From an uncultured Haloferula sp. (GTDB taxonomy: Bacteria; Verrucomicrobiota; Verrucomicrobiia; Verrucomicrobiales; Akkermansiaceae), in contig CBFGTS010000008.1 of the NCBI GenBank assembly GCA_965652295.1, positions 1 to 64,000 of the forward strand: DNA of 64,000 nt, given 5' to 3'. A program made the translations under genes and the position numbers. How positions within the stretch are numbered: position 1 is the stretch's first letter; every line of letters starts with the position of its first letter. The notes below the pieces were generated by a model. The model had not been told where the DNA came from and ran no database searches. It saw nothing but the letters and a program-made list of their open reading frames with translations. Of the stretch, positions 1 through 64,000 are shown piece after piece.

Positions 1-16
1 GGGAGCATGCCACGCC

Positions 17-308
17 TCAAAATCGAGTACCAGTCCCTTTTGAGATAGCTTCTAGGACGAAGTGGGAGGCCTTGTAGAGGTCGATCCAATTCGGGGCGGT
101 GGTTCCGTCGGGCTTCTTGCGGTCGACGCGGCGCTCGAAGGTGTAGGTGTTGAGTTCGTTGTTGGCGACGGGCGGGTCGGGCCGCGGGAGGTCGAGGAGA
201 TCGCAGAACTCGAGGAGGAATTGGTGGCCGGCGCCGCGCTCGTGGCCGCCGGATTGGGACCATTTTTTGATGAAGGTGTCGATGGCGTCGGGGGAGGGCT
301 CCGGCATG
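17..308 (-). pseudogene. 5' fragment of an MmeI-like type IIL restriction-modification enzyme, truncated after about 87 aa
   Basis: FIKKWSQSGGHER..QFLLEFCDLLDLPRPDP..YTFERRV..WIDLYKASHFVLEA matches the MmeI N-terminal nuclease region. It then runs into an unrelated tail (ISKGTGTRF) and a stop, with no methyltransferase domain. Confidence 0.75.
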
Positions 309-392
309 TTGTTAGCTTGAGATGTGGTGGCGGGTGGGGTCAATGAAGTATGCCCGCTGCGCGGGAGCGCCGGATGCCGAGGGGAGTTTGCA

Positions 393-416
393 AGTTTTCA
401 GTGTTCAGTTTTCAGG
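393..416 (+). repeat. Heptamer tandem repeat (AGTKTTC)x3 followed by AGG
   Basis: AGTTTTC-AGTGTTC-AGTTTTC-AGG, read directly. Confidence 0.85.
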
Positions 417-654
417 TAAGAGAGGAAGAAACCCATGGAAGTTGATGATCGTATGGGAGATGTGGTTGACGGGATTTCGAGAAGCCGATGGTGGGGCACA
501 AGCTGATGCAGGGGATCGCACGGGAATCGGAAAGTCATTTTGCCGCTGAGCCTCAAAGGGCGCGGAGAAGCACGAAGTTCGATTCCTTGGAACGATAGTT
601 TTCTTGGAGTCCCTTGGTGGCCTTAGTGCCTTTGCGGTAAGCTGTTGCCCTAAG

Positions 655-843
655 GCGCTGGCAAGCGAGCTGACCGAGAAGCTGCGCAACAGCACCTCGG
701 TGGATTGGCAGGTGAGGGACAGCGTGCGGGCGAGGATGCGGATCCTGATCCGGCAGCGTTTGAGGAAATACAAGTATCCGCCGGAAGGGTATGACGAGGC
801 GATCGGGCTGGTGCCCAAGCAGGCGGAGGAGATGAGTTGCTAG
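655..843 (+). pseudogene. hsdR: C-terminal fragment of type I restriction subunit HsdR (DUF3387-like)
   Basis: LASELTEKLRNSTSVDWQVRDSVRARMRILIRQRLRKYKYPP is the typical HsdR C-terminus. No helicase domain lies upstream. Confidence 0.8.
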
Positions 844-858
844 TGTTCAGTGTTCAGG
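842..858 (+). repeat. Heptamer tandem repeat (AGTGTTC)x2 followed by AGG
   Basis: Same unit and same AGG/purine-rich tail as 393-416. Confidence 0.8.
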
Positions 859-887
859 GAAGAAAAGAGTTCAAAACGAACGGAGAT

Positions 888-985
888 CCGGAGCGGGCCG
901 CTCCGGGCACGGCCTGCGGCGGGCCGCCGCAGCCACCTTGCAGGCGGATTGAAATCCGCCGGGGAAAGCGGCGATGAATCGCCGC
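888..985. repeat. Cluster of four short perfect palindromes (REP-like)
   Basis: 888-906 CCGGAGCGG-G-CCGCTCCGG; 914-932 CTGCGGCGG-G-CCGCCGCAG; 943-960 GGCGGATT-GA-AATCCGCC; 968-985 GCGGCGAT-GA-ATCGCCGC. Confidence 0.7.
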
Positions 986-1006
986 GGTCTAACAAGGAGG
1001 ATCAAG

Positions 1007-1041
1007 AAAAGAGCCGCGCTTGTTTCCAAGGGCGGCTCTTT
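1007..1041 (-). terminator. Intrinsic terminator downstream of pgi (possibly bidirectional)
   Basis: AAAGAGCCGC...GCGGCTCTTT stem with A/T tails, about 45 bp past the pgi stop. Confidence 0.7.
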
Positions 1042-1084
1042 GAAGTGAGAGGGGAAGAGAAGCGGGTTAGAAACGCCGCTCTCC

Positions 1085-2638
1085 TCAGAGGGAGAAGGTG
1101 TCGCCTTCGGGGGTGTCGCCGAGGGCGACCTGGACTTCGCCGTTGGCGGCGAGGTGGTTGAGGCAGTGATAGACGTCCTCGGGGTCGCCGTCGGCTTCGT
1201 AGGCGACCTCGGTGGCGGTCTTGGGGTCCCCGGTGAGGCGGCCGCGGACGGCGTTGAGGAGGTCGAGGAAGGTGGCGGCGGCCTTTTTCCCGGCCTCCAC
1301 GCCGGGCTGGTGGTAGGCGTTGATGTTCACCAGCGAGGCGTAGAAGGAAACGGCGCGCTCGAAGAGACCGATCAGGAGACCGAGCTGGAAGGGATTCACC
1401 TCGGGGATGGAGAGGGTGATCGACTTGCGGCCGGACTCGTAGAGCGCCTTGCGGGTGCCGCGCAGGAAGCCTTGAAGGTAGTCGGCGGAGGAGTTGCCGG
1501 GCTCGACCTCGATGGTGTCGCCTTCGCGGCCCTTGCGGACCTCGATGAAGGTGGCGAAGAAGTTGGCGACGCCGTCGCGGAGCTGCTGGACGTAGGCGTG
1601 CTGGTCGGTCGAGCCCTTGTTGCCGTAAACGGCGATGCCCTGGTTGACGACGTTGCCGTCGAGGTCCTTTTCCTTGCCGAGCGACTCCATGACGAGCTGC
1701 TGGAGGTATTTGGAAAACAGGACGAGCGAGTCCTTGTAGGGGAGGACGACCATGTCCTTCTCGCCCTTGCCATTGCCGGCGGCATACCAGGCGAGCGCGA
1801 GGCGCATGGCGGCGTTTTTCTGCGCATCGGTCTTGCGGGTTTCCGCGTCCATGGCGGCGGCGCCGGCGAGGAAGGCGTCGATATCGATGCCTTGGAGCGC
1901 GGCGGGTACGAGACCCACGGTGGACATGACGGAGGTGCGGCCGCCGACCCAGTCTTCCATGGGGAAGCGGGTGATGAAGCCTTCCTGCTCGGCGAACTGG
2001 TCGAGCTTCGAGCCGGGGCCGGTGATGGCGACGGCGTGCTTGCCGAAATCGAGCCCGGCGGCGTCGTAGGCGGCCTTGGTCTCGACCATGCCGTTGCGGG
2101 TCTCGGGCGTGCCGCCGGATTTCGAAACGACGAGGGCGAGGGTGCGGGAGAGGCCGGTCTGGCCGATTTCCGCCAGGGTGCGGTCGATGCCGGCGGGGTC
2201 GGTGTTGTCGAGGAAATGGATCTTCAGCCGCGAGTCGTGGCCGAGGGCGTCGTTGACGAGCTGGGGTCCGAGGGCGGAGCCGCCGATGCCGATGACGAGG
2301 AGGTTTTCAAACCGGCCGCCGGCGGGTGGGGCGATTTCGCCGCCGTGGACTTTCGCGGCGAAGTCCTTGAGCGCCTCAAGCGGCTCGGTGATGGCGGCGC
2401 GCAGCTCGTCGTTCGGCGCGAGGTCGGGATTGCGCAGCCAGTAGTGGCCGACCATGCGGCCTTCGTCGGGATTGGCGATGCCGCCGGCTTCGAGCTGCTG
2501 GAGGTCGGCGAAGGCTTTCTGAACCTTGTCGGACATGCTCTCGAGCCAGGACGGATCGAGATCCATCAGCGAGGTATCAAGAGTGAATCCGAGTTCGGGG
2601 TAGCGGATCAACGAGGCGGAGTAGGTGCTCAGGGACAT
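1085..2638 (-). CDS. pgi: Glucose-6-phosphate isomerase
   Basis: [41 protein letters not shown] and QPGVEAGK motifs. Confidence 0.97.
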
Positions 2639-2751
2639 GAATGGGAAATTTTCAGGAAAGAGTTGGGCCGACCGTAGCCGGAGGTCGGGAGCGGGCAAGT
2701 CGGAGGGATGGCTTCATGACAGATCGTGCTCGTTTCCGCCATGAGCGGGGC

Positions 2752-3276
2752 TCATTCGTAGGTGAGGATCGACTCGATGCGGTGGTTTCCCAGAACGGAG
2801 CGGCCGTTGAGGAAGGAAAGCTCGATCAGGAACGATGCGGCGACCAGATCGGCACCAAGGCCATCGATGAGCTGGATCGCGGCCGCGGCCGTGCCGCCGG
2901 TGGCGAGCAAGTCATCGACGAGCAGCACGCTTTCGCCGGCGGCGAGGGAGTCCTCGTGGATCTCCACCTCGGCCTCGCCGTATTCCAGGCTGTAGGCCAG
3001 GCCGCGCGTCTGCCAGGGGAGCTTGCCCGCTTTGCGGATCGGGATGAAGCCCGCGTTGAGCCGGTCGGCCACGGCGGCGGCGAAGATGAATCCGCGGGCG
3101 TCGATGCCGACGACCTTGTCGATCTTCCGACCGCCGGCGGTTTCGCACAGCAGGGCGATCGATTGTTGGAAGAGCGCGGGGTTGGCGAGGATGGGGGTGA
3201 TGTCTTTGAAGATGATCCCGGGTTTCGGGAAATCCGGGACATCGCGGACGGCGGCGCGGAGCAGATCGGTGGCCAT
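2752..3276 (-). CDS. apt: Adenine phosphoribosyltransferase
   Basis: PDFPKPGIIFKDITP, IDARGF, RKAGKLP and VDDLLATGGT motifs. Confidence 0.97.
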   Translation of the reverse strand: MATDLLRAAVRDVPDFPKPGIIFKDITPILANPALFQQSIALLCETAGGRKIDKVVGIDARGFIFAAAVADRLNAGFIPIRKAGKLPWQTRGLAYSLEYGEAEVEIHEDSLAAGESVLLVDDLLATGGTAAAAIQLIDGLGADLVAASFLIELSFLNGRSVLGNHRIESILTYE

Positions 3277-3396
3277 GAGCGGACGCTGCATGATCGGTGC
3301 CGGGCGGCCAAGTCCTGAACACGCGGTTTGCTGCTGACAGGTCACCGCGGCCGTGTAGCCTCGGTGCACACCCCTTACTCGTTGTCCCACCCCCAC

Positions 3397-3990
3397 ATGC
3401 CGGAGGAAGCCCGCCAGCCGGATCCGGATGCCGACCTCGTCGAACGCGCGCGGCATGGGGACACCCGCGCCTTCGACGCGCTGATCCTCAAGTACGGGGA
3501 CCGTCTCTACGGCCTGATCTACAACATGACCTCCCACAAGGAGGACACCCACGACCTGCTGCAGGACGTCTTTTCAAAGGCCTACCACTCGCTGCCGCGC
3601 TTCAAGGGGCGGTCGTCGTTCTACACCTGGATCTACCAGATCGCGGTGAACATGACGCTGAACTTCTTGAAAAAGAAGAAGCGCCGCGCCGGGCTCTCGC
3701 TCAACGACATGGACTCGTCGGTGCAGAACGATCCGGCGCTGGTGGATCTGGCGCACGAGGCGAACCCTGAAAAGCAAAGCAATCTGAATGAATTGCAGAA
3801 AAGATTGAACGAAGCCATGCAGAGGCTGTCTGAATCTCACAGAACGGTGGTGACCCTCTTTGACATCCAAGGGGTGCCTCATGGGGAAATCGCCGCGATC
3901 CTGAAGGTGTCCGAGGGCACCGTCAGGTCCCGCCTTCACTACGCACACCAGCATCTTCAGAGCTTCCTCCAGGATTTCTGGGATCCCTAG
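3397..3990 (+). CDS. ECF sigma-70 factor (RpoE-like)
   Basis: GDTRAFDALILKY, DLLQDVF, FKGRSSFYTWIYQIAVN and EIAAILKVSEGTVRSRLH motifs. Confidence 0.93.
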   Translation: MPEEARQPDPDADLVERARHGDTRAFDALILKYGDRLYGLIYNMTSHKEDTHDLLQDVFSKAYHSLPRFKGRSSFYTWIYQIAVNMTLNFLKKKKRRAGLSLNDMDSSVQNDPALVDLAHEANPEKQSNLNELQKRLNEAMQRLSESHRTVVTLFDIQGVPHGEIAAILKVSEGTVRSRLHYAHQHLQSFLQDFWDP

Positions 3991-4054
3991 GATTCTAAAA
4001 AAATCTTGCGGTGGCCGAGAAATTTAATAAATTTTAACCATTCCTGAACCCGCC

Positions 4055-4450
4055 GTGAAACCGACCCACCAACAGGTAAGTGATCTTCTGGCATTGAAAC
4101 GCCACGAGCGTCCGCCGGAAGGTTACATGGACGATTTCCTGCGCGAGTTCCATCATCGCCGTGCGGAAGAAAGCCGCGCCGGTGCCGGTGCCACGGGCTT
4201 GTGGGAACGGATTTCCGGTTGGTTCGCCGATCAAGGCATGGCTCGCTGGGCTTACGGTGCCGGGCTGGCCTACGCGGCGATCGTCGCGGTGGTGCTGGTG
4301 GTTCCGCGCGAGCAATCGGCGGATTCGATCGCGCCGGAAGCGATCAGCCATCCGGTGGTGGCTCCCGTTCCGGCGTCCGAGTCCTCGCAGCTCAAGGAGC
4401 TGAACTTCGACGACGACGCCGAGGGCGTGGTGGGCGAGCAGGAGTTCTGA
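4055..4450 (+). CDS. Single-TM protein, probable anti-sigma factor
   Basis: Lies directly after the ECF gene, with a short cytoplasmic N-terminus, one hydrophobic segment (GAGLAYAAIVAVVLVV) and an acidic tail. GTG start. Confidence 0.6.
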   Translation: MKPTHQQVSDLLALKRHERPPEGYMDDFLREFHHRRAEESRAGAGATGLWERISGWFADQGMARWAYGAGLAYAAIVAVVLVVPREQSADSIAPEAISHPVVAPVPASESSQLKELNFDDDAEGVVGEQEF

Positions 4451-4463
4451 CCCACCCGCGGCA

Positions 4464-5300
4464 ATGACGGTCAGGGTGGCGGAAGGCCTGGTGGGGGCGT
4501 TCCTTGCTCTGTGGTTGGCTTCGGCGGGACCCGCGTCCGCGCAGGAGCGGGTGGTTTTGACGGAGATCGCGCATCCGGCATGTTCCGGGGTGGTGCAGGG
4601 ATTTTATCGGGCGGGAAGCGGCGTGATGATTTCGGCGCTTCCGGCGTCCGCCGAACCCCCCGGGGCTGCGGAGGCGACCGATGGCTGGCGGTTTCGGGCG
4701 TTCGATCCGGTCTCGAAGCTCGCGATTTTTTCAAACGCCGGAGATGGTTTCGATGCCGGCTGGCTCGGCGGGCGGTGCGCGGCCGGGTCCCGACTGACGA
4801 CCCTGGACGGACGTCCGGTGGACGTGGCGGCGGAAATCCGGCAATGGCGGGGAAGCTTTCTCCCGTTCACTTTGTTTTCGGCCGGCATGGTGCCGCCTCC
4901 GGCGATCGGGACGCCTTTGTTCGACGGGCAGGGCAGGGTGGCGGCGATCGTTTCGCACGCGGAAAAGGACGGACGGGTATTTTTGATTCCCGGGCCTACG
5001 GTGGAGCGCGTGGTTTCCGATCTGGTCCGGCACGGAGAGCTGCGGCGGGTGAGCCTGGGGTTGGTGCTTTCGCCCCGGCAGTCCGAGCCGCGCGTGGTTC
5101 GCCTGCTTCCGGGTTCGGTGGCTGCCAAGGCGGGCGTCATCGCGGGCGATCGGATCAAGCTCGTCAACGGCCGGCCGACGGAGGACTACGCTGATGTGGT
5201 GGACGCTTTTTTCCTGCTGCGTCCGGGTCTGCCGGTGAGGCTTGGCGTGGAACGGGGAGGACAAGTCTTCGAGTTGCGTCTCTTGCCTGAGTCGACGTGA
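4464..5300 (+). CDS. Exported PDZ-domain protein with a degenerate trypsin-like domain (HtrA-like)
   Basis: Signal peptide; GTPLFDGQGRVAAI; C-terminal PDZ (SLGLVL..PGSVAAKAGVIAGDRIKLVNG). Confidence 0.7.
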   Translation: MTVRVAEGLVGAFLALWLASAGPASAQERVVLTEIAHPACSGVVQGFYRAGSGVMISALPASAEPPGAAEATDGWRFRAFDPVSKLAIFSNAGDGFDAGWLGGRCAAGSRLTTLDGRPVDVAAEIRQWRGSFLPFTLFSAGMVPPPAIGTPLFDGQGRVAAIVSHAEKDGRVFLIPGPTVERVVSDLVRHGELRRVSLGLVLSPRQSEPRVVRLLPGSVAAKAGVIAGDRIKLVNGRPTEDYADVVDAFFLLRPGLPVRLGVERGGQVFELRLLPEST

Positions 5301-5902
5301 GCGGGGAGATCAAGGTCGAAGCCCGGACGGGAGCTGGAATGCAGGAGGCCCTGGCGGATCTTGCGCGGCTTCGGATCGAGGTTTTCCGCGAGTTTCCCTA
5401 CCTCTACGAGGGCACCGAGGGGGCCGAGCGTGATTACCTGGCGGAGTTCGCGGAGGCGGAAGGTGCGGTGCTGGTCGTGGCGACCACCGGAGGAGAGCTG
5501 ATCGGCGCCTCGACCGGTCTGCCGCTCGCCGAGGCGAACGAGTGCTTTGCCCGGCCATGGGTGGAAGCCGGGGAAGATCCGCGGGAGTGGTTTTATTTCG
5601 GCGAATCGGTTCTGCGTCGGCCGTTGCGGGGGCGGGGGATCGGCGGCCGTTTTTTCGATCTGCGCGAGGCCCATGCGGTGAAGCAGGGCTTCCGGAAGCT
5701 GACGTTCTGCGCGGTGGAGCGTCCGTCGGATCACCCGTTCCGCCCAATGGATTACCGGCCGCTGGACGCGTTCTGGGCACGGCGCGGGTTCGCGAAACGC
5801 CCCGGGCTGGTGGCGGAGCTCGGCTGGGTGCAGGTGGACTCCGGCGGAGAGGAAACCGCCAACCGCCTGACGTTCTGGACGCGCGAACTCGGTCAAATGT
5901 AG
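5297..5902 (+). CDS. GNAT family N-acetyltransferase
   Basis: LARLRIEVFREFPYLYEG, YFGESVL..RGRGIG and FWARRGF motifs. Confidence 0.9.
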   Translation: MSGEIKVEARTGAGMQEALADLARLRIEVFREFPYLYEGTEGAERDYLAEFAEAEGAVLVVATTGGELIGASTGLPLAEANECFARPWVEAGEDPREWFYFGESVLRRPLRGRGIGGRFFDLREAHAVKQGFRKLTFCAVERPSDHPFRPMDYRPLDAFWARRGFAKRPGLVAELGWVQVDSGGEETANRLTFWTRELGQM

Positions 5903-6306
5903 TACATCGCCCCACCGCTCCGCTCGGCGAGCGTGCGGAGGTTGATCTTGTCCAGTTCCTTGCGGGTTTGATCGAGCACTCCGGCCCATGCGCTGCGGAC
6001 GACGGTTCCGCTTTCGCCCTCGGCGCCGGGGGCGTTCGACAGCATGCCGGGCTCCACTGCGTTGACGATGTCGAGCAGGGTGATGTTGACCGGCGAGCGG
6101 CCGAGCAGGTAGCCGCCGGCCTTGCCGCGACGGCTGTCCACCAGTCCGTCGCGCTTGAGGTCGTTGAGAATCTGGACCAGAAAGTTTCCCGACACGGCTT
6201 CCCGTTGCGCCAGCTCGTCAAGCCGTGTAAGGGTCTTGCCGTCATGGCGCTTGGCGAGTTGAACCATCGCCCTGCAGGCATAGTCGAGTTTTTGGGAAAT
6301 CCTCAT
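5893..6306 (-). CDS. Rrf2 family transcriptional regulator (CymR-like)
   Basis: MRISQKLDYACRAM, FLVQILNDLKRDGLVDSRRGKAGGYLL. It has no Fe-S Cys triad and ends in MYYI. Confidence 0.9.
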   Translation of the reverse strand: MRISQKLDYACRAMVQLAKRHDGKTLTRLDELAQREAVSGNFLVQILNDLKRDGLVDSRRGKAGGYLLGRSPVNITLLDIVNAVEPGMLSNAPGAEGESGTVVRSAWAGVLDQTRKELDKINLRTLAERSGGAMYYI

Positions 6307-7195
6307 GGAGTCAGCGCAACACACTGAAGCGGAGCCGGGAAGCGAGAAGCATGTCCGCATTTGCGCGGCCCGCGGAATCAACGTGGCAGCCATCTGGGAG
6401 GAAATCCGGGAGAAGGCCGCCCAGGTGGCGGAGGAGGAGCCGGGGCTCAGGAGTCTTTTGGACGATGTGATCCTCGGGCGGGAATCGTTGGGGGAAGCCA
6501 TGGCCGTGCGGCTCGCGCGCAAGCTGGCGCGGGAGGACATGACGCGGGAGGAACTCAGCCCGCTGCTTTTCCGCGTCCTGGAGCAGAACCCGTGGATCGT
6601 GGCGAGCGCGGCGCGGGATCTGGAGGCGATCGTGCAGCGCGATCCGGCCTGCGACTCACCGCTCCATCCCTTGCTGTTTTTCAAAGGCTTCCTGGCGATT
6701 TCGACCTATCGTATCTCCCATCAGTTCTGGAGGGCCGGGCGCTGCGCGCTGGCCTACTACTTCCAGAGTCTCGCGAGCGAGGTGTTCGGTGTGGACATCC
6801 ACCCGGCGGCCAACATCGGCTGCGGGATCATGCTCGATCACGCGACCAGCTTCGTCGTCGGAGAGACGGCGGTGATCGAGGACGACGTTTCCATTTTGCA
6901 CGAGGTCACCCTGGGTGGCACCGGGAAGGAAACCGGTGACCGCCATCCCATCGTCCGCAGCGGCGTGTTGCTCGGGGCCGGGGCGAAGATTCTCGGCCGG
7001 GTGGAGATCGGCGAAGGAGCCAAGGTGGGAGCGGGGAGCGTGGTGCTCGCGGACGTGGAGGCTCATAGCACCGTCGCCGGCGTGCCTGCGGTGGTGGTCG
7101 GGGTGAGCGCCGATCCCTCTCCGGCGCTGGCCATGGATCAACGGCTGCTCTGCGCCGGCCGTCGTGGAAGCTCACCTGAGGCTAGCCAAGCTTAA
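6305..7195 (+). CDS. cysE: Serine O-acetyltransferase (true start may be the GTG at 6383)
   Basis: RDPAC..PLLFFKGF, VDIHPAA, MLDHAT, LGGTGKETGDRHP and GVPA motifs. Confidence 0.95.
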   Translation: MESAQHTEAEPGSEKHVRICAARGINVAAIWEEIREKAAQVAEEEPGLRSLLDDVILGRESLGEAMAVRLARKLAREDMTREELSPLLFRVLEQNPWIVASAARDLEAIVQRDPACDSPLHPLLFFKGFLAISTYRISHQFWRAGRCALAYYFQSLASEVFGVDIHPAANIGCGIMLDHATSFVVGETAVIEDDVSILHEVTLGGTGKETGDRHPIVRSGVLLGAGAKILGRVEIGEGAKVGAGSVVLADVEAHSTVAGVPAVVVGVSADPSPALAMDQRLLCAGRRGSSPEASQA

Positions 7196-7217
7196 GCTTC
7201 CCTGATATTTCCGGAAC

Positions 7218-8201
7218 ATGGATTTCGTCCGTGGTCTCCTTCTCGCCTCGATCCTGCTGGGATCGGGGTGCGAAAAGATCAACGGCCTGTTGGGCCGGGG
7301 GGAGACCAATGGCGGAATCGCTGTTCCCGATCCGGGTGGTGAGGTGGATTCCCCGTACGCCGGGTTGGTGATGCGGACGGCGGACGGGGTGAGTTTTCGG
7401 AGGGATCTGCCGTTTCCTACCGAGATCCGGGGGAAGGTGAGGATCGTCGAGGAGCGCAAGGGGGTGCGGGTGGTTGGTAGTTCCGCGATCGGCCGGGAAA
7501 CCGAGATGCTCAACGGCAAGGTCGAGACGCTCGTGAGCTACATGAAGCGCTCCGGTGAATTCCTGCTGACGCTTGATCGCGCGGAGAAGGACATTCTGGA
7601 GGAGGACGGCGAGGAGATGCCGGACGTGGTCAAGCCGGCTTCATCCGGCGCCCCGGAAGGAAAGACACTTCATTATCTCCTCGGTGAGAAGGGATGGTAT
7701 CACAAGGGGGCCCGCAATGAGACGGATTTCGAGGTGATCGTGTGGGCGGACACGGTGGGGGAGGATCTGCCGAACCTGATGGTGGAGGCCGGGGCGCATC
7801 CCCGCAGCCAGTGGTTTTCCTCGGCGAGATCCTGGCGGGTAGGGGACCGGATCGTGCTCACCGGCAGCACGATCAAGATGTTGGAGCCTTTCAACGTGGG
7901 GGGCCGTGTGTCCCTCGTCTTCGAGGGCGAGGAGGCGGTGGGCGGGCATCCGTGCGGGGTGTTTGCCGTCGAGGGTGCCTACTCCGTCAAGAACCGTCCG
8001 AATTTCCAGGGCGAACGCCACGACATGGAGGTGACGATCAGCTCGGGCCGGATCTGGGCATCGTTGCTTTATCCGGTGATTCTCCACGAGGATCTCGAAA
8101 CGATCCGCACCGTGACCGCCCGGCGGGGCAGCACCCGCAAGCAGATGCAGGGGGCGGTGAGGTTGGTGCGGTCGCGCGCGTGGCAGCCGCTTCAGAAATG
8201 A
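7218..8201 (+). CDS. Hypothetical lipoprotein
   Basis: Lipobox-like LLGSG-C; 327-aa beta-rich ORF that fills the gap between known genes. Confidence 0.7.
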   Translation: MDFVRGLLLASILLGSGCEKINGLLGRGETNGGIAVPDPGGEVDSPYAGLVMRTADGVSFRRDLPFPTEIRGKVRIVEERKGVRVVGSSAIGRETEMLNGKVETLVSYMKRSGEFLLTLDRAEKDILEEDGEEMPDVVKPASSGAPEGKTLHYLLGEKGWYHKGARNETDFEVIVWADTVGEDLPNLMVEAGAHPRSQWFSSARSWRVGDRIVLTGSTIKMLEPFNVGGRVSLVFEGEEAVGGHPCGVFAVEGAYSVKNRPNFQGERHDMEVTISSGRIWASLLYPVILHEDLETIRTVTARRGSTRKQMQGAVRLVRSRAWQPLQK

Positions 8202-8246
8202 CCGACACCGTTGACCGGTGCGGGCATGCCGCGTATGTCCGGGCGC

Positions 8247-9362
8247 ATGGATCTGACCACCACGGCATACGGCACTTGGAGCGGAGGCCGCTTCATGCAT
8301 TTCGGCGAAACGCTCGGCGAAGATCGTTACAAGGAATGCATCCGGCTGGCGTACGAGGCGGGATTCCGGACGTTCATCACGGCCGATGTTTACGGCAACG
8401 GCAAGGCGGACGAGCTGCTGGGTGAGGCGCTGGAGGGAATTGATCGCGCCAGCTACTGCCTTGTCGGCACCTTGGGGCACGATTTTTATGAAGGCCAACG
8501 GCAGGGAAACCGCGGTTATCCCCGTTTTACCGACCCCGAACTGCGCGGGCCCGAGGGCTATGCGTCCTACCTCAAGATGGCCTGTGAGAAATCGCTGGAA
8601 CGCTGCCGCACGGATCATTTCAACCTCGTGATGCTGCACAATCCCGACGAGACCGGATACACCAGCGCCGCCGTCTGGGAGGGCATGGAAGGGCTGCGGG
8701 CGGGTGGCCTGACCGAAAAGCTCGGCATTGCGCCCGGACCGGCCAATGGCTTCACTCTGGATCTCATCGATTGTTTCGAGAAATTCGGCGACTCGATCGA
8801 TTGGGCGATGCTGATCCTCAACCCGCTCGAGCCGTGGCCGGTGGGGCTGGCTTTGCCGGCGTGCGAAAAGTTCGGAGTCAAGGTGCTGACGCGGGTGGTG
8901 GATTTCGGTGGCCTGTTTTTCGGCGACATGAAGTCCGGCCACGAGTTCAAACCCGGCGACCACCGGGCGTACCGCCCCGAAGGCTGGGTGGAGCATGGGC
9001 TTGAGAAAATCGAGCGCATGCGTCCGATCGCCGAGCGCCACGGGCTGTCCATGGTGGAGTTCGCCGCCGTCTGGAACCTCAGTCAGACACCGGTGGAAAG
9101 CGTGGTGCCCACCTTCATTCAGGAAGCGGGCGAGCAGGCCCGGCCCATCGAGGACCGGATCCGCGAATTCGCCGTGATTCCGGACGTCCGTCTAAGTGCG
9201 GAGGAAATCGAAGAGGTCCGCGCCATCGGCGACAACGCCGGCTGCATGATGCTCAAGGGCGCCAGCAAGCGCCACGCGACCAGCGAACGTCCGGACGAGT
9301 GGCCGATGCGCGAGGAGTTGCTGCAACTCGCCGGACGCTACGAACTCGGCAGCGAGTGGTGA
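8247..9362 (+). CDS. Aldo/keto reductase
   Basis: YGTW, TADVYGNGKADELLG and SLERCRTDHFNLVMLHNPD motifs. Confidence 0.9.
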   Translation: MDLTTTAYGTWSGGRFMHFGETLGEDRYKECIRLAYEAGFRTFITADVYGNGKADELLGEALEGIDRASYCLVGTLGHDFYEGQRQGNRGYPRFTDPELRGPEGYASYLKMACEKSLERCRTDHFNLVMLHNPDETGYTSAAVWEGMEGLRAGGLTEKLGIAPGPANGFTLDLIDCFEKFGDSIDWAMLILNPLEPWPVGLALPACEKFGVKVLTRVVDFGGLFFGDMKSGHEFKPGDHRAYRPEGWVEHGLEKIERMRPIAERHGLSMVEFAAVWNLSQTPVESVVPTFIQEAGEQARPIEDRIREFAVIPDVRLSAEEIEEVRAIGDNAGCMMLKGASKRHATSERPDEWPMREELLQLAGRYELGSEW

Positions 9363-9368
9363 GTCCGC

Positions 9369-9986
9369 TCAGCGCTGCGCCAGGTGACGGACGCAGTGCT
9401 GGGACCAGGTCTCAAGGCGCTCGAAAAGCGGACCGTTGAGGTCGCTCAGGGGAGTGAAGCTGAGGTCCGCCAAGGCATCCTCGTTCGAGCGGACAGCATC
9501 GCTTTCCACCTCGATGAGATGAACCACGCCGAGGTGGACCTGTCCCACTGGGTTGGTGTCGTCGTTGAGCAGCGCGATGATCCGATTCGTATGGGGCGTC
9601 TCGAAGACGAGCTCCTCCGTCAGCTCACGTTCGACGGCGGCGTTGTAGGCGGCCGGGCCGGTGCGTCCGCCGCCGGTATCGACCGGATTGATGTGGCCGC
9701 CCACACCTACGGAACGCAGCGCGTGAAGGCGGGATTCACCACCCGCCTTGCCGCGGGTGTAGTTCAGGATGCGGTCGCCGCAACGGATCACGCAGTAAGG
9801 GATGATCTGCTTGTGGGTGGGATCCTCCTCGGCCAGTGCCCGGTCCATGAAAAAGTGGAGGGAAGGATCGAGGATTCGCTCGATGGCCGACTCGATGCCT
9901 TCCGTGCGGATGCCTTCGAAAACACCGACTTCCTCCAACAGGGAGCGTTTCACGACAAGGACCTCTTCACCAGCGTACTTGGACAT
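9369..9986 (-). CDS. NUDIX-family phosphoesterase (YmaB-like)
   Basis: AEEDPTHKQIIPY, ESRLH..SVGVGGHINP, RELTEEL and NPVGQVHLG motifs. Confidence 0.85.
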   Translation of the reverse strand: MSKYAGEEVLVVKRSLLEEVGVFEGIRTEGIESAIERILDPSLHFFMDRALAEEDPTHKQIIPYCVIRCGDRILNYTRGKAGGESRLHALRSVGVGGHINPVDTGGGRTGPAAYNAAVERELTEELVFETPHTNRIIALLNDDTNPVGQVHLGVVHLIEVESDAVRSNEDALADLSFTPLSDLNGPLFERLETWSQHCVRHLAQR

Positions 9987-10047
9987 GGCGCGGAAGCTGA
10001 GCGGGGTGGCGCTGCGATCCAAGTCTCAAGTTCCGGTGCGGGGCGCT

Positions 10048-10662
10048 TCAGTGCTCGAGGTTGAGCTTGCGGAGCTTCGGCGTGATGACGGCCCGGCAGT
10101 AGGGATTCTTCGACTTGTTCTGGAAGTAGTAATCCTGGTGGTATTTCTCCGCCGGGTAGAACGTTTCCGCTTTGCTGATCTTCGTCACGATCGGTTTCTC
10201 AAAGTCCTTTTGCGCGGCTGCCATCGAGGCTTCGGCCACCTTTTTCTGCTCCGGATCATGATAGAAAATCTCGGAGCGGTACTGGGTGCCGATGTCCGCT
10301 CCCTGGCGGTTGAGCTGGGTGGGGTCGTGAAGATCCCAGAACCAATCGAGCACCCGGGCGGTGGAGATTTTTTCCGGATCATAAACCACCTGGACCACCT
10401 CGGCGTGACCCGTGGTGCCGCTGCAGATCTGTTCGTAGGTCGGATCGGCGACGCTGCCGCCCATGTAACCGGAGGTGGCGGAATAAACCCCGTCGACCTG
10501 CGCATACACCGCTTCGACGCACCAGAAACAGCCGGCTCCCAGGGTGAGAACTTCGGCTCCGGCGGGGACTTCCGGTTTCGGGGCGGGCTTCTTTTCTTCT
10601 TCGGACATGGCGTTGCAGGAGCCTAGCACGGATGCCGCGAGGAGGGTGAAGAGAAGTTTCAT
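10048..10662 (-). CDS. msrA: Peptide-methionine (S)-S-oxide reductase with a lipoprotein signal
   Basis: GAGCFWCVE, GTTGHAE, RQGADIGTQYRS and AEKYHQDY motifs; N-terminal VLGS-C lipobox. Confidence 0.95.
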   Translation of the reverse strand: MKLLFTLLAASVLGSCNAMSEEEKKPAPKPEVPAGAEVLTLGAGCFWCVEAVYAQVDGVYSATSGYMGGSVADPTYEQICSGTTGHAEVVQVVYDPEKISTARVLDWFWDLHDPTQLNRQGADIGTQYRSEIFYHDPEQKKVAEASMAAAQKDFEKPIVTKISKAETFYPAEKYHQDYYFQNKSKNPYCRAVITPKLRKLNLEH

Positions 10663-10704
10663 GACGATCAGAGGACGCGCGGGAGCCCGCTTTTATTCCC
10701 CCCG

Positions 10705-12447
10705 TCAGTCCGCTGGCGTCGAGATGATCCTGAGAAACCGCCGAGTCGGAGAGCTGGTATCGAACACACGTTCGACCAATCCACCCTCACCTGCAACTTC
10801 CTCGACCAACTCCCAGACGCCGAGGGTGGTGGAGGATTCGATGCGATAGGTCACGCCGGAGGCGGCGAAAAACGAGAAGACGATTTCGTCCGGCAAACCG
10901 TCAGGATACGGTTCGAGAGTCGGTTGGCCTTCGGGTGGACTCGCGTCGTTGTTTGGATCGAAACCGTTTTCGACCTCAAAACCATCGTCGAAGCCATCGC
11001 CGTCCGTGTCCGGATTGTTGGGGTTGGTTCCGTGTTGGTTCTGCTCAGCGGAGTCGGAAAGTCCGTCGCCATCGGCGTCGGCATTAAGCACCAGCTGAAC
11101 CTGCTGCGGTGCGTCGACGGTCAGGGTTACGGGAGGAAGGACGGAATAGGAACCGAGGGTAGCGTCGAGGGTATAAGTCGCGCCCTTGAGGAGATACAGG
11201 AGACGCGTTTTTGGGCCGTTGAGGATGTTGACGGAGGCTCCGGTGGGACTTTCATCGCCCGCGGCCTCGATCGTAACCACGCCGTCGGGTGCAGGTGAAA
11301 GGCCGGCGGCGAGGCTGACCCGCAGCGACATTTGGACGGGGTAGCGTAAGTCGGTCGGGGTTTCGCCCGCGAGGAAGGATTTCATGCCGGTCAGGCACCA
11401 GGCTCGCACGTTGTTGTTGAGATCGATCGAGTTGCCGACCATCACGTCGCCATCGTCGGAAACCGCGTTCACCTCGTAGAGTCGCAGGGTTCCCAGGTTC
11501 ATGCCGGCGTTTGTCAAAAGCGTGGCGAGGTTCCGAACGCCATGGCTCTGGTCCCAGATGATAGCGTGCCGCCCCGTGCCGGACGTGCCGTATCCGACCG
11601 CAAGGGATCCGTTGGCCGTGACGTCCGAGAGCCGCGACGAGAACGCTCCTCCGTCGAGGTCGCCCACGGCAGTGAGGCCGTTCTGGGTGAACAGGACGCC
11701 CTGTTGGCCGGACCCGTCGTTTCCATATCCCACGATCACCGAGCCATCCGCAGAAATTCCCAGTGCGGCCCCTTCTTGAGGGCCTCCGACCAAGTCTCCC
11801 AGAGAAACCATTCCGGTGTCCGCCGTCCATCGGAACGCGACCGAGTCCGTTCCCGAGAGACTCGCGCCCACGATCACCGTGCCATCGGCTGACATCGCAT
11901 TGGCGGTGGAAGCGGGATTGCTGCCGATGACGAGAGCACCAAGGTTGGTGATGCCCGATGCCTGGGTCCAGCGGAACGCCCGATTCCCCGCGTTGGAGGA
12001 TGCGATTCCCGCCACTGCACCGCCGTCGGCGGAGATGGCACGGCCCTCCGCGAACGCGAAGGTCCCGGTGCCGAGGAGGCCAAGCTCATGAACCGTGTTG
12101 TCCGGCCGCCAGCGGGAGGCCCGGGAGCCGGTGGAGCCAAAGCTGATGGTTCCGGTTCCGAACGAGCCATCGCTCGACAGCGCCTTCAACGACGAAAAAA
12201 TCTGGGAGGAGTAGAGATTCTTTTTCGCTCCGATGCCGTCCGCCACTGTCCACGCATAGGCCGTTGTTCCCGCCGCTGACTCGGCACCGCCGCCTACCAC
12301 CGAGCCATCGGCGGATACCGCGAGGCCCTCCGAACCGCCGGCTCCGTCGGCGAATCCGTTGATGAGATGAAGGACGAGAGGACCGGGTGCCGCGCGGGAG
12401 GAAAGCGCCATCGCGAGGACAATGATGGGTGCGATGAGAGTTTTCAG
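10705..12447 (-). CDS. Secreted HAF-repeat protein with DxDGDG calcium-binding repeats and a C-terminal putative sorting domain
   Basis: Repeated A.(G/A)(I/V)SADGS.(I/V)VG..AFRWT units and DADGDG/DTDGDG. The signal peptide is complete only if translation starts at CTG 12447; the first ATG is at 12411. Confidence 0.8.
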   Translation of the reverse strand: MKTLIAPIIVLAMALSSRAAPGPLVLHLINGFADGAGGSEGLAVSADGSVVGGGAESAAGTTAYAWTVADGIGAKKNLYSSQIFSSLKALSSDGSFGTGTISFGSTGSRASRWRPDNTVHELGLLGTGTFAFAEGRAISADGGAVAGIASSNAGNRAFRWTQASGITNLGALVIGSNPASTANAMSADGTVIVGASLSGTDSVAFRWTADTGMVSLGDLVGGPQEGAALGISADGSVIVGYGNDGSGQQGVLFTQNGLTAVGDLDGGAFSSRLSDVTANGSLAVGYGTSGTGRHAIIWDQSHGVRNLATLLTNAGMNLGTLRLYEVNAVSDDGDVMVGNSIDLNNNVRAWCLTGMKSFLAGETPTDLRYPVQMSLRVSLAAGLSPAPDGVVTIEAAGDESPTGASVNILNGPKTRLLYLLKGATYTLDATLGSYSVLPPVTLTVDAPQQVQLVLNADADGDGLSDSAEQNQHGTNPNNPDTDGDGFDDGFEVENGFDPNNDASPPEGQPTLEPYPDGLPDEIVFSFFAASGVTYRIESSTTLGVWELVEEVAGEGGLVERVFDTSSPTRRFLRIISTPAD

Positions 12448-12618
12448 AGGGTCTGACGTGGGTTTGGGTTGCCAGTGCAGCGGAGGATGCGACCGACGGT
12501 TTCACGTTCCACACTCCCATGCCCACGTCAAACCGGAAGATCGGGCGGAATGCGACGCGTGGGAAGGAACCTGATCCTTTTCCTTCCGGCGATCCCGATG
12601 GCGGGTTAGGCAAAGGTC

Positions 12619-13539
12619 ATGTCTGGCCTGGCGATCGAGATCGAGTCGCTTACGAAGCGATATGGCGCGTTCGTGGCGCTGGCCGGAGTTTCGCTCCGGG
12701 TCCAGCGGGGCAGGGTTTTCGCGCTGCTCGGGCCGAATGGTGCCGGCAAGAGCACCTTGGTCAAATCGATGCTGACGCTGGTCCGGCCCGGGGTCTGTCG
12801 CGGTCGTCTGTTGGGACACCCGGTCGGCCATCGACCGACGCTGGCGAAGGTCGGCTACCACCCCGAGCATGCCCGTTTTTCCGACCACCTCACCGGCCGG
12901 CAGATCGTCCGCATGTCGGCGGGGTTGGCGAAGGTGCCGCGGAAGGCAGTTCTGATGCGGGAGAACGACCTCCTCGAACGCGTGGGCATGAAGGAGCGGG
13001 CGGACGATCTCCACCGCACCTATTCCAAGGGCATGAAGCAGCGCATCGGCCTCGCCCAGGCGCTGATCAACGATCCGGAGCTGGTGTTTCTGGACGAACC
13101 GACCGACGGAGTCGATCCCGAGGGACGCGTCGAGATCCGCCATCTCATCGAGGAAATGCGGGCCGAGGGCAGGACGGTTTTCGTGAACAGTCACCTGCTG
13201 GGCGAAATCGAGCAGATCGCGGACGATGTCGCCATCCTCAGCCGCGGGAGGATCGTGGAAACGGGCAGCATGCGAGGGTTGATGCAGCGTCGTTCATCGT
13301 TCGTGCTGACCACCGCCGGGCCGATGCCCTTTGAATTGAAGGATCGCTTCGAGACCGCGGGATTCAAGGTCGGCGCGGATTTCGTCGAGGTGGAGTCGGA
13401 CGACGCGGTCGCCCTCCAGCCGGTGATCGACGCCCTCCGCGCCGGGGGAGTGGTCATCCGGGAAATCCGCGAATCACGCCAGACGCTTGAGCGGGTCTTT
13501 CTCGATGCGGTTCACAAATCGGAAGAAGGGAACCCATGA
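12619..13539 (+). CDS. ABC transporter ATP-binding protein (ABC-2 type)
   Basis: GPNGAGKST, YSKGMKQR, FLDEPTDGVDP and NSH motifs. Confidence 0.95.
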   Translation: MSGLAIEIESLTKRYGAFVALAGVSLRVQRGRVFALLGPNGAGKSTLVKSMLTLVRPGVCRGRLLGHPVGHRPTLAKVGYHPEHARFSDHLTGRQIVRMSAGLAKVPRKAVLMRENDLLERVGMKERADDLHRTYSKGMKQRIGLAQALINDPELVFLDEPTDGVDPEGRVEIRHLIEEMRAEGRTVFVNSHLLGEIEQIADDVAILSRGRIVETGSMRGLMQRRSSFVLTTAGPMPFELKDRFETAGFKVGADFVEVESDDAVALQPVIDALRAGGVVIREIRESRQTLERVFLDAVHKSEEGNP

Positions 13540-14525
13540 GCCAGTTCGGCGTTATTTTCATCGATTCGCTGCGTCTGTTGAGGGCCCGGGCGCTGTTCTG
13601 GATCACGCTCGGAATCACGCTTTTCGCGGCGCTGCTTTATTTATCCATCGGCTTCACCGACTCGGGGGTCAGCGTGCTTTTCGGACTGATGGAGATCGAG
13701 AACCCATCCTTGCGCGAAGGCACGGCGATGGCCGGAATGTTCTACTTCGCGATCTTTTCGATGTTCCTCGTGAACATCTGGCTTTCGTGGATCGCCGTCA
13801 TTCTGGCCCTGATCACCAGCGCTCCGATTTTCCCCGAATTCATGGCGGAAGGAGCGGCCGGCAGCGTACTCTGCAAGCCGATCTCGCGGCTCAGGCTCTT
13901 CATCTACAAGTATCTCAGCGGACTGCTTTTCGCCTTCATCCAGACCTCGGTGTTCTGCCTGGTGGTGTTCGTCGCGATGCGCTGGCGCGTGGGAAGCTGG
14001 AACCCCACGGTCTTCTGGGCGGTGCCGTTGATCGTTCTGATGTTCTCGTATCTGTGGTCGGTCATGGTCGCCGTGGGCGTCCGCACCGGCTCGGTGATGG
14101 CGTCGGTCCTCTCCGCGCTGCTTCTGTGGCTCGGATGCTGGACGGCGAAGGCGGTCGAGGATTTCACCTGGATGGCGGTGGAGACCGGTGAGTTGCCGTT
14201 CGCCTCGGGAAACGAAAGACTCGAACCCGAGGAGCGGGCCTTGTGGGGGGAGCGGCGGTCGCTGGTCGAGGCTCCGTATGTGATCCTGCCAAAGACGACG
14301 GACACGGTGAACCTCCTCCAGCGCTTCGTCCGGCTTGAGGGTGATCGCGAGTTCTCGCTCAGCGAGGTCACCACCGCGATGATCGAAGGGGTGCCGCGCC
14401 GCGATGAAACCGTGGAGGCCGCTCTCACGAGACGGTCTCCCGGCTTCATCCTCGGCACTTCACTCGCGTTCGAACTGGTGGTGTTCGGAGTCGGAGCCTG
14501 GATGTTCTGCAGGAAGGATTTTTGA
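13536..14525 (+). CDS. ABC-2 transporter permease
   Basis: About six hydrophobic segments, KPISR motif, C-terminal FCRKDF; ATGA overlap with the ATPase gene. Confidence 0.88.
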   Translation: MSQFGVIFIDSLRLLRARALFWITLGITLFAALLYLSIGFTDSGVSVLFGLMEIENPSLREGTAMAGMFYFAIFSMFLVNIWLSWIAVILALITSAPIFPEFMAEGAAGSVLCKPISRLRLFIYKYLSGLLFAFIQTSVFCLVVFVAMRWRVGSWNPTVFWAVPLIVLMFSYLWSVMVAVGVRTGSVMASVLSALLLWLGCWTAKAVEDFTWMAVETGELPFASGNERLEPEERALWGERRSLVEAPYVILPKTTDTVNLLQRFVRLEGDREFSLSEVTTAMIEGVPRRDETVEAALTRRSPGFILGTSLAFELVVFGVGAWMFCRKDF

Positions 14526-14537
14526 GCGACGACGGGC

Positions 14538-17500
14538 TCAATCGATCCGGACCAGCAGGTCATCGCTGTCGATCTGCTCGCCCTTCTTGATGAGGACCTC
14601 TTTCACCGTGCCGGCCTTGGCGGCGGAGACGGTGGTGAGCATCTTCATGGCTTCGAGCACGACGAGCTTGTCGCCTTCCGCCACTTCCTGGCCCGGGGAG
14701 ACGGCCACTTCGGAAACCATGCCGGGCATGGGCGCGCATACCTGCGAGACATCGGACGGGTCGCCCTTCGCCCGGACCGGACCGGCCGATTTCGACAGCG
14801 CGGTATCGGTCACCAGGCTCTCGCGCGGCATGCCGTTGAGCTCGTAGAAAAGCGTCCGGCGTCCGGCGGCGTCCGCCTCGCCGATCGAGACGAGCTTGAT
14901 GAAGAGGGTTTTGCCGGGGTCGATCTCGACTTCGATCTCCTCCCCGGCGCTGAGACCGTAGAAGAAGGCGGGCGTGGGTAATCCACTAAGGTCGTCGTAC
15001 TTCTGGAGCGTCGCCTGGAAGTCCGCGAAAACCGCGGGATACATCAGGTGCGAGTAGAGGTCGTCATCCTTGGCCGGACGCTTGAGGAGTTCGGCGACCC
15101 GGGTGCGGGTGTCCTCCAGGTCCACCGGCGCGGCGAGTTCGCCGGGCCGGCTGGTGGTCGAGGGTTTGTTGTTGAGCACCACACGTTTCACGTCCTCGGG
15201 GAACCCGCCATCGGGCTGGCCGAGCCCGCCGGCGAGCATGTCGATCACGCTCTCGGGCCAGTCGATCGAACCGGGCTTCAGCTTGGGCACATCGGCCGGC
15301 TTGATGCCACGGGTGATGAGGAACATGGCCATGTCGCCCACGACCTTCGACGAGGGCGTGACTTTCACGATGTCACCGAAGAGCTGGTTCACCTCGGCAT
15401 AGGTCCGGGAGATTTCGCGCCAGCGGTGGCCGAGGCCCATGGCATTCGCCTGCTCGCGGAGGTTGGTGTACTGGCCGCCGGGCATCTCGTGCTCATAGAC
15501 TTCGGCGGTGCCCGCGCGCGGCGCGGAAATGAACGGCTCGTATTGGGCGAGCACTTCCTCCCAGTAGTCGGAGAGTTCGTTGAGAGTGTCGAAATCCAGG
15601 CCCGGATCGAGTTCCGAGTTCGCCAGCGCGGCGCAGACCGAGTTGAGGTTCGGCTGCGAGGTGGAGCCGGACATCGAGGCCATGGCGAGGTCCACGATAT
15701 CGACGCCCGCCCGTGCGGCGGCGATCACCGAGGCGGCGTTGAGGCCGGAGGTGTCGTGGGTGTGGAAGTGGATCGGGATGCCGATTTCCTGCTTCAGGGC
15801 GTGGACCAAATTGTAGGCGGCCTGGGGTTTGCAGAGACCGGCCATGTCCTTGATGGCAAGAATATGCGCGCCCATGTTCTCCAACTCCTTCGCTTTCGCG
15901 ATGTAGTATTTCAGCGAGAACTTGTCGCGTTTGTCGTTGAGGATGTCACCCGTGTAGCACACCGCGGCTTCGCACAGCACGCCGCCGTGCTCGCGGGCGG
16001 CTTCCATGGCCACTCGCATGTTCGGCAGGTAGTTGAGCGAGTCGAAGATCCGGAAGATGTCCATTCCGGAATCGGCCGCGTGTTTGACGAAGCCGGCGAC
16101 GACATTGTCCGGGTAGTTGGAGTAGCCGACGGCGTTCGAACCGCGGAACAGCATCTGGAAAAGGATGCCGGGGATTTTTTCCCGCAAGCGGCGGAGGCGT
16201 TCCCAGGGGTCCTCCTTGAGGAAACGCATGGCGGTGTCGAAGGTCGCACCACCCCACATTTCCAGCGAGAAGAGCGAGGGAATGCCGGCCTGGTAGGCGT
16301 CGGCGATGCGCAGCATGTCGTTCGAGCGCATGCGGGTGGCCATGAGCGACTGGTGGGCGTCGCGCATCGAGGTGTCGGTGATCAGCAGGCGCTTCTGATC
16401 GAGCACCCACTGGCTGAATTTCTCCGGCCCGAGTTCTCCTAGCAGCTTCTTGGTTTCCCTGCCATCCGCCGTGGACGGCTTCACGTGCGGCACGCGTGGT
16501 TGGAGGATCGGCGCGGCGGGCTTCCAACCTTTGGCGGTGGCGTTGCCGTTGACGGTGACGTCGGAGAGATACGAGAGCAGCTTCGTCGCGCGGTCGCGGC
16601 GTGGTTTGAATTGGAACAGCTCGGGTTTGGTGTCGATGAGCTTCGTGTGCGCGTCACCGGCTCGGAAGGTCGGATCGGCGATGACGTTCTCCAGGAAGGG
16701 GATGTTGGTTTTCACCCCGCGGATCCGGAACTCGCGCAGCGCGCGGTCCATGCGCTGGCAGGCGATGGGGAAGCTGCGGCCCATGGTGGTCAGCTTGACC
16801 AGCATCGAGTCGTAGAACGGCGTGATGACGGAACCGGCGTCGCCCGAGCCGGCGTCGAGCCGCACGCCGAAGCCGGCGGCGGAGCGGTAGTTGAGAATGC
16901 GGCCGTAATCCGGGGCGAAATTGCGGGCGGGGTCCTCGGTGGTGATCCGGCACTGGATGGCGTAGCCGTTGCAGGGGATGTCCGCCTGGCTGGGAATCGC
17001 GATCTCGTCGCCATGGAGCGGGTGGCCCTTGGCCACGAGGATCTGTGAGCGGACGAGGTCGATGCCGGTGACGCACTCCGTCACGGTGTGCTCGACCTGG
17101 ATGCGCGGGTTCATCTCGATGAAGAACCAGTCTTGCTTGTCCATGTCGTAGAGGAACTCGACGGTGCCGGCGTTGTTGTAGCCGATGCCCTCGGCCAGCT
17201 TCACCGCGGCCTCGCAGAGTTCTTTCCGCACCACCGGATCGAGGTCGATCGAGGGCGCGACTTCCACGACTTTCTGGTAGCGACGCTGCACCGAGCAATC
17301 GCGCTCGTGGAGGTGGACGACGTTGCCGTGCTGGTCGCCGAGGATCTGCACCTCGATGTGCTTGGCCCGGGAAATGTAGCGCTCGAGGAACACGGCGGGG
17401 TTCCCGAAGGCCTTTCCGGCCTCGTCCTGCGCCTCGGTGAGCAGCGGGAGAAGTTGCTTTTCCTCCATGACCACCCGCATGCCGCGGCCGCCGCCACCGA

Positions 17501-17987
17501 AGGCCGCCTTGATGATGAGGGGAAAACCGATCTCTTTGGCGATTTTGACCGCTTCGTCCGTGTCGGTGATGGCTTCCTCGGTGCCGGGAAGCACGGGCAC
17601 CGAGTATTTCTGGGCGAGTTCACGGGCGGCGGTTTTGTCGCCCATATTCTCCAGCAGATCGGGGGAGGGGCCGATGAAGGTGATGCCCTCGCGGGCGCAG
17701 GCACGGGCGAACGCCGCGTTTTCTGAGAGAAATCCATAGCCAGGGTGGATCAGCGTGACGCCCTTCGATTTGGCCAGAGCGACGATGCCCTCGACATCGA
17801 GATAGGCTCCGACCGGGCCTTTCTCCCGGTCGAGAAGGTAGGCCTCATCAGCCTTGAACCGGTGGCGGGAAAAGCGATCCTCCTCCGCGTAGATCGAAAC
17901 CGTGCGGAGTCCGAGTTCGTTGGCGGCGCGGAAAATCCGGATGGCGATTTCCCCGCGGTTGGCTGCCAGCAGCTTGTCGTTGCTCAT
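14538..17987 (-). CDS. pyc: Pyruvate carboxylase
   Basis: ANRGEIAIR, HPGYGFLSEN, RDAHQSL, WGGATFD, IKDMAGL, HFHTHDT and the biotinylation motif EAMKM. Confidence 0.98.
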   Translation of the reverse strand: MSNDKLLAANRGEIAIRIFRAANELGLRTVSIYAEEDRFSRHRFKADEAYLLDREKGPVGAYLDVEGIVALAKSKGVTLIHPGYGFLSENAAFARACAREGITFIGPSPDLLENMGDKTAARELAQKYSVPVLPGTEEAITDTDEAVKIAKEIGFPLIIKAAFGGGGRGMRVVMEEKQLLPLLTEAQDEAGKAFGNPAVFLERYISRAKHIEVQILGDQHGNVVHLHERDCSVQRRYQKVVEVAPSIDLDPVVRKELCEAAVKLAEGIGYNNAGTVEFLYDMDKQDWFFIEMNPRIQVEHTVTECVTGIDLVRSQILVAKGHPLHGDEIAIPSQADIPCNGYAIQCRITTEDPARNFAPDYGRILNYRSAAGFGVRLDAGSGDAGSVITPFYDSMLVKLTTMGRSFPIACQRMDRALREFRIRGVKTNIPFLENVIADPTFRAGDAHTKLIDTKPELFQFKPRRDRATKLLSYLSDVTVNGNATAKGWKPAAPILQPRVPHVKPSTADGRETKKLLGELGPEKFSQWVLDQKRLLITDTSMRDAHQSLMATRMRSNDMLRIADAYQAGIPSLFSLEMWGGATFDTAMRFLKEDPWERLRRLREKIPGILFQMLFRGSNAVGYSNYPDNVVAGFVKHAADSGMDIFRIFDSLNYLPNMRVAMEAAREHGGVLCEAAVCYTGDILNDKRDKFSLKYYIAKAKELENMGAHILAIKDMAGLCKPQAAYNLVHALKQEIGIPIHFHTHDTSGLNAASVIAAARAGVDIVDLAMASMSGSTSQPNLNSVCAALANSELDPGLDFDTLNELSDYWEEVLAQYEPFISAPRAGTAEVYEHEMPGGQYTNLREQANAMGLGHRWREISRTYAEVNQLFGDIVKVTPSSKVVGDMAMFLITRGIKPADVPKLKPGSIDWPESVIDMLAGGLGQPDGGFPEDVKRVVLNNKPSTTSRPGELAAPVDLEDTRTRVAELLKRPAKDDDLYSHLMYPAVFADFQATLQKYDDLSGLPTPAFFYGLSAGEEIEVEIDPGKTLFIKLVSIGEADAAGRRTLFYELNGMPRESLVTDTALSKSAGPVRAKGDPSDVSQVCAPMPGMVSEVAVSPGQEVAEGDKLVVLEAMKMLTTVSAAKAGTVKEVLIKKGEQIDSDDLLVRID

Positions 17988-18095
17988 GTTGCCCAGATTG
18001 CTAAGGGGAGAGGGGCGATCGGGCCAATGGCAAATTTGGGGGATGAGGGCTGGTTATCGAATGAAGAGAAAAATCAGAAAAATTTCACAAAATGA

Positions 18096-18123
18096 TTGAC
18101 GGCGGGGGTGTTCGATATAGCTT
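18096..18123 (+). promoter_or_regulatory. Sigma70-type promoter TTGACG-N16-TAGCTT with an A-rich UP element
   Basis: The -10 hexamer is identical to that of the rplM promoter; A-tracts lie at 18061-18092. No credible CDS follows. Confidence 0.65.
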
Positions 18124-18129
18124 TCGGGC

Positions 18130-18214
18130 GTCGCGACATCGCAAGCGGCCCGATTGAGACGCCTTTGGTTTTGGGTTTTTCCAGAGGAGAATCGATCGGG
18201 CCGCTTCATTTTTT
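18130..18214 (+). ncRNA. Candidate ~85-nt small RNA (nested stem-loop with a UUUUGGGUUUUU loop and U6 tail)
   Basis: 15-bp stem 18143-18157/18192-18206; inner 7-bp stem 18162-18168/18181-18187; T6 at 18209-18214; promoter directly upstream. Confidence 0.55.
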
Positions 18215-18369
18215 GGGTGACGGTTGTTTTCCGAGGTCGGACGACGAGGAGACGAGGAGGAAACCGAAACGGGGAGACAGGTTCCTCCATGTCCTCTCCT
18301 CGACGGGGGCTTTGGAATGCCCGACTGGAGTGCTGAGGAATCCGATGGCATTCCTCGCTTGCGAGAAAG

Positions 18370-18585
18370 CTATCCGAGCACGGCCGCGATCCGGGCGGAG
18401 TCGAAATCGAAGGGGGTGAGTTCCACCGCGACTTGCGATCCGGCCTCGATTTCCGGAGGGTCCTGGGAAAGCTCTTTGGAAAGGTGGCCCAGTGAGCGTT
18501 TGCCATTCGGCAGTTCAATTTCAAACAGCCCGGTTTTCACGATGCTCACGACGACAGCCTGGGTCTTGACGGGTTGCTCGAACAC
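18370..18585 (-). CDS. Divergent translation initiation factor IF-1-like protein
   Basis: 71 aa; FEIELPNG..GHLS..G..V.VELTPFDF..ARI follows the IF-1 OB-fold pattern. GTG start. Confidence 0.75.
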   Translation of the reverse strand: MFEQPVKTQAVVVSIVKTGLFEIELPNGKRSLGHLSKELSQDPPEIEAGSQVAVELTPFDFDSARIAAVLG

Positions 18586-18775
18586 GGACCGAGTCGACGG
18601 GATTTCAGGAGTTCGCACAAGATTGTAAGCAAGCATGCGGCTCTGGAGCGCTTCGATCCCGGCGGGGCGGACTCAGGTCTCATTCGAGGTGGCTTGACCT
18701 CGGACGTTCTTGAGCTGAAACTTTGCCCGCGTCGAACGGGACTCCCCGCAAAAACCAATCGATCCAAATCGATCC

Positions 18776-19225
18776 ATGAAACGATTTCTTATGCTACCCG
18801 TGGTCCTTGTGTCCGCGATTCTCGCACCTTCCTGCATCCCTTACGTTGAGGAGCCGCCTGTTCCCGGGCCTGATGTGGCCCGCAACGCTCCTGGCCCGAA
18901 TGACCAGAATCGGGAGCTAACTCCTGCGGAGCGCCAGGCCGAGCGTGAGCGCGAACAGCGGGAAGAGGACCGCCGGGAGGCGGGAGACGAGAGTGGATCC
19001 CGCGACACCACTCCTGAGATCAAGGAGCGCGCCGAAGATCCGGAGCCGCCCGCTCCCGATCCGCAACCCCGGACCCGTGTGGCTCGCGCCGTCCCCGGCA
19101 AGCCGGGCTTCGTTTTCAGCCCTTTCAACAACAAGATCATCGACGTGAAAGGGATCCCGAGCGGAACCCTGGTACAGGATCCCACCTATCCGACCTCGGA
19201 TAAGAAATACTTCCGCGTTCCCTGA
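18776..19225 (+). CDS. Hypothetical Pro-rich lipoprotein
   Basis: Signal ending APS-C, low-complexity linker and a compact C-terminal domain (VPGKPGFVFSPF..IDVKGIPSGTLV.DP). Confidence 0.75.
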   Translation: MKRFLMLPVVLVSAILAPSCIPYVEEPPVPGPDVARNAPGPNDQNRELTPAERQAEREREQREEDRREAGDESGSRDTTPEIKERAEDPEPPAPDPQPRTRVARAVPGKPGFVFSPFNNKIIDVKGIPSGTLVQDPTYPTSDKKYFRVP

Positions 19226-19309
19226 TCCCGGAATTCCCGTGAATTCGAATGGCTGCGGGCCGGGCATGGGATGTCCGGCTCGTTCTTTATCCGGAGCGAG
19301 ACGATTCTG

Positions 19310-20167
19310 ATGGAACGAATAGCGGTGATCGGCGGTGGGTTGCTGGGAGGATCGCTGGCCCTGCGGCTGGCGGGAGTCCGTGACGTTCGCCTTTGGGCAA
19401 GAAGGGCGGAATCCATCGACTTGGCGAAGTCCATGGGCGTGCCTCACGCGACGGATGACTTGGCGAAGGCCATCGAGGGCGCGGATCTCGCCATTCTCAG
19501 TGTCCCCGTCGGGGCCATGCCGGGCCTGGCGGCAAGGATGGTGGATGCGGGGCTGCCTGTCTCCTGCCTGGTGACGGATGTCGGCAGTGTGAAGGCCATG
19601 GTCCACCGCGAGGTCGGGCCGATTTTCTCCGCGGCAGGCGCAAGGTTCATCGGCAGCCATCCGATGGCGGGCGGCGAGGTCCAAGGCATGGAGGCCGCGA
19701 AAGCGGAGCTTTTCGAGGGTGCGATGTGTCTGCTCACCAACGACGGTGGAGTGGAGGAAACGATCGCCCTTCAGCTCGAGGATTTCTGGCGCGGGCTTGG
19801 TTGCCGGACGCAGTGGACTTCGGCCGTGGAGCACGATCACCTGGTTGCGCGCATCAGTCATTTGCCCCACGTGATGGCTGCGGCTACGGCCCGGGTGGCG
19901 CTGGCGGTGCCCTCCGATGCCCGCTACGGCGGTGGCGGCCTGCGGGACACCACCCGGGTGGCCGGAGGTAACCCCGGAATGTGGGCGGAGATTCTGTTGG
20001 AGAACCGGGAGGCGGTGGGCCGCTCGATCGCCGAAGCCCGGGATTTCCTTGGCGAAATACTTGCCAGTCTGGAGTCAGGCGACCATGAAACGGCACTTCG
20101 TTGGCTGACCGAAGCGCGCGAGCTGCACGCCTCCGGCCGCGAAGCGGTCCAACATGAGTGCGGTTGA
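19310..20167 (+). CDS. tyrA: Prephenate/arogenate dehydrogenase
   Basis: GGGLLGGS, TDVGSVK, HPMAG, HD..VARISHLPH and RDTTRVA motifs. Confidence 0.93.
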   Translation: MERIAVIGGGLLGGSLALRLAGVRDVRLWARRAESIDLAKSMGVPHATDDLAKAIEGADLAILSVPVGAMPGLAARMVDAGLPVSCLVTDVGSVKAMVHREVGPIFSAAGARFIGSHPMAGGEVQGMEAAKAELFEGAMCLLTNDGGVEETIALQLEDFWRGLGCRTQWTSAVEHDHLVARISHLPHVMAAATARVALAVPSDARYGGGGLRDTTRVAGGNPGMWAEILLENREAVGRSIAEARDFLGEILASLESGDHETALRWLTEARELHASGREAVQHECG

Positions 20168-21530
20168 TACGATGAGTCGATTCGAGGTGAGCCCCATCCG
20201 GTCCTTCGACGTCACCCTTGAGGTGCCGGGGGACAAAAGCATGTCTCATCGCGCGGCGATGATCGCAGGTCTCGCTGAAGGCACTTCGAGAGTGACCGGC
20301 TTCCTGCCCAGCGAGGACTGCGTGAACACGCTGCAAGCCATGCGCGCCTGCGGCGTCGCCTGCCGCGTGATCGAGGAACTGCCGGGCTTTGGTCCGGTGG
20401 CCATGGAGATCGACGGCCGTGCGATGCGCCTCGCCGCTCCAGAGCGCCCGATCGACTGTGGAAACTCCGGCACCGGCATGCGCCTGCTGGCCGGGCTGTT
20501 CGCCGCCCAACCTTTTGTGACCGAACTTTTCGGTGATGCCTCGCTTTCCTCGCGCCCGATGGGCCGCATCATCCAGCCGCTGGCGGAAATGGGTGCGCGC
20601 ATCGAGGCCCTTGGCGAAAAGGCAGGCTGTGCTCCGCTGCGGATCTCGCCCGCCACGATCCGGCCGACCCGCTACACCTTGCCCATGGCCAGCGCCCAGG
20701 TGAAGAGCGCGATCCTCTTGGCCGGCATGGTCGCGGAGGGCACCACCGAAGTCATCCAGCCGGCGGTCACCCGTGACCACACCGAGCGGATGTTCGAAGC
20801 CTTCGGCGTGAAAGTCCGCACGGAAGGCCTCCACGTGTTTCTCGAGGGTGGCCAAATCCCTCAGGCGCGTGATTTCCACGTGCCGGGAGATATCTCGAGC
20901 GCCGCTTTCTGGGTCGTCGCCGCGGCCGCCCGCCCGGGTGCCCGGTTGCTGATCCGGCGCGTCGGCCTGAACCCGACCCGCACCGCCATCCTCGACGCGA
21001 TCGAGCGCATGGGCGCAACGGTGATCCGCCGTCCGCAGGCCGATGTTCAGGGTGAGCCGTACGGTGACATCGAGATCCATGGCACCCAACTTCGCGGGAC
21101 CGATCTGTTGGCGGAGGAAATCCCGAACCTCATTGATGAAATCCCGGTCATCGCCGTTGCCGCCGCCATGGCTGATGGGACGACCCGCATCCGCAATGCC
21201 AAGGAGCTGCGGGTGAAGGAGACCGATCGAGTGACGACCACCGTCGGCAACCTCAGGGCCATGGGCGTGCAGGTCGAGGAATTCGAAGACGGGATGGAAA
21301 TCACCGGTGGACGGCCATTGAAGGGAGCGGAGATGAAGAGCTACGGCGACCATCGTATTGCCATGGCCTTTGCCGTTGCGGGACTCTTCGCCGAGGGGCC
21401 GAGCACGATCCTCGGGACCGAGTGCGTCCGCACTTCCTATCCGGGCTTCGATCACCATCTGGCCGCTGTTTGCCGCGAGGCGACCGAGGAGTCCGCCTAC
21501 CAGCTTCCCACCCGCGCCCCGCAAGCATGA
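20154..21530 (+). CDS. aroA: 3-phosphoshikimate 1-carboxyvinyltransferase
   Basis: PGDKSMSHR, CGNSGT, ASAQVKSA, RDHTE, RVKETDR and DHRIAM motifs. Confidence 0.97.
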   Translation: MSAVDTMSRFEVSPIRSFDVTLEVPGDKSMSHRAAMIAGLAEGTSRVTGFLPSEDCVNTLQAMRACGVACRVIEELPGFGPVAMEIDGRAMRLAAPERPIDCGNSGTGMRLLAGLFAAQPFVTELFGDASLSSRPMGRIIQPLAEMGARIEALGEKAGCAPLRISPATIRPTRYTLPMASAQVKSAILLAGMVAEGTTEVIQPAVTRDHTERMFEAFGVKVRTEGLHVFLEGGQIPQARDFHVPGDISSAAFWVVAAAARPGARLLIRRVGLNPTRTAILDAIERMGATVIRRPQADVQGEPYGDIEIHGTQLRGTDLLAEEIPNLIDEIPVIAVAAAMADGTTRIRNAKELRVKETDRVTTTVGNLRAMGVQVEEFEDGMEITGGRPLKGAEMKSYGDHRIAMAFAVAGLFAEGPSTILGTECVRTSYPGFDHHLAAVCREATEESAYQLPTRAPQA

Positions 21531-22189
21531 GTCCCCATTTCGCCATCGCCATCGACGGACCCGCCGCGTCCGGGAAAAGCACGATTGCCCGCGAGTTGGC
21601 GAGGCGTCTGGGACTGGTGATGGTGAATTCCGGGGCGATGTATCGCGCGGTGACTTGGAAAATCATCCGGGACGGCATCGATCCCGAGGACGCGATTGCC
21701 GTGACCGAGGCGATGCGGTCCATGAACATCGAATGCGGCGTGGAAGATACCGACTCGACCGTTCGGATCGATGGCGTGGACCCTGGCGACGCCTTGCGGA
21801 GCCGCGAGGTCAACCAGCACGTTTCCCACATCGCCGCCGTGCCGGAAGTCCGGCGGCGGCTCGTCGATCTCCAACGCGGCTACCTTCGCCATTCGGACGT
21901 GGTAATGGAGGGCCGGGATATCGGCAGCGCGGTGTTTCCGGACACGCCGTTCAAGATTTACGTCGATGCCGATCCCGCCGTGCGACAGGGCCGGCGGCAT
22001 GCGATTGGCGAGGCGGATTCCGTTGCTGAGCGGGACCGCAAGGACAGCGAGCGCGAGACCGATCCTCTCAAGATTCCCGATGGAGCCCGCGTGCTGGACA
22101 ATTCCGGTCACACGATCGAATCGGCCGTGGCCGCCACACTCCAAATCCTGCGCGAGCAAGGTTTGGAAATCCCTTCGACACCCTTATGA
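21527..22189 (+). CDS. cmk: Cytidylate kinase
   Basis: IAIDGPAASGKST, GAMYRA, MEGRDIG and RDRKDS motifs. Confidence 0.95.
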   Translation: MSPHFAIAIDGPAASGKSTIARELARRLGLVMVNSGAMYRAVTWKIIRDGIDPEDAIAVTEAMRSMNIECGVEDTDSTVRIDGVDPGDALRSREVNQHVSHIAAVPEVRRRLVDLQRGYLRHSDVVMEGRDIGSAVFPDTPFKIYVDADPAVRQGRRHAIGEADSVAERDRKDSERETDPLKIPDGARVLDNSGHTIESAVAATLQILREQGLEIPSTPL

Positions 22190-22794
22190 TGCGCTGGATT
22201 TATTGGTCGGGCTGGTTGCTTTTCCGCAGCGCGTTCAGGAGTCTCTTCAAGCTCCGGATCCGGCACGCCGAGAGGCTGGTGACCGAGGGTCCGGTGCTCG
22301 TGGTGTCGAATCACGAGAGCTTTCTCGACCCACCGCTGATCGGGACGCTCTATGAGGATGAGATGGTCTTCCTGGCGAGGAAGACGCTTTTCAAGGGAGT
22401 CTTCAAATGGCTCTACGCGCAGTGGAATGCCGTTCCTGTCGATCAGGAGAAGCCGGACATGAGCAGCCTCAAGACGATCATCCGTGAACTGAAGTCCGGC
22501 AATCGGGTGCTGGTGTTTCCAGAAGGAGCCCGGACCCTCGACGGTGCCTTGGGCACCGCGCAGCCGGGCGTGGGACTCATCGCCGCCAAGGCGGGGGTGA
22601 CCATTCAGCCCATCCGCATCCGTGGCGCGCGGGAAGCTCTGCCCCGGGGGAGTGCCTGGATGCGCCTGACCCGGATCGAAGTCACCGTCGGCGAGCCGAT
22701 CGACCTCGCCGCCGAGGGCTTGGCGGGGGGCCGGGACAAGGAGGCCTACCAGAAGATTGCGGATCGCTTGATGGCGGCGATCGCGGCGCTGTGA
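22186..22794 (+). CDS. plsC: 1-acyl-sn-glycerol-3-phosphate acyltransferase
   Basis: SNHESFLDP (HX4D) and FPEGAR motifs. Confidence 0.9.
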   Translation: MMRWIYWSGWLLFRSAFRSLFKLRIRHAERLVTEGPVLVVSNHESFLDPPLIGTLYEDEMVFLARKTLFKGVFKWLYAQWNAVPVDQEKPDMSSLKTIIRELKSGNRVLVFPEGARTLDGALGTAQPGVGLIAAKAGVTIQPIRIRGAREALPRGSAWMRLTRIEVTVGEPIDLAAEGLAGGRDKEAYQKIADRLMAAIAAL

Positions 22795-22957
22795 TCGCGG
22801 CCTGATGTTGTTCTAACACGCTCCCACCTGGGAGCGTCGTGAACATCACCCGATTGTGGCGTCACCCACAACGGTTAGGAGGACGTGTTGGATTTTTGCC
22901 GATAGGAGACGCAACTTGCTTCTCCTTCGGTAGATGGGACTTTTTGCACAACGGGCG

Positions 22958-23773
22958 ATGAGGTTGGCATCTCTCGCCGTCGCTGGCTTTGCCTTGGCGG
23001 GTTGCCGAGGCACGGATGCGAGCGAACGGGTGGCGGAGAATCCGGACGTCGCGCAGGCAAAGGCGAACTCACCGCATCAACGGCTCAGGTCCTTGCTTGC
23101 CGAAGGCTCGCTCTCAGGTACGGCAAAGCTCCTGCGCAGGGAAATCGATGCGGACCGCGAGGGGGTTCTGAGATGGCTGGAGCACCAGCGGGAGCCCGGC
23201 GATACGTTGGGCATGGCGCTCGCCCGCATCGGCGAGCTCGAACTCGCGTTTCGGACCTGCCTTGCTCAGGAAACTGCCGAGGAAGACCTCGATTCGCTCG
23301 TCGGCGCCGCGGCGTCCATCGATCCCGTCCGAACCTGGGAGGCTGCCGTTCGTGAACTCGCTCCGGAGCAGCTTGCGGCCGTTCTCCCACGGTTGGTGGA
23401 ATACGCCGAGGCCTCCCGTCTTCCCGAACTCAGCGGATGCCTGGTTGCCGCCGATCTGAACGAGGCGGTGCGCACGGAGGCCCTCACAAAAGCTCTCGAC
23501 CGCTGGATCGGAAATGATCCCGCGGGAGCTTCCGTGTGGGTCAGCGAACAAGCCCTCTCGAACGAGGTCATCGACCACTTTGCCACCGGGATCGTCTTTG
23601 CCTGTGATTCGGAGAACCGCGACCCCGTCACGGCCAGGCAATGGGCCGAGGTCATCTCCGATGATTCCCTGCGTGAACGGGCGCTTGAGGCCATCGGCCG
23701 GGAGGAGGAGACCGCCGGTTCTTCTCCGGATGACGACGCCTCGGCGAATACCCACATCCACCCCCGACCATGA
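22958..23773 (+). CDS. Hypothetical alpha-helical lipoprotein
   Basis: Lipobox LAG-C; repeated DP..A..W helical motifs. Confidence 0.65.
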   Translation: MRLASLAVAGFALAGCRGTDASERVAENPDVAQAKANSPHQRLRSLLAEGSLSGTAKLLRREIDADREGVLRWLEHQREPGDTLGMALARIGELELAFRTCLAQETAEEDLDSLVGAAASIDPVRTWEAAVRELAPEQLAAVLPRLVEYAEASRLPELSGCLVAADLNEAVRTEALTKALDRWIGNDPAGASVWVSEQALSNEVIDHFATGIVFACDSENRDPVTARQWAEVISDDSLRERALEAIGREEETAGSSPDDDASANTHIHPRP

Positions 23774-23839
23774 CTCTTCCTTGTGCGGAGAAGCCTTTCG
23801 CCGGTCTTTCGAATCGAGGCCGGCGAACTACAAAAAACC

Positions 23840-25498
23840 ATGAAAACACCACATCACATGATCTTTGCCGGAGCCTTGGCTCTTGCATCAGGGATCGGCA
23901 TTGAATCGTCGCAGGCGGCCTTCGGGCTCACCACCACCAGCACTTATTACCAGGTGGATACCGGGGCCGGCTTGGTCTTCAAGGTCCGGCGGACCGACAA
24001 CGGGGTCAGCACCCAATCGGCGGGCGACCTCATGAGCCTCGTCTGGAACGGTACCGAGTTTCAGAATCAATCACGAGGTTCGCAGGTGAATTCCGGATTC
24101 GACTGGCTGTACAACGGGACGTCTTCGGTTTCCGTCTCGGCGTCGGTGGTCAACTCCAACTACATCAAGGTCACAGTCCAGGCCGGCGATCTGACCCACT
24201 ACTACCTGGCTCGTAACGGATACTCGCACATCTACATGGGCACGTATTTCACCAGCGAACCCAGCGTTCATGGCCATGTCCGGTACATCGTCCGTATTCC
24301 ATCGTCGCTCCTGCCCAACGGTCCCGCTCCATCAGACATCCGCAACAACACCGGTGCGATTGAGTCGGGCGATGTCTTCGGACTTGCGAATGGTGAGACC
24401 CGCTCGAAGCACTACTCCAACATGCGCCTGAAGGACTGGTCCTACTTCGGGGCCACCGGTTCCGGTGTCGGCGTCTGGATGGTCCGCGGCAATCAGGAGG
24501 GCGGCTCCGGTGGTCCCTTCTACCGCAGTCTACTCAACCAGTGCGGGTCCGATCAGGAGCTGACCTACATCGTGAACTACGCGCAGGCCCAGACGGAGGC
24601 TTACCGCATGGGTGTCCTCAACGACTACACGCTCGTCTTCACCGGGGGTGGTACGCCGCCCTCGTCGATCGATACCTCGTGGTTCGCCAGCATGGGTCTC
24701 AACGGCTACCTCGCTCCTTCCGGACGTGGACGGGTGGCGGGAGTGGAGATCAACGGCCGCGATACCGCCTACACCTACACGGTCGGTTTCGCCAACACGA
24801 CCGCCCAGCACTGGGTCACTGCGAGGGCCTCGGACGGCTACTACAGTTGCTCCGGAATGCGCCCGGGCACCTACACCATGACGGTCTACAAGAACGAACT
24901 CGGGGTCGATACCCGCACCGTCAATGTCGGCGCCGGAGGCACCACCGTTCTCAACTCGTTCACCGTCGCGAACGACCCGAGCAACGTTTCCCCGATCTGG
25001 CGGATCGGCGATTGGGACGGCAGCCCGGCGGAGTTCCGCAATGGCTCGCAGGTCACCACCATGCATCCGTCCGATGTGAGGCTTGCCAACTGGAACCCCG
25101 GAACCTTCACCATCGGTTCCAGCGGCAACTCCAGCTTTCCCTGCTACCAGTGGAAAGACGTGAACGGCAGCCAGCAGGTCCAGTTCAGCCTCAACGCCTC
25201 CCAGGCATCGTCCAATCGGACTCTCCGTGTCGGGATCACCTGCGCCTATTCCAACGCCCGCCCGCGCGTCACGGTGAACAGCTGGACGTCGTCCATCCCC
25301 GGCATCTCCAGCCAGCCGGGAAGCCGGACCCTCACCACCGGATCCTATCGGGGAAACAACACGACCTATACCTTCACGGTCCCGTCCAGCGCCCTCGTTG
25401 CCGGTACCAACACGCTCTCGGTTTTCCCCGTGTCGGGAAGCGGCTTGTCCGGTTATCTGAGTGCCGGTTACAGCATCGACTGCGTGGACTTCTACTGA
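23840..25498 (+). CDS. Rhamnogalacturonan endolyase, polysaccharide lyase family 4
   Basis: Signal peptide, then AFGLTT..YQVDTG, ETRSK, SGGPF, GRGRVAG, MRPGTYTMTVYKNEL, IWRIGDWDG, MHPSDVR and GSYRGNN, colinear with Aspergillus RGL4 as recalled. Confidence 0.9.
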   Translation: MKTPHHMIFAGALALASGIGIESSQAAFGLTTTSTYYQVDTGAGLVFKVRRTDNGVSTQSAGDLMSLVWNGTEFQNQSRGSQVNSGFDWLYNGTSSVSVSASVVNSNYIKVTVQAGDLTHYYLARNGYSHIYMGTYFTSEPSVHGHVRYIVRIPSSLLPNGPAPSDIRNNTGAIESGDVFGLANGETRSKHYSNMRLKDWSYFGATGSGVGVWMVRGNQEGGSGGPFYRSLLNQCGSDQELTYIVNYAQAQTEAYRMGVLNDYTLVFTGGGTPPSSIDTSWFASMGLNGYLAPSGRGRVAGVEINGRDTAYTYTVGFANTTAQHWVTARASDGYYSCSGMRPGTYTMTVYKNELGVDTRTVNVGAGGTTVLNSFTVANDPSNVSPIWRIGDWDGSPAEFRNGSQVTTMHPSDVRLANWNPGTFTIGSSGNSSFPCYQWKDVNGSQQVQFSLNASQASSNRTLRVGITCAYSNARPRVTVNSWTSSIPGISSQPGSRTLTTGSYRGNNTTYTFTVPSSALVAGTNTLSVFPVSGSGLSGYLSAGYSIDCVDFY

Positions 25499-25575
25499 CG
25501 GTTATGCGGAGAAACGGACCGCCAGTTGCAGTGATCTGTTTCTCCGTCCGTGGGCCAACATCGCCTGATGTTGGC

Positions 25576-26337
25576 TCAACCCAGCTCGAGGGTGACCGGG
25601 CAGTGGTCGGAACCGGTGACGTCGCAGAGGATGCCGGCGCTCTTGAGCGATCCGTGGAGGCCGTGGGAGGCACCGAAGTAGTCGATGCGCCAGCCGACGT
25701 TGCGGGCGCGGGCGCCGCCGCGGAAGCTCCACCAACTGTAAGCCTCGGCCTTGTCCGGATGAAAATGACGGAAGGTGTCGGTGAAGCCGGCGTCGAGCAG
25801 CGCGGTGAATCCGGCGCGCTCCTGATCGGAGAAGCCGGCGCTGAAACGGTTCGCTTTGGGGCGGGCGAGGTCGATCTCCTGATGGGCGACGTTGAGATCG
25901 CCGCAGAAGATGACCGGCTTGCCGGTGGCTTCGAGGCCGAGAAGGTACTCGCGGAAGGCGGTGTCCCAGGTCATGCGATAGGGGAGGCGCTTCAGCTCGT
26001 TCTGGGCATTCGGCGTGTAGACGTTGACGAGCTGGAAGTCCTCGAACTCCAGCGTGAGCACCCGCCCTTCGCGGTCGTGCTCGTCGATGCCGAGGCCCTG
26101 GATGACCTTGAGCGGCTTCTTTCGGGAAAACACGGCGACGCCCGAGTAGCCGGGTTTGACCGCCGAATTCCAGTGGGCGTGGTAGCCGGCGAACTCCAGG
26201 GGTAGCTCGACCTGATCCGGCCGGGCTTTGGTTTCCTGAAGGCAGAGGATGTCGGGCTGATGACGGGTGACGAATTCGGGCAAGCCTTTGTTCAGGCAGG
26301 AGCGGATGCCGTTGACGTTCCAAGAGACGAGTTTCAT
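25576..26337 (-). CDS. xth: Exodeoxyribonuclease III
   Basis: SWNVNGIR, LQETK, GYSGV, GDLNVAH, GWRIDY and SDHCP motifs. Confidence 0.96.
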   Translation of the reverse strand: MKLVSWNVNGIRSCLNKGLPEFVTRHQPDILCLQETKARPDQVELPLEFAGYHAHWNSAVKPGYSGVAVFSRKKPLKVIQGLGIDEHDREGRVLTLEFEDFQLVNVYTPNAQNELKRLPYRMTWDTAFREYLLGLEATGKPVIFCGDLNVAHQEIDLARPKANRFSAGFSDQERAGFTALLDAGFTDTFRHFHPDKAEAYSWWSFRGGARARNVGWRIDYFGASHGLHGSLKSAGILCDVTGSDHCPVTLELG

Positions 26338-26408
26338 GGGTGGACGTGGGGAGGTGCCGAAGTTGTTGGGCGGTGCCGATTTCACCATCGACGCTCCTTT
26401 TGAAACGG

Positions 26409-26444
26409 AAAAAGACCGCGGCCGGTGAGGCGCGCGGTCTTTTT
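26409..26444 (-). terminator. Intrinsic terminator of rplM-rpsI
   Basis: AAAAAGACCGCG...CGCGGTCTTTTT stem with T/A tails, 20 bp past the rpsI stop. Confidence 0.8.
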
Positions 26445-26464
26445 GAAAGGTTTGTCGCGAAGGA

Positions 26465-26869
26465 TCAACGCTTGGAGAACTGGAAGCGCTTGCGGGCACC
26501 GGGGCGGCCGGCTTTTTTCCGCTCCTTCATGCGGGGATCGCGCCGGAGGAAGCCGTGGGGCTTGAGTTCCTTGCGGAGTTCGCCATCGGAAATGGTGAGC
26601 GCGCGGGCGATGCCGAGGCGAATGGCTCCGGCCTGCGACTGCGGGCCGCCGCCTTTGACGACGATATTCGCGTCGAAGCGGTTGGTGGCGCTGACGGTCT
26701 GAAGCGGGGCCAGAACGGTGTTCTGAAGCTGGAGAGTGGGACAGTATTCCTCGAAGGGGCGGCCGTTGATGGTGATGGTGCCGGAGCCTTCGGAGAGGCG
26801 GACGCGGGCGACGGCGGTCTTGCGACGGCCGGTGGCGGCGAGGACGGGAGTGGCTGCTGCTGCGCTCAT
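26465..26869 (-). CDS. rpsI: 30S ribosomal protein S9
   Basis: TGRRKTAVARV, GGG..QAGAIR and RKRFQFSKR motifs. Confidence 0.98.
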   Translation of the reverse strand: MSAAAATPVLAATGRRKTAVARVRLSEGSGTITINGRPFEEYCPTLQLQNTVLAPLQTVSATNRFDANIVVKGGGPQSQAGAIRLGIARALTISDGELRKELKPHGFLRRDPRMKERKKAGRPGARKRFQFSKR

Positions 26870-26897
26870 GTGAAATTCAAATGTTCGGATTCAGGGC

Positions 26898-27329
26898 TCA
26901 GGCGACCTCGTAGACTTCCGGCTGCTGGGCTTCGTGAGGATGGGTGTTGGCGGCGTAAACCTTGAGCTTGCCGAACTGGGCGCGGCCGAGGCGGTTCTTT
27001 GGAATCATGCCCCAGACGGCGCGCTCGACGAGCAGGACCGGGCGGCGCTTGCGCACCATGCGCGGGGTTTCGACCTTTTGGCCGCCGACGTAGCCGGTGA
27101 AGCGGGTGTAGATCTTCTCGCGCTCCTTGTTGCCGGTGAGGCGGACTTTGTCGGCATTGATCACGATCACGAAGTCGCCGGTGTCGATGTGCGGGGTGAA
27201 AATGGCCTTGTGCTTGCCGCGCAGGAGGCGGGCGGCCTCGACGGCCACTTGGCCGAGCACTTTGTTTTCGGCGTCGATCACATACCACTTGCGTTCGACG
27301 TCGGTCGGTTTGGCGGAAAAGGTCTTCAT
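26898..27329 (-). CDS. rplM: 50S ribosomal protein L13
   Basis: [23 protein letters not shown] and HPHEAQQP motifs. Confidence 0.98.
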
Positions 27330-27394
27330 GTCGTTGGCGTAGTCTTCCGCGGATTCGTTTTGGCTGCGCGAGCCCCCGGTGCGGAAGGGCGGGC

Positions 27395-27423
27395 AAGCTA
27401 TGGAGCGGGTTCCGGGGTGTCAA
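27395..27423 (-). promoter_or_regulatory. Sigma70 promoter of rplM-rpsI, TTGACA-N17-TAGCTT
   Basis: Perfect -35 and a 17-bp spacer, 65 bp upstream of rplM. Confidence 0.8.
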
Positions 27424-28388
27424 TCGGAAATCCGGGCCGGGAAGCGGGAATTTTCAAAGGCACTTGCATCTTCCTCGAAGGCCATTCTGCCGTGGTGGAT
27501 CGGGCCCGGATGGCCCTCGATCTGAAGCCGTAGGTCCGGCCCGATGCTCCGCAGGATGCCGCGGGCGAGCGGCTTCCGGCTCGAGGGATCGCCCGGCTCA
27601 TCCGCCCACACCCGCACGGGCCGGCCGATGGCGCGGCAGTGGTGGCGATAGCGCTCCAGAAGCGGTGGGAAACCTTCGGTGGCGAGAAGCTCGAAGCTCC
27701 GCTGGATGCGGTCGAGGATTTCCATGGCCACGGTGCCAAGCGGCGGGGGAGGCATCCACTCGGCCAGGCAGGCGGTTCCGGGGACGAAGACATCGGGCTC
27801 GAGTAGCGGCGCCACGTGGAGGTTCAGGCCGATTCCGAAGAGGCAGTCGTCGAACTCATTTCCCCGGATGGCGCTGGAGGCCAGCACGCCTCCGATTTTG
27901 CGACCGTGAAGGAGGAGATCGTTGACCCATTTGATTTCCGGTGGGTGCTCGGGCGGGAGGCGATCGGTCAGCCAGTCGGCCAGGACCACCGCGGGGAGCA
28001 TGGAGAGTCCGGCTCCGGTGGTGGAGACGGGCAGCCGGTGTCGGATGAGGACGCTGAGGTGGAGGTTGCCGGGAAGGGCGGACCAGGAGCGGACACGATT
28101 CCCCCGGAGGCCTTTTCCGCCTTCGGCCAGGGTGGCGAGCAGGGGAGGCAGGTCGATGCCATCTCCGAGCGTGCTGCGGATGGTCTGGTAGAGAGAGCGG
28201 GGCGTGTCGCGGACGTGGATCAGGACGTGATCGTCATCGTCTCCCACGCGGGCGACGATCGACGGCGGCTCGGGGGAAACGAGGTGCGTCCACGCGTCGC
28301 GGGCGGTGGGAGGGGGCTGTCCGGCGGTAGGCTCCGAGACCGGAAAGTGTCGACGGAAGAATTCGGGGTCGTCGGAGAAACACCACAT
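27420..28388 (-). CDS. birA: Biotin--protein ligase (BirA-like, no HTH, divergent)
   Basis: RSWSALPGNLHLS, IKWVNDLLLHGRKIGGVL, GIGLNL and a C-terminal SH3-like region. The start is uncertain. Confidence 0.8.
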   Translation of the reverse strand: MWCFSDDPEFFRRHFPVSEPTAGQPPPTARDAWTHLVSPEPPSIVARVGDDDDHVLIHVRDTPRSLYQTIRSTLGDGIDLPPLLATLAEGGKGLRGNRVRSWSALPGNLHLSVLIRHRLPVSTTGAGLSMLPAVVLADWLTDRLPPEHPPEIKWVNDLLLHGRKIGGVLASSAIRGNEFDDCLFGIGLNLHVAPLLEPDVFVPGTACLAEWMPPPPLGTVAMEILDRIQRSFELLATEGFPPLLERYRHHCRAIGRPVRVWADEPGDPSSRKPLARGILRSIGPDLRLQIEGHPGPIHHGRMAFEEDASAFENSRFPARISD

Positions 28389-28589
28389 GAATCGGAAAGG
28401 AAGAAGCGTGGAAGGAGTCGGGCCAGCGGACGGGGTGGTTCCGGCTGGTATCGCTTGCATCTTGAAAAGGCAATTCGCGCTTCTGCATGCGGCCGCACTC
28501 GCTCATGGACGGTAGGTGAGTGAGGTGGAGCGGAGGATGCGATGGTCGATAGACAGGGGCGGACTTTTTGCGTAGGGTGGGCACCTCGG

Positions 28590-29153
28590 ATGGCGGGAGA
28601 GATCACGATGATGTTGAAATCGGCGAGCGGGCGCGGGCAGCCCGTTTCGGGGGAGTTGTTGCCGCTGGTTTATGACGAGCTGCGGCACTTGGCGGCGCAG
28701 CGGATGTCGGGAGAAAGTCCCGGACAGACGCTTCAGGCGACGGCTCTGGTGCATGAGGCGTGGCTGCGGCTGGGCGGCGATGAAAAGCGGAGCTGGAACG
28801 ATCGCGCCCACTTTTATCGCGCGGCGGCGCAGGCGATGCGGCGGATCCTGGTGGACCGTGCGCGGGCGAAGGCGAGCCTGAAGCGGGGCGACGGATGCGA
28901 GATGATCGACATCGAGGGTCTGGATATCATTGAGACCACGCCGGATGAACGCGTGCTGCTGGTGGACGAGGTGCTGGAGAGGATGGAGGCGGAGTATCCG
29001 GACAGCGCGCGGCTGGTGACCTTGAAGTTTTTCGGCGGCCTGACCGACCGAGACATCGCGTCCATGGACGGCGTCGGGGAGAGGACGGTGAGGCGGCACT
29101 GGGCGTTTGCGAAAGTGAAGCTCGTCCAGATGATTCGCGAAGTTTCGTCTTAA
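28590..29153 (+). CDS. ECF sigma factor, Ser/Thr-kinase-associated type (Sig-70_X6-like)
   Basis: LLPLVYDELRHLAA, TLQATALVHEAWLRL, HF..AAAQAMRRILVD, LKFFGGL and ERTVRRHW motifs. Confidence 0.93.
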   Translation: MAGEITMMLKSASGRGQPVSGELLPLVYDELRHLAAQRMSGESPGQTLQATALVHEAWLRLGGDEKRSWNDRAHFYRAAAQAMRRILVDRARAKASLKRGDGCEMIDIEGLDIIETTPDERVLLVDEVLERMEAEYPDSARLVTLKFFGGLTDRDIASMDGVGERTVRRHWAFAKVKLVQMIREVSS

Positions 29154-29160
29154 CCCGTCT

Positions 29161-31374
29161 GTGTTGCCGAGCATCGAAAGGTTGGTTTATGAGGCTGCCG
29201 CCGGAATGACCGAGGCGGAGGAGTGTCGCGCTTTCCTCGATCACGCCTGCCGCGACGAGCCGGAGATGCGGCGGCGGATCGATGAGATGCTCGAACTCCG
29301 GGAAACGGCGGAGGATTTCTTCGAATTCGAGCCCGAGCCGGAAAGCGAGGCCGCCGAGGGCAAGGATGAAGGCGGCCTTGGTGCGCGGATCGGCCGCTAT
29401 CGGTTGATCGAGCGGATCGGTGCCGGCGGGTGTGGAGCCGTTTATCTGGCCGAACAGCTCGAGCCGGTGCAGCGCAAGGTGGCGTTGAAGGTGGTGCGCC
29501 TCGGGATGGACACCGAGAGCGTCATCGCGCGCTTCGAGATGGAACGTCAGGCGCTGGCCTCGATGGACCATCCGAACATCGCCCGAGTGCTGGACGCCGG
29601 CGCGACCGGTTCGGGGAGGCCGTTTTTCGTGATGGAGCTGGTGGACGGCGAGAAGATCACCGATTTCTGCGACTCCAACCGCTTGGGTCTCCGCGAGCGG
29701 CTCGAGTTGTTCGTGCAGGTGTGCCAGGCGATCCAGCACGCGCACCAGAAGGGCGTGATCCACCGCGACATCAAGCCGTCCAACGTGCTGGTGCGGTGGC
29801 ACGACGGGGTCGCCGTGCCGAAGGTCATCGACTTCGGCATCGCCAAGGCCGCCACGGGTGGCCTTGGCGGGGACTCGACGTTCACCGCCTTCGATCAGTT
29901 TCTCGGCACGCCGGCTTACATGAGTCCGGAGCAGGCGGCAGGCGGGCTCGATGTCGATACCCGCAGCGACATTTACAGTCTGGGAGTGCTGCTCTACGAA
30001 CTGCTGGTCGGCCGGCCGCCGCTCGGCGTTTCCTCCACGCAGGAGGGCGGGATGGAGGAAATCCGACGTGTGCTGCGGGAGGATGAGCCGCCGAAGCCGT
30101 CGTCGCGTCTCGCTTCACTGGACCCGGAGGTCCTGGTCGAGGTTGCGGCATGGCGGCGGATGGACCCCCTCCGGCTGGTCCAGATGGTGAAGGGGGATCT
30201 CGACTGGATCACGATGAAGGCGATGGAGAAGGACCGTGGCCGCCGCTATGAAACCGCCAATGGCTTCGCCCTCGACCTCCAGCGCCATCTGCGCAACGAG
30301 CCGGTGGCCGCCGGGCCGCCGGGTCCCGGTTACCGGTTCGGCAAGCTGGTGCGCCGGAACCGGCCGGCCTTCGTCGCGGGCGGACTGACGTTGCTGGCAC
30401 TGGTGGCCGGTTTCGGCACCTCCACGTGGATGTTTTTCCGCGAACGGGAGGTGCGGCAGGAGCAGGCGAGGCTGCGCCATGAAGCGGAGTCGGCGCGGGC
30501 TCGGGCCGATCTCGCCCGGGCCAATGAGGCCGCGTTGCGGAAACTTGCCGAGTTCCGGGAAACCATCGCGGAGGCCGCCGTGAAGCTCGCCCACGGGGAT
30601 ATGGCAGGGGCTGACGCGCTGCTGGCCACGGTGCCGGTGGACCAGACGCCCTCGTCGCTGGAGGCGGCGAATTCCTATCGCGCGGTGGGCGAGTGGCACT
30701 TGAAGGAAGGGCGGTGGGAGAAGGCGGCGGCGCGCTTTGTCGGATGCGCCCGCGCGATGAGCAGCGTCGACTCCACCGATTCGGATAGCGTTTCCCGCAA
30801 CCTGCTCCCGGCCGCTGCGGCGATCTGCCAGTCCGGTGACCGCGAGAGCTACGAAGCGTTTCGTCGTATGGCGGTCGCCCGCTTCGGCGGAACGGCTCAC
30901 CTCACGGTTGCCGAGCAGATCGTCAAAGCGACCTTGCTGCTGCCGCCGGACGTCGGTCTGCTGGAGGATCTTGAGCCGCTGGCCGAGATGATTGAGGACG
31001 AACTGACATCGGGAGGGCTCCAAGGAGACGTCCATCTGGTGGGGTGGAGACATTTCTCGCTGGTCCTCTACCATTACCGCAACGGCGACTTTATTCTCGC
31101 CACCAAATGGGCGGAGCGATGCTTGCATTTGCCCGAGCAAAACGCGTCGAGGCGCGCATCGGTGCGGATCATTCTCGCCATGATCGAGCATCGCTTCGGC
31201 CGGACGGAGAACGCGCGGCAGCTTCTCGAAGTGGCGGGTCCGGAGGTCCGCGAGAAGCTGTCTGGAAAGATGGACTGGGGAGGCTCGGTCGACGGCTTTT
31301 GGTTCGACTGGGTCAACGCCGGCATCCTGCTGAAGGAAGCCACGGATCTGCTGGAGTCGAAGACTGAGGAGTAG
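29161..31374 (+). CDS. Membrane-anchored Hanks-type Ser/Thr protein kinase with a C-terminal helical (TPR-like) region
   Basis: GAGGCGAVY, VALK, HRDIKPSN, DFG and GTPAYMSPEQ; TM AFVAGGLTLLALVAGFG. Confidence 0.95.
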   Translation: MLPSIERLVYEAAAGMTEAEECRAFLDHACRDEPEMRRRIDEMLELRETAEDFFEFEPEPESEAAEGKDEGGLGARIGRYRLIERIGAGGCGAVYLAEQLEPVQRKVALKVVRLGMDTESVIARFEMERQALASMDHPNIARVLDAGATGSGRPFFVMELVDGEKITDFCDSNRLGLRERLELFVQVCQAIQHAHQKGVIHRDIKPSNVLVRWHDGVAVPKVIDFGIAKAATGGLGGDSTFTAFDQFLGTPAYMSPEQAAGGLDVDTRSDIYSLGVLLYELLVGRPPLGVSSTQEGGMEEIRRVLREDEPPKPSSRLASLDPEVLVEVAAWRRMDPLRLVQMVKGDLDWITMKAMEKDRGRRYETANGFALDLQRHLRNEPVAAGPPGPGYRFGKLVRRNRPAFVAGGLTLLALVAGFGTSTWMFFREREVRQEQARLRHEAESARARADLARANEAALRKLAEFRETIAEAAVKLAHGDMAGADALLATVPVDQTPSSLEAANSYRAVGEWHLKEGRWEKAAARFVGCARAMSSVDSTDSDSVSRNLLPAAAAICQSGDRESYEAFRRMAVARFGGTAHLTVAEQIVKATLLLPPDVGLLEDLEPLAEMIEDELTSGGLQGDVHLVGWRHFSLVLYHYRNGDFILATKWAERCLHLPEQNASRRASVRIILAMIEHRFGRTENARQLLEVAGPEVREKLSGKMDWGGSVDGFWFDWVNAGILLKEATDLLESKTEE

Positions 31375-31730
31375 AAGGGCGGACCGGCGGTACACGACCA
31401 AGCCGGACCGTGCGACACTGCCGCGCTGTCTGGGAACGCAGAGGGTGGAATAGGGTGCGCTCCTGGGAAAAGGTGCGAAGTCTGGCGGAAATGGGCGGCG
31501 AATGTGTCCGCCGGGAGTGGTTCCTGTTGGCGGTCCGTCCCGTTGATTCCCGGCGAACGCATTTCGCCGCTCCGATCCAGCCGGCACCACCCGCCTTTCG
31601 ATGCGCGACAGCGTCACGTGGTTGGGGCGGAGAAAAAATTCACCGCAGGTGGCCGCATGGCGGGGCGGGAATCCGCTTTTTCTTATGAGGGAAGGTTTTC
31701 TACGCCCTCGCCCCCATCCAAATCCAAACC

Positions 31731-32504
31731 ATGAACATCAAAAAACTACCTGCCTCTGTGGTTACCAAGCAACCCTTCGCCCGCGCTGCGATTGCGGGCG
31801 TGTCCCTGCTGGCTGGCGCCACCTCCGCCCAAGCCGCTCTTACGGTCACCAATGGTGACTTTGAGACGGGCATCGCCGACCAGACGACCAGTGCCAACGT
31901 GAGCGGTTGGTTCTCGGTCACAGCCGGAGACTTCTTCGCCAACACTTGGCATGATTCTCGGGATGCCGAAGTTCCTACGGACGCGCAGTCCGGCTTCTCC
32001 GGCCAGGCTGCTGCGGCGTTCTCCGGCATTGCGGGAGGTGGTCAACCGTCCGGGTTGGCAGGTAGCTGGCTTTACCAGAGCATCGGCACCGATGCGTCCG
32101 CCACCTCGTTCGACGTCACCTTCGATTGGGGCGACTTCGGGAATGGACCGACCAATCGCGACCTCGGCATCACGGTGAGCGTTTACGAGTCCGATGGCTC
32201 GTTCGTTGCCGGAAACGACACCGACATCAACGGGGCCGGCGGCGTGACCTTGCTTGATTCCTTCTCGCTTAGTCAGCTTGTGACCGGAAGCGTCAAGCTG
32301 TCCGTTGGCGAGACCGGGAACCTGGATATCTCAGGCCAGTCCGGCGGCGAACTGTTCCTGCGTTTCAATAACTGGGATGCCGGCGGCGACACGCCGTGGC
32401 TCCAGCTCGACAACGTTGCGATTTCCAACGTGGTTCCCGAGCCCTCGGCGGCGCTCCTCGGTGGTCTTGGCGTGCTCGCCCTCCTGCGCCGCCGTCGCGC
32501 CTGA
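31731..32504 (+). CDS. PEP-CTERM sorting domain protein
   Basis: Signal peptide (SAQA); C-terminal VPEPSAALLGGLGVLALLRRRRA. Confidence 0.95.
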   Translation: MNIKKLPASVVTKQPFARAAIAGVSLLAGATSAQAALTVTNGDFETGIADQTTSANVSGWFSVTAGDFFANTWHDSRDAEVPTDAQSGFSGQAAAAFSGIAGGGQPSGLAGSWLYQSIGTDASATSFDVTFDWGDFGNGPTNRDLGITVSVYESDGSFVAGNDTDINGAGGVTLLDSFSLSQLVTGSVKLSVGETGNLDISGQSGGELFLRFNNWDAGGDTPWLQLDNVAISNVVPEPSAALLGGLGVLALLRRRRA

Positions 32505-32517
32505 TGTCTTGAATCAA

Positions 32518-32562
32518 GGCCGGAGCGGACGGCGCGCCGCTCTGGCTTTCGCTTTCTTTGGG
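32518..32562 (+). terminator. Stem-loop with U-rich tail after the PEP-CTERM gene
   Basis: GGCCGGAGCGG...CCGCTCTGGCT followed by TTCGCTTTCTTTGGGG. Confidence 0.5.
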
Positions 32563-32630
32563 GGTCGCCCGCGTGTTCCGCGAGCGGCGGCTGCCTCTGT
32601 GCGCCCTCGTTGTTCCTTTCCGCTCATCTC

Positions 32631-35174
32631 ATGAAACCCATTTTCCCGATCTCTTCGCTGGCGATCCTGCTGGCGGCACCCGTCCTACACGCGCAGTTGA
32701 TCAGCCAGGACTCGTTTTCTGCGTACTCCGTCGGCAACGAGCTGCCGGGTTTGGACCCGACCATCTCCGGCTACACCGGCCCATGGACCGACGTCGCGTT
32801 CGGTGACGCCGAGCCTGCCGTGATGGCGGGATCCCTAGCCTACGGTGACGCAACCTATGTCGCCGGCATCGGCAACCACGTGGGCAAGGCGGCCGACGCG
32901 ACTGGCATCGGGCCCACCACCAGTGGGCGGGTCGAGCGTCTGCTCGACAGCGCTCTGGCGGTAGACGACACGACCACCGGCACGGTGTATCTGAGCTTTC
33001 TTTTCCAGACCGGCAACGAGGGGACGGCGGCGAATCCGGATACTTATCAAACGCTGGCGCTGTGGAATGGAACGGGTGCCACCGACAGCCTGCGGGACTT
33101 CGAGCTGGGGATCGGCAACCCCGATTTCAGCACGGCCAACTACGCTTTCCGGGTCGACAATACCACTGCCGCCGACCTCGGAGTGACGCGCGACGCCAAC
33201 GTCCACCTCTTCGTGGTGAAGTTCGAGCTGAGCGATACCTCATTGAGCGACGCGGTGACGGTGTGGATGGATCCCACGCTGGGCGCGGGAGAGCCTACCG
33301 GTGGCGTGACGCTCAGTGGCAGCGACCTGGCATTCGATCGTTTGGTGCTTTCCGACTATGCCAGCAACTCCTGCGCTTGGGATGAAATCCGGTGGGGCAG
33401 CACGTTTGACAGCGTAACCACCGAATCGTTTCTGCCTGCCATCCCGACCTTTGAAGGCCCCCCCGCCGACTATGTCGGATTCGTGGGCGACACGATGGTG
33501 CTCTCCGCCTTCGCACCCGCGGATCCGGAGCCGTCCTATCAGTGGGAGTATTCCGTCGACGGGGAAGAGCCCTGGAGTGAAGTTGCCGGTGCCACCTCGG
33601 CGGTGCTGGAAATTCCCAATGTCCCGTTCTCGGCGAACGGCTACTATCGCGTCACCGCCACCAACGGAAACGGCACCGATACGAGCGGCGCGGCTCTGGT
33701 GGACCTGATTTATCCCGACCCGACGATCACCCAGCAGCCGTCTTCGGTGTTCGCGGAAGCGGGTTCGACCGTCGAGTTGTCCGTCCAGGCGACCGGCCTC
33801 GGCACGCTGACCTACCAGTGGTTCAAGAACTTCGAAGAGTTGCCGGGCGAAACCGCGGCGACGCTCACGTTGTCCGACCTCGGGATGGATGATGCAGGAG
33901 ATTACTTCGTCGAGGTGACGGACGACGCGGCGGAAGCCGACGGAGAGCCAGCCACGTTCATCGACTCGGCGCTGGTCTCTGTTGCGATCGTCGAGCCTTG
34001 GGACGGGCTGGTGAGCCACGAGCCATTCGACACCACGGCCGGATATGTGCTGGGAGAACTCGCTACTCAGAACCCGACGATCGATGGCTACATCGATCCG
34101 TGGACGATCACGAACGGTTTCGGGCCGATCTCGCCGGTGGTTTCGTCCGGTTCGCTGGTTTATCCTGATCCGTTTTATCTGGGTGCCAGTGGCGACAGCG
34201 TGAGCACGCCCGCGGACACCGAGGACATCAATGCCACCAATGCTGGCCGGGTCGGCCGGCTGCTGGAGGCGCAACTGGTGGTGAACGACGCGACCACCGG
34301 AACGCGCTACCTGAGCTGGCTGTTCCGTTCGGGCTTTGAGAATGCCGCTCCGAACCCCCAGGTTTACCAGACGCTGGCGCTTTTCAACGGAGTCATCGGC
34401 ACCGATGGAAACCGGGACTTCGAGGCGGGCATCGCAGTCGGAGCCGCCGATTTCAACACCACGAACTTCGCCTACAAACTCAACAACAACACGAGCCTGG
34501 TCGGAGATCTGGGCGTGCCTTCCGATGGCAGCGTCCACCTTTTCGTCGCCAAGATCGAGCTCAGCGATGTGGCTGGCGGCGACAGCGTGACCGTCTGGAT
34601 CGACCCGACCTTGGGCAGTGGCGACCCTGCCGGCGGCGTGACCGTGAGCGGAGCCGACCTGCTGTGGGATCGGATCGCCCTTTCCGACTACGCCAGCGAT
34701 TCCTCCCGCTGGGATGAAATCCGCTGGGGCAGTACGTTTGACAGCGTGACGCTCAATCCATCCCCCTCCAACAACTACGCCGCCTGGATCGGCCTCTATC
34801 CCGGAGTCGGTGGCCAGACGGGATTCGAGGACGACCCGGATGGCGACGGGCTTGCCAACGGCTTGGAAAACTTCCTCGGGACCGACCCGAGCGTGGCGAA
34901 CACGGGCATCGTCGAGGTCTCCGCCGCTGCCGGATCGTTGACCTTCGAGCATCCGCAGAATGCAACGCCGGCCGACGACGTGTCAGCGGCTTACCGATGG
35001 TCGCTGGACCTCGCCGGGTGGAATGCCGATGGTGCGACCAGCGGCGGGACGACGGTGAATTTCGCGGGGAGTCCGGACACGCCGGTGAACGGCACGACGA
35101 CCGTCACCGCGACGATCTCGGGAACCCAACCGGACAAACTTTTCGTCGAGCTTGAGGCCACGCAGAATCCCTGA
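32631..35174 (+). CDS. Secreted modular protein: X domain - Ig - Ig - X domain - C-terminal putative sorting domain
   Basis: Signal peptide (VLHA); two ~240-aa repeats ending WDEIRWGSTFDSVT; Ig motifs YQW..G.Y.V; DPDGDG.ANGLE..LGTDP tail. Confidence 0.85.
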   Translation: MKPIFPISSLAILLAAPVLHAQLISQDSFSAYSVGNELPGLDPTISGYTGPWTDVAFGDAEPAVMAGSLAYGDATYVAGIGNHVGKAADATGIGPTTSGRVERLLDSALAVDDTTTGTVYLSFLFQTGNEGTAANPDTYQTLALWNGTGATDSLRDFELGIGNPDFSTANYAFRVDNTTAADLGVTRDANVHLFVVKFELSDTSLSDAVTVWMDPTLGAGEPTGGVTLSGSDLAFDRLVLSDYASNSCAWDEIRWGSTFDSVTTESFLPAIPTFEGPPADYVGFVGDTMVLSAFAPADPEPSYQWEYSVDGEEPWSEVAGATSAVLEIPNVPFSANGYYRVTATNGNGTDTSGAALVDLIYPDPTITQQPSSVFAEAGSTVELSVQATGLGTLTYQWFKNFEELPGETAATLTLSDLGMDDAGDYFVEVTDDAAEADGEPATFIDSALVSVAIVEPWDGLVSHEPFDTTAGYVLGELATQNPTIDGYIDPWTITNGFGPISPVVSSGSLVYPDPFYLGASGDSVSTPADTEDINATNAGRVGRLLEAQLVVNDATTGTRYLSWLFRSGFENAAPNPQVYQTLALFNGVIGTDGNRDFEAGIAVGAADFNTTNFAYKLNNNTSLVGDLGVPSDGSVHLFVAKIELSDVAGGDSVTVWIDPTLGSGDPAGGVTVSGADLLWDRIALSDYASDSSRWDEIRWGSTFDSVTLNPSPSNNYAAWIGLYPGVGGQTGFEDDPDGDGLANGLENFLGTDPSVANTGIVEVSAAAGSLTFEHPQNATPADDVSAAYRWSLDLAGWNADGATSGGTTVNFAGSPDTPVNGTTTVTATISGTQPDKLFVELEATQNP

Positions 35175-35200
35175 CTTTTTCGTCACCGCACGGAAAAGCC

Positions 35201-35238
35201 GCGCCCGTCCGGTTTACTGGGGTTTTCCGGGCGGGCGC
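35201..35238 (+). other. Intergenic 12-bp hairpin with loop TTTACTGGGGTTTT
   Basis: GCGCCCGTCCGG / CCGGGCGGGCGC, with one G-U pair. Confidence 0.75.
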
Positions 35239-35286
35239 ATCTTCTTCGGTCTTCGGAGCAGCAGCGAGGGTTTCCCTCGTCCATTC

Positions 35287-38200
35287 ATGCACTTCAGATT
35301 CGTTCCTTTGAGACTCCCCGTTTCCATCCCATTCACCGCAGGCATCCTGTTTCCCCTGCTACTACAGGCCCAGTTTCTCAGTGAAGAGCCGTTCGTCGGC
35401 TACACGGTGGGGGAGGAACTTCAGGCGACGGAACATCCGGGAATTGCGGGCTACACGGGAGGCTGGACCGATGTCGATTTCGGCACGGCGGAGCCGACGG
35501 TGATGAGCGGCTCGCTGATTTATCCGGCGGCCGGCTATCTGGGGTCGAGTGGCGACCGGGTGGGGAAGGGTGCCGACGCTGGCGGCATCGCTCAGGGAAA
35601 CTGCGGTCGCGTGTACCGGTTGCTGGACGCCCCGCTGGTCGTGGACGACTCGACGACCGGAACTCGCTATCTCAGCTGGCTTTTCCAGACCGGCAACGAG
35701 AATGCCGCGCCCGACCCGGCGACCTATCAGACGCTGGCGCTCTACGACGGCAGCACATCGGACTCGAACCGGAACTTCGACGCAGGGATTGCGAGCGGAG
35801 ATTTCGCGACGACGAACTACGCTTTCCGTGCCGAGAACAGCTCGGCGCTGCGAGGGAACCTCGGCGTTGCCGCGGATTCCTCGGTCCACCTCTTCGTCGC
35901 GAAGTTCGAGCTCAGCGCCACGGGCAATGCCGATAGCATCACGGTGTGGATCGATCCAATCCTCGGCGGGGGAGAGCCGTCGGGCGGAGCCACCGTCAGC
36001 GGCTTCGACACGCGCTTCGACCGCCTCGCCCTCTCCGACTACGCGAGCAATTCCTCGGCCTGGGACGAGATCCGCTGGGGTACGACCTTCGACAGCGTGA
36101 CGCTCGCCCCGCCGGTGCCGACCATCGTTTCGCAGCCGACGGGATTCACCGGGTCGGTGGGCGATGACGTGACCTTGGTGGCGGACGTCATTGGCTCGCC
36201 GGAGCCGGAGTTGCAATGGGAGCGTTCGGCAGACGGTTCCGGCGGTTGGACGGAAGTGCCGGGCGCGACCGGTGAAACGCTGGAGATGCCCGGGGTGGCC
36301 TATGCTGCGAGGGGACTCTACCGTCTTGTCGCGACGAATGGGAATGGCTCGGTGGCCAGTGATGCGGTGGAGGTCACGCTGACCTTTCCGCCGCCGCGGA
36401 TCACCGAGCAACCGACGCCGGTGGGTGCCACGGAGGACGGCGGAGCGGTGTTCTCGGTGGTCGCTTCGGGGCTGGGAAACCTGAGCTACCAATGGCGCAA
36501 GGATGGCGTGAGTCTCCCGGGCGAAACGGGGGCGACGCTGGAGCTGAGCGGATTGACCGAGGAGGATCTCGGTGTGTATTCGGTACGCATCGAGGACGAC
36601 GCCGCGACGGCGGAGTCGCTGCCTGCGACCTCGGTGGTTTCGGACTCGGTCTTGTTGATTTTCGGAAACCTCGGCGATTACCAAACAGGGTTGACCTACC
36701 GGCTCTACGACATCCGGGAACCGATGGGTCAGCTTTACCCGCTGGTGCCGGGGCAAACGCCGAATGTCGATGAGCGGCGGGCGACGATCGACTGGTCGGG
36801 AAGCGCGGATTTTTCCGGATACACGGCGGAGTTCATGGTCGAAGTCGTCGCGGACTTGTTCGTCCCGGCCGCGGGCGGGCATGAATTTCGTCTGACGTCG
36901 TCGGATGGCTCCGAGCTGTGGATCGACGACACTCTGGTGATTGATCACGACGGTGAACATGAGGCGACTTCGATGGATGGAAGCGCTTCGCTAGGTGGTG
37001 GACTGCACCCGCTGCGGGTGAGGTTTTTCCTGAACGCGGGCACACCGGAACTGAGGCTCGCCTGGCGGTTGGAGGGTGAGCCGGAGTTCACCATCGTGCC
37101 CGAATCTCACGTGCTGACGCCGTCGTTCGTCACACGTGTGGTGGCACCGGGGAAAAAGGAGATCATCACTCCCGGCGATGGCACGCGTCCGGGCAGTGGC
37201 GCGCCGCTGGAATCGGTACACCCGGAGTGGGAGGTTCACACGATCCACCCATCGGGGTTCAATCCGAAGGTCGGCGCGATGGCGGTGCATCCGGACGGGC
37301 GTTTGTTCGTGGCGACCTTCGAGCCGAACCAGGACAACAACAGCGGCCAGCCGACGACGCCGAACGGCCGGATCTGGGCGCTGACGGACGTGGACGGCGA
37401 CGACTCGGAGGCGGTCGGCGTGACCGAGGTGGCGAACGGGTTGTTCGAGCCGGCGGGGATGACCTTCGTCGATGGCGTTCTCCACGTCAGCCAGCGGCTT
37501 GAGGTGACGCGGCTGCTCGACGCCGATGACGACGGTTTTTTCGAGACACATGAAACCGTGGGGGGCGGGTGGACGTCGAACAACTACCACATGTTCCACT
37601 TCGGTCTGATCGAGGCCGGAGGCTACGCCTACTCGACGCTCTCGACGTCGATCGATTTCAGCTACAACGGACTCAACGGGCCCAACCCTGCGAATCGCGG
37701 AACATGGGTGAGGACGAATCTTTCGACCGGTGAAGTGGATTACCTTGCCGGCGGCCTGCGGACCCCGAACGGCATCGGCTTCGGTCCGGGAGGCGATGTG
37801 TTCCAGACCGACAACCAGGGTTCGTGGCAGCCGGCTTCGCGCCTGAACCACCTGCAGGAAGGGCATTTCTACGGACACTACAACAACACGGCCGATGGTG
37901 GGGTGCCGAGCCTTTACTCGGACCAGCCGGTCACACCCGCGGCGGTCTATCTTCCGCAGAACGAGATCTCGAACTCGCCGACGCAGCCGCTGTTGATTCC
38001 GGAAGGCCATGATTTCGCCGGCGACATGTTGGTAGGCGAGTTGACCCTCGGGGGCATCCGCCGTGTGTCGCTGGAAAAGATCAACGGCGAGTGGCAGGGC
38101 GCGGTGTACCGGTTCACCCAGGGGCTCGAGGCTGGTGTGAACCGGATCGAATGGGCACCCGATGGCTCGCTTTACATCGGGTGCATCGGTGCGACGGGAA

Positions 38201-40767
38201 ACTGGTCTTGGAAGGGCACGACGCGGGGCCTGCAACGCCTGAGTCCGAAGTCGGGCGCTGCGGAAACGTTCGAGATCGACCGCGTGGAGGCCACTGCCAC
38301 CGGCTTCCGGATCCGATATACGAAGCCGGTGCCGGCGGAGACCTTGAACGACCCGGCGAACTTCGTGGTCCGGCAGTGGACCTACAGCCCGAGCCAGGAC
38401 TACGGTGGCAACAAGATCGACCAGGCGACGCTGACGGTTTCGACGAGCGAGGCCTCGACCGACCGCAAGAGTGTGGAGCTGACGATCCCCGGGTTGAAGG
38501 AAGGTTATGTCGTTTATCTGAAATCCGATCTCGTGTCCGACTTCGGCGAGGCGATTTGGTCGAGCGAGGCGTGGTACACATTGAACGCGATTCCCGGCGG
38601 CCCGTTCGCGCTGGGTCTCGATCCGGCGGTGGTGACCGAGAACGAGCCATCGGGAACGATGGTGGGGCAGCTTTCGGCGGAGGGAGAGGGTATCGTCTGG
38701 TCGCTGCCTGCCGGGGAGGAAAGCAACGAGTTCTTTTCCATCGTGGGCGACGCCTTGGTGACGGCGGTGCCTTTCGACTACGAACGTCGTAGTTCCTATC
38801 CGGTGCGGGTCCGCGCTACCGATGGGGAAGGGCTTTTCACCGAAGCCGTCTTCATGGTCGGGGTGGCGGACGCGCTGGAGGAGTCGGCCCCGCGGCGTGT
38901 TCTTCTCTCGAATGCCGTGCTTCCTCCGGACCATGCGGTTGGCGCGTTGGTGGGGCGGCTGATATTGGACGATGCGGATGCGGGCGATCTTGTGACGACC
39001 TCCGCCTCGGCCGTGGGGGGGGATCCGGTGGTGTATGAAGGCTTCGACTACGCCGCTGGTAGTACGCAGGCGGGCCAGAATGGAGGTGTGGGGTTTGGCG
39101 GTGCGTGGGGCGTGGTCGGGACGGCTTCGACCGTTCACAATGGCTCGCTCGGCTACACCGATGTGGAAGGCATGGCCTTGGAAACCTCGGGCAACCATGG
39201 CTTCTGCCAGCCGCTCTCGCGCAACCACCGGCCGCTCGCGGTCGCGCGGGGCGATGACGGCACGGCAACTTACGTGAGCTTCGTGGTGGACCCGGATCCG
39301 AACGCGTTTTACTGGGGCGTCGAGTTCTGGAACGGCAGCCAGGTCGATGGAAACCGGGTGCTGCAAGTCGGCAACGAGAGCGGATTCGGGGTTCGGGTGC
39401 GGAACGGGACCAATAAGTTTTTTGCGTCGACGGATGACGGTCCCCATTTCTTCGTGGTGAAAATCGACCACCTGTCGGGGAACGACGAGGTGTCGGTGTG
39501 GATCGACCCGCTCCTCTCGGCCGAGCCGGAGGTTCCGGACCTTTTTTTCGACGCCAACGAAACCGGGGGATCGATCATGTTCGATCGGATCGGCTTCAGC
39601 GACTACGTCACGACTTCGGCACCGGCGGTGGATGAGCTTCGCCTCGGCAACAACTGGGCGTCGGTCACGCCGCGTTTCGCGGCGTCTCCCTTTTACGAAC
39701 TGGTGGCGGGTGTGGGCGATGAGGGCAACGGATCGTTTGAAATCCGCGGCAACCGGCTGTTGGTGGTCGGGGTCGTATCTCCGGGGCTCCACTCGGTTCG
39801 CGTGCGGGTGACGGACAGTGCGGGGCACGCTTTCGAGCAGCCGTTGCTGGTGTGGGTGGGCGCGGGCGATGGCGATAGCAATGGAGACGGCGTCCGCGAT
39901 GGTGATGCGGTAAGGTTGGGCTTCGATCCCGCGGGCGAGGACGCGACCGACGCCTACTTCGGCCCCGGCGGCGCGGTGGCGAGGCTGACAGTTCCTGAAT
40001 CCGCCGACCGTGTCCTGCTTGATGCCCCGATGACTCCGGGGAATCTTTACTGGGTTGAAGAGTCGGACGATCTCTCGCTGTGGTTTTTGAAATCGGGCAC
40101 CCTCCTCACTCCGGATTCGTTTCTGGAGATCCCGAGCGGCTGGGAGCTTCCGGTTTCGTTCGATGCGAAGCATTTCTGGCGGGTCGCCGGCGGCTGGCCC
40201 GACACGTCCGGCGACGATCCGCTTACTTCGGGTTTGGCGGGACTGACATTCGTTGGCGGCGATTCGAGCGGGTGGACCTACGACGCCGACGGCGGCGTTC
40301 TGCGTCAGGAGGTGGCCGATGCGAATCCGGCCGAGTGGCTGCACTTCGGGCCTGTTTACTCCGACTTTCTCCTGAGTCTGGAATACCGGGTGTCGAGCAA
40401 CGGTAACGCGGGGGTGTTCCTCCGTTCCGCCGCCTCCGGTAATCCGTGGGAAACCGGAACGGAGATCCAGATCACGAATGAACCGCGAGCGGCGATCCAT
40501 TCTACCGGTGCGGCTTACGGACGTATCGAGGCCCAGCCTGCGGCGGACGCCACGGCCGATGTCTGGCACCGCATGGAGATCCTGATGTCGGGGGACCGCT
40601 TGCGCGTTCGGGTCGATGGTTTGACCACCATTGATGCTGCCGATGTGCGGCAGTATGACGCCTCCTTCGCTTGGCCGGATTCGGGCTATGTCGGCCTTCA
40701 GGATTCTCATAATCCGAGTGGCAGCATCGAATACCGGAACATCCGCATCCGGTCTCTCACGCCGTGA
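35287..40767 (+). CDS. Giant secreted multidomain protein: X - Ig - Ig - PA14 - sugar-dehydrogenase-like beta-propeller - cadherin - split cadherin with X-like insert - CTD - DUF1080
   Basis: PA14: FRLTSSDGSELWIDD.LVIDHDG.H. Propeller: GLRTPNGIG, DNQG.W. Cadherin: VTENEP.GT.VG..FDYE..Y.VRVRATD. DUF1080: YSDFLLSLEYR..GNAGVF..EIQI..G.VGLQD.H..IEYRNIRIR. Confidence 0.88.
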   Translation: MHFRFVPLRLPVSIPFTAGILFPLLLQAQFLSEEPFVGYTVGEELQATEHPGIAGYTGGWTDVDFGTAEPTVMSGSLIYPAAGYLGSSGDRVGKGADAGGIAQGNCGRVYRLLDAPLVVDDSTTGTRYLSWLFQTGNENAAPDPATYQTLALYDGSTSDSNRNFDAGIASGDFATTNYAFRAENSSALRGNLGVAADSSVHLFVAKFELSATGNADSITVWIDPILGGGEPSGGATVSGFDTRFDRLALSDYASNSSAWDEIRWGTTFDSVTLAPPVPTIVSQPTGFTGSVGDDVTLVADVIGSPEPELQWERSADGSGGWTEVPGATGETLEMPGVAYAARGLYRLVATNGNGSVASDAVEVTLTFPPPRITEQPTPVGATEDGGAVFSVVASGLGNLSYQWRKDGVSLPGETGATLELSGLTEEDLGVYSVRIEDDAATAESLPATSVVSDSVLLIFGNLGDYQTGLTYRLYDIREPMGQLYPLVPGQTPNVDERRATIDWSGSADFSGYTAEFMVEVVADLFVPAAGGHEFRLTSSDGSELWIDDTLVIDHDGEHEATSMDGSASLGGGLHPLRVRFFLNAGTPELRLAWRLEGEPEFTIVPESHVLTPSFVTRVVAPGKKEIITPGDGTRPGSGAPLESVHPEWEVHTIHPSGFNPKVGAMAVHPDGRLFVATFEPNQDNNSGQPTTPNGRIWALTDVDGDDSEAVGVTEVANGLFEPAGMTFVDGVLHVSQRLEVTRLLDADDDGFFETHETVGGGWTSNNYHMFHFGLIEAGGYAYSTLSTSIDFSYNGLNGPNPANRGTWVRTNLSTGEVDYLAGGLRTPNGIGFGPGGDVFQTDNQGSWQPASRLNHLQEGHFYGHYNNTADGGVPSLYSDQPVTPAAVYLPQNEISNSPTQPLLIPEGHDFAGDMLVGELTLGGIRRVSLEKINGEWQGAVYRFTQGLEAGVNRIEWAPDGSLYIGCIGATGNWSWKGTTRGLQRLSPKSGAAETFEIDRVEATATGFRIRYTKPVPAETLNDPANFVVRQWTYSPSQDYGGNKIDQATLTVSTSEASTDRKSVELTIPGLKEGYVVYLKSDLVSDFGEAIWSSEAWYTLNAIPGGPFALGLDPAVVTENEPSGTMVGQLSAEGEGIVWSLPAGEESNEFFSIVGDALVTAVPFDYERRSSYPVRVRATDGEGLFTEAVFMVGVADALEESAPRRVLLSNAVLPPDHAVGALVGRLILDDADAGDLVTTSASAVGGDPVVYEGFDYAAGSTQAGQNGGVGFGGAWGVVGTASTVHNGSLGYTDVEGMALETSGNHGFCQPLSRNHRPLAVARGDDGTATYVSFVVDPDPNAFYWGVEFWNGSQVDGNRVLQVGNESGFGVRVRNGTNKFFASTDDGPHFFVVKIDHLSGNDEVSVWIDPLLSAEPEVPDLFFDANETGGSIMFDRIGFSDYVTTSAPAVDELRLGNNWASVTPRFAASPFYELVAGVGDEGNGSFEIRGNRLLVVGVVSPGLHSVRVRVTDSAGHAFEQPLLVWVGAGDGDSNGDGVRDGDAVRLGFDPAGEDATDAYFGPGGAVARLTVPESADRVLLDAPMTPGNLYWVEESDDLSLWFLKSGTLLTPDSFLEIPSGWELPVSFDAKHFWRVAGGWPDTSGDDPLTSGLAGLTFVGGDSSGWTYDADGGVLRQEVADANPAEWLHFGPVYSDFLLSLEYRVSSNGNAGVFLRSAASGNPWETGTEIQITNEPRAAIHSTGAAYGRIEAQPAADATADVWHRMEILMSGDRLRVRVDGLTTIDAADVRQYDASFAWPDSGYVGLQDSHNPSGSIEYRNIRIRSLTP

Positions 40768-40782
40768 TTTTTCTCTTCAGCC

Positions 40783-43716
40783 ATGCACCCGTTGAAACTT
40801 CGTAAATCCTTGCTCTTATTCGTCTCCCTGCTGTCCGTGGGCTTCTCCTTGCCGGCGTTTTCGGCACCCGCCTACGGGGTGGACCGGGCCGGTCTCCAGA
40901 AGCTCGAATCCGCGCCGGCACCACAGAACGGCTTCACCTACACCCGGCTCCAGCACGGGGTGCAGCTCCGCGTCGGGGATCAGGTGAAAAACGTCATGTT
41001 CTATGGGCCGGGTATCGTCCGGGTGAACACGACATTGGGCGAGGTCCACACCGAGCAGCCCAGCATCACCGTGGTGGCGAAGCCGCCGGTTCCGAAGTTC
41101 GACGTCGAGGAGGCGGAGGGCTCCTTGCGGATCGTCTCGCCGGAACTCGTCGTGGTGGTGGAAAAAACGTCCGGCGCGCTGTCGTTCCTCCGCCCGGACG
41201 GGACGGTCATCAGCCGCGAAAATGCCGGCAGACCGGTGACTCTCGAGGAAGTCGAAATTGCCGGCGAGCCGACATACGAGGTGCGGCAGACGTTCACGCT
41301 GGACGATGGTGAATCGCTCTACGGCCTCGGCCAGTACAACGACCCCTACATGGACTATCGCGGTCAAAAGGTCCTGCTAGTACAGACGAATATTGGCATC
41401 GTGGTGCCGTTCCTCATTTCGACAAACCGCTATGGCATCATGTGGGACGTGTGTTCGAAAACGGTTTTCGAGGATAGCGAAAGCGGTGCGTCCTGGTGGT
41501 CGGAGAGCGCGCCGGCCGGTGCGGATTACTATTTCATTGCAGGCGACGATATGGACGGGGTGATCGAGGGATACCGACACCTTACCGGGGCGGCACCCAT
41601 GTTCCCGAAAGCGGCCTTCGGTCTTTTCATGAGCAAGGAGCGCTATCCGACGCAGGACCGGCTGGTCGAAGTGGTGGAGAACTTCCGGCGCGACGGGTTC
41701 CCCCTCGATTACATCGTGCAGGACTGGCAGTACTGGGGTGGCGGCACCTGGGGTGGGGAATGGGATGGAAAATGGAGCGGCATGGTGTGGGACGAGGAAC
41801 GCTTTCCGGACCCGGCGGCGGCCATCGAGAAGCTCCACGAGGACCTTCACGTGAAGGTGATGATCTCCATCTGGCCGTCCGTCGGAAATGACACCGAGCT
41901 GGCCCGGGATCTCGATGCCAAGGGGCTCCGTTTCGAGCCGCTTCACTGGATCTCGAAAAAAGCGCGAATCTACGATGCCTTTAGTGAAGAAGGTCGGCGC
42001 ATCTACTTCGATCACATCAAGCGCGGCCTCCTGGACAAGGGGATCGACGCTCTTTGGATGGACGGCACGGAGGTCGAGGTCGGCTCCGCCTGCCACGATC
42101 CGGCGAAGGTGGAGGCCGACATCAAGAGCCTCGGCGACAATGCGATGGGCGACTTCACCCGCTACCTGAACTGCTACACGCTCCTCACCACCAAGGGCAC
42201 CTACGAGGGCCAACGTAGCCTCGGCGACAAGCGGGTGCTCACCCTCACCCGTTCCGCCTGGGCGGGGCAGCAGCGCTATGCGGCCTTGTCGTGGTCGGGC
42301 GACACCAGGGCCAATTGGGAGACCCTGCGCCAGCAGATCTCCGGCGGGCTGAATGTCTGCATGGCGGGTCAGCCCTACTGGACGCAGGATGTCGGGGGGT
42401 TCTTTGCTCCGGGCAACGGGCATCAGGATCCGGCCTATCTCGAACTGTTTGCCCGCTGGAATCAATTCGGGATCTTTAATCCCGTGTATCGCATTCACGG
42501 CACCGGTCCGGAGCGGGAGCCCTATCGCTTTCGCAAGAGCGATCCGGAGATCTACCAATCGCTTCTCAAGGCGGTCCATCTTCGGTACCGCCTTTTGCCT
42601 TATCTTTACAGCCTCGGTTGGGCGAGCACGGCGGAGGGATATACGATGATGCGTGCCCTGCCGATGGACTTTCCGGATCAGACGGCGCTGCGGAAGATCG
42701 ACGATCAGTTCATGTTCGGGCCGGCCTTTCTGGTCCACCCCGTCACCCGGGCGATGCACCGGGTCGGCGCGCCTCCGCCGCCCACCATCCCCGCCGAATT
42801 CCTGATGACGCCTGAAGGTCGTCCGGGCCTGGCGGCCGAGTATTTCCATGGCCGGGATTTCAATCGTTCCGCAGGCAAGCGGGTGGAGGAGAAGCTGGAG
42901 CACACCTGGCCTGGTCCGCCGTTGGAAGATTGGCCGGTGGATCTCGCTGGCGGGAATGAGTTTTCCGGTCGCTGGGAGGGAAGCCTGGTGGCACCCGAAT
43001 CCGGCACCTATGAAATCGGCGTCGAGGCGGACGATGGTTTCCGGCTGTGGCTTGATGGGAAAAAGGTCGTCGAAGACTGGAGGGATCGGGCGAAGCTCTA
43101 TCGTGGGGCGAAGGTCGATCTCCAGAAGGGGGAGAAGCTTCCGTTGAAAATTGAGTACTACCAAGGGGATCATGACCGCAGCCTGAGGCTGGCCTGGAAG
43201 ACGCCGTCCGAGTTGGCGAAGGGAGAGAACGGATCGGTCTACGAGATGGAAACTCTCCTCCCGGACGGATCGGATTGGTATGACTTCTGGACGAATGAAC
43301 GGCACGAGGGTGGGGGAATCGTCGCCCGTGAGGTGCCTTTGGACATTCTTCCTGTGTATGTCCGCGCCGGCTCGATCGTGCCCATGGGTCCTGTGATGCA
43401 GTGGGCGACCGAGAAGCCGGGCGCTCCTTATGAGATCCGGGTATATCCCGGTGCGGATGCGAGTTTCACCCTCTATGAGGACGACAACGAGACCTACGCT
43501 TACGAGAAGGGCGAAAGGGCCACCATAGAGATGGAATGGAACGATGTCGACCGGATCCTCACCATCGGGCAGAGGAAAGGTTCATTCCCTCAACTGGTGA
43601 AGAATCGCGAGTTCCGCATAGTCATTGCACGGCCGGAGCGGGGTGCTGACATCTCCGAAGCGAAGGCCGACCGGGTGGTGAACTACCGGGGCACGGAGAA
43701 GGTGGTGAGGTTCTGA
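40783..43716 (+). CDS. Glycoside hydrolase family 31 (alpha-xylosidase-like) with an inserted PA14 domain
   Basis: ESLYGLGQ, IVQDWQYW, WMDGTE (nucleophile), WSGD, WTQDVGGF (acid/base), RYRLLPYLY and LYEDD motifs. Confidence 0.92.
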   Translation: MHPLKLRKSLLLFVSLLSVGFSLPAFSAPAYGVDRAGLQKLESAPAPQNGFTYTRLQHGVQLRVGDQVKNVMFYGPGIVRVNTTLGEVHTEQPSITVVAKPPVPKFDVEEAEGSLRIVSPELVVVVEKTSGALSFLRPDGTVISRENAGRPVTLEEVEIAGEPTYEVRQTFTLDDGESLYGLGQYNDPYMDYRGQKVLLVQTNIGIVVPFLISTNRYGIMWDVCSKTVFEDSESGASWWSESAPAGADYYFIAGDDMDGVIEGYRHLTGAAPMFPKAAFGLFMSKERYPTQDRLVEVVENFRRDGFPLDYIVQDWQYWGGGTWGGEWDGKWSGMVWDEERFPDPAAAIEKLHEDLHVKVMISIWPSVGNDTELARDLDAKGLRFEPLHWISKKARIYDAFSEEGRRIYFDHIKRGLLDKGIDALWMDGTEVEVGSACHDPAKVEADIKSLGDNAMGDFTRYLNCYTLLTTKGTYEGQRSLGDKRVLTLTRSAWAGQQRYAALSWSGDTRANWETLRQQISGGLNVCMAGQPYWTQDVGGFFAPGNGHQDPAYLELFARWNQFGIFNPVYRIHGTGPEREPYRFRKSDPEIYQSLLKAVHLRYRLLPYLYSLGWASTAEGYTMMRALPMDFPDQTALRKIDDQFMFGPAFLVHPVTRAMHRVGAPPPPTIPAEFLMTPEGRPGLAAEYFHGRDFNRSAGKRVEEKLEHTWPGPPLEDWPVDLAGGNEFSGRWEGSLVAPESGTYEIGVEADDGFRLWLDGKKVVEDWRDRAKLYRGAKVDLQKGEKLPLKIEYYQGDHDRSLRLAWKTPSELAKGENGSVYEMETLLPDGSDWYDFWTNERHEGGGIVAREVPLDILPVYVRAGSIVPMGPVMQWATEKPGAPYEIRVYPGADASFTLYEDDNETYAYEKGERATIEMEWNDVDRILTIGQRKGSFPQLVKNREFRIVIARPERGADISEAKADRVVNYRGTEKVVRF

Positions 43717-43901
43717 CGGCGGTCGGAGATCAAAAGGATTCACGACGGGTGCGGCCTTCTTTCTGCAGCCTCGCCGGGGATCTCTGGTGGACTGGGTTTG
43801 AAGAATCGTTGCCTATGGAGGAAGGCGAGATTGACCTTTTCAGAAAGGCTCCGACAGGGTAACCGCTCGGACAGCGTGGGCTTCTCCCATGCGGTTCCCC
43901 G

Positions 43902-44441
43902 ATGTCTTCATCCCTCCAATCCGAAGGTCTGCTATCGCCCGATGGCATGGTGCCCGAGATCTATGACCATCTCCGCCGGATGGCGGCGGTATTGATGGCT
44001 CCCGCTTGGGCCGGGCAGACCTTGCAGCCCACGGCTCTGGTGCACGAGGCTTGGTTGAAGCTTTCCGGAGGTGGGAGCCTCGCTTGGGAGAATTCGTCCC
44101 ACTTTTGCGCCTCGGCGGCGGAGACCATGCGGCACATCCTGATCGACCGGGCGCGGGCGCGTTCACGCGTGAAGCGTTGGGGAACGCAGGAGCGTGTCCC
44201 GCTGACGGAGCTCGAGAGCGAAGCCGTTTCCGAGGACGAAAAGATCCTGCTGGTCAACGAGGCTCTGGAACGTCTGGCCAAGCTGCATCCGGAGGCGGGA
44301 CGGGTGGTGCTGCTGAAGTTCTTCGGGGGGCTCTCTACTTCGGAGATCGGGCGCGAGACAGGGCTCTCCGAGCGGAGTGTGGAGCGGCATTGGAGCTATG
44401 CCCGGACCTGGCTTTTCCGGGAAATCCGGTCGCGGATTTAG
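43902..44441 (+). CDS. Second ECF sigma factor, Ser/Thr-kinase-associated type
   Basis: IYDHLRRMAA, TLQPTALVHEAWLKL, AAETMRHILIDRAR, LKFFGGL and ERSVERHW motifs. Confidence 0.92.
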   Translation: MSSSLQSEGLLSPDGMVPEIYDHLRRMAAVLMAPAWAGQTLQPTALVHEAWLKLSGGGSLAWENSSHFCASAAETMRHILIDRARARSRVKRWGTQERVPLTELESEAVSEDEKILLVNEALERLAKLHPEAGRVVLLKFFGGLSTSEIGRETGLSERSVERHWSYARTWLFREIRSRI

Positions 44442-44616
44442 CAGGATCTGGGGCCGCGAAAGCCCGTGAGGTGCGGAGAAAATCCGGTTTTCCGGGATCG
44501 GCGGAATTTTTTTGGCGGATTCGGTGGGCGGTCGTCGTGTCAGGGGTAGGGAGCCGCCGTTTCTGCGGTCGAAGGCTCCTTGGTATCAACAAGCGACCCA
44601 CAATCAGCACCAAATC

Positions 44617-45564
44617 ATGAAAACCCCCGTCTATCTGTTGGCCCTCGGCCTCCTGCCATGCTCCGCCCTCCAAGGGGCTCTGATCGTCCAGACCCAGCAG
44701 GATCCCAGCAACTCCCAGCTATGGAACAACTCCGTCGTCTGGGGCGGAAACGCCGTGACCGCTGGAAACACCTATCAAACCGCCCTGACAGGCACGAGTC
44801 CCAACCCGGGAGGGACGAGTTTCACGGTCAACGGGACGGTGTGGAACATCCGCAACAACATCCGCGACACCGCAGGGGGCGCGCCGGCCAGCACCACTTT
44901 CGCGGGCGATCAGCTCGTCCTTTCGGCAGATACCCGCTTGTTGATGAAAGGGCGGTTCGATGTGACGAGCACCGCCAATATTCTGATGGAGGACGACAGC
45001 CACATCATTCTCGCTCCAGATGGGAACGGGGTGGCGAATCTGGCGGGAAACCTCACGGTTGCCGATAGCGCGCTCACCGCGATCGGAGTTCAGCCGAACG
45101 GAGGAAACACGTTGAACGTCACCTCCACGATTGCGGGCGGGGCGGGCAGTACCCTGCAGCTTGTGCTGCACGGAGGATCCACCAATCAGCTGAACGTTGA
45201 AGGCGATTACAGCGGCTTTGCTGGGACCTTCTATCTGGCAACGAGCACGTCGCCCACCGGTGCGGGTAGCTCCTTCAGCTTCGGTCCCGGCACGGCACCA
45301 TTGGCGACCTTCCATCTCACCACGAACCCGAATTTCACCTTCGATCTGGATAGTGACATTGCTTTCGGATCGGTGATTTTGGGAGAAAGCACGGTGCTTG
45401 CACCCGGAACCTACGACTACGATGCCTTGAGCGGTCTCGGCTTTGGAAGCGCGTTCATCTCCAATGGTGGTTCGATCACTGTGGTCCCCGAGCCTTCCAT
45501 CGCGGCCCTCGGAGGAGCTGGCATGCTGTGTTTGCTCCGGTCCCGCCGCCGGGGAAGCAAATAA
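44617..45564 (+). CDS. PEP-CTERM sorting domain protein (beta-helix-like)
   Basis: Signal peptide; C-terminal VPEPSIAALGGAGMLCLLRSRRR. Confidence 0.93.
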   Translation: MKTPVYLLALGLLPCSALQGALIVQTQQDPSNSQLWNNSVVWGGNAVTAGNTYQTALTGTSPNPGGTSFTVNGTVWNIRNNIRDTAGGAPASTTFAGDQLVLSADTRLLMKGRFDVTSTANILMEDDSHIILAPDGNGVANLAGNLTVADSALTAIGVQPNGGNTLNVTSTIAGGAGSTLQLVLHGGSTNQLNVEGDYSGFAGTFYLATSTSPTGAGSSFSFGPGTAPLATFHLTTNPNFTFDLDSDIAFGSVILGESTVLAPGTYDYDALSGLGFGSAFISNGGSITVVPEPSIAALGGAGMLCLLRSRRRGSK

Positions 45565-45580
45565 TCGCGGACCCAAACCC

Positions 45581-45641
45581 GCAGCACCCCGGATCAGCCT
45601 GCCTTGGTGCGGGTTCCTGATCGGAGGGGTGCTGCTCTTTT
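45581..45641 (+). terminator. Long stem-loop with U tail after the second PEP-CTERM gene
   Basis: GCAGCACCCC-GGATCAG...CTGATCGG-A-GGGGTGCTGC-TCTTTT. Confidence 0.6.
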
Positions 45642-45663
45642 CTCCAATCTGAGGACAACGCCA

Positions 45664-48351
45664 ATGAACTCAACATCTGGGTCGCCATATCTTTCGCGCA
45701 AACAGCCGCGCCACTCTTTCTTTAGGGAAAGGGTGGGTCAAAGATGCTTCGCTCTGCTGTGGGGGGGCGCCCTTGCCGCGGCACTGCCGGCGGCGGATGT
45801 CAGCCTGACCGCGGAAGACCCTTTTGGAACTTCGTCCTTCAACTCCGCGGGGAACTGGAGCAACGGTCTGGCACCGGAGGCGGGCAACAGTTACTTCACG
45901 GCGAATCTGACGCTGAGGACACCTCCTACGGCAGGCAGCTTTACGTTTGCGGGGGATTCGGTATCGGTGGATGCCGGTGGACGGCTGCTTGGCAAGGGAG
46001 GCGGTTCCAGTACCACCCAGACCATCATTGTACCCGATCTCATTCTCAATGGAGGCACGCTCGATCAGGCGGGTAGCATGGCCACGACCGGTGCCGTGCT
46101 CATCGTCGGAGGAAACATCACGGTACAGGCACCGTCGTTCATCGGCGCGATCGGCGCGAATCTCAACAATTCGCCCAACTTCGAGGTGCTGGAAATCACC
46201 GCCAACCTTTCCGGCACGGAACCTCTGACGATCGCCGGCACCTCCAACTTGTCCCAGAATCGCGGAGTGGTGAGGCTGAGCGCTGCCAACAGCTTCAGCG
46301 GAACGATCGATGTCGTGGATCCGGGCTTCATTGCGAGTGCCACGCATCGTCTGCTCCAACTCAACCATCTGGATGCCCTGAGGTTCGCCGATCTCGGATT
46401 GTACGCCAGCCAGCCGAATCCCCTGTCCTTTGCGGTTTCCGCCAACACTGGAACATTCCGGGTGGGTGCGCTCGCAGGCTCAGCGGGCCAGGCTCTCAAC
46501 GATACCTCCAATCAACCCGTGACTCTTGAAGTGGGCGGGACGGGTCTGAGCAGTATCTATTCCGGCTCCCTGAGGGGGAGCGGAAACCTGATCAAGGCAG
46601 GAACTGGCGACCTGACTCTCCAAGGAGCCAACACCTTCAGCGGCGATCTCACGGTGGAAGGGGGGAGCCTCACGTTGGATTTCGACGCTGGTCTGAACCC
46701 GGGGACGACCGTCTCCGTGGCCGAGGGCGCGACGCTCGAACTTTCCAACGACGACGCCATCGTGGTGGAGGGCCTGGTCCTCGGAGGCGTGATTCAACCC
46801 GCCGGGACCTACGACTCCGGCACTCCCGGCGGTTACCTGACCGGGCCGGGTGAGATCGTAGTGAGCACCGGCGACCCAGTTCCGCAGAACATTTCGATGA
46901 CCGCGGACGACACCTTCGGAGTTTCCTCCTTCAGCTCCGCGGGTCAGTGGAGCAATGGCCAGGCACCCTCGGGGCTGAACGACTACTTCACCGACGGGTT
47001 TCTGCTTCGCACGCCGAATTCAGCAGGAGATTTCGTCTTCGCGGGAGCATCCCTTTCCGTGGATGCAGGAAGCAGGCTGTTGGGAAAAGGTGCCGGTGTC
47101 GCCGACTCGCTGCAGACGATCACCGTGGATGATTTGATTCTGAACGGCGGTAGCCTCGAACAGGCGGGGACTCCGAACCCCGGTGTCGTCCTCACCGTGC
47201 AAGGTGCGATCACGGTGCAGGAGAGTTCCGTGTTGGGCGCTCTGGGAGGGCCTGAGGAAAACACCCTCAACTTCGAGACTCTCGACATAGCGGCTACCCT
47301 TTCCGGCTCCGCGGCTTTGCAGGTGGCGGGATCTGCCAACGCTTCGGCGAACCGCGGGGTGGTGAGGTTGAGCTCCGCCAACGACTATTCGGGCACCATC
47401 TCGGTTCTTCAGCCCACGGGCATCACCAGTGCCACCCACCGTCTCCTCCAACTCAACCATCTCGATGCGCTTCAGGCGGCGACGCTCTTCCTGTCGACCA
47501 CCTCACCGAACGGCCTTTCCTTCGCAGCCGGGGCCAACACCGGGGCTTTCCGGGTCGGGAGTTTGTCGGGAACAGCGAGCCAAACGCTGGCCGACACGGC
47601 AGGAGCTGCGGTCACTCTGGATGTGGGCGGGAACAACGAGGAGCTCGGCTTCTTTGACGGAGTCCTCGAGGGCCCCGGAACCTTGCGGAAATCGGGCACA
47701 GGCACCTGGGTGTATTCGGATGAGCGGCTCGGGGTGGCCACCGTTGAAGTGCTTGAAGGCACGCTTGAACTCGAACAGCCCGCCTTGGCCGATGATTTGT
47801 CCATCTCGATCGCCTCAGGCGCCTCCTTGCACTTGGTTCATGACGCGACCGATGACGTTCGGACCCTGATCTTGAATGGCGTCGAGCAACCGGAGGGAAC
47901 CTACAACGCTGCCAACAGCGGTGGGCTGATCACCAGCACCGGCAGTGGTGCGATCCGTGTCGTGGCGGCAACCGGGTTCGACCTCTTCATGGACGATTTC
48001 CCCGGGTTGAGTGATGTCGATAAACATCCGGATGCCGATCCGGACGGCGACGGCATCGTCAATCTGCTGGAGTATGCCTTGCAAGGCTTGGATCCAACCC
48101 TCCCTGACAGCCTCCCGGGCTTGTCGGGAGATACCCTGGTCTTCACCAAACGTCCGGCGGCCGTAGCCGGCAACGACCTCAGCTATTCGATCGAGGAGTC
48201 CACCACCTTGGGCGTGGAGCCGGACCCGTGGGCTCCGGTGAGCCCTGACATCAACGACGGTACGTCCATCTCCTTCACTCTTCCATCTGGAGCCGCGCAA
48301 TATTTCGTAAGACTGCGGGTCTCTGCGGTGGCTGCTGGACTCACTCCCTGA
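45664..48351 (+). CDS. Secreted autotransporter-passenger-like beta-strand repeat protein with an internal ~360-aa duplication and CTD
   Basis: GNLIKAGTGDLTLQGANTFSGDLTVEGGSL repeat; two homologous halves; DPDGDG.VNLLEYAL..DP tail. No beta-barrel is visible. Confidence 0.85.
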   Translation: MNSTSGSPYLSRKQPRHSFFRERVGQRCFALLWGGALAAALPAADVSLTAEDPFGTSSFNSAGNWSNGLAPEAGNSYFTANLTLRTPPTAGSFTFAGDSVSVDAGGRLLGKGGGSSTTQTIIVPDLILNGGTLDQAGSMATTGAVLIVGGNITVQAPSFIGAIGANLNNSPNFEVLEITANLSGTEPLTIAGTSNLSQNRGVVRLSAANSFSGTIDVVDPGFIASATHRLLQLNHLDALRFADLGLYASQPNPLSFAVSANTGTFRVGALAGSAGQALNDTSNQPVTLEVGGTGLSSIYSGSLRGSGNLIKAGTGDLTLQGANTFSGDLTVEGGSLTLDFDAGLNPGTTVSVAEGATLELSNDDAIVVEGLVLGGVIQPAGTYDSGTPGGYLTGPGEIVVSTGDPVPQNISMTADDTFGVSSFSSAGQWSNGQAPSGLNDYFTDGFLLRTPNSAGDFVFAGASLSVDAGSRLLGKGAGVADSLQTITVDDLILNGGSLEQAGTPNPGVVLTVQGAITVQESSVLGALGGPEENTLNFETLDIAATLSGSAALQVAGSANASANRGVVRLSSANDYSGTISVLQPTGITSATHRLLQLNHLDALQAATLFLSTTSPNGLSFAAGANTGAFRVGSLSGTASQTLADTAGAAVTLDVGGNNEELGFFDGVLEGPGTLRKSGTGTWVYSDERLGVATVEVLEGTLELEQPALADDLSISIASGASLHLVHDATDDVRTLILNGVEQPEGTYNAANSGGLITSTGSGAIRVVAATGFDLFMDDFPGLSDVDKHPDADPDGDGIVNLLEYALQGLDPTLPDSLPGLSGDTLVFTKRPAAVAGNDLSYSIEESTTLGVEPDPWAPVSPDINDGTSISFTLPSGAAQYFVRLRVSAVAAGLTP

Positions 48352-48404
48352 CTTTTGTTGCGTCGCGGGCATCTTCGCCCGGCCGAAGCGGCGCAGCATT
48401 TGAA

Positions 48405-48446
48405 GCCCCGGTTCTCTTTTTTTGGGTTTTGAAAGGGAACCGGGGC
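48405..48446 (+). other. Intergenic 16-bp hairpin with loop TTTGGGTTTT
   Basis: GCCCCGGTTCTCTTTT / GAAAGGGAACCGGGGC, with two G-U pairs. Confidence 0.78.
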
Positions 48447-48630
48447 ATTCCTGAGGGCGGAGCGGTGAGTCAGGCAACCGGAAGAGGCGCAGGGCATCCT
48501 CCTCCTTGTCCGAACGGTGGCAGGCATGGTATCTCCAAGTCACGAGAGCTCACCCCACGACATCAGGCATACGGGGATTTCCACGCCGGCCATCGGTGGT
48601 CGGGGAGAAAACTTTCCATCTTCAAAGAGC

Positions 48631-50892
48631 GTGAATGGCACCACCCCAGAGCATGATCCTGAGAGGGAGAAGTCGGAGATGGAGGAGGCCATTTTCAACA
48701 CCGCCGTCCAGCTCCAGGACCCGGAGCAGAGGCGGTGTTTCCTGGAGCGTTCGTTTCACGGAGATCCGGAAGGCTTCACCCGGATGATGGAGTTACTCGA
48801 GCTTTCCGGCGAGTCGGCCGCGTTCTTCATCCAGTCCCGGAAGCACCGGGCGGTGCTTGCAAGCGAGGCCCTCAGCCTGATGGAGGCTGATGAAACACGG
48901 AGCGACCTACCGAGTGGCAGCTCGGAGGATTCATTCGATGAGAGGATCGGCTGCTATCGCATCATCCGGCGAATTGGTGCCGGCGGTGGCGGCGTGGTGT
49001 ACGAGGCGGAACAGCAGGATCCGGTGCAACGCCGGGTCGCGCTGAAGGTGATCCGACTGGGGATGGATACCGAGCGCGTGATCGCCCGCTTCGATACGGA
49101 ACGGCAGTCGCTTGCCTTGATGGATCACCCGAACATTGCCCGGGTGCTTGAGGCGGGGGCGACCAAGGGCGGGCGTCCCTATTTTGTCATGGAACTGGTG
49201 AAGGGCATGCGCATCACCGACTACTGTGACGCGGAACGCATGAGCGTTGCCAGCAGGCTCGCGCTTTTCATCCAGGTTTGTCACGCCATCCAGCATGCTC
49301 ACCAGAAAGGCATCATCCACCGGGACATCAAACCCTCGAACATCGTGGTCGCGGTGCATGACGGCGTCGCGGTGCCGAAGGTGATCGACTTCGGAATTGC
49401 GAAGGCGACGGAGCCGATCCTGGAGCAGGCTGTTTCGACGGTGGTGGACCAACCGCTGGGGACGCCGGCTTTCATGAGTCCTGAACAAGTGGACATGGGA
49501 GGCATCGACATCGACACCCGTTGTGACGTCTATGGACTGGGAGCACTTCTCTACGAGCTTCTTGCGGGACGTCCCCCATTTGACGGCGATATGTTGATGC
49601 AATCCGGGATGTCGGAAATGCGTCGTATCCTGCTGGAAAAGGATCCGGTGACTCCCTCGGCGCTGTTGGATTCGCTTGGACCGGAAGCATCCGAGATTGC
49701 CGGTCGGCGTCGTTGTGAGAAAAGCCGGCTGATGTCTTTGCTTCGGGGCGATCTGGACTGGATCGTGATGAAGGCGATGGAGAAGGATCGCAACCGTCGT
49801 TACCAGACCGCGAATGCTCTGGCGGCGGACGTCAAACGTTATCTTGATAATGAGCCGGTCGTTGCGAGGAAACCGGGAAGATTCTATCTGATCGGGAAAT
49901 TCGTCCGGCGCAATCGGGCCGCATGTTTCTCTGGCGCGGCGGTCGCGGTTTCGTTGGTCGTCGGGATGGGCGCGGCGACCGTGCTCTATCTCCGGGAAAG
50001 AGATGCCCTCGCGGAACAGGCACGACTTCGTGGAGTGGCGGAGACGGCGCGTGCCGAAGAGTCGCGTCTGCGCCAGCAAGCCCAGGCAAGGGCCAATGTG
50101 TCCCGGGTGGCGGTGCTGCTGAGTGAAGGACAGATCAGGGAAGCGGACGCCCTTTTGCAACAGAACCCGCTGTCTTCCATCGACCCTTCGCCGGAAGCGG
50201 CGGAGGTGTTCCGATCCCTGGGTGCTTGGAATGCCATTTACGGCCGCTGGGAGCAGGCCGTCCAGTGCTTCACTCTTCTCAGCCAAGCCAACCGGTTGGA
50301 TCGGCGGGGCGACATTGTCGAAGGGCTGGATTTGCTTCATTCGGCACCCACGCTGCTCGAGCACGGCGACGTCGCCGGGTATGAACGCTTTCGAAGAGAT
50401 GTGATGGATCGTTATCTTCCGGCGAAGAACTCTCTGGAGGCCGAGCATTTGCTGAAGGCGTGTCTGCTGCTTCCGGTGGATGCGGGAATCCTGGATCGTC
50501 TTGAGTCGACGGTCGAGATATGTCTTGCCGATATACCAAGTGCGAAGGGCTATCCGCTCCATCCGCAATGGCAGGCGTTTTCGACCACTCTGTATCATTT
50601 TCGACGCGGAGATACCCGGCAGGTTCAGGAGTGGGCGGAACGATGTGCTGAGTTTGAGGATGAATCCGGGACGAGGACAGCGTCCGTCCTCTGTCTCACC
50701 GCGATGAATCACCACCGCCTGGGGGACCATCGGCAGGCGTCGGAGGATTTCGCCGCGGCCCGGGACATGATTCCGATGTCGGCCAACCGGAAGAACCGGA
50801 CGGATCGTGAAATGCGGGGGACCTGGTTTTCCTGGGCGATCGCGCGGATTCTCCTCCGGGAAGCCGCACTCGTTATCGAAGCGAAACCGTAG
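48631..50892 (+). CDS. Second membrane-anchored Ser/Thr protein kinase (paralog of 29161); start uncertain (48631 or 48679)
   Basis: GAGGGGVVY, VALK, HRDIKPSN, DFG and GTPAFMSPEQ; TM; C-terminal W..ILL(K/R)EA shared with the first kinase. Confidence 0.93.
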   Translation: MNGTTPEHDPEREKSEMEEAIFNTAVQLQDPEQRRCFLERSFHGDPEGFTRMMELLELSGESAAFFIQSRKHRAVLASEALSLMEADETRSDLPSGSSEDSFDERIGCYRIIRRIGAGGGGVVYEAEQQDPVQRRVALKVIRLGMDTERVIARFDTERQSLALMDHPNIARVLEAGATKGGRPYFVMELVKGMRITDYCDAERMSVASRLALFIQVCHAIQHAHQKGIIHRDIKPSNIVVAVHDGVAVPKVIDFGIAKATEPILEQAVSTVVDQPLGTPAFMSPEQVDMGGIDIDTRCDVYGLGALLYELLAGRPPFDGDMLMQSGMSEMRRILLEKDPVTPSALLDSLGPEASEIAGRRRCEKSRLMSLLRGDLDWIVMKAMEKDRNRRYQTANALAADVKRYLDNEPVVARKPGRFYLIGKFVRRNRAACFSGAAVAVSLVVGMGAATVLYLRERDALAEQARLRGVAETARAEESRLRQQAQARANVSRVAVLLSEGQIREADALLQQNPLSSIDPSPEAAEVFRSLGAWNAIYGRWEQAVQCFTLLSQANRLDRRGDIVEGLDLLHSAPTLLEHGDVAGYERFRRDVMDRYLPAKNSLEAEHLLKACLLLPVDAGILDRLESTVEICLADIPSAKGYPLHPQWQAFSTTLYHFRRGDTRQVQEWAERCAEFEDESGTRTASVLCLTAMNHHRLGDHRQASEDFAAARDMIPMSANRKNRTDREMRGTWFSWAIARILLREAALVIEAKP

Positions 50893-50944
50893 GAACGAAG
50901 CAGTGGAGACCGAGCACCCATCGATCCAGTGAACTGATCCAACC

Positions 50945-52531
50945 ATGAAATTGCTTTCACGTAGGGAAACCCACCTTCCCAAGATGATCCTGCTCTTCTG
51001 CCTCGTGGCGAGCGGGTTGCGAGCAGGGGAATCTCCTCTCGACCTTCGCTTTATCAAGCAGGCGAGCCAGCGCATGATTTTCAACGACGATCAGGCGCTG
51101 CCGCTTGGCGCGCTGGAGCCGGCTAAAATCGTGGGGTTGGAGCTGATGCACCCGGTCCGTCGGACGTCGGGCAGTGCGGAAGTGAGCGTCGCGCGGGGGC
51201 GGCTCATCGTTCAAGCACAGGAGGAATCCGACACCTCGGTCTGGTTTTCAGGATTCAATCCCTTCGCGACGTACAAAATCCGGATCGCGGGAGCAGGCGA
51301 TGGCAGCAGTGTGGGAGTGGAGTTCATGCATCCGGGCGGGGAGTTGTTGCGGGTGGAGGCGCTCTGCGGGAACCAAACGGTCCGCGGAGTGCGGTGGAGC
51401 TTGAGACGCCAGGATGAGGTGTTGATACAGAGAGAATCCGAGGGATTCCGGCCTCGGAAGCTGGATAGCCCGGCGACTCTGATCGTCCAGATGGCGGCGG
51501 TGGGCTTCAATGTGTGTCTTGAGCAGCATGACATGGTGGAGCTGGTCGGTCGCGCGGATGTCGTTCAGCACCTCGACCTGAGGCGCCATGAGGTGCATCG
51601 GGGGACTTCGACGTGGCTGCGGGTCGCTGGCGGAGAGGGTTCCCGAGCTGCGATCGAGGGAGCGGTGGGGGAGCTGAGTCCCGGCTTGGGACAAGCGGAT
51701 ATCCGTGCCATCACCGACGAGGAAGGGACGCCGCTGATGGATGGCGGACGCCTGTGGTTCACGGCCACGACTCGGGGTGGAGGTCTGCCCCATCCCGCCC
51801 AGGGAGTCTTCAGCTTGAATCCTGGAATCTGGGATCTCCGTTTCGAGGGAATGATCGCCTTCGACCGAGGCGATGGTCTGCTCCGCAACGAGCTTGCCTC
51901 ACATCTGTTTCTGCATCGCCCCAGCGGGGAATGGCGGGGTTGGACGACCGCCTTTTCCGCATTCGGGGATCCCGGGAAGAAGGAGCGGAAGGAGATCCTG
52001 GCCGTAAGCTCGACCAAGGATCCCCGGCGGGGGTTTTCAGTCATGAGATCCGCGCCCGCGGGATTGGTCGGCGATTTCGAGGATCCGCATGGCGTGTATG
52101 ATGCCGAAACAAAAACCTGGAGGCTTCTGCTGTGCCAGAACGTGGGCGGCTATAAGGCGGCGGTCTTTGAATCTCACCGCTGGGACGGCGGGTTCAGCCG
52201 GATTGCCGGACCGGTTGCGGCCGACAGCACTGGCACCACGATCCAGAAGGTCGGCGGCGTGCGCTACGCCTTCTTTGGTGGTTCGGATCGTCAATTTCAC
52301 GTTTGCAGCTTTCCGGAGCTCAAGCCGTTCGGGGCGTTGGAGCTCGATTTGCCGCCGTGGTCGGAGGACGGCAACGGCAGGGTGTGGCCCTGTCTCGTTC
52401 CGCTGCCGGAGGGAAGCCCGGCGCCCTACCTGCTACTGACGTTCGACCGCAGTAATTTCCCCGGCATGACCGGCCCCAACTGGACCTACGGAGCGCTCCA
52501 TGCCTACTACGGATTTCCCAAGAGCCGGTGA
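50945..52531 (+). CDS. Secreted hypothetical protein with a possible glycosidase-like beta-propeller C-terminal half
   Basis: Signal peptide (GLRA); Trp/Asp/Glu-rich beta segments (GDFEDP, DSTG, RVWP). Confidence 0.7.
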   Translation: MKLLSRRETHLPKMILLFCLVASGLRAGESPLDLRFIKQASQRMIFNDDQALPLGALEPAKIVGLELMHPVRRTSGSAEVSVARGRLIVQAQEESDTSVWFSGFNPFATYKIRIAGAGDGSSVGVEFMHPGGELLRVEALCGNQTVRGVRWSLRRQDEVLIQRESEGFRPRKLDSPATLIVQMAAVGFNVCLEQHDMVELVGRADVVQHLDLRRHEVHRGTSTWLRVAGGEGSRAAIEGAVGELSPGLGQADIRAITDEEGTPLMDGGRLWFTATTRGGGLPHPAQGVFSLNPGIWDLRFEGMIAFDRGDGLLRNELASHLFLHRPSGEWRGWTTAFSAFGDPGKKERKEILAVSSTKDPRRGFSVMRSAPAGLVGDFEDPHGVYDAETKTWRLLLCQNVGGYKAAVFESHRWDGGFSRIAGPVAADSTGTTIQKVGGVRYAFFGGSDRQFHVCSFPELKPFGALELDLPPWSEDGNGRVWPCLVPLPEGSPAPYLLLTFDRSNFPGMTGPNWTYGALHAYYGFPKSR

Positions 52532-52892
52532 TCTGGGGTCCGACTCGAGTGATTGGATCAAAGGATATGAGGCTCGCTTGAAACGAGGTCCGCGCCTGCA
52601 CGGAGGATTCCGCGGATCCGGTCTGCGGGGGCGAAATACACGAGAGCTTCCTTGAGGATCATTCCTTCGCGGCCTCCACGCATTTGAGCCGGATGTGCGG
52701 CTGTAGAGCCCAAGCCAGATACGGCTTTGTTGCGGGGGAAAGGTGTCGAACCACGACGACGGGAGCGCGAAGGGATTGGGGGAGGTCCGACAGCAGGGAG
52801 CGCAAGGCATCTTCGCCGCCCCGGAGATGAAAGCAGGACTATGCCATGCCGAGCCCGTGGATTTTCCATCAGATCAGGCAGGGGTTCGGAGG

Positions 52893-53360
52893 TTAGAGTT
52901 CGGTTTGGAGGAACCAGCGGAGGGCGGGGACGACTTCGATGTTCGCGGGGGGGTGCTGGTGCCGGCCGGGAGGGCTTCGAGATGCAGCAGGAGGAGTTGC
53001 GCGTCCGGGTGAACGGCTTGCGCTTCGAGAAGGGAACGGGTTTCGCGTCCGAGGGTTTTGGGATCAGTGGCGTCGGCGCAGACTTGGACGAGCAGGGTCT
53101 GGCCGGTGGCGTCGATGGCGTGGAAATCGACTTCATTGCCCTGCGGGGTGCGGAGGTAGTGGAGCTCGCAGCCGCGGCGCTGGAGTTCGATGAGAACGGC
53201 GGCCTCCAAGGCGTGCTCAAGGTTGGCGCGACCAGACCGGGATGAGACCGGGATCGATGGGGTAGGCTTTGCGGGGATTGACCATGCGCTGGCGCTCCGA
53301 GGCGGAGAGCATGGAGGTGGTGCGGATGAGGAAGGCATCCTCGAAGTGGGCGACATTCGG
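52893..53360 (-). pseudogene. Frameshifted, 5'-truncated AAA_14/DUF4143 ATP-binding protein
   Basis: Three consecutive frames: AHFEDAFLIR..NPRKAYPIDPGLIPV, then GRANLEHALEAAVLIEL..GNEVDF..LVQVC, then NIEVVPALRWFL-stop. Confidence 0.8.
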
Positions 53361-53415
53361 GATGCGAGTTGCTGAGCGAAGTCAGCTTCATTCTCGCAAC
53401 TCGTTGGGACAAAGG

Positions 53416-53488
53416 TGGCTCGGGACGGGATCGAACCGCCGACACGCGGATTTTCAATCCGCTGCTCTACCAACTGAGCTACCGAGCC
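53416..53488 (-). tRNA. tRNA-Phe(GAA); CCA not fully encoded
   Basis: GGCTCGGTAGCTCAGTTGGTAGAGCAGCGGATTGAAAATCCGCGTGTCGGCGGTTCGATCCCGTCCCGAGCCA folds as a cloverleaf with anticodon GAA, followed by CCT. Confidence 0.97.
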
Positions 53489-53597
53489 TTGGTGCCCCCT
53501 GAAGGTGGGCGCGGATTTAGGGCCGCGACCTGGGGTTTGACAACCGAAAAAATCATTCTTCTTCGGGTTTCGTGTGCTCTAACAGAACCACCGTGGG

Positions 53598-54542
53598 TCA
53601 GGGCTGCGGCCAGAGGTAACGAAGGACCAGTTTGCCGACCTTTTCGAGCATCTCGGGTCGCACCTTTTCGAGAGTGTCGCCGGGTTGGTGCCAGTAATCC
53701 ATGGTCGTGAAGTCACCGATCAGATGAACGCAGGGAACTCCGGCGTACTGGAGGGGGAGGTGGTCGTCCACGATCTGACCCGGGGACGGGCGGACACCGG
53801 CAGGGAAGTCAAGATCCCCAGCAAGGGCCGGAATGGCGGCCTTGAAGGAGGCGGGAGCTTCCGGGTTGTAAAGGAGGGGGTGATCGGGATCTCCGACGAT
53901 ATCCAGGACGACGCCCAGGGCCGGCCGGGTGGGACGGCGCATGAGGTTGCGGGCGAAGTTCTTGGACCCGTAAAGCCCGTCGCTGGGGGTGATGTTCTCG
54001 CCCCAGGCCTCTTCGCCATCGAAGAAGACGAATTCCACCTTGGCGGCGGTGGCGGGGTCGGTGGAGAGCACGCGCGCCATCTCCAGCATGATGCCGGTCG
54101 AGGAGCCTCCATCGTTCGCGCCGACAAAGGGGAAGGGAAGGTGCTTTGAGTCGATGTGCCCGCCGATAAGGATGGGCGGGGAAGCGGGATAGGCCGGAGC
54201 CGAGCGATGACGGGCGATGACGTTGAGAAATGTGACGACGCCGCGGGGCGTTTCGGCCTGGAAGGGTTCCCGGCGGACGACCCACCCTTGATCGGAAAGA
54301 ACCTTGTCGAGGTAATCCACGGTTTTGGAATAGCCCGTGGAGCCCGGGGGGCGCGGCCCGAAAGCGACGATGTTCGATACGTGGCGATGGGCGTTTTCGC
54401 CGGAAAAGGCCTCGGCCAGCTCGGTCGCGACGGATTCCCGCTGAGGAGACGGGGCGGACGTGTCGGCGGACTCCGTCTTTTTGCAAGCGACCGAAGCCAG
54501 GGCGAGGATCGCGCCCGTGGTGGCGAAGAGGCGGAATGCCAT
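53598..54542 (-). CDS. M28 family peptidase / glutaminyl cyclase-like lipoprotein
   Basis: Lipobox SVA-C; FGPRPPGS, GHIDSK, GANDGGSS, FDGEE, DDHLP and YWH motifs. Confidence 0.88.
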   Translation of the reverse strand: MAFRLFATTGAILALASVACKKTESADTSAPSPQRESVATELAEAFSGENAHRHVSNIVAFGPRPPGSTGYSKTVDYLDKVLSDQGWVVRREPFQAETPRGVVTFLNVIARHRSAPAYPASPPILIGGHIDSKHLPFPFVGANDGGSSTGIMLEMARVLSTDPATAAKVEFVFFDGEEAWGENITPSDGLYGSKNFARNLMRRPTRPALGVVLDIVGDPDHPLLYNPEAPASFKAAIPALAGDLDFPAGVRPSPGQIVDDHLPLQYAGVPCVHLIGDFTTMDYWHQPGDTLEKVRPEMLEKVGKLVLRYLWPQP

Positions 54543-54555
54543 GGGGCGGGGACGT

Positions 54556-55452
54556 TCAGACTTCGCCGACTCCGAGCAACTCGAGGATGCGCTGGAGGTC
54601 GTCGTTGCCATAGTATTCGAGCTCGATTCTGCCCTTCTTCGCGCCGTGCTGAACGGTGACGTGGGTGGCAAAATGGTCGCGGAGGCGGCTCTGGATCGCG
54701 CGCAGGTGCGAATCGGCTTCGGACTGGGCGGCGGTCGAGACGGGCTTGGAACCTTTCTTCGATTCGGCACCGCCGTTCGAGAGTTCCTGGGACAGCTTCT
54801 CCGCGGCGCGGACGGTCATCGATTTCCGCAGGATCTGGTCGCTGGCGAGGAGCTGGACGTCCTTGTCCTTGATTGCGAGGATGGCCTTGGCGTGGCCGAC
54901 GCTGAGGTGGCTCTGGGCGACGAGAACCTGGATGTCCGGATGGAGTTCCAGCAGGCGCATGGCGTTGGCGACGCTGGCGCGGGATTTGCCGACGCGGGTG
55001 CCGATCTCTTCCTGTTTCATCGAGAACTCCTTGGCGAGGCGGACGTAACCGGCGGCTTCTTCGATGGGGTTGAGATCCTCGCGCTGGAGGTTCTCGATGA
55101 GGGCCATTTCGAGCACGTCGCGATCGGACGCCTCGCGCTCGATGACGGGCACGGTTTTCAGGCCGAGCTTCTTGGAGGCACGCCAGCGGCGTTCGCCGGC
55201 GATGAGCTCGTATTTTCCGTCCACTTTGCGGACGATAAGCGGCTGGATGATGCCGTGCTGGCGGATGGATTCGACGAGTTCATCCAGCGGCGACTCGACG
55301 AAATGGGTCCGCGGTTGGAGCGGGCTTGGCACCACTTGGTCGATCGGCACCTCGCGGGCATGGCCGGCTCCGTCGCCCGCCTCTTGTGAGGGGGCATTGT
55401 CCTGTTTTCGGATGAGAGCGCCGAGTCCTTTGCCTAGTGCCTGTTTCGACAT
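54556..55452 (-). CDS. parB: ParB/Spo0J partition protein
   Basis: LGKGLGAL, QPR, IAGERRWRA, ENLQREDLNPIEEA, GKSRASVAN and GHAKA motifs. Confidence 0.95.
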   Translation of the reverse strand: MSKQALGKGLGALIRKQDNAPSQEAGDGAGHAREVPIDQVVPSPLQPRTHFVESPLDELVESIRQHGIIQPLIVRKVDGKYELIAGERRWRASKKLGLKTVPVIEREASDRDVLEMALIENLQREDLNPIEEAAGYVRLAKEFSMKQEEIGTRVGKSRASVANAMRLLELHPDIQVLVAQSHLSVGHAKAILAIKDKDVQLLASDQILRKSMTVRAAEKLSQELSNGGAESKKGSKPVSTAAQSEADSHLRAIQSRLRDHFATHVTVQHGAKKGRIELEYYGNDDLQRILELLGVGEV

Positions 55453-55570
55453 GGGGCGACGAAGCTGGCAAAGCTGGGGGTGGTAAGCCAAGCGGATTCG
55501 TGAAGGAAACGGGAATCGCTGGAATTCCGAGACGCTTGACCTCGCCGGAGGAGGAGGTCATCCGTCTGGC

Positions 55571-56158
55571 ATGAAAATTTGGATATGGAGCGCCTGGATC
55601 GGGGCGGTATTGAGCGGGGTCGGTTTTTCCCAAAACGCGGCCCCGGTGGAGGTGGTGAAATCGGCGGAAACGGCCGTGCAGGAACTCGGCGACAAGATCG
55701 TGCGCGGAGAGCATGAGGCGGCGGTGGAGAGCATGTATCCACAGTGGAAGGAGCGGATGGCCAATCGCAGTGGCGGGATGGAGAAATTGGAGCAAAGCCT
55801 GCGTGGCATCGGAGATCTGCTGGCCCGCAGCGGCATCAGCGTGATTTCCGTGAGAACCTACGGTGTGCCCAGTTCCCACGAGGTCTGGCCGGGAAAATCG
55901 GTCGACGGCTCCCCGGTTTACACCAAGTGGCTGGTGCTGGTGCCGACGGTGACCCGCATGCGGCTGCTGCAGGAGGGGAATCCGAAGCCGGTGTTGATCG
56001 ACAGTTACGGCTTTCAGGTCGCGATCTCCGACAAGCAGGAAGGCGGCTGGAAATTCATCAACGGCTCGGACGTCAGTGTGGCGGACCTGAGGTCGATGTT
56101 CACCTCCTTGCCGGGCAATCTGGAGCTGCCCGCGGTGAAGCGTGAGGAAGTCAAGTGA
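55571..56158 (+). CDS. Exported hypothetical protein
   Basis: Signal peptide; alpha+beta ORF ending GWKFING; no recognised family. Confidence 0.7.
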   Translation: MKIWIWSAWIGAVLSGVGFSQNAAPVEVVKSAETAVQELGDKIVRGEHEAAVESMYPQWKERMANRSGGMEKLEQSLRGIGDLLARSGISVISVRTYGVPSSHEVWPGKSVDGSPVYTKWLVLVPTVTRMRLLQEGNPKPVLIDSYGFQVAISDKQEGGWKFINGSDVSVADLRSMFTSLPGNLELPAVKREEVK

Positions 56159-56165
56159 CCCGGAC

Positions 56166-56729
56166 ATGGCCCGCAACAAGAACTCCCGGATGGAGAAGGA
56201 AGCGAAGCTTCACCGCAAGCTGCTGAAACTGTGGCAACGCGGCCAGAGCGAGCTGTGCGAGGTGAGGGAGTCGGACATCCACGGGCGTGGCGTCTATGCC
56301 ACGCGGGATATCGCTCCGGAGACCGAGATCATCGAATACATCGGCGAACTCATCGACAAGGAGGAGAGCGAGCGGCGGGCGTGGGCGCAGGCCGAGCATG
56401 CGGAGCAGACCGGCGACGCCGCGGTTTATATTTTCACTCTGGACGACGACTGGGACATCGATGGCAACGTGCCTTGGAACACGGCGCGCCTGATCAACCA
56501 CTCCTGCGATCCCAACTGCGAAGCGTGGGTCGTGGAGGACAAGATCGTGATCTACTCACTGCGCGACATCCGCGAGGGCGAGGAGCTGACCTTTGACTAC
56601 GGCTTCGACATCGAGTGCTACGAGGATCACCCCTGCCGCTGCGGCCGGCCGGGCTGCGTCGGTTACATCGTGAGCCGCGAGCAATGGGACCAGCTCAGCG
56701 AGCGGCTGGCGGGAAAGAAGGCGGGCTGA
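56166..56729 (+). CDS. SET domain protein-lysine methyltransferase with post-SET cysteines
   Basis: HGRGVYA, IEYIGE, ARLINHSCDPNC, EELTFDY and CRCGRPGC motifs. Confidence 0.93.
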   Translation: MARNKNSRMEKEAKLHRKLLKLWQRGQSELCEVRESDIHGRGVYATRDIAPETEIIEYIGELIDKEESERRAWAQAEHAEQTGDAAVYIFTLDDDWDIDGNVPWNTARLINHSCDPNCEAWVVEDKIVIYSLRDIREGEELTFDYGFDIECYEDHPCRCGRPGCVGYIVSREQWDQLSERLAGKKAG

Positions 56730-57626
56730 TCACCACGAACCGACCGTCACGCCCACGCGGACATAGGGCGAGCCCTCGGCGTCGCCGAGGCCGGGCGTGA
56801 TGTACGTGCGGCCGCCGGGGCTGGTGATCCTCAATTCGTTTCCAAAAGTGTAGCCGGCTCCGAGGTCGAGCCATACGTCGCCACCGAGGCGTTGGCGGAA
56901 GATCAACCCGGCACGGGCGGAGTCGTAGTCGAGCTGGGCATCCTGCCCCGCGAATCGGGTGCTCCAGTTTCCTCCACCCCACGCGGCTTCGAGGCCGAGG
57001 TGCCGGTCCTCCCCGAGGTCGCGGCGGATCACGAAGCGGGTGCCGTAGAGAAAGGTCGTCCAGTGATCGTTGATTTCCCAAAGAAACGCCGGGCCCGCGA
57101 TCAGCGAGGGGTCGTTGGTGAGGTCCGCGCCGTAAACGGAAAGTCCCAGAAGCAGCGAATCGGAGAAGCGGTAGCCGACGCCAGCGGCAGCAGCGAAAAA
57201 GAAATCCCGGCTGTCGACGCTTTCGAAAGAGGAATGAATGCCAGGCTTGAGCATCACGCCGTAGAGCCAGCCGTCGTTCTGTCCGATGAAGAAGTTGTAG
57301 AAATCGACGCGATGCAGCGGATCTTCGATCTCTGGGGCCAGGGCGGACAGGCCGGGAGGTGTGTTCTCCAGATTGAACAGCGAGAAATCATAGGTCAGCG
57401 CCGGAAGCCAGGCGAGACCGCCGGGTGTTTCATACTGCCCGAGCAGGGCGAAGGCACCGATGTTGGTGAAGCTCATGCTCGCCGCGCCGGTGTCGAAATC
57501 CGTTCCGAAGGAGTGGGTCGCGCGCAGGCTGGCGACGTTGATGTATTCGCGGATGTCGAGCTGGTCCGTTTCGACGGGGGCGGGAGGAAGGGCGAGGGCG
57601 GTTCCGGCGATGAGCACGTGAATCAT
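56730..57626 (-). CDS. Putative outer-membrane beta-barrel protein
   Basis: Signal peptide, alternating amphipathic strands and terminal VRVGVTVGSW. Confidence 0.7.
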   Translation of the reverse strand: MIHVLIAGTALALPPAPVETDQLDIREYINVASLRATHSFGTDFDTGAASMSFTNIGAFALLGQYETPGGLAWLPALTYDFSLFNLENTPPGLSALAPEIEDPLHRVDFYNFFIGQNDGWLYGVMLKPGIHSSFESVDSRDFFFAAAAGVGYRFSDSLLLGLSVYGADLTNDPSLIAGPAFLWEINDHWTTFLYGTRFVIRRDLGEDRHLGLEAAWGGGNWSTRFAGQDAQLDYDSARAGLIFRQRLGGDVWLDLGAGYTFGNELRITSPGGRTYITPGLGDAEGSPYVRVGVTVGSW

Positions 57627-57666
57627 ATTGTCTGGGATAATGAGTTCCGGCTACCCTCCACCTGCG

Positions 57667-57999
57667 ATGCACGGAAACAAGTCAACATTGTTCGCCCAAT
57701 CGGTTTATGACGCCCTCGGCCGGATTCCGTCCGGCAAGGTGACGACCTATAAGGAGCTCGGGAGGTCGATCGGGTGCGGCTCGCCGAGAGCGGTGGGCCA
57801 GGCGCTGCGGCGGAACCCGGACGCGCCCGAGGTGCCGTGCCACCGGGTGGTGCGCAGCGACGGCGGGCTGGGCGGCTATCAGGGAGAGACGGCGGGAGAG
57901 GGACTGGCGCGGAAAGAGAGTCTGCTGCGACAAGAAGGCGTTGTTTTCATGGATGAGAGGCGCGTGGATCTGACCTCGTCGGGTCACACCTTCGGTTAA
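57667..57999 (+). CDS. Single-domain O6-methylguanine-DNA methyltransferase (MGMT family)
   Basis: IPSGKVTTY, RAVGQAL..NP, PCHRVV and GGY motifs. Confidence 0.9.
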   Translation: MHGNKSTLFAQSVYDALGRIPSGKVTTYKELGRSIGCGSPRAVGQALRRNPDAPEVPCHRVVRSDGGLGGYQGETAGEGLARKESLLRQEGVVFMDERRVDLTSSGHTFG

Positions 58000-58310
58000 C
58001 GCCCGGCCAGCTCGATCACCCAGGAAACGATCGCGGCGATCGCCCCAAGCATCAGGAACATCAGCAAGAGACTGCGACCTTGTGCGCGGCGCTCGTTGCG
58101 GATTTCCCCCCGTGCGGCCTGCTCCTCGAAGCGGCGGTGGCGATCGCGGTCCACCAGATCGTCCGGAGGCGGAATCGTGGTTTCCCGCTCGATGAGCTCG
58201 AGTTCGAGTTGGCTCGGCAAGGCTTCCAGCTCGGCGATCTTCTCCTCCAGCTCGCGGCTTGCGTCGGCGAGCTGGTCGAGTTGTTCGTCGCGGGATTGTT
58301 TCCGGGCCAT
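57996..58310 (-). CDS. Small coiled-coil protein with a C-terminal TM anchor
   Basis: Acidic coiled coil followed by LLLMFLMLGAIAAIVSWVI. Confidence 0.65.
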   Translation of the reverse strand: MARKQSRDEQLDQLADASRELEEKIAELEALPSQLELELIERETTIPPPDDLVDRDRHRRFEEQAARGEIRNERRAQGRSLLLMFLMLGAIAAIVSWVIELAGR

Positions 58311-58324
58311 AGCGTCCCCCCAGA

Positions 58325-58936
58325 TCAGCGGCTCAGCCAGGCGACCAGAGCGACGAGCCCGAGCCCCAGCACCGGAAGGTTGAACGCCAGCCCGCGAAGG
58401 AACTGTTGCTTGAACTCGCCCGAGCCGCCGCGGGAGCGACGGACTCCTTGGAAAATCGAGGCGCTGCGGGTACGGGCGAAGTGCTCGGCCGCCTGGGAGT
58501 ATTCATCCTCGGCATGCTCGACGATGGCCAGCGCGCGATCGAGCTGACCGCTGAGCTGGTCGCGCGACCAGCCTTCTGGGTTGAGCTTTTCGATTTTGGA
58601 AAGATGGCCGGCAAAGCAACTTCGGCACTGCTCCAGGTCATCGATCTCCTGCCGCATTTCAAACACCTGGCGGTCGATCAAAGTGAGCGAGGAGGAGAGT
58701 CGGTCCGTCATTTCCACCTGGGAGCCGATCAGCTCGCGGCGACGGAAATTCAGCCGTTCGGTCTCCTGTTTCAGCCGCTCCAACTCCTCGCGCTGCGCCT
58801 GCAACTCCTCGAGCTGGGTCTGGGCCATGCGCAGGCGTCCTTCGACGTCGTCTCCGCTTCTGGCGGGCGCTCCGTCCATTTCGAGTTGGGTGTCGCGGAT
58901 ACGGATGTGGTGGGTGTGCTCTTTGGTTGCGGGCAT
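58325..58936 (-). CDS. Coiled-coil protein with a C-terminal TM anchor
   Basis: Q/E/R-rich heptads followed by AFNLPVLGLGLVALVAWL. Confidence 0.7.
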   Translation of the reverse strand: MPATKEHTHHIRIRDTQLEMDGAPARSGDDVEGRLRMAQTQLEELQAQREELERLKQETERLNFRRRELIGSQVEMTDRLSSSLTLIDRQVFEMRQEIDDLEQCRSCFAGHLSKIEKLNPEGWSRDQLSGQLDRALAIVEHAEDEYSQAAEHFARTRSASIFQGVRRSRGGSGEFKQQFLRGLAFNLPVLGLGLVALVAWLSR

Positions 58937-59118
58937 TGCCTTGGGAAGGAGGCGGAACAGCGTCGAAGTTTTAAGGATTCGTCTGCTGTTTTTCCAGCGA
59001 AATGTTTGGATCTTCCGACCTTAATCATTTCCTTCATACCGTCGGACCGGAGTGGGAGGAATTCTTCGAAGCGAAATGAAAAGATCCCCGGGTGGATTCA
59101 GTAAGGAACGCCATAGCG

Positions 59119-60486
59119 ATGAATAACCCACACGTTTCCCGGCGCCGTTTCCTCAAGTCCTCCTCGTTTGCCGCTGGCGCGGCGGCGTTTCCGAACCTGC
59201 TGCTCGGGCAGGACAAGGAAACCTCCAAGATGCTCCAAGTGGCCGCGGTCGGCTGCGGCGGCAAGGGTCGTGGAGATATTTCCGAGATCGCCACCGGCAA
59301 TCGAATCGTCGCGCTCTGCGATGTGGATCACGTTCGTGCGAAGGATGCGTTCGATGCGTTCCCCGAGGCCAAGCGCTTCTTCGATTTCCGGGAGATGCTT
59401 TCGGAAATGGCGGATCAGATCGATGTGGTGACGGTTTCCACCGCCGATCACATGCACTTTCCCATCGCCCTCGAAGCGATGCGTCTCGGCAAGCCGGTCT
59501 TCGTGCAGAAGCCGCTGACCAATCGCATCTGGGAAGCACGGGCGCTGGCGCACGTGGCCAAGAAGAAGGGCCTGATGACGGTGATGGGGAACCAGGGCGC
59601 GACGACCGCGGGCACGCGGATTCTCCGCGAGTGGATCGAAGCCGGCCTGATCGGGGAGGTGACCGAGGTCCACTACTGGACGAATCGACCGATCTGGCCG
59701 CAGGGCAAGGGCCTCGATTTTCCCAAGGAAGCGGTGCCGGACACGCTCAACTGGGACGTCTGGCAGGGATCGGTGGCGGAGCGGCGGGACTACAGCCCGC
59801 GAATCCACCCCTTCGCCTGGCGCGGGTTCTGGGACTATGGCTGCGGCGCGCTGGGCGACATCGGTTGCCACAGCTTCAACTCCGCCTTCTGGGCCCTGAA
59901 CCTGAGCGGCGACTTCATCGTCGAGGCCAGCGACGTGAGCGAGTTCGACGACGTGACCGCCCCGAGCCGCTCGACGATCGAGTATCTTTTCCCCGCGAAG
60001 AACGGTCGTGGCCCGGTCAAGGTGCTGTGGCAGGACGGCGTGGGCGATCCGAACACCGACAAGGATTTCGTGCGTCCTCCGGGCATTCCCGACGATCTTG
60101 AGCTGAACCACGAGTTCGGTCAGGTGTTCGTGGGCACCGAGGGCGTGATGTATTGCTCCGACGCCTACTGCGGGCGTCCGCCGCAGCTCTTCAATGAGAA
60201 GCTCATTGAGAAGTCGCGGACCATCAAACCGGTCTATGAACGGGTGAAGGGCGGACCGACCCAGGAGCTGGCCCGCGCCATCCGTGGGGAGGGGCCGAAG
60301 CCAATCTCGAATTTCGAGGATCACGCCGGGCCGTTGACCGAGATGGTGCTGGCCGGAAACCTGGCGGTGCGCCTTGGCAAGAAGGTCGACTGGGATTCCA
60401 AGGGCATGAAGGTCCGCGGATATCCTCAAGCGGACGAACTCCTGCGCCGCGAGTATTTCAAAGGCTGGGAGCCGGAGGGGGTGTAA
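59119..60486 (+). CDS. Tat-exported Gfo/Idh/MocA family oxidoreductase
   Basis: SRRRFLK Tat motif; VGCGGKG, TADHMH, VQKPL, MGNQG and GALGDIGCH motifs. Confidence 0.92.
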   Translation: MNNPHVSRRRFLKSSSFAAGAAAFPNLLLGQDKETSKMLQVAAVGCGGKGRGDISEIATGNRIVALCDVDHVRAKDAFDAFPEAKRFFDFREMLSEMADQIDVVTVSTADHMHFPIALEAMRLGKPVFVQKPLTNRIWEARALAHVAKKKGLMTVMGNQGATTAGTRILREWIEAGLIGEVTEVHYWTNRPIWPQGKGLDFPKEAVPDTLNWDVWQGSVAERRDYSPRIHPFAWRGFWDYGCGALGDIGCHSFNSAFWALNLSGDFIVEASDVSEFDDVTAPSRSTIEYLFPAKNGRGPVKVLWQDGVGDPNTDKDFVRPPGIPDDLELNHEFGQVFVGTEGVMYCSDAYCGRPPQLFNEKLIEKSRTIKPVYERVKGGPTQELARAIRGEGPKPISNFEDHAGPLTEMVLAGNLAVRLGKKVDWDSKGMKVRGYPQADELLRREYFKGWEPEGV

Positions 60487-60502
60487 GTCTTTTCGTTGGT
60501 GA

Positions 60503-60706
60503 TCAACCTCCGGCGGCGATGGTGACGATCTCGATCACCGCGCCGTCGGAGACGGTGCGGTGGGCGTGTTCGCCGGGCGGCAGGGCTTCGCGGTCGAGTT
60601 CGATCACGACGGGCTTGCCGCCGAGACCGAGGTGATCGAGCAGCTTTGGCAGCGGCATTTCGTCGCCGGGCAGCTGCTGGGGTTGGCCGTTGAGAGTGAT
60701 AGTCAT
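60503..60706 (-). CDS. thiS: Sulfur carrier protein ThiS
   Basis: 67 aa, ITLNG start and C-terminal AAGG. Confidence 0.92.
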   Translation of the reverse strand: MTITLNGQPQQLPGDEMPLPKLLDHLGLGGKPVVIELDREALPPGEHAHRTVSDGAVIEIVTIAAGG

Positions 60707-60713
60707 CGGTCGG

Positions 60714-61850
60714 TCAGGCGGGATTGAGGATGGCTTCGTCCCAGTCCTTCCAGACGGGTTCGAGATCCTGGCCGCGGAGCATGGCGGCGATGTCCGCGGG
60801 GCTGCGGGAGTCGTCGATTTTGAACTGCTCGGTGGCGCGCTCGCAGCCGGAGCGGTTCTCCATTTCCACGCGGCGGCCGCGAACGGTCAGGTGCAAATCG
60901 TCGTGGCCGGCTCCGGTGTAGCCGCCGGGCTCCGTCTTCGCGCCGGCGGACATGTGGGTGATGCCCAGTGGTGCGAGCGCGTCGCGCAGTGGAGCGGGCT
61001 CGCGGGTGGAAAGCACCACCCCGACCTGGGGAAACATGAGCCGGAACGCCGCGACGAGCTGGATCAGGGCGCGGTCGGAGAGGAACAGGTTCGGGTCCGG
61101 GGTGTATTGGTAGTTTCCGGCGTAGGGCCGCATGCGGGGGAAGGCGACGGTGAGCTGCGCCTTCCAGCAATGTTTGAGGAGATACTCAAGGTGGGCGGCG
61201 AGGCTGAGGGCTTCCGTTTTCCAGTCCGCCAAGCCGAACAGTGCGCCGATGCCGATGCGCCGGAAGCCGCCGCGGTAGGCGCGCTCGGGGCAGTCGAGCC
61301 GCCAGTCGAAATGCTTTTTCGGCCCGGCCGTGTGAAGTCGCGTGTAGGCGGTCTCATCGTAGGTCTCCTGATAGACCACGAGGCCTTCGGCACCGTGGGA
61401 GACGATCTCGGCATACTGCGGGTCCTCCATCGGGCCGACCTCCAGAGCCAGCGTGGGGATGAAGGTGCGCAGGGCGTCGAGACACTCCTGCAGGTAGCCA
61501 TCGGAGACGAATTTCGGATGCTCGCCGGCGACCAGCAGGATGTTGCGGAAGCCGAGGTCGTGGAGGTGGCGGGCCTCGCGCACGACCTGATCGACGCTCA
61601 GCGTGGTGCGGAGGATCGGGTTGTCGCGGGAGAAGCCGCAATAGCTGCAGTTGTTCACGCACTCGTTCGAAACGTAGAGCGGCGCGAACAGGCGCATGGT
61701 GCGGCCGAAATGGCGGCGGGTGACGGCGCGGGATTCGCGGGTCATGGCGCGCAGCCGGGCGTCGTCGCATGGCTGGATGAGCGCTTCGAACCGGCGGAGC
61801 AGCGGGCTGGGGCGGGCGAGCGCGTTCTGAAGTGTGGTGGAGAAGGCCAT
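60714..61850 (-). CDS. thiH: 2-iminoacetate synthase (radical SAM)
   Basis: LFAPLYVSNECVNNCSYCGF, YQETY, IGALFGL, LSTRE, PGGY and QF.I.D.R motifs. Confidence 0.93.
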   Translation of the reverse strand: MAFSTTLQNALARPSPLLRRFEALIQPCDDARLRAMTRESRAVTRRHFGRTMRLFAPLYVSNECVNNCSYCGFSRDNPILRTTLSVDQVVREARHLHDLGFRNILLVAGEHPKFVSDGYLQECLDALRTFIPTLALEVGPMEDPQYAEIVSHGAEGLVVYQETYDETAYTRLHTAGPKKHFDWRLDCPERAYRGGFRRIGIGALFGLADWKTEALSLAAHLEYLLKHCWKAQLTVAFPRMRPYAGNYQYTPDPNLFLSDRALIQLVAAFRLMFPQVGVVLSTREPAPLRDALAPLGITHMSAGAKTEPGGYTGAGHDDLHLTVRGRRVEMENRSGCERATEQFKIDDSRSPADIAAMLRGQDLEPVWKDWDEAILNPA

Positions 61851-61958
61851 CGGGCGGCGGCAGTGTGGGCCCGGGCGGCGGGGCCGTCAAAGGGGTTTGG
61901 GTAGCGAGGGCTTGCCAATCGGGGATGAGCCCGGTTGTTTGCTGGTGAAGACCTTTCC

Positions 61959-62777
61959 ATGACCGAGCCGATTGTTTGCAAACCCACGCCTTGGTTCCTG
62001 CTGCGAGCGGTGGCCATGCTCTTAATGTTCGGGATTTTCGCCGCAATGTTCTTCAAGGACGGCAAGTGGGGATACCGCGAACAGAACCTGGCGTGGTACA
62101 CGTGGAAGGGCTTCGAGAAGGCTTCGGCCGACTTTGCTGCGCAGCGGAGCGAAATGGATGCCGCGGAGTGGAAGGCCTACGCCGCACAGCAGGAAATCGA
62201 GCTGCCGGAAGACCGCTCGATCCTGCCGCCCGATACGCCCGAGCGCCTGCCATGGCCCGAGATCCTCGGCGATTACGAGGCGATGAAGACGGGCGGGGAA
62301 AACCCGCGGACCAAGCTTTTCGATCCCTATCGGGAGGCCGTGGGCATGAAAGCGAAGGTTCCGGAGCACGATTTCATCGCTCAGAAGATTTTCGAACAGT
62401 GGGTCGTTTTCTGGATCTGCCTGGTGTTGGCGGCGGGGGCCTTGGTGGTGTTGCTGCGCACCTTGGGCCGCTCGATCAAACTGGAGGGAGGGAAGTTTTT
62501 CCCCGCGGGCGGCAAGCCGGTGGCGGTGGCGGATCTGAAGCGGATCGACCTGCGGCGCTGGCAGAACAAGGGGCTGGCCTATGCGTGGGCGGACGAGGCG
62601 GGCGGCGAGCGGAAGATCCGCATCGACGGCCTGACCTACGGCGGTTTCAAGAGCGAGGACGGCCAACCGGCGGAAAAACTCATGCAAGCCCTGTTGGCCG
62701 GGTTTTCCGGTGAGGTGATCGACTACGAGAAGCCGGCGGAAAGCCCGGTGCCGGAGCCCGGGGCCGGCGGTGACTGA
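61959..62777 (+). CDS. Hypothetical two-TM membrane protein
   Basis: Two hydrophobic segments flanking a ~110-aa loop; no recognised family. Confidence 0.7.
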   Translation: MTEPIVCKPTPWFLLRAVAMLLMFGIFAAMFFKDGKWGYREQNLAWYTWKGFEKASADFAAQRSEMDAAEWKAYAAQQEIELPEDRSILPPDTPERLPWPEILGDYEAMKTGGENPRTKLFDPYREAVGMKAKVPEHDFIAQKIFEQWVVFWICLVLAAGALVVLLRTLGRSIKLEGGKFFPAGGKPVAVADLKRIDLRRWQNKGLAYAWADEAGGERKIRIDGLTYGGFKSEDGQPAEKLMQALLAGFSGEVIDYEKPAESPVPEPGAGGD

Positions 62778-62854
62778 CAGCCGTTTTTTCGGGGTTGCAT
62801 TGCCGGGTTGGCATCGCGTAATCCCTCCCCAACGCAACTACCACAAGCACATCC

Positions 62855-63097
62855 ATGTCTGACAAGAGCATCGAAGACCGCGTCAAAGATATTATCGTGG
62901 ACCAGCTCGGCGTGAACGCCGACCAGGTCACCCCGGAAGCCAAGTTCATCGAGGATCTCGGCGCGGACTCGCTCGACACCGTCGAACTGGTCATGGCTTT
63001 CGAAGAAGAATTCGAAATCGAAGTTCCGGACGAGGAAGCCGAAAAGCTCCAGTCCGTGGGCGACGTGATCACCTACGTGAAGGGCGCCCAAGGCTGA
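62855..63097 (+). CDS. acpP: Acyl carrier protein
   Basis: [20 protein letters not shown] motif. Confidence 0.98.
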
Positions 63098-63122
63098 TCA
63101 GCCCGAGGACGTGACTTTTACC

Positions 63123-63156
63123 CGAGGGGCGGGCCCGGTATCGGGTCCGCCCCTCG
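63123..63156 (+). terminator. 15-bp GC-rich hairpin after acpP
   Basis: CGAGGGGCGGGCCCG-GTAT-CGGGTCCGCCCCTCG; the U tail is weak. Confidence 0.55.
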
Positions 63157-63194
63157 TGCTTTGCGGTTTCGCCGAATCCGGGGAAGGTTCCATC

Positions 63195-63731
63195 ATGCAT
63201 TCACGCGACGACGTCCAGTACGCCATGGAGACCACCAGGGTCCTCCTGACGCCCGACCGCCGGATCGACACCTTCGGCGACACCAGTTTCGAATTTCTGA
63301 TGCTCAGCGAGCTGATGGACAGCGTGGGCAGTATCCGGCTTCGCTCCGGCAGGATCGAAGCCGTCCGCCCGCGGATCGTCCGGCCGGACAACCTCGACGG
63401 CATTGAAATGGAGGGCTTTGACGACAAGGCACGGGAGCGTTTCGAGCGCCTCGTGGCGAAAATGCGTGAAGCCGGTCACAAGCTGGCGTTTCTGCAGTAT
63501 GGCTTCCGTTTCGCCCGCGGGCAGGTGCGCGAGGAACTCGTCACCTCGCCGCTGGACGACCTCCGCGGGCGGGTGTTGGAAGACGCCCGTCAGCGCGGCA
63601 ACCCGGCTCAGGCGATCATTGAGGGTGTGGACGACGCCTGGGAGGTCTCGCTTTTCAAGTTCCTGCTGGAGATGATCGAGCATTCGATGCCGATCAACGG
63701 ATTCGACTTCCAGCGGCGGGGACTTCTTTGA
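63195..63731 (+). CDS. Hypothetical protein
   Basis: 178-aa ORF with normal GC-rich codon usage between acpP and the next gene. Confidence 0.7.
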   Translation: MHSRDDVQYAMETTRVLLTPDRRIDTFGDTSFEFLMLSELMDSVGSIRLRSGRIEAVRPRIVRPDNLDGIEMEGFDDKARERFERLVAKMREAGHKLAFLQYGFRFARGQVREELVTSPLDDLRGRVLEDARQRGNPAQAIIEGVDDAWEVSLFKFLLEMIEHSMPINGFDFQRRGLL

Positions 63732-63744
63732 ATCATTCGCGCCG

Positions 63745-64000
63745 ATGAGTCTGTGGACCTTGATCCGGATCCTCGCGGGTCTGGCAGTGGCCGGCGTGGT
63801 GGTTTTCACCCTGCTGACCGTCCGCCATGTGAGGGAGGAACCGGTGGGTGGCGTCTTTTCGGAATGGATTCCGGTGGCGACCCACACGGCACCGCTCATC
63901 GCCCTGCCCAAGCCATCCGCTGATTCGCCGGAGATCGATCCGGGGGCGAAGCTCTTTGAAAAAGCCCGGCAATCGCTGGCCATCGGGGACCTGACCTTGG
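63745..64000 (+). CDS. N-terminal part of a membrane-anchored protein (runs off the window)
   Basis: MSLWTLIRILAGLAVAGVVVFTLL..., open to the window end. Confidence 0.65.
   Translation, partial: MSLWTLIRILAGLAVAGVVVFTLLTVRHVREEPVGGVFSEWIPVATHTAPLIALPKPSADSPEIDPGAKLFEKARQSLAIGDLTL

Follow-up and report, generated by a model that had tools for sequence, protein, structure and literature searches.

The window is a stretch of 64,000 nucleotides, and the locus lies on its plus strand between two minus-strand genes, a divergent upstream neighbor encoding pyruvate carboxylase by Pfam (14538-17987) and a convergent downstream neighbor encoding an IF-1-like protein (18370-18585; PF01176 at the cut-off). 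The IF-1-like protein is a divergent polypeptide of 71 residues that scores below the cut-off of the infA model and is kept beside the RNA in the genus. An A-rich tract (18061-18095), which may have an UP-element-like role and whose place is taken by A/T tracts in many orthologues, precedes a σ70-type promoter (18096-18123) composed of a TTGACG −35 box (18096-18101), a 16-nucleotide spacer and a TAGCTT −10 box (18118-18123). The same −10 hexamer is found upstream of rplM (L13 by Pfam). Promoter spacing puts the predicted 5′ end of the transcript at the invariant GUCGCGACA (18130-18138), which contains a self-complementary 8-mer. The RNA unit spans 84 nucleotides (18130-18213) and is predicted to fold into one hairpin with a 15-bp outer stem (5′ arm 18143-18157, 3′ arm 18192-18206), a 7-bp inner stem (18162-18168 and 18181-18187) and the 12-nucleotide loop UUUUGGGUUUUU (18169-18180), the proposed seed. 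The T6 tract at 18209-18214 is kept in orthologues, and the outer stem probably doubles as the terminator stem because this U-tail lies directly behind it. The folding z-score of the 84-nucleotide unit is −4.94, with none of 200 shuffles equally stable, and all 12 loop positions have a predicted unpaired probability of about 0.9 or more. An earlier note on this DNA had described the promoter and the stem-loop-tail architecture of a unit of about 85 nucleotides accurately. A generic promoter and terminator scanner listed neither element of the RNA locus, and their support comes instead from conservation. In a search for expression, four public runs contained at most 0.23 of the sampled words; all were contigs, and none covers positions 18151-18355.

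A DNA search of 60 relatives located an orthologue in 33 of 34 congeners, and the genome that lacks it is 61% complete. In all 30 congeneric loci fetched, TTGAC precedes the invariant GTCGCGACA by a near-constant distance, 34 bases in 15 loci and 35 bases in the other 15, with a spacer that varies. The 5′ motif GUCGCGACA is invariant in the same 30 loci, for which it also served as the anchor for cutting out the sequences. Pyruvate carboxylase adjoins the RNA in 25 of the 30 loci and the IF-1-like gene in 28, a synteny that does not hold outside the genus. The loop is near-invariant in the genus while the inner stem varies, with one pair changed on both sides in 12 of the 30 sequences. Among 38 more distant sequences, 95.5% of cells are paired and both-side changes occur at 18 of 19 pairs (13 of 14 in the basal stem), a result to be read with the structure having been derived from the same alignment and with kin that are not independent. 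None of 500 shuffles reached this level of pairing, and slid structures were 34-54% paired. Stem covariation around a near-invariant loop, conserved promoter spacing and synteny, together with absence from Rfam, bear out the proposal of a standalone sRNA. Judged from sequence, the locus is a real, uncatalogued small RNA gene whose transcription we infer from these features.

The palindrome at 18130-18137 is perfect, and two RNAs could pair through it (−16.7 kcal/mol); alternatively, it may be a DNA site over the start point. It is kept in the σ70-type and many of the σ54-type copies of the RNA within its own family, and is unconserved in other families.

Rfam 15 at the gathering score recognized one tRNA only in the window (53416-53488, minus strand) and one tRNA only in 11 homologue or neighbor loci. 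Four Rfam matches by E-value lie far below gathering, the best local one scoring 21.4 bits vs 70, and the RNA can still be said to match no known Rfam family. No SRP, 6S or Y RNA model matches it. Y RNAs are marked by a Ro60 partner and a bulged basal helix; the basal helix here is unbulged. Profile searches of the genome, which is 98% complete, returned no match to Hfq (PF17209), CsrA (PF02599) or Ro60 (PF05731). A T-box antiterminator, which presents UGGN to the tRNA 3′ end from within a leader, was rejected on the grounds that many homologous loops (CGGGGG, AGGGGG) lack UGG and that the RNA does not form part of a leader. REP palindromes, which come as many near-identical dispersed copies, were likewise set aside, the genome having one full copy and its other loop hairpins standing on unrelated stems.

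Covariance models extend the RNA beyond the genus. Of 151 genomes sampled from the order, 30 were matched by the first model (R1) and 103 by the rebuilt model (R2), some of the latter matches being terminator-length. Full hairpins with a U-rich/G-run/U-rich loop were recovered in 50 of the 51 matches that were fetched and folded. Three Gs form the G-run in the window RNA's own family; f3, f5, f6 and f8 usually have five, and f4 has five to seven. The presence of a G-run is the only order-wide invariant of the loop. R2 matched 5 of 31 genomes of a small-genome genus (g3), where four listed matches are terminator-length and no full-length match to the RNA was seen. Outside the order, R1 matched 5 of 151 phylum-sampled genomes, and the six matches inspected all lack a G-run loop. 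Of 80 records among the matches listed by an exact-pattern scan of species genomes, 79 belong to Verrucomicrobiota taxa (Luteolibacter, Rubritalea, Akkermansiaceae and others) and one is labeled only 'uncultured bacterium'; viral contigs contained no exact match to one pattern. The window RNA is the founding member of a multicopy family present in most Verrucomicrobiales. Tandem RNA pairs occur at several loci among the exact-pattern matches listed, and one relative carries three tandem copies within 550 bases (G003:C1 about 2242015-2243104, L075).

The paralogues differ in their promoters: six of 20 second-copy loci carry TGGCAC-N7-TGC-like boxes and 11 carry GAAAC/GAAAA-N17-CGTT, labeled here by consensus type as σ54 and ECF, respectively. 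Our own patterns sorted 86 copies among the matches listed into 31 σ54-like, 27 σ70-like and 28 of neither kind. The window's genome has an ECF-type copy with extra 5′ hairpins (C11:129736-130007, L033) between a rho-like gene and valS, both named from their translations, and the ECF-type paralogue adjoins valS in several congeners. It also has a σ54-type RNA of about 195 nucleotides with three hairpins (C17 about 24090-24300, minus strand, L455; z = −5.59), whose third loop, UUUCAUGGGUUUUU, is the exact reverse complement of AAAAACCC-AUG-AAA. Clear homologues of this C17 RNA were found in 4 of 120 family genomes; the CAU form is present in four of five such loops on altered stems, and three of four other species carry it. 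The convergent neighbor gene of the C17 RNA itself begins AACCC-ATG.

The same loop recurs behind genes. Five sense-orientation loop hairpins lie 13-50 nucleotides behind stop codons in this genome, and all follow genes for exported-type proteins of 796-1448 amino acids, in a genome where 306 of 3424 genes reach 750 amino acids. Two are in the window. The first (35201-35238, plus strand, loop UUUACUGGGGUUUU) is just 3′ of the stop codon of a gene encoding an 847-residue exported Ig-domain protein and is the second-best plus-strand match of R2 in the window (E = 0.09). The other (48405-48446, plus strand, loop UUUUGGGUUUUG; R2 E = 0.13) is about 50 nucleotides 3′ of the stop codon of a gene for an 872-residue exported protein. 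Two of the five genes have an 8-nucleotide perfect loop match in their own leader, and the post-stop copies may fold back on those leaders. The loop recurs on unrelated stems across copies and is thus the reused unit. An inverted repeat of 23 bp that directly follows a gene (C11 about 25050-25110, minus strand) is near-perfect, has GGGUUU in its loop and looks REP-like.

The start regions of this genome carry little Shine-Dalgarno signal. AGGAG occurs in 26 of 1444 leaders vs 28 in upstream control windows, and AACC occurs in 256 vs 119, as expected from the earlier description of A/C-rich leaders that lack AGGAGG. These leaders are in line with the classification of Akkermansia as SD-scarce in the cited text (PMC10783764). 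AACCCA peaks at −20 to −1 with 49 and 52 occurrences per 10-nucleotide bin vs 4-12 further upstream. Genome-wide, start codons have a strong context: 72% have C at −1, 52% have C at −2 and about half have A at +4. ACCAACC exceeds its Markov-model expectation more than any other 7-mer of the leaders (38 vs 13). Not all of the leaders quoted as examples read as reported: the one at 50945 is TCCAACC-ATG and not TCCAAACC-ATG, and the AACCCAAACC of 12470-12461 sits 50 nucleotides upstream of its ATG. Pairing of the four quoted leaders with the loop is only modest (−10.0 to −13.6 kcal/mol), and better sites exist. One candidate target (23832-23845, plus strand) is AAAAAACC-AUG-AAA at the start of a gene that Pfam assigns to the PL4 rhamnogalacturonan lyases, with a modest predicted pairing of −10.7 kcal/mol. 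Another candidate target, the best of five window sites tested, is the AACCC-AUG start of a gene for a 329-residue membrane protein (13528-13541, plus strand), with −17.1 kcal/mol predicted for the loop plus closing bases; this gene is among those listed with AACCC directly before ATG.

Matching of the loop to leaders was measured with genes, starts and signal peptides called by simple in-house heuristic scripts. Starts were chosen blind to the leader, from signal-peptide anatomy or coding score alone, a design that guards against the circularity of a refined caller and against signal-peptide truncation. A first caller that used coding score only did not have the exported-gene enrichment among its top words, probably because signal peptides were cut short. 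With blind starts, the top five of 681 6-mers in 499 signal-peptide genes compared with 882 others were AACCCA, ACCCAA, AAAAAC, CAAAAA and AAAACC, each of which is contained in the complement of the loop. AACCCA precedes 21 of 126 large exported genes vs 26 of 882 others. Perfect 8-nucleotide matches to the window loop are present in the leaders of 20 of 499 signal-peptide genes vs 6 of 882 others (p = 2e-5); the counts are 2 of 499 vs 1 of 882 at −60 to −30 and 2 vs 1, no excess, in the first codons. When its letters were rearranged in 220 ways, the true loop complement ranked third. Shuffled loop complements performed equally well in 13 of 300 trials in this genome and 18 of 300 in a second species, and thus A-richness explains part of the enrichment. 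An 800-kb sample of the second species weakly repeated the log odds ratio of this genome (0.84 vs 0.83; 14 of 93 vs 10 of 143, one-sided p = 0.039), and a 400-kb sample of a relative that lacks the RNA gave no signal (3 of 50 vs 6 of 69).

With the refined caller, AACCC has the top share of large exported proteins among 47 pre-ATG pentamers (38% of 37 vs 7% overall). Twelve of 14 genes picked by eye from the 43 with AACCC|ATG encode glycoside hydrolase, lyase, sulfatase, sugar kinase, symporter or TonB-receptor domains. In some paralogues the pairing register extends over the start codon. The median AACCCATGA/CCCCCATGA ratio is 1.39 in 14 genomes with GGG loops vs 0.67 in 40 with longer G-runs, a contrast in the predicted direction that amounts to one evolutionary event and has exceptions in two G5 families near 1 and an RNA-less genus with the lowest value, 0.32.

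Other tests went against the match. The AAACCCCC predicted for families with five- or six-G loops is not enriched near ATG, with near/far ratios of 0.89, 1.03 and 0.94 (12, 4 and 3 genomes). The ratio for AAAACCCA is only 1.22 in 10 genomes of the genus and 1.00 in four other GGG-loop genomes, in a test that internal ATGs dilute and that is negative outside the genus. Samples of 400 kb from two five-G genomes gave 8 of 60 vs 3 of 67 (weak) and 5 of 62 vs 6 of 60 (none). Permutation of the 5′ loop flank was null overall, with a mean percentile of 0.52 for a set of 21 variants of which about four were mis-cut, and only forms ending in AU before the G-run rank high at starts; the window RNA loop has a U-U mismatch opposite AUG. 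ACCCAAA and CCCAAAA show no enrichment over a Markov model of all leaders. The suggestion of an anti-leader seed is supported for exported-protein leaders in the genus; it is not supported as a match to leaders in general or, in word tests and samples, in families with five- or six-G loops.

Several specific targets and mimicries were also considered and rejected. The best single duplex target (C1:22101-23474, a 14-nucleotide perfect match) has a long match that is unconserved in 14 relatives; AAACCC-like words stay near the start of its orthologues in most of them. A Shine-Dalgarno mimic for the 16S tail was dropped, the loops never reading GGAGG and the family's own loop having only three Gs; the 16S 3′ end was not found in the assembly. 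Capture of tRNA ends or mimicry of the tRNA-Pro anticodon does not fit a loop that varies in size and in the base before the G-run. A GGGTTT peak at −50 to −41 (30 vs about 12) looked, by eye, like A/T tracts upstream of −35 boxes and not like loop hairpins.

Conservation, structure, promoter classes, the absence of Hfq and CsrA and the enrichment of target words are established computationally, and the favored interpretation, held with somewhat more belief than doubt, is Hfq-independent, loop-seeded antisense repression at the start regions of exported proteins. A housekeeping-type promoter would produce a free-standing RNA that is one long hairpin ending in its own U-tail, and the stems would keep the U-rich/G-run/U-rich loop single-stranded as an antisense seed. 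Hfq would not be needed because the hairpin presents the seed. The seed would pair in vivo with A-rich/CCC words at most 25 nucleotides before the start, or across it (AAAAACCC-AUG-AA), and block initiation. The exposed loop matches the start regions of many exported-protein genes, so it probably blocks their translation; the repressive sense of the effect is suggested by the positions of the sites and the analogy with FopS. In the genus the main targets would be surface and secreted proteins, glycan-degrading enzymes and some sugar-uptake genes. The σ54- and ECF-type paralogues could route other signals into the same target set, and the three-loop paralogue and the hairpins behind large exported-protein genes would bear the same seed. 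A more ambitious extension, offered tentatively, is that, in bacteria that have abandoned Shine-Dalgarno pairing, an order-wide RNA system reads start-codon context and throttles the exported proteome as a class via three sigma factors and the post-stop copies. The seed would have co-evolved with the start context that the lineage prefers, a run of three Gs going with AACCC-AUG and one of five with CCCCC-AUG.

The strongest competing explanation, rather unlikely in our estimate, is that a protein binds the loop and the free RNAs serve as decoys for it, as CsrB and RsmZ do. Candidate partners would be an RRM protein, ribosomal protein S1 and a cold-shock-type protein; with the same low likelihood, the partner would act on the loop behind the stops of large exported genes. 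Several promoter classes and a three-loop copy suit a sponge, as do the five sense hairpins that follow genes for exported-type proteins of 796-1448 residues and a G-run that is the sole loop invariant of the order; the As on the 5′ side could take part in pairing within the loop. Four RRM proteins are encoded in the genome and RRM proteins are present in all 15 relatives tested, but two genomes that lack the RNA still have them. The earlier note had raised the idea of a decoy, and its one direct test, for a loop-like motif conserved in RRM-gene leaders, came out negative: the UUGGGUUU of one such leader is not kept in orthologues, and autoregulation of RRM genes by the loop motif was rejected after inspection of standalone RRM leaders. 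GGGTTT is, moreover, depleted next to starts (two at −10 to −1), and binding by a protein leaves the conserved CAU loop and the enrichment of the complement unexplained. The idea is retained at its low standing; RbpB binds FopS in Bacteroides, and decoy and antisense roles can coexist by analogy with that pair as described in PMC11697453.

A class of RRM genes has a conserved structured leader of its own, GGUGRUG...UGAAACCCG-loop-CGGGAACAGUC, found across the order and also in a genome that lacks the sRNA (C2 about 136660-136785, L085; loci L247, L248, L252, L256, L263, L266, L276, L280, L281 and L284-L286). The two loci scanned have no Rfam match, and the leader is a candidate autoregulatory RNA motif.

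It is improbable that the RNA is a housekeeping-type structural RNA whose basal helix does the work, for example as a nuclease or polymerase substrate, with the leader match a coincidence of A/C-rich leaders. The basal stem keeps its sequence across families beyond the need for pairing, nearly every congener has one σ70 copy, and the pairing tests fail outside the RNA's own family. Against this, the loop is found on unrelated stems, which makes the loop the shared unit; genus g3 has no full-length match, no SRP, 6S or Y RNA model fits, and Ro60 was not found. It is scarcely credible that the hairpin is no transcribed gene but terminates the convergent IF-1-like gene or is a DNA palindrome of REP type: the minus strand folds too (z = −4.60), but promoter spacing is fixed in all 30 loci, G-U pairs are retained as read on the plus strand, the neighbors differ in other families, the genome has one full copy, and a terminator would not conserve its loop.

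A term search of a 2026 review of gut-commensal sRNAs (PMC13750123) did not find the phylum named. The literature searched has no description of this RNA; an unnoticed listing outside Rfam in the supplement of PMC5737381 is possible, the main text of which does not mention the phylum. No regulatory sRNA family described for Verrucomicrobia was met in the literature searched. Verrucomicrobia are major degraders of plant and algal polysaccharides. Antisense repression by the loop, if true, would show control that has no Shine-Dalgarno site to cover and no Hfq to help, and would be a parallel to the Bacteroides FopS circuit in an unrelated phylum. The family is conserved throughout the order, its seed is concrete and its target class is named, so that it could be tested in Luteolibacter or Rubritalea strains in culture; it points to AAAACCCA-like words as the initiation signal of exported-protein genes in these bacteria.

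Known sRNAs offer partial models. CsrB, RsmZ and CrcZ are decoys with repeated loops, and Qrr sRNAs are paralogues under σ54; the RNA described here differs from them in having no GGA loops (GGG is followed by U) and in a genome where CsrA and Hfq were not found. RsaE of Staphylococcus is an sRNA of the UCCC-loop type. RNAIII of Staphylococcus, as described in PMC4615179, also has UCCC loops and acts at the initiation region. An unpaired loop is likewise the seed in RNAIII and RsaE, but the polarity is opposite, with C-rich loops facing G-rich sites.

Cuckoo RNAs of Alphaproteobacteria, in the account of PMC4615179, are proposed to occlude ribosome-binding sites and carry one invariant loop motif on 2-4 hairpins with variable stems. 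The C17 paralogue shares this build, whereas the window RNA and most other copies are one long hairpin. The cuckoo loop motif CCUCCUCCC, an anti-Shine-Dalgarno sequence, is absent from the U/G-rich loops here, whose G-run matches C-rich start regions. One cuckoo member is reported there to be bound by Hfq, which was not found in this genome.

FopS of Bacteroides thetaiotaomicron is a paralogous sRNA family that works with RbpB (PMC11697453). On the description given there, both systems consist of multicopy sRNAs in a lineage that lacks Hfq and has hardly any Shine-Dalgarno pairing, are mostly intergenic with a 3′-UTR-derived form (one in FopS), and coexist with RRM proteins. FopS pairs near the start codons of glycan-uptake genes and blocks translation, the action proposed here. 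The seed of FopS is its 5′ region (positions 1-21 were used as the query), whereas here it would be a hairpin loop; its copies have one promoter type and those here three, the phylum differs, and the likeness is one of description. As far as these published accounts go, the RNA resembles FopS in its proposed working and the cuckoo RNAs in its build, and it belongs to neither because its loop is G-rich and matches C-rich start regions.
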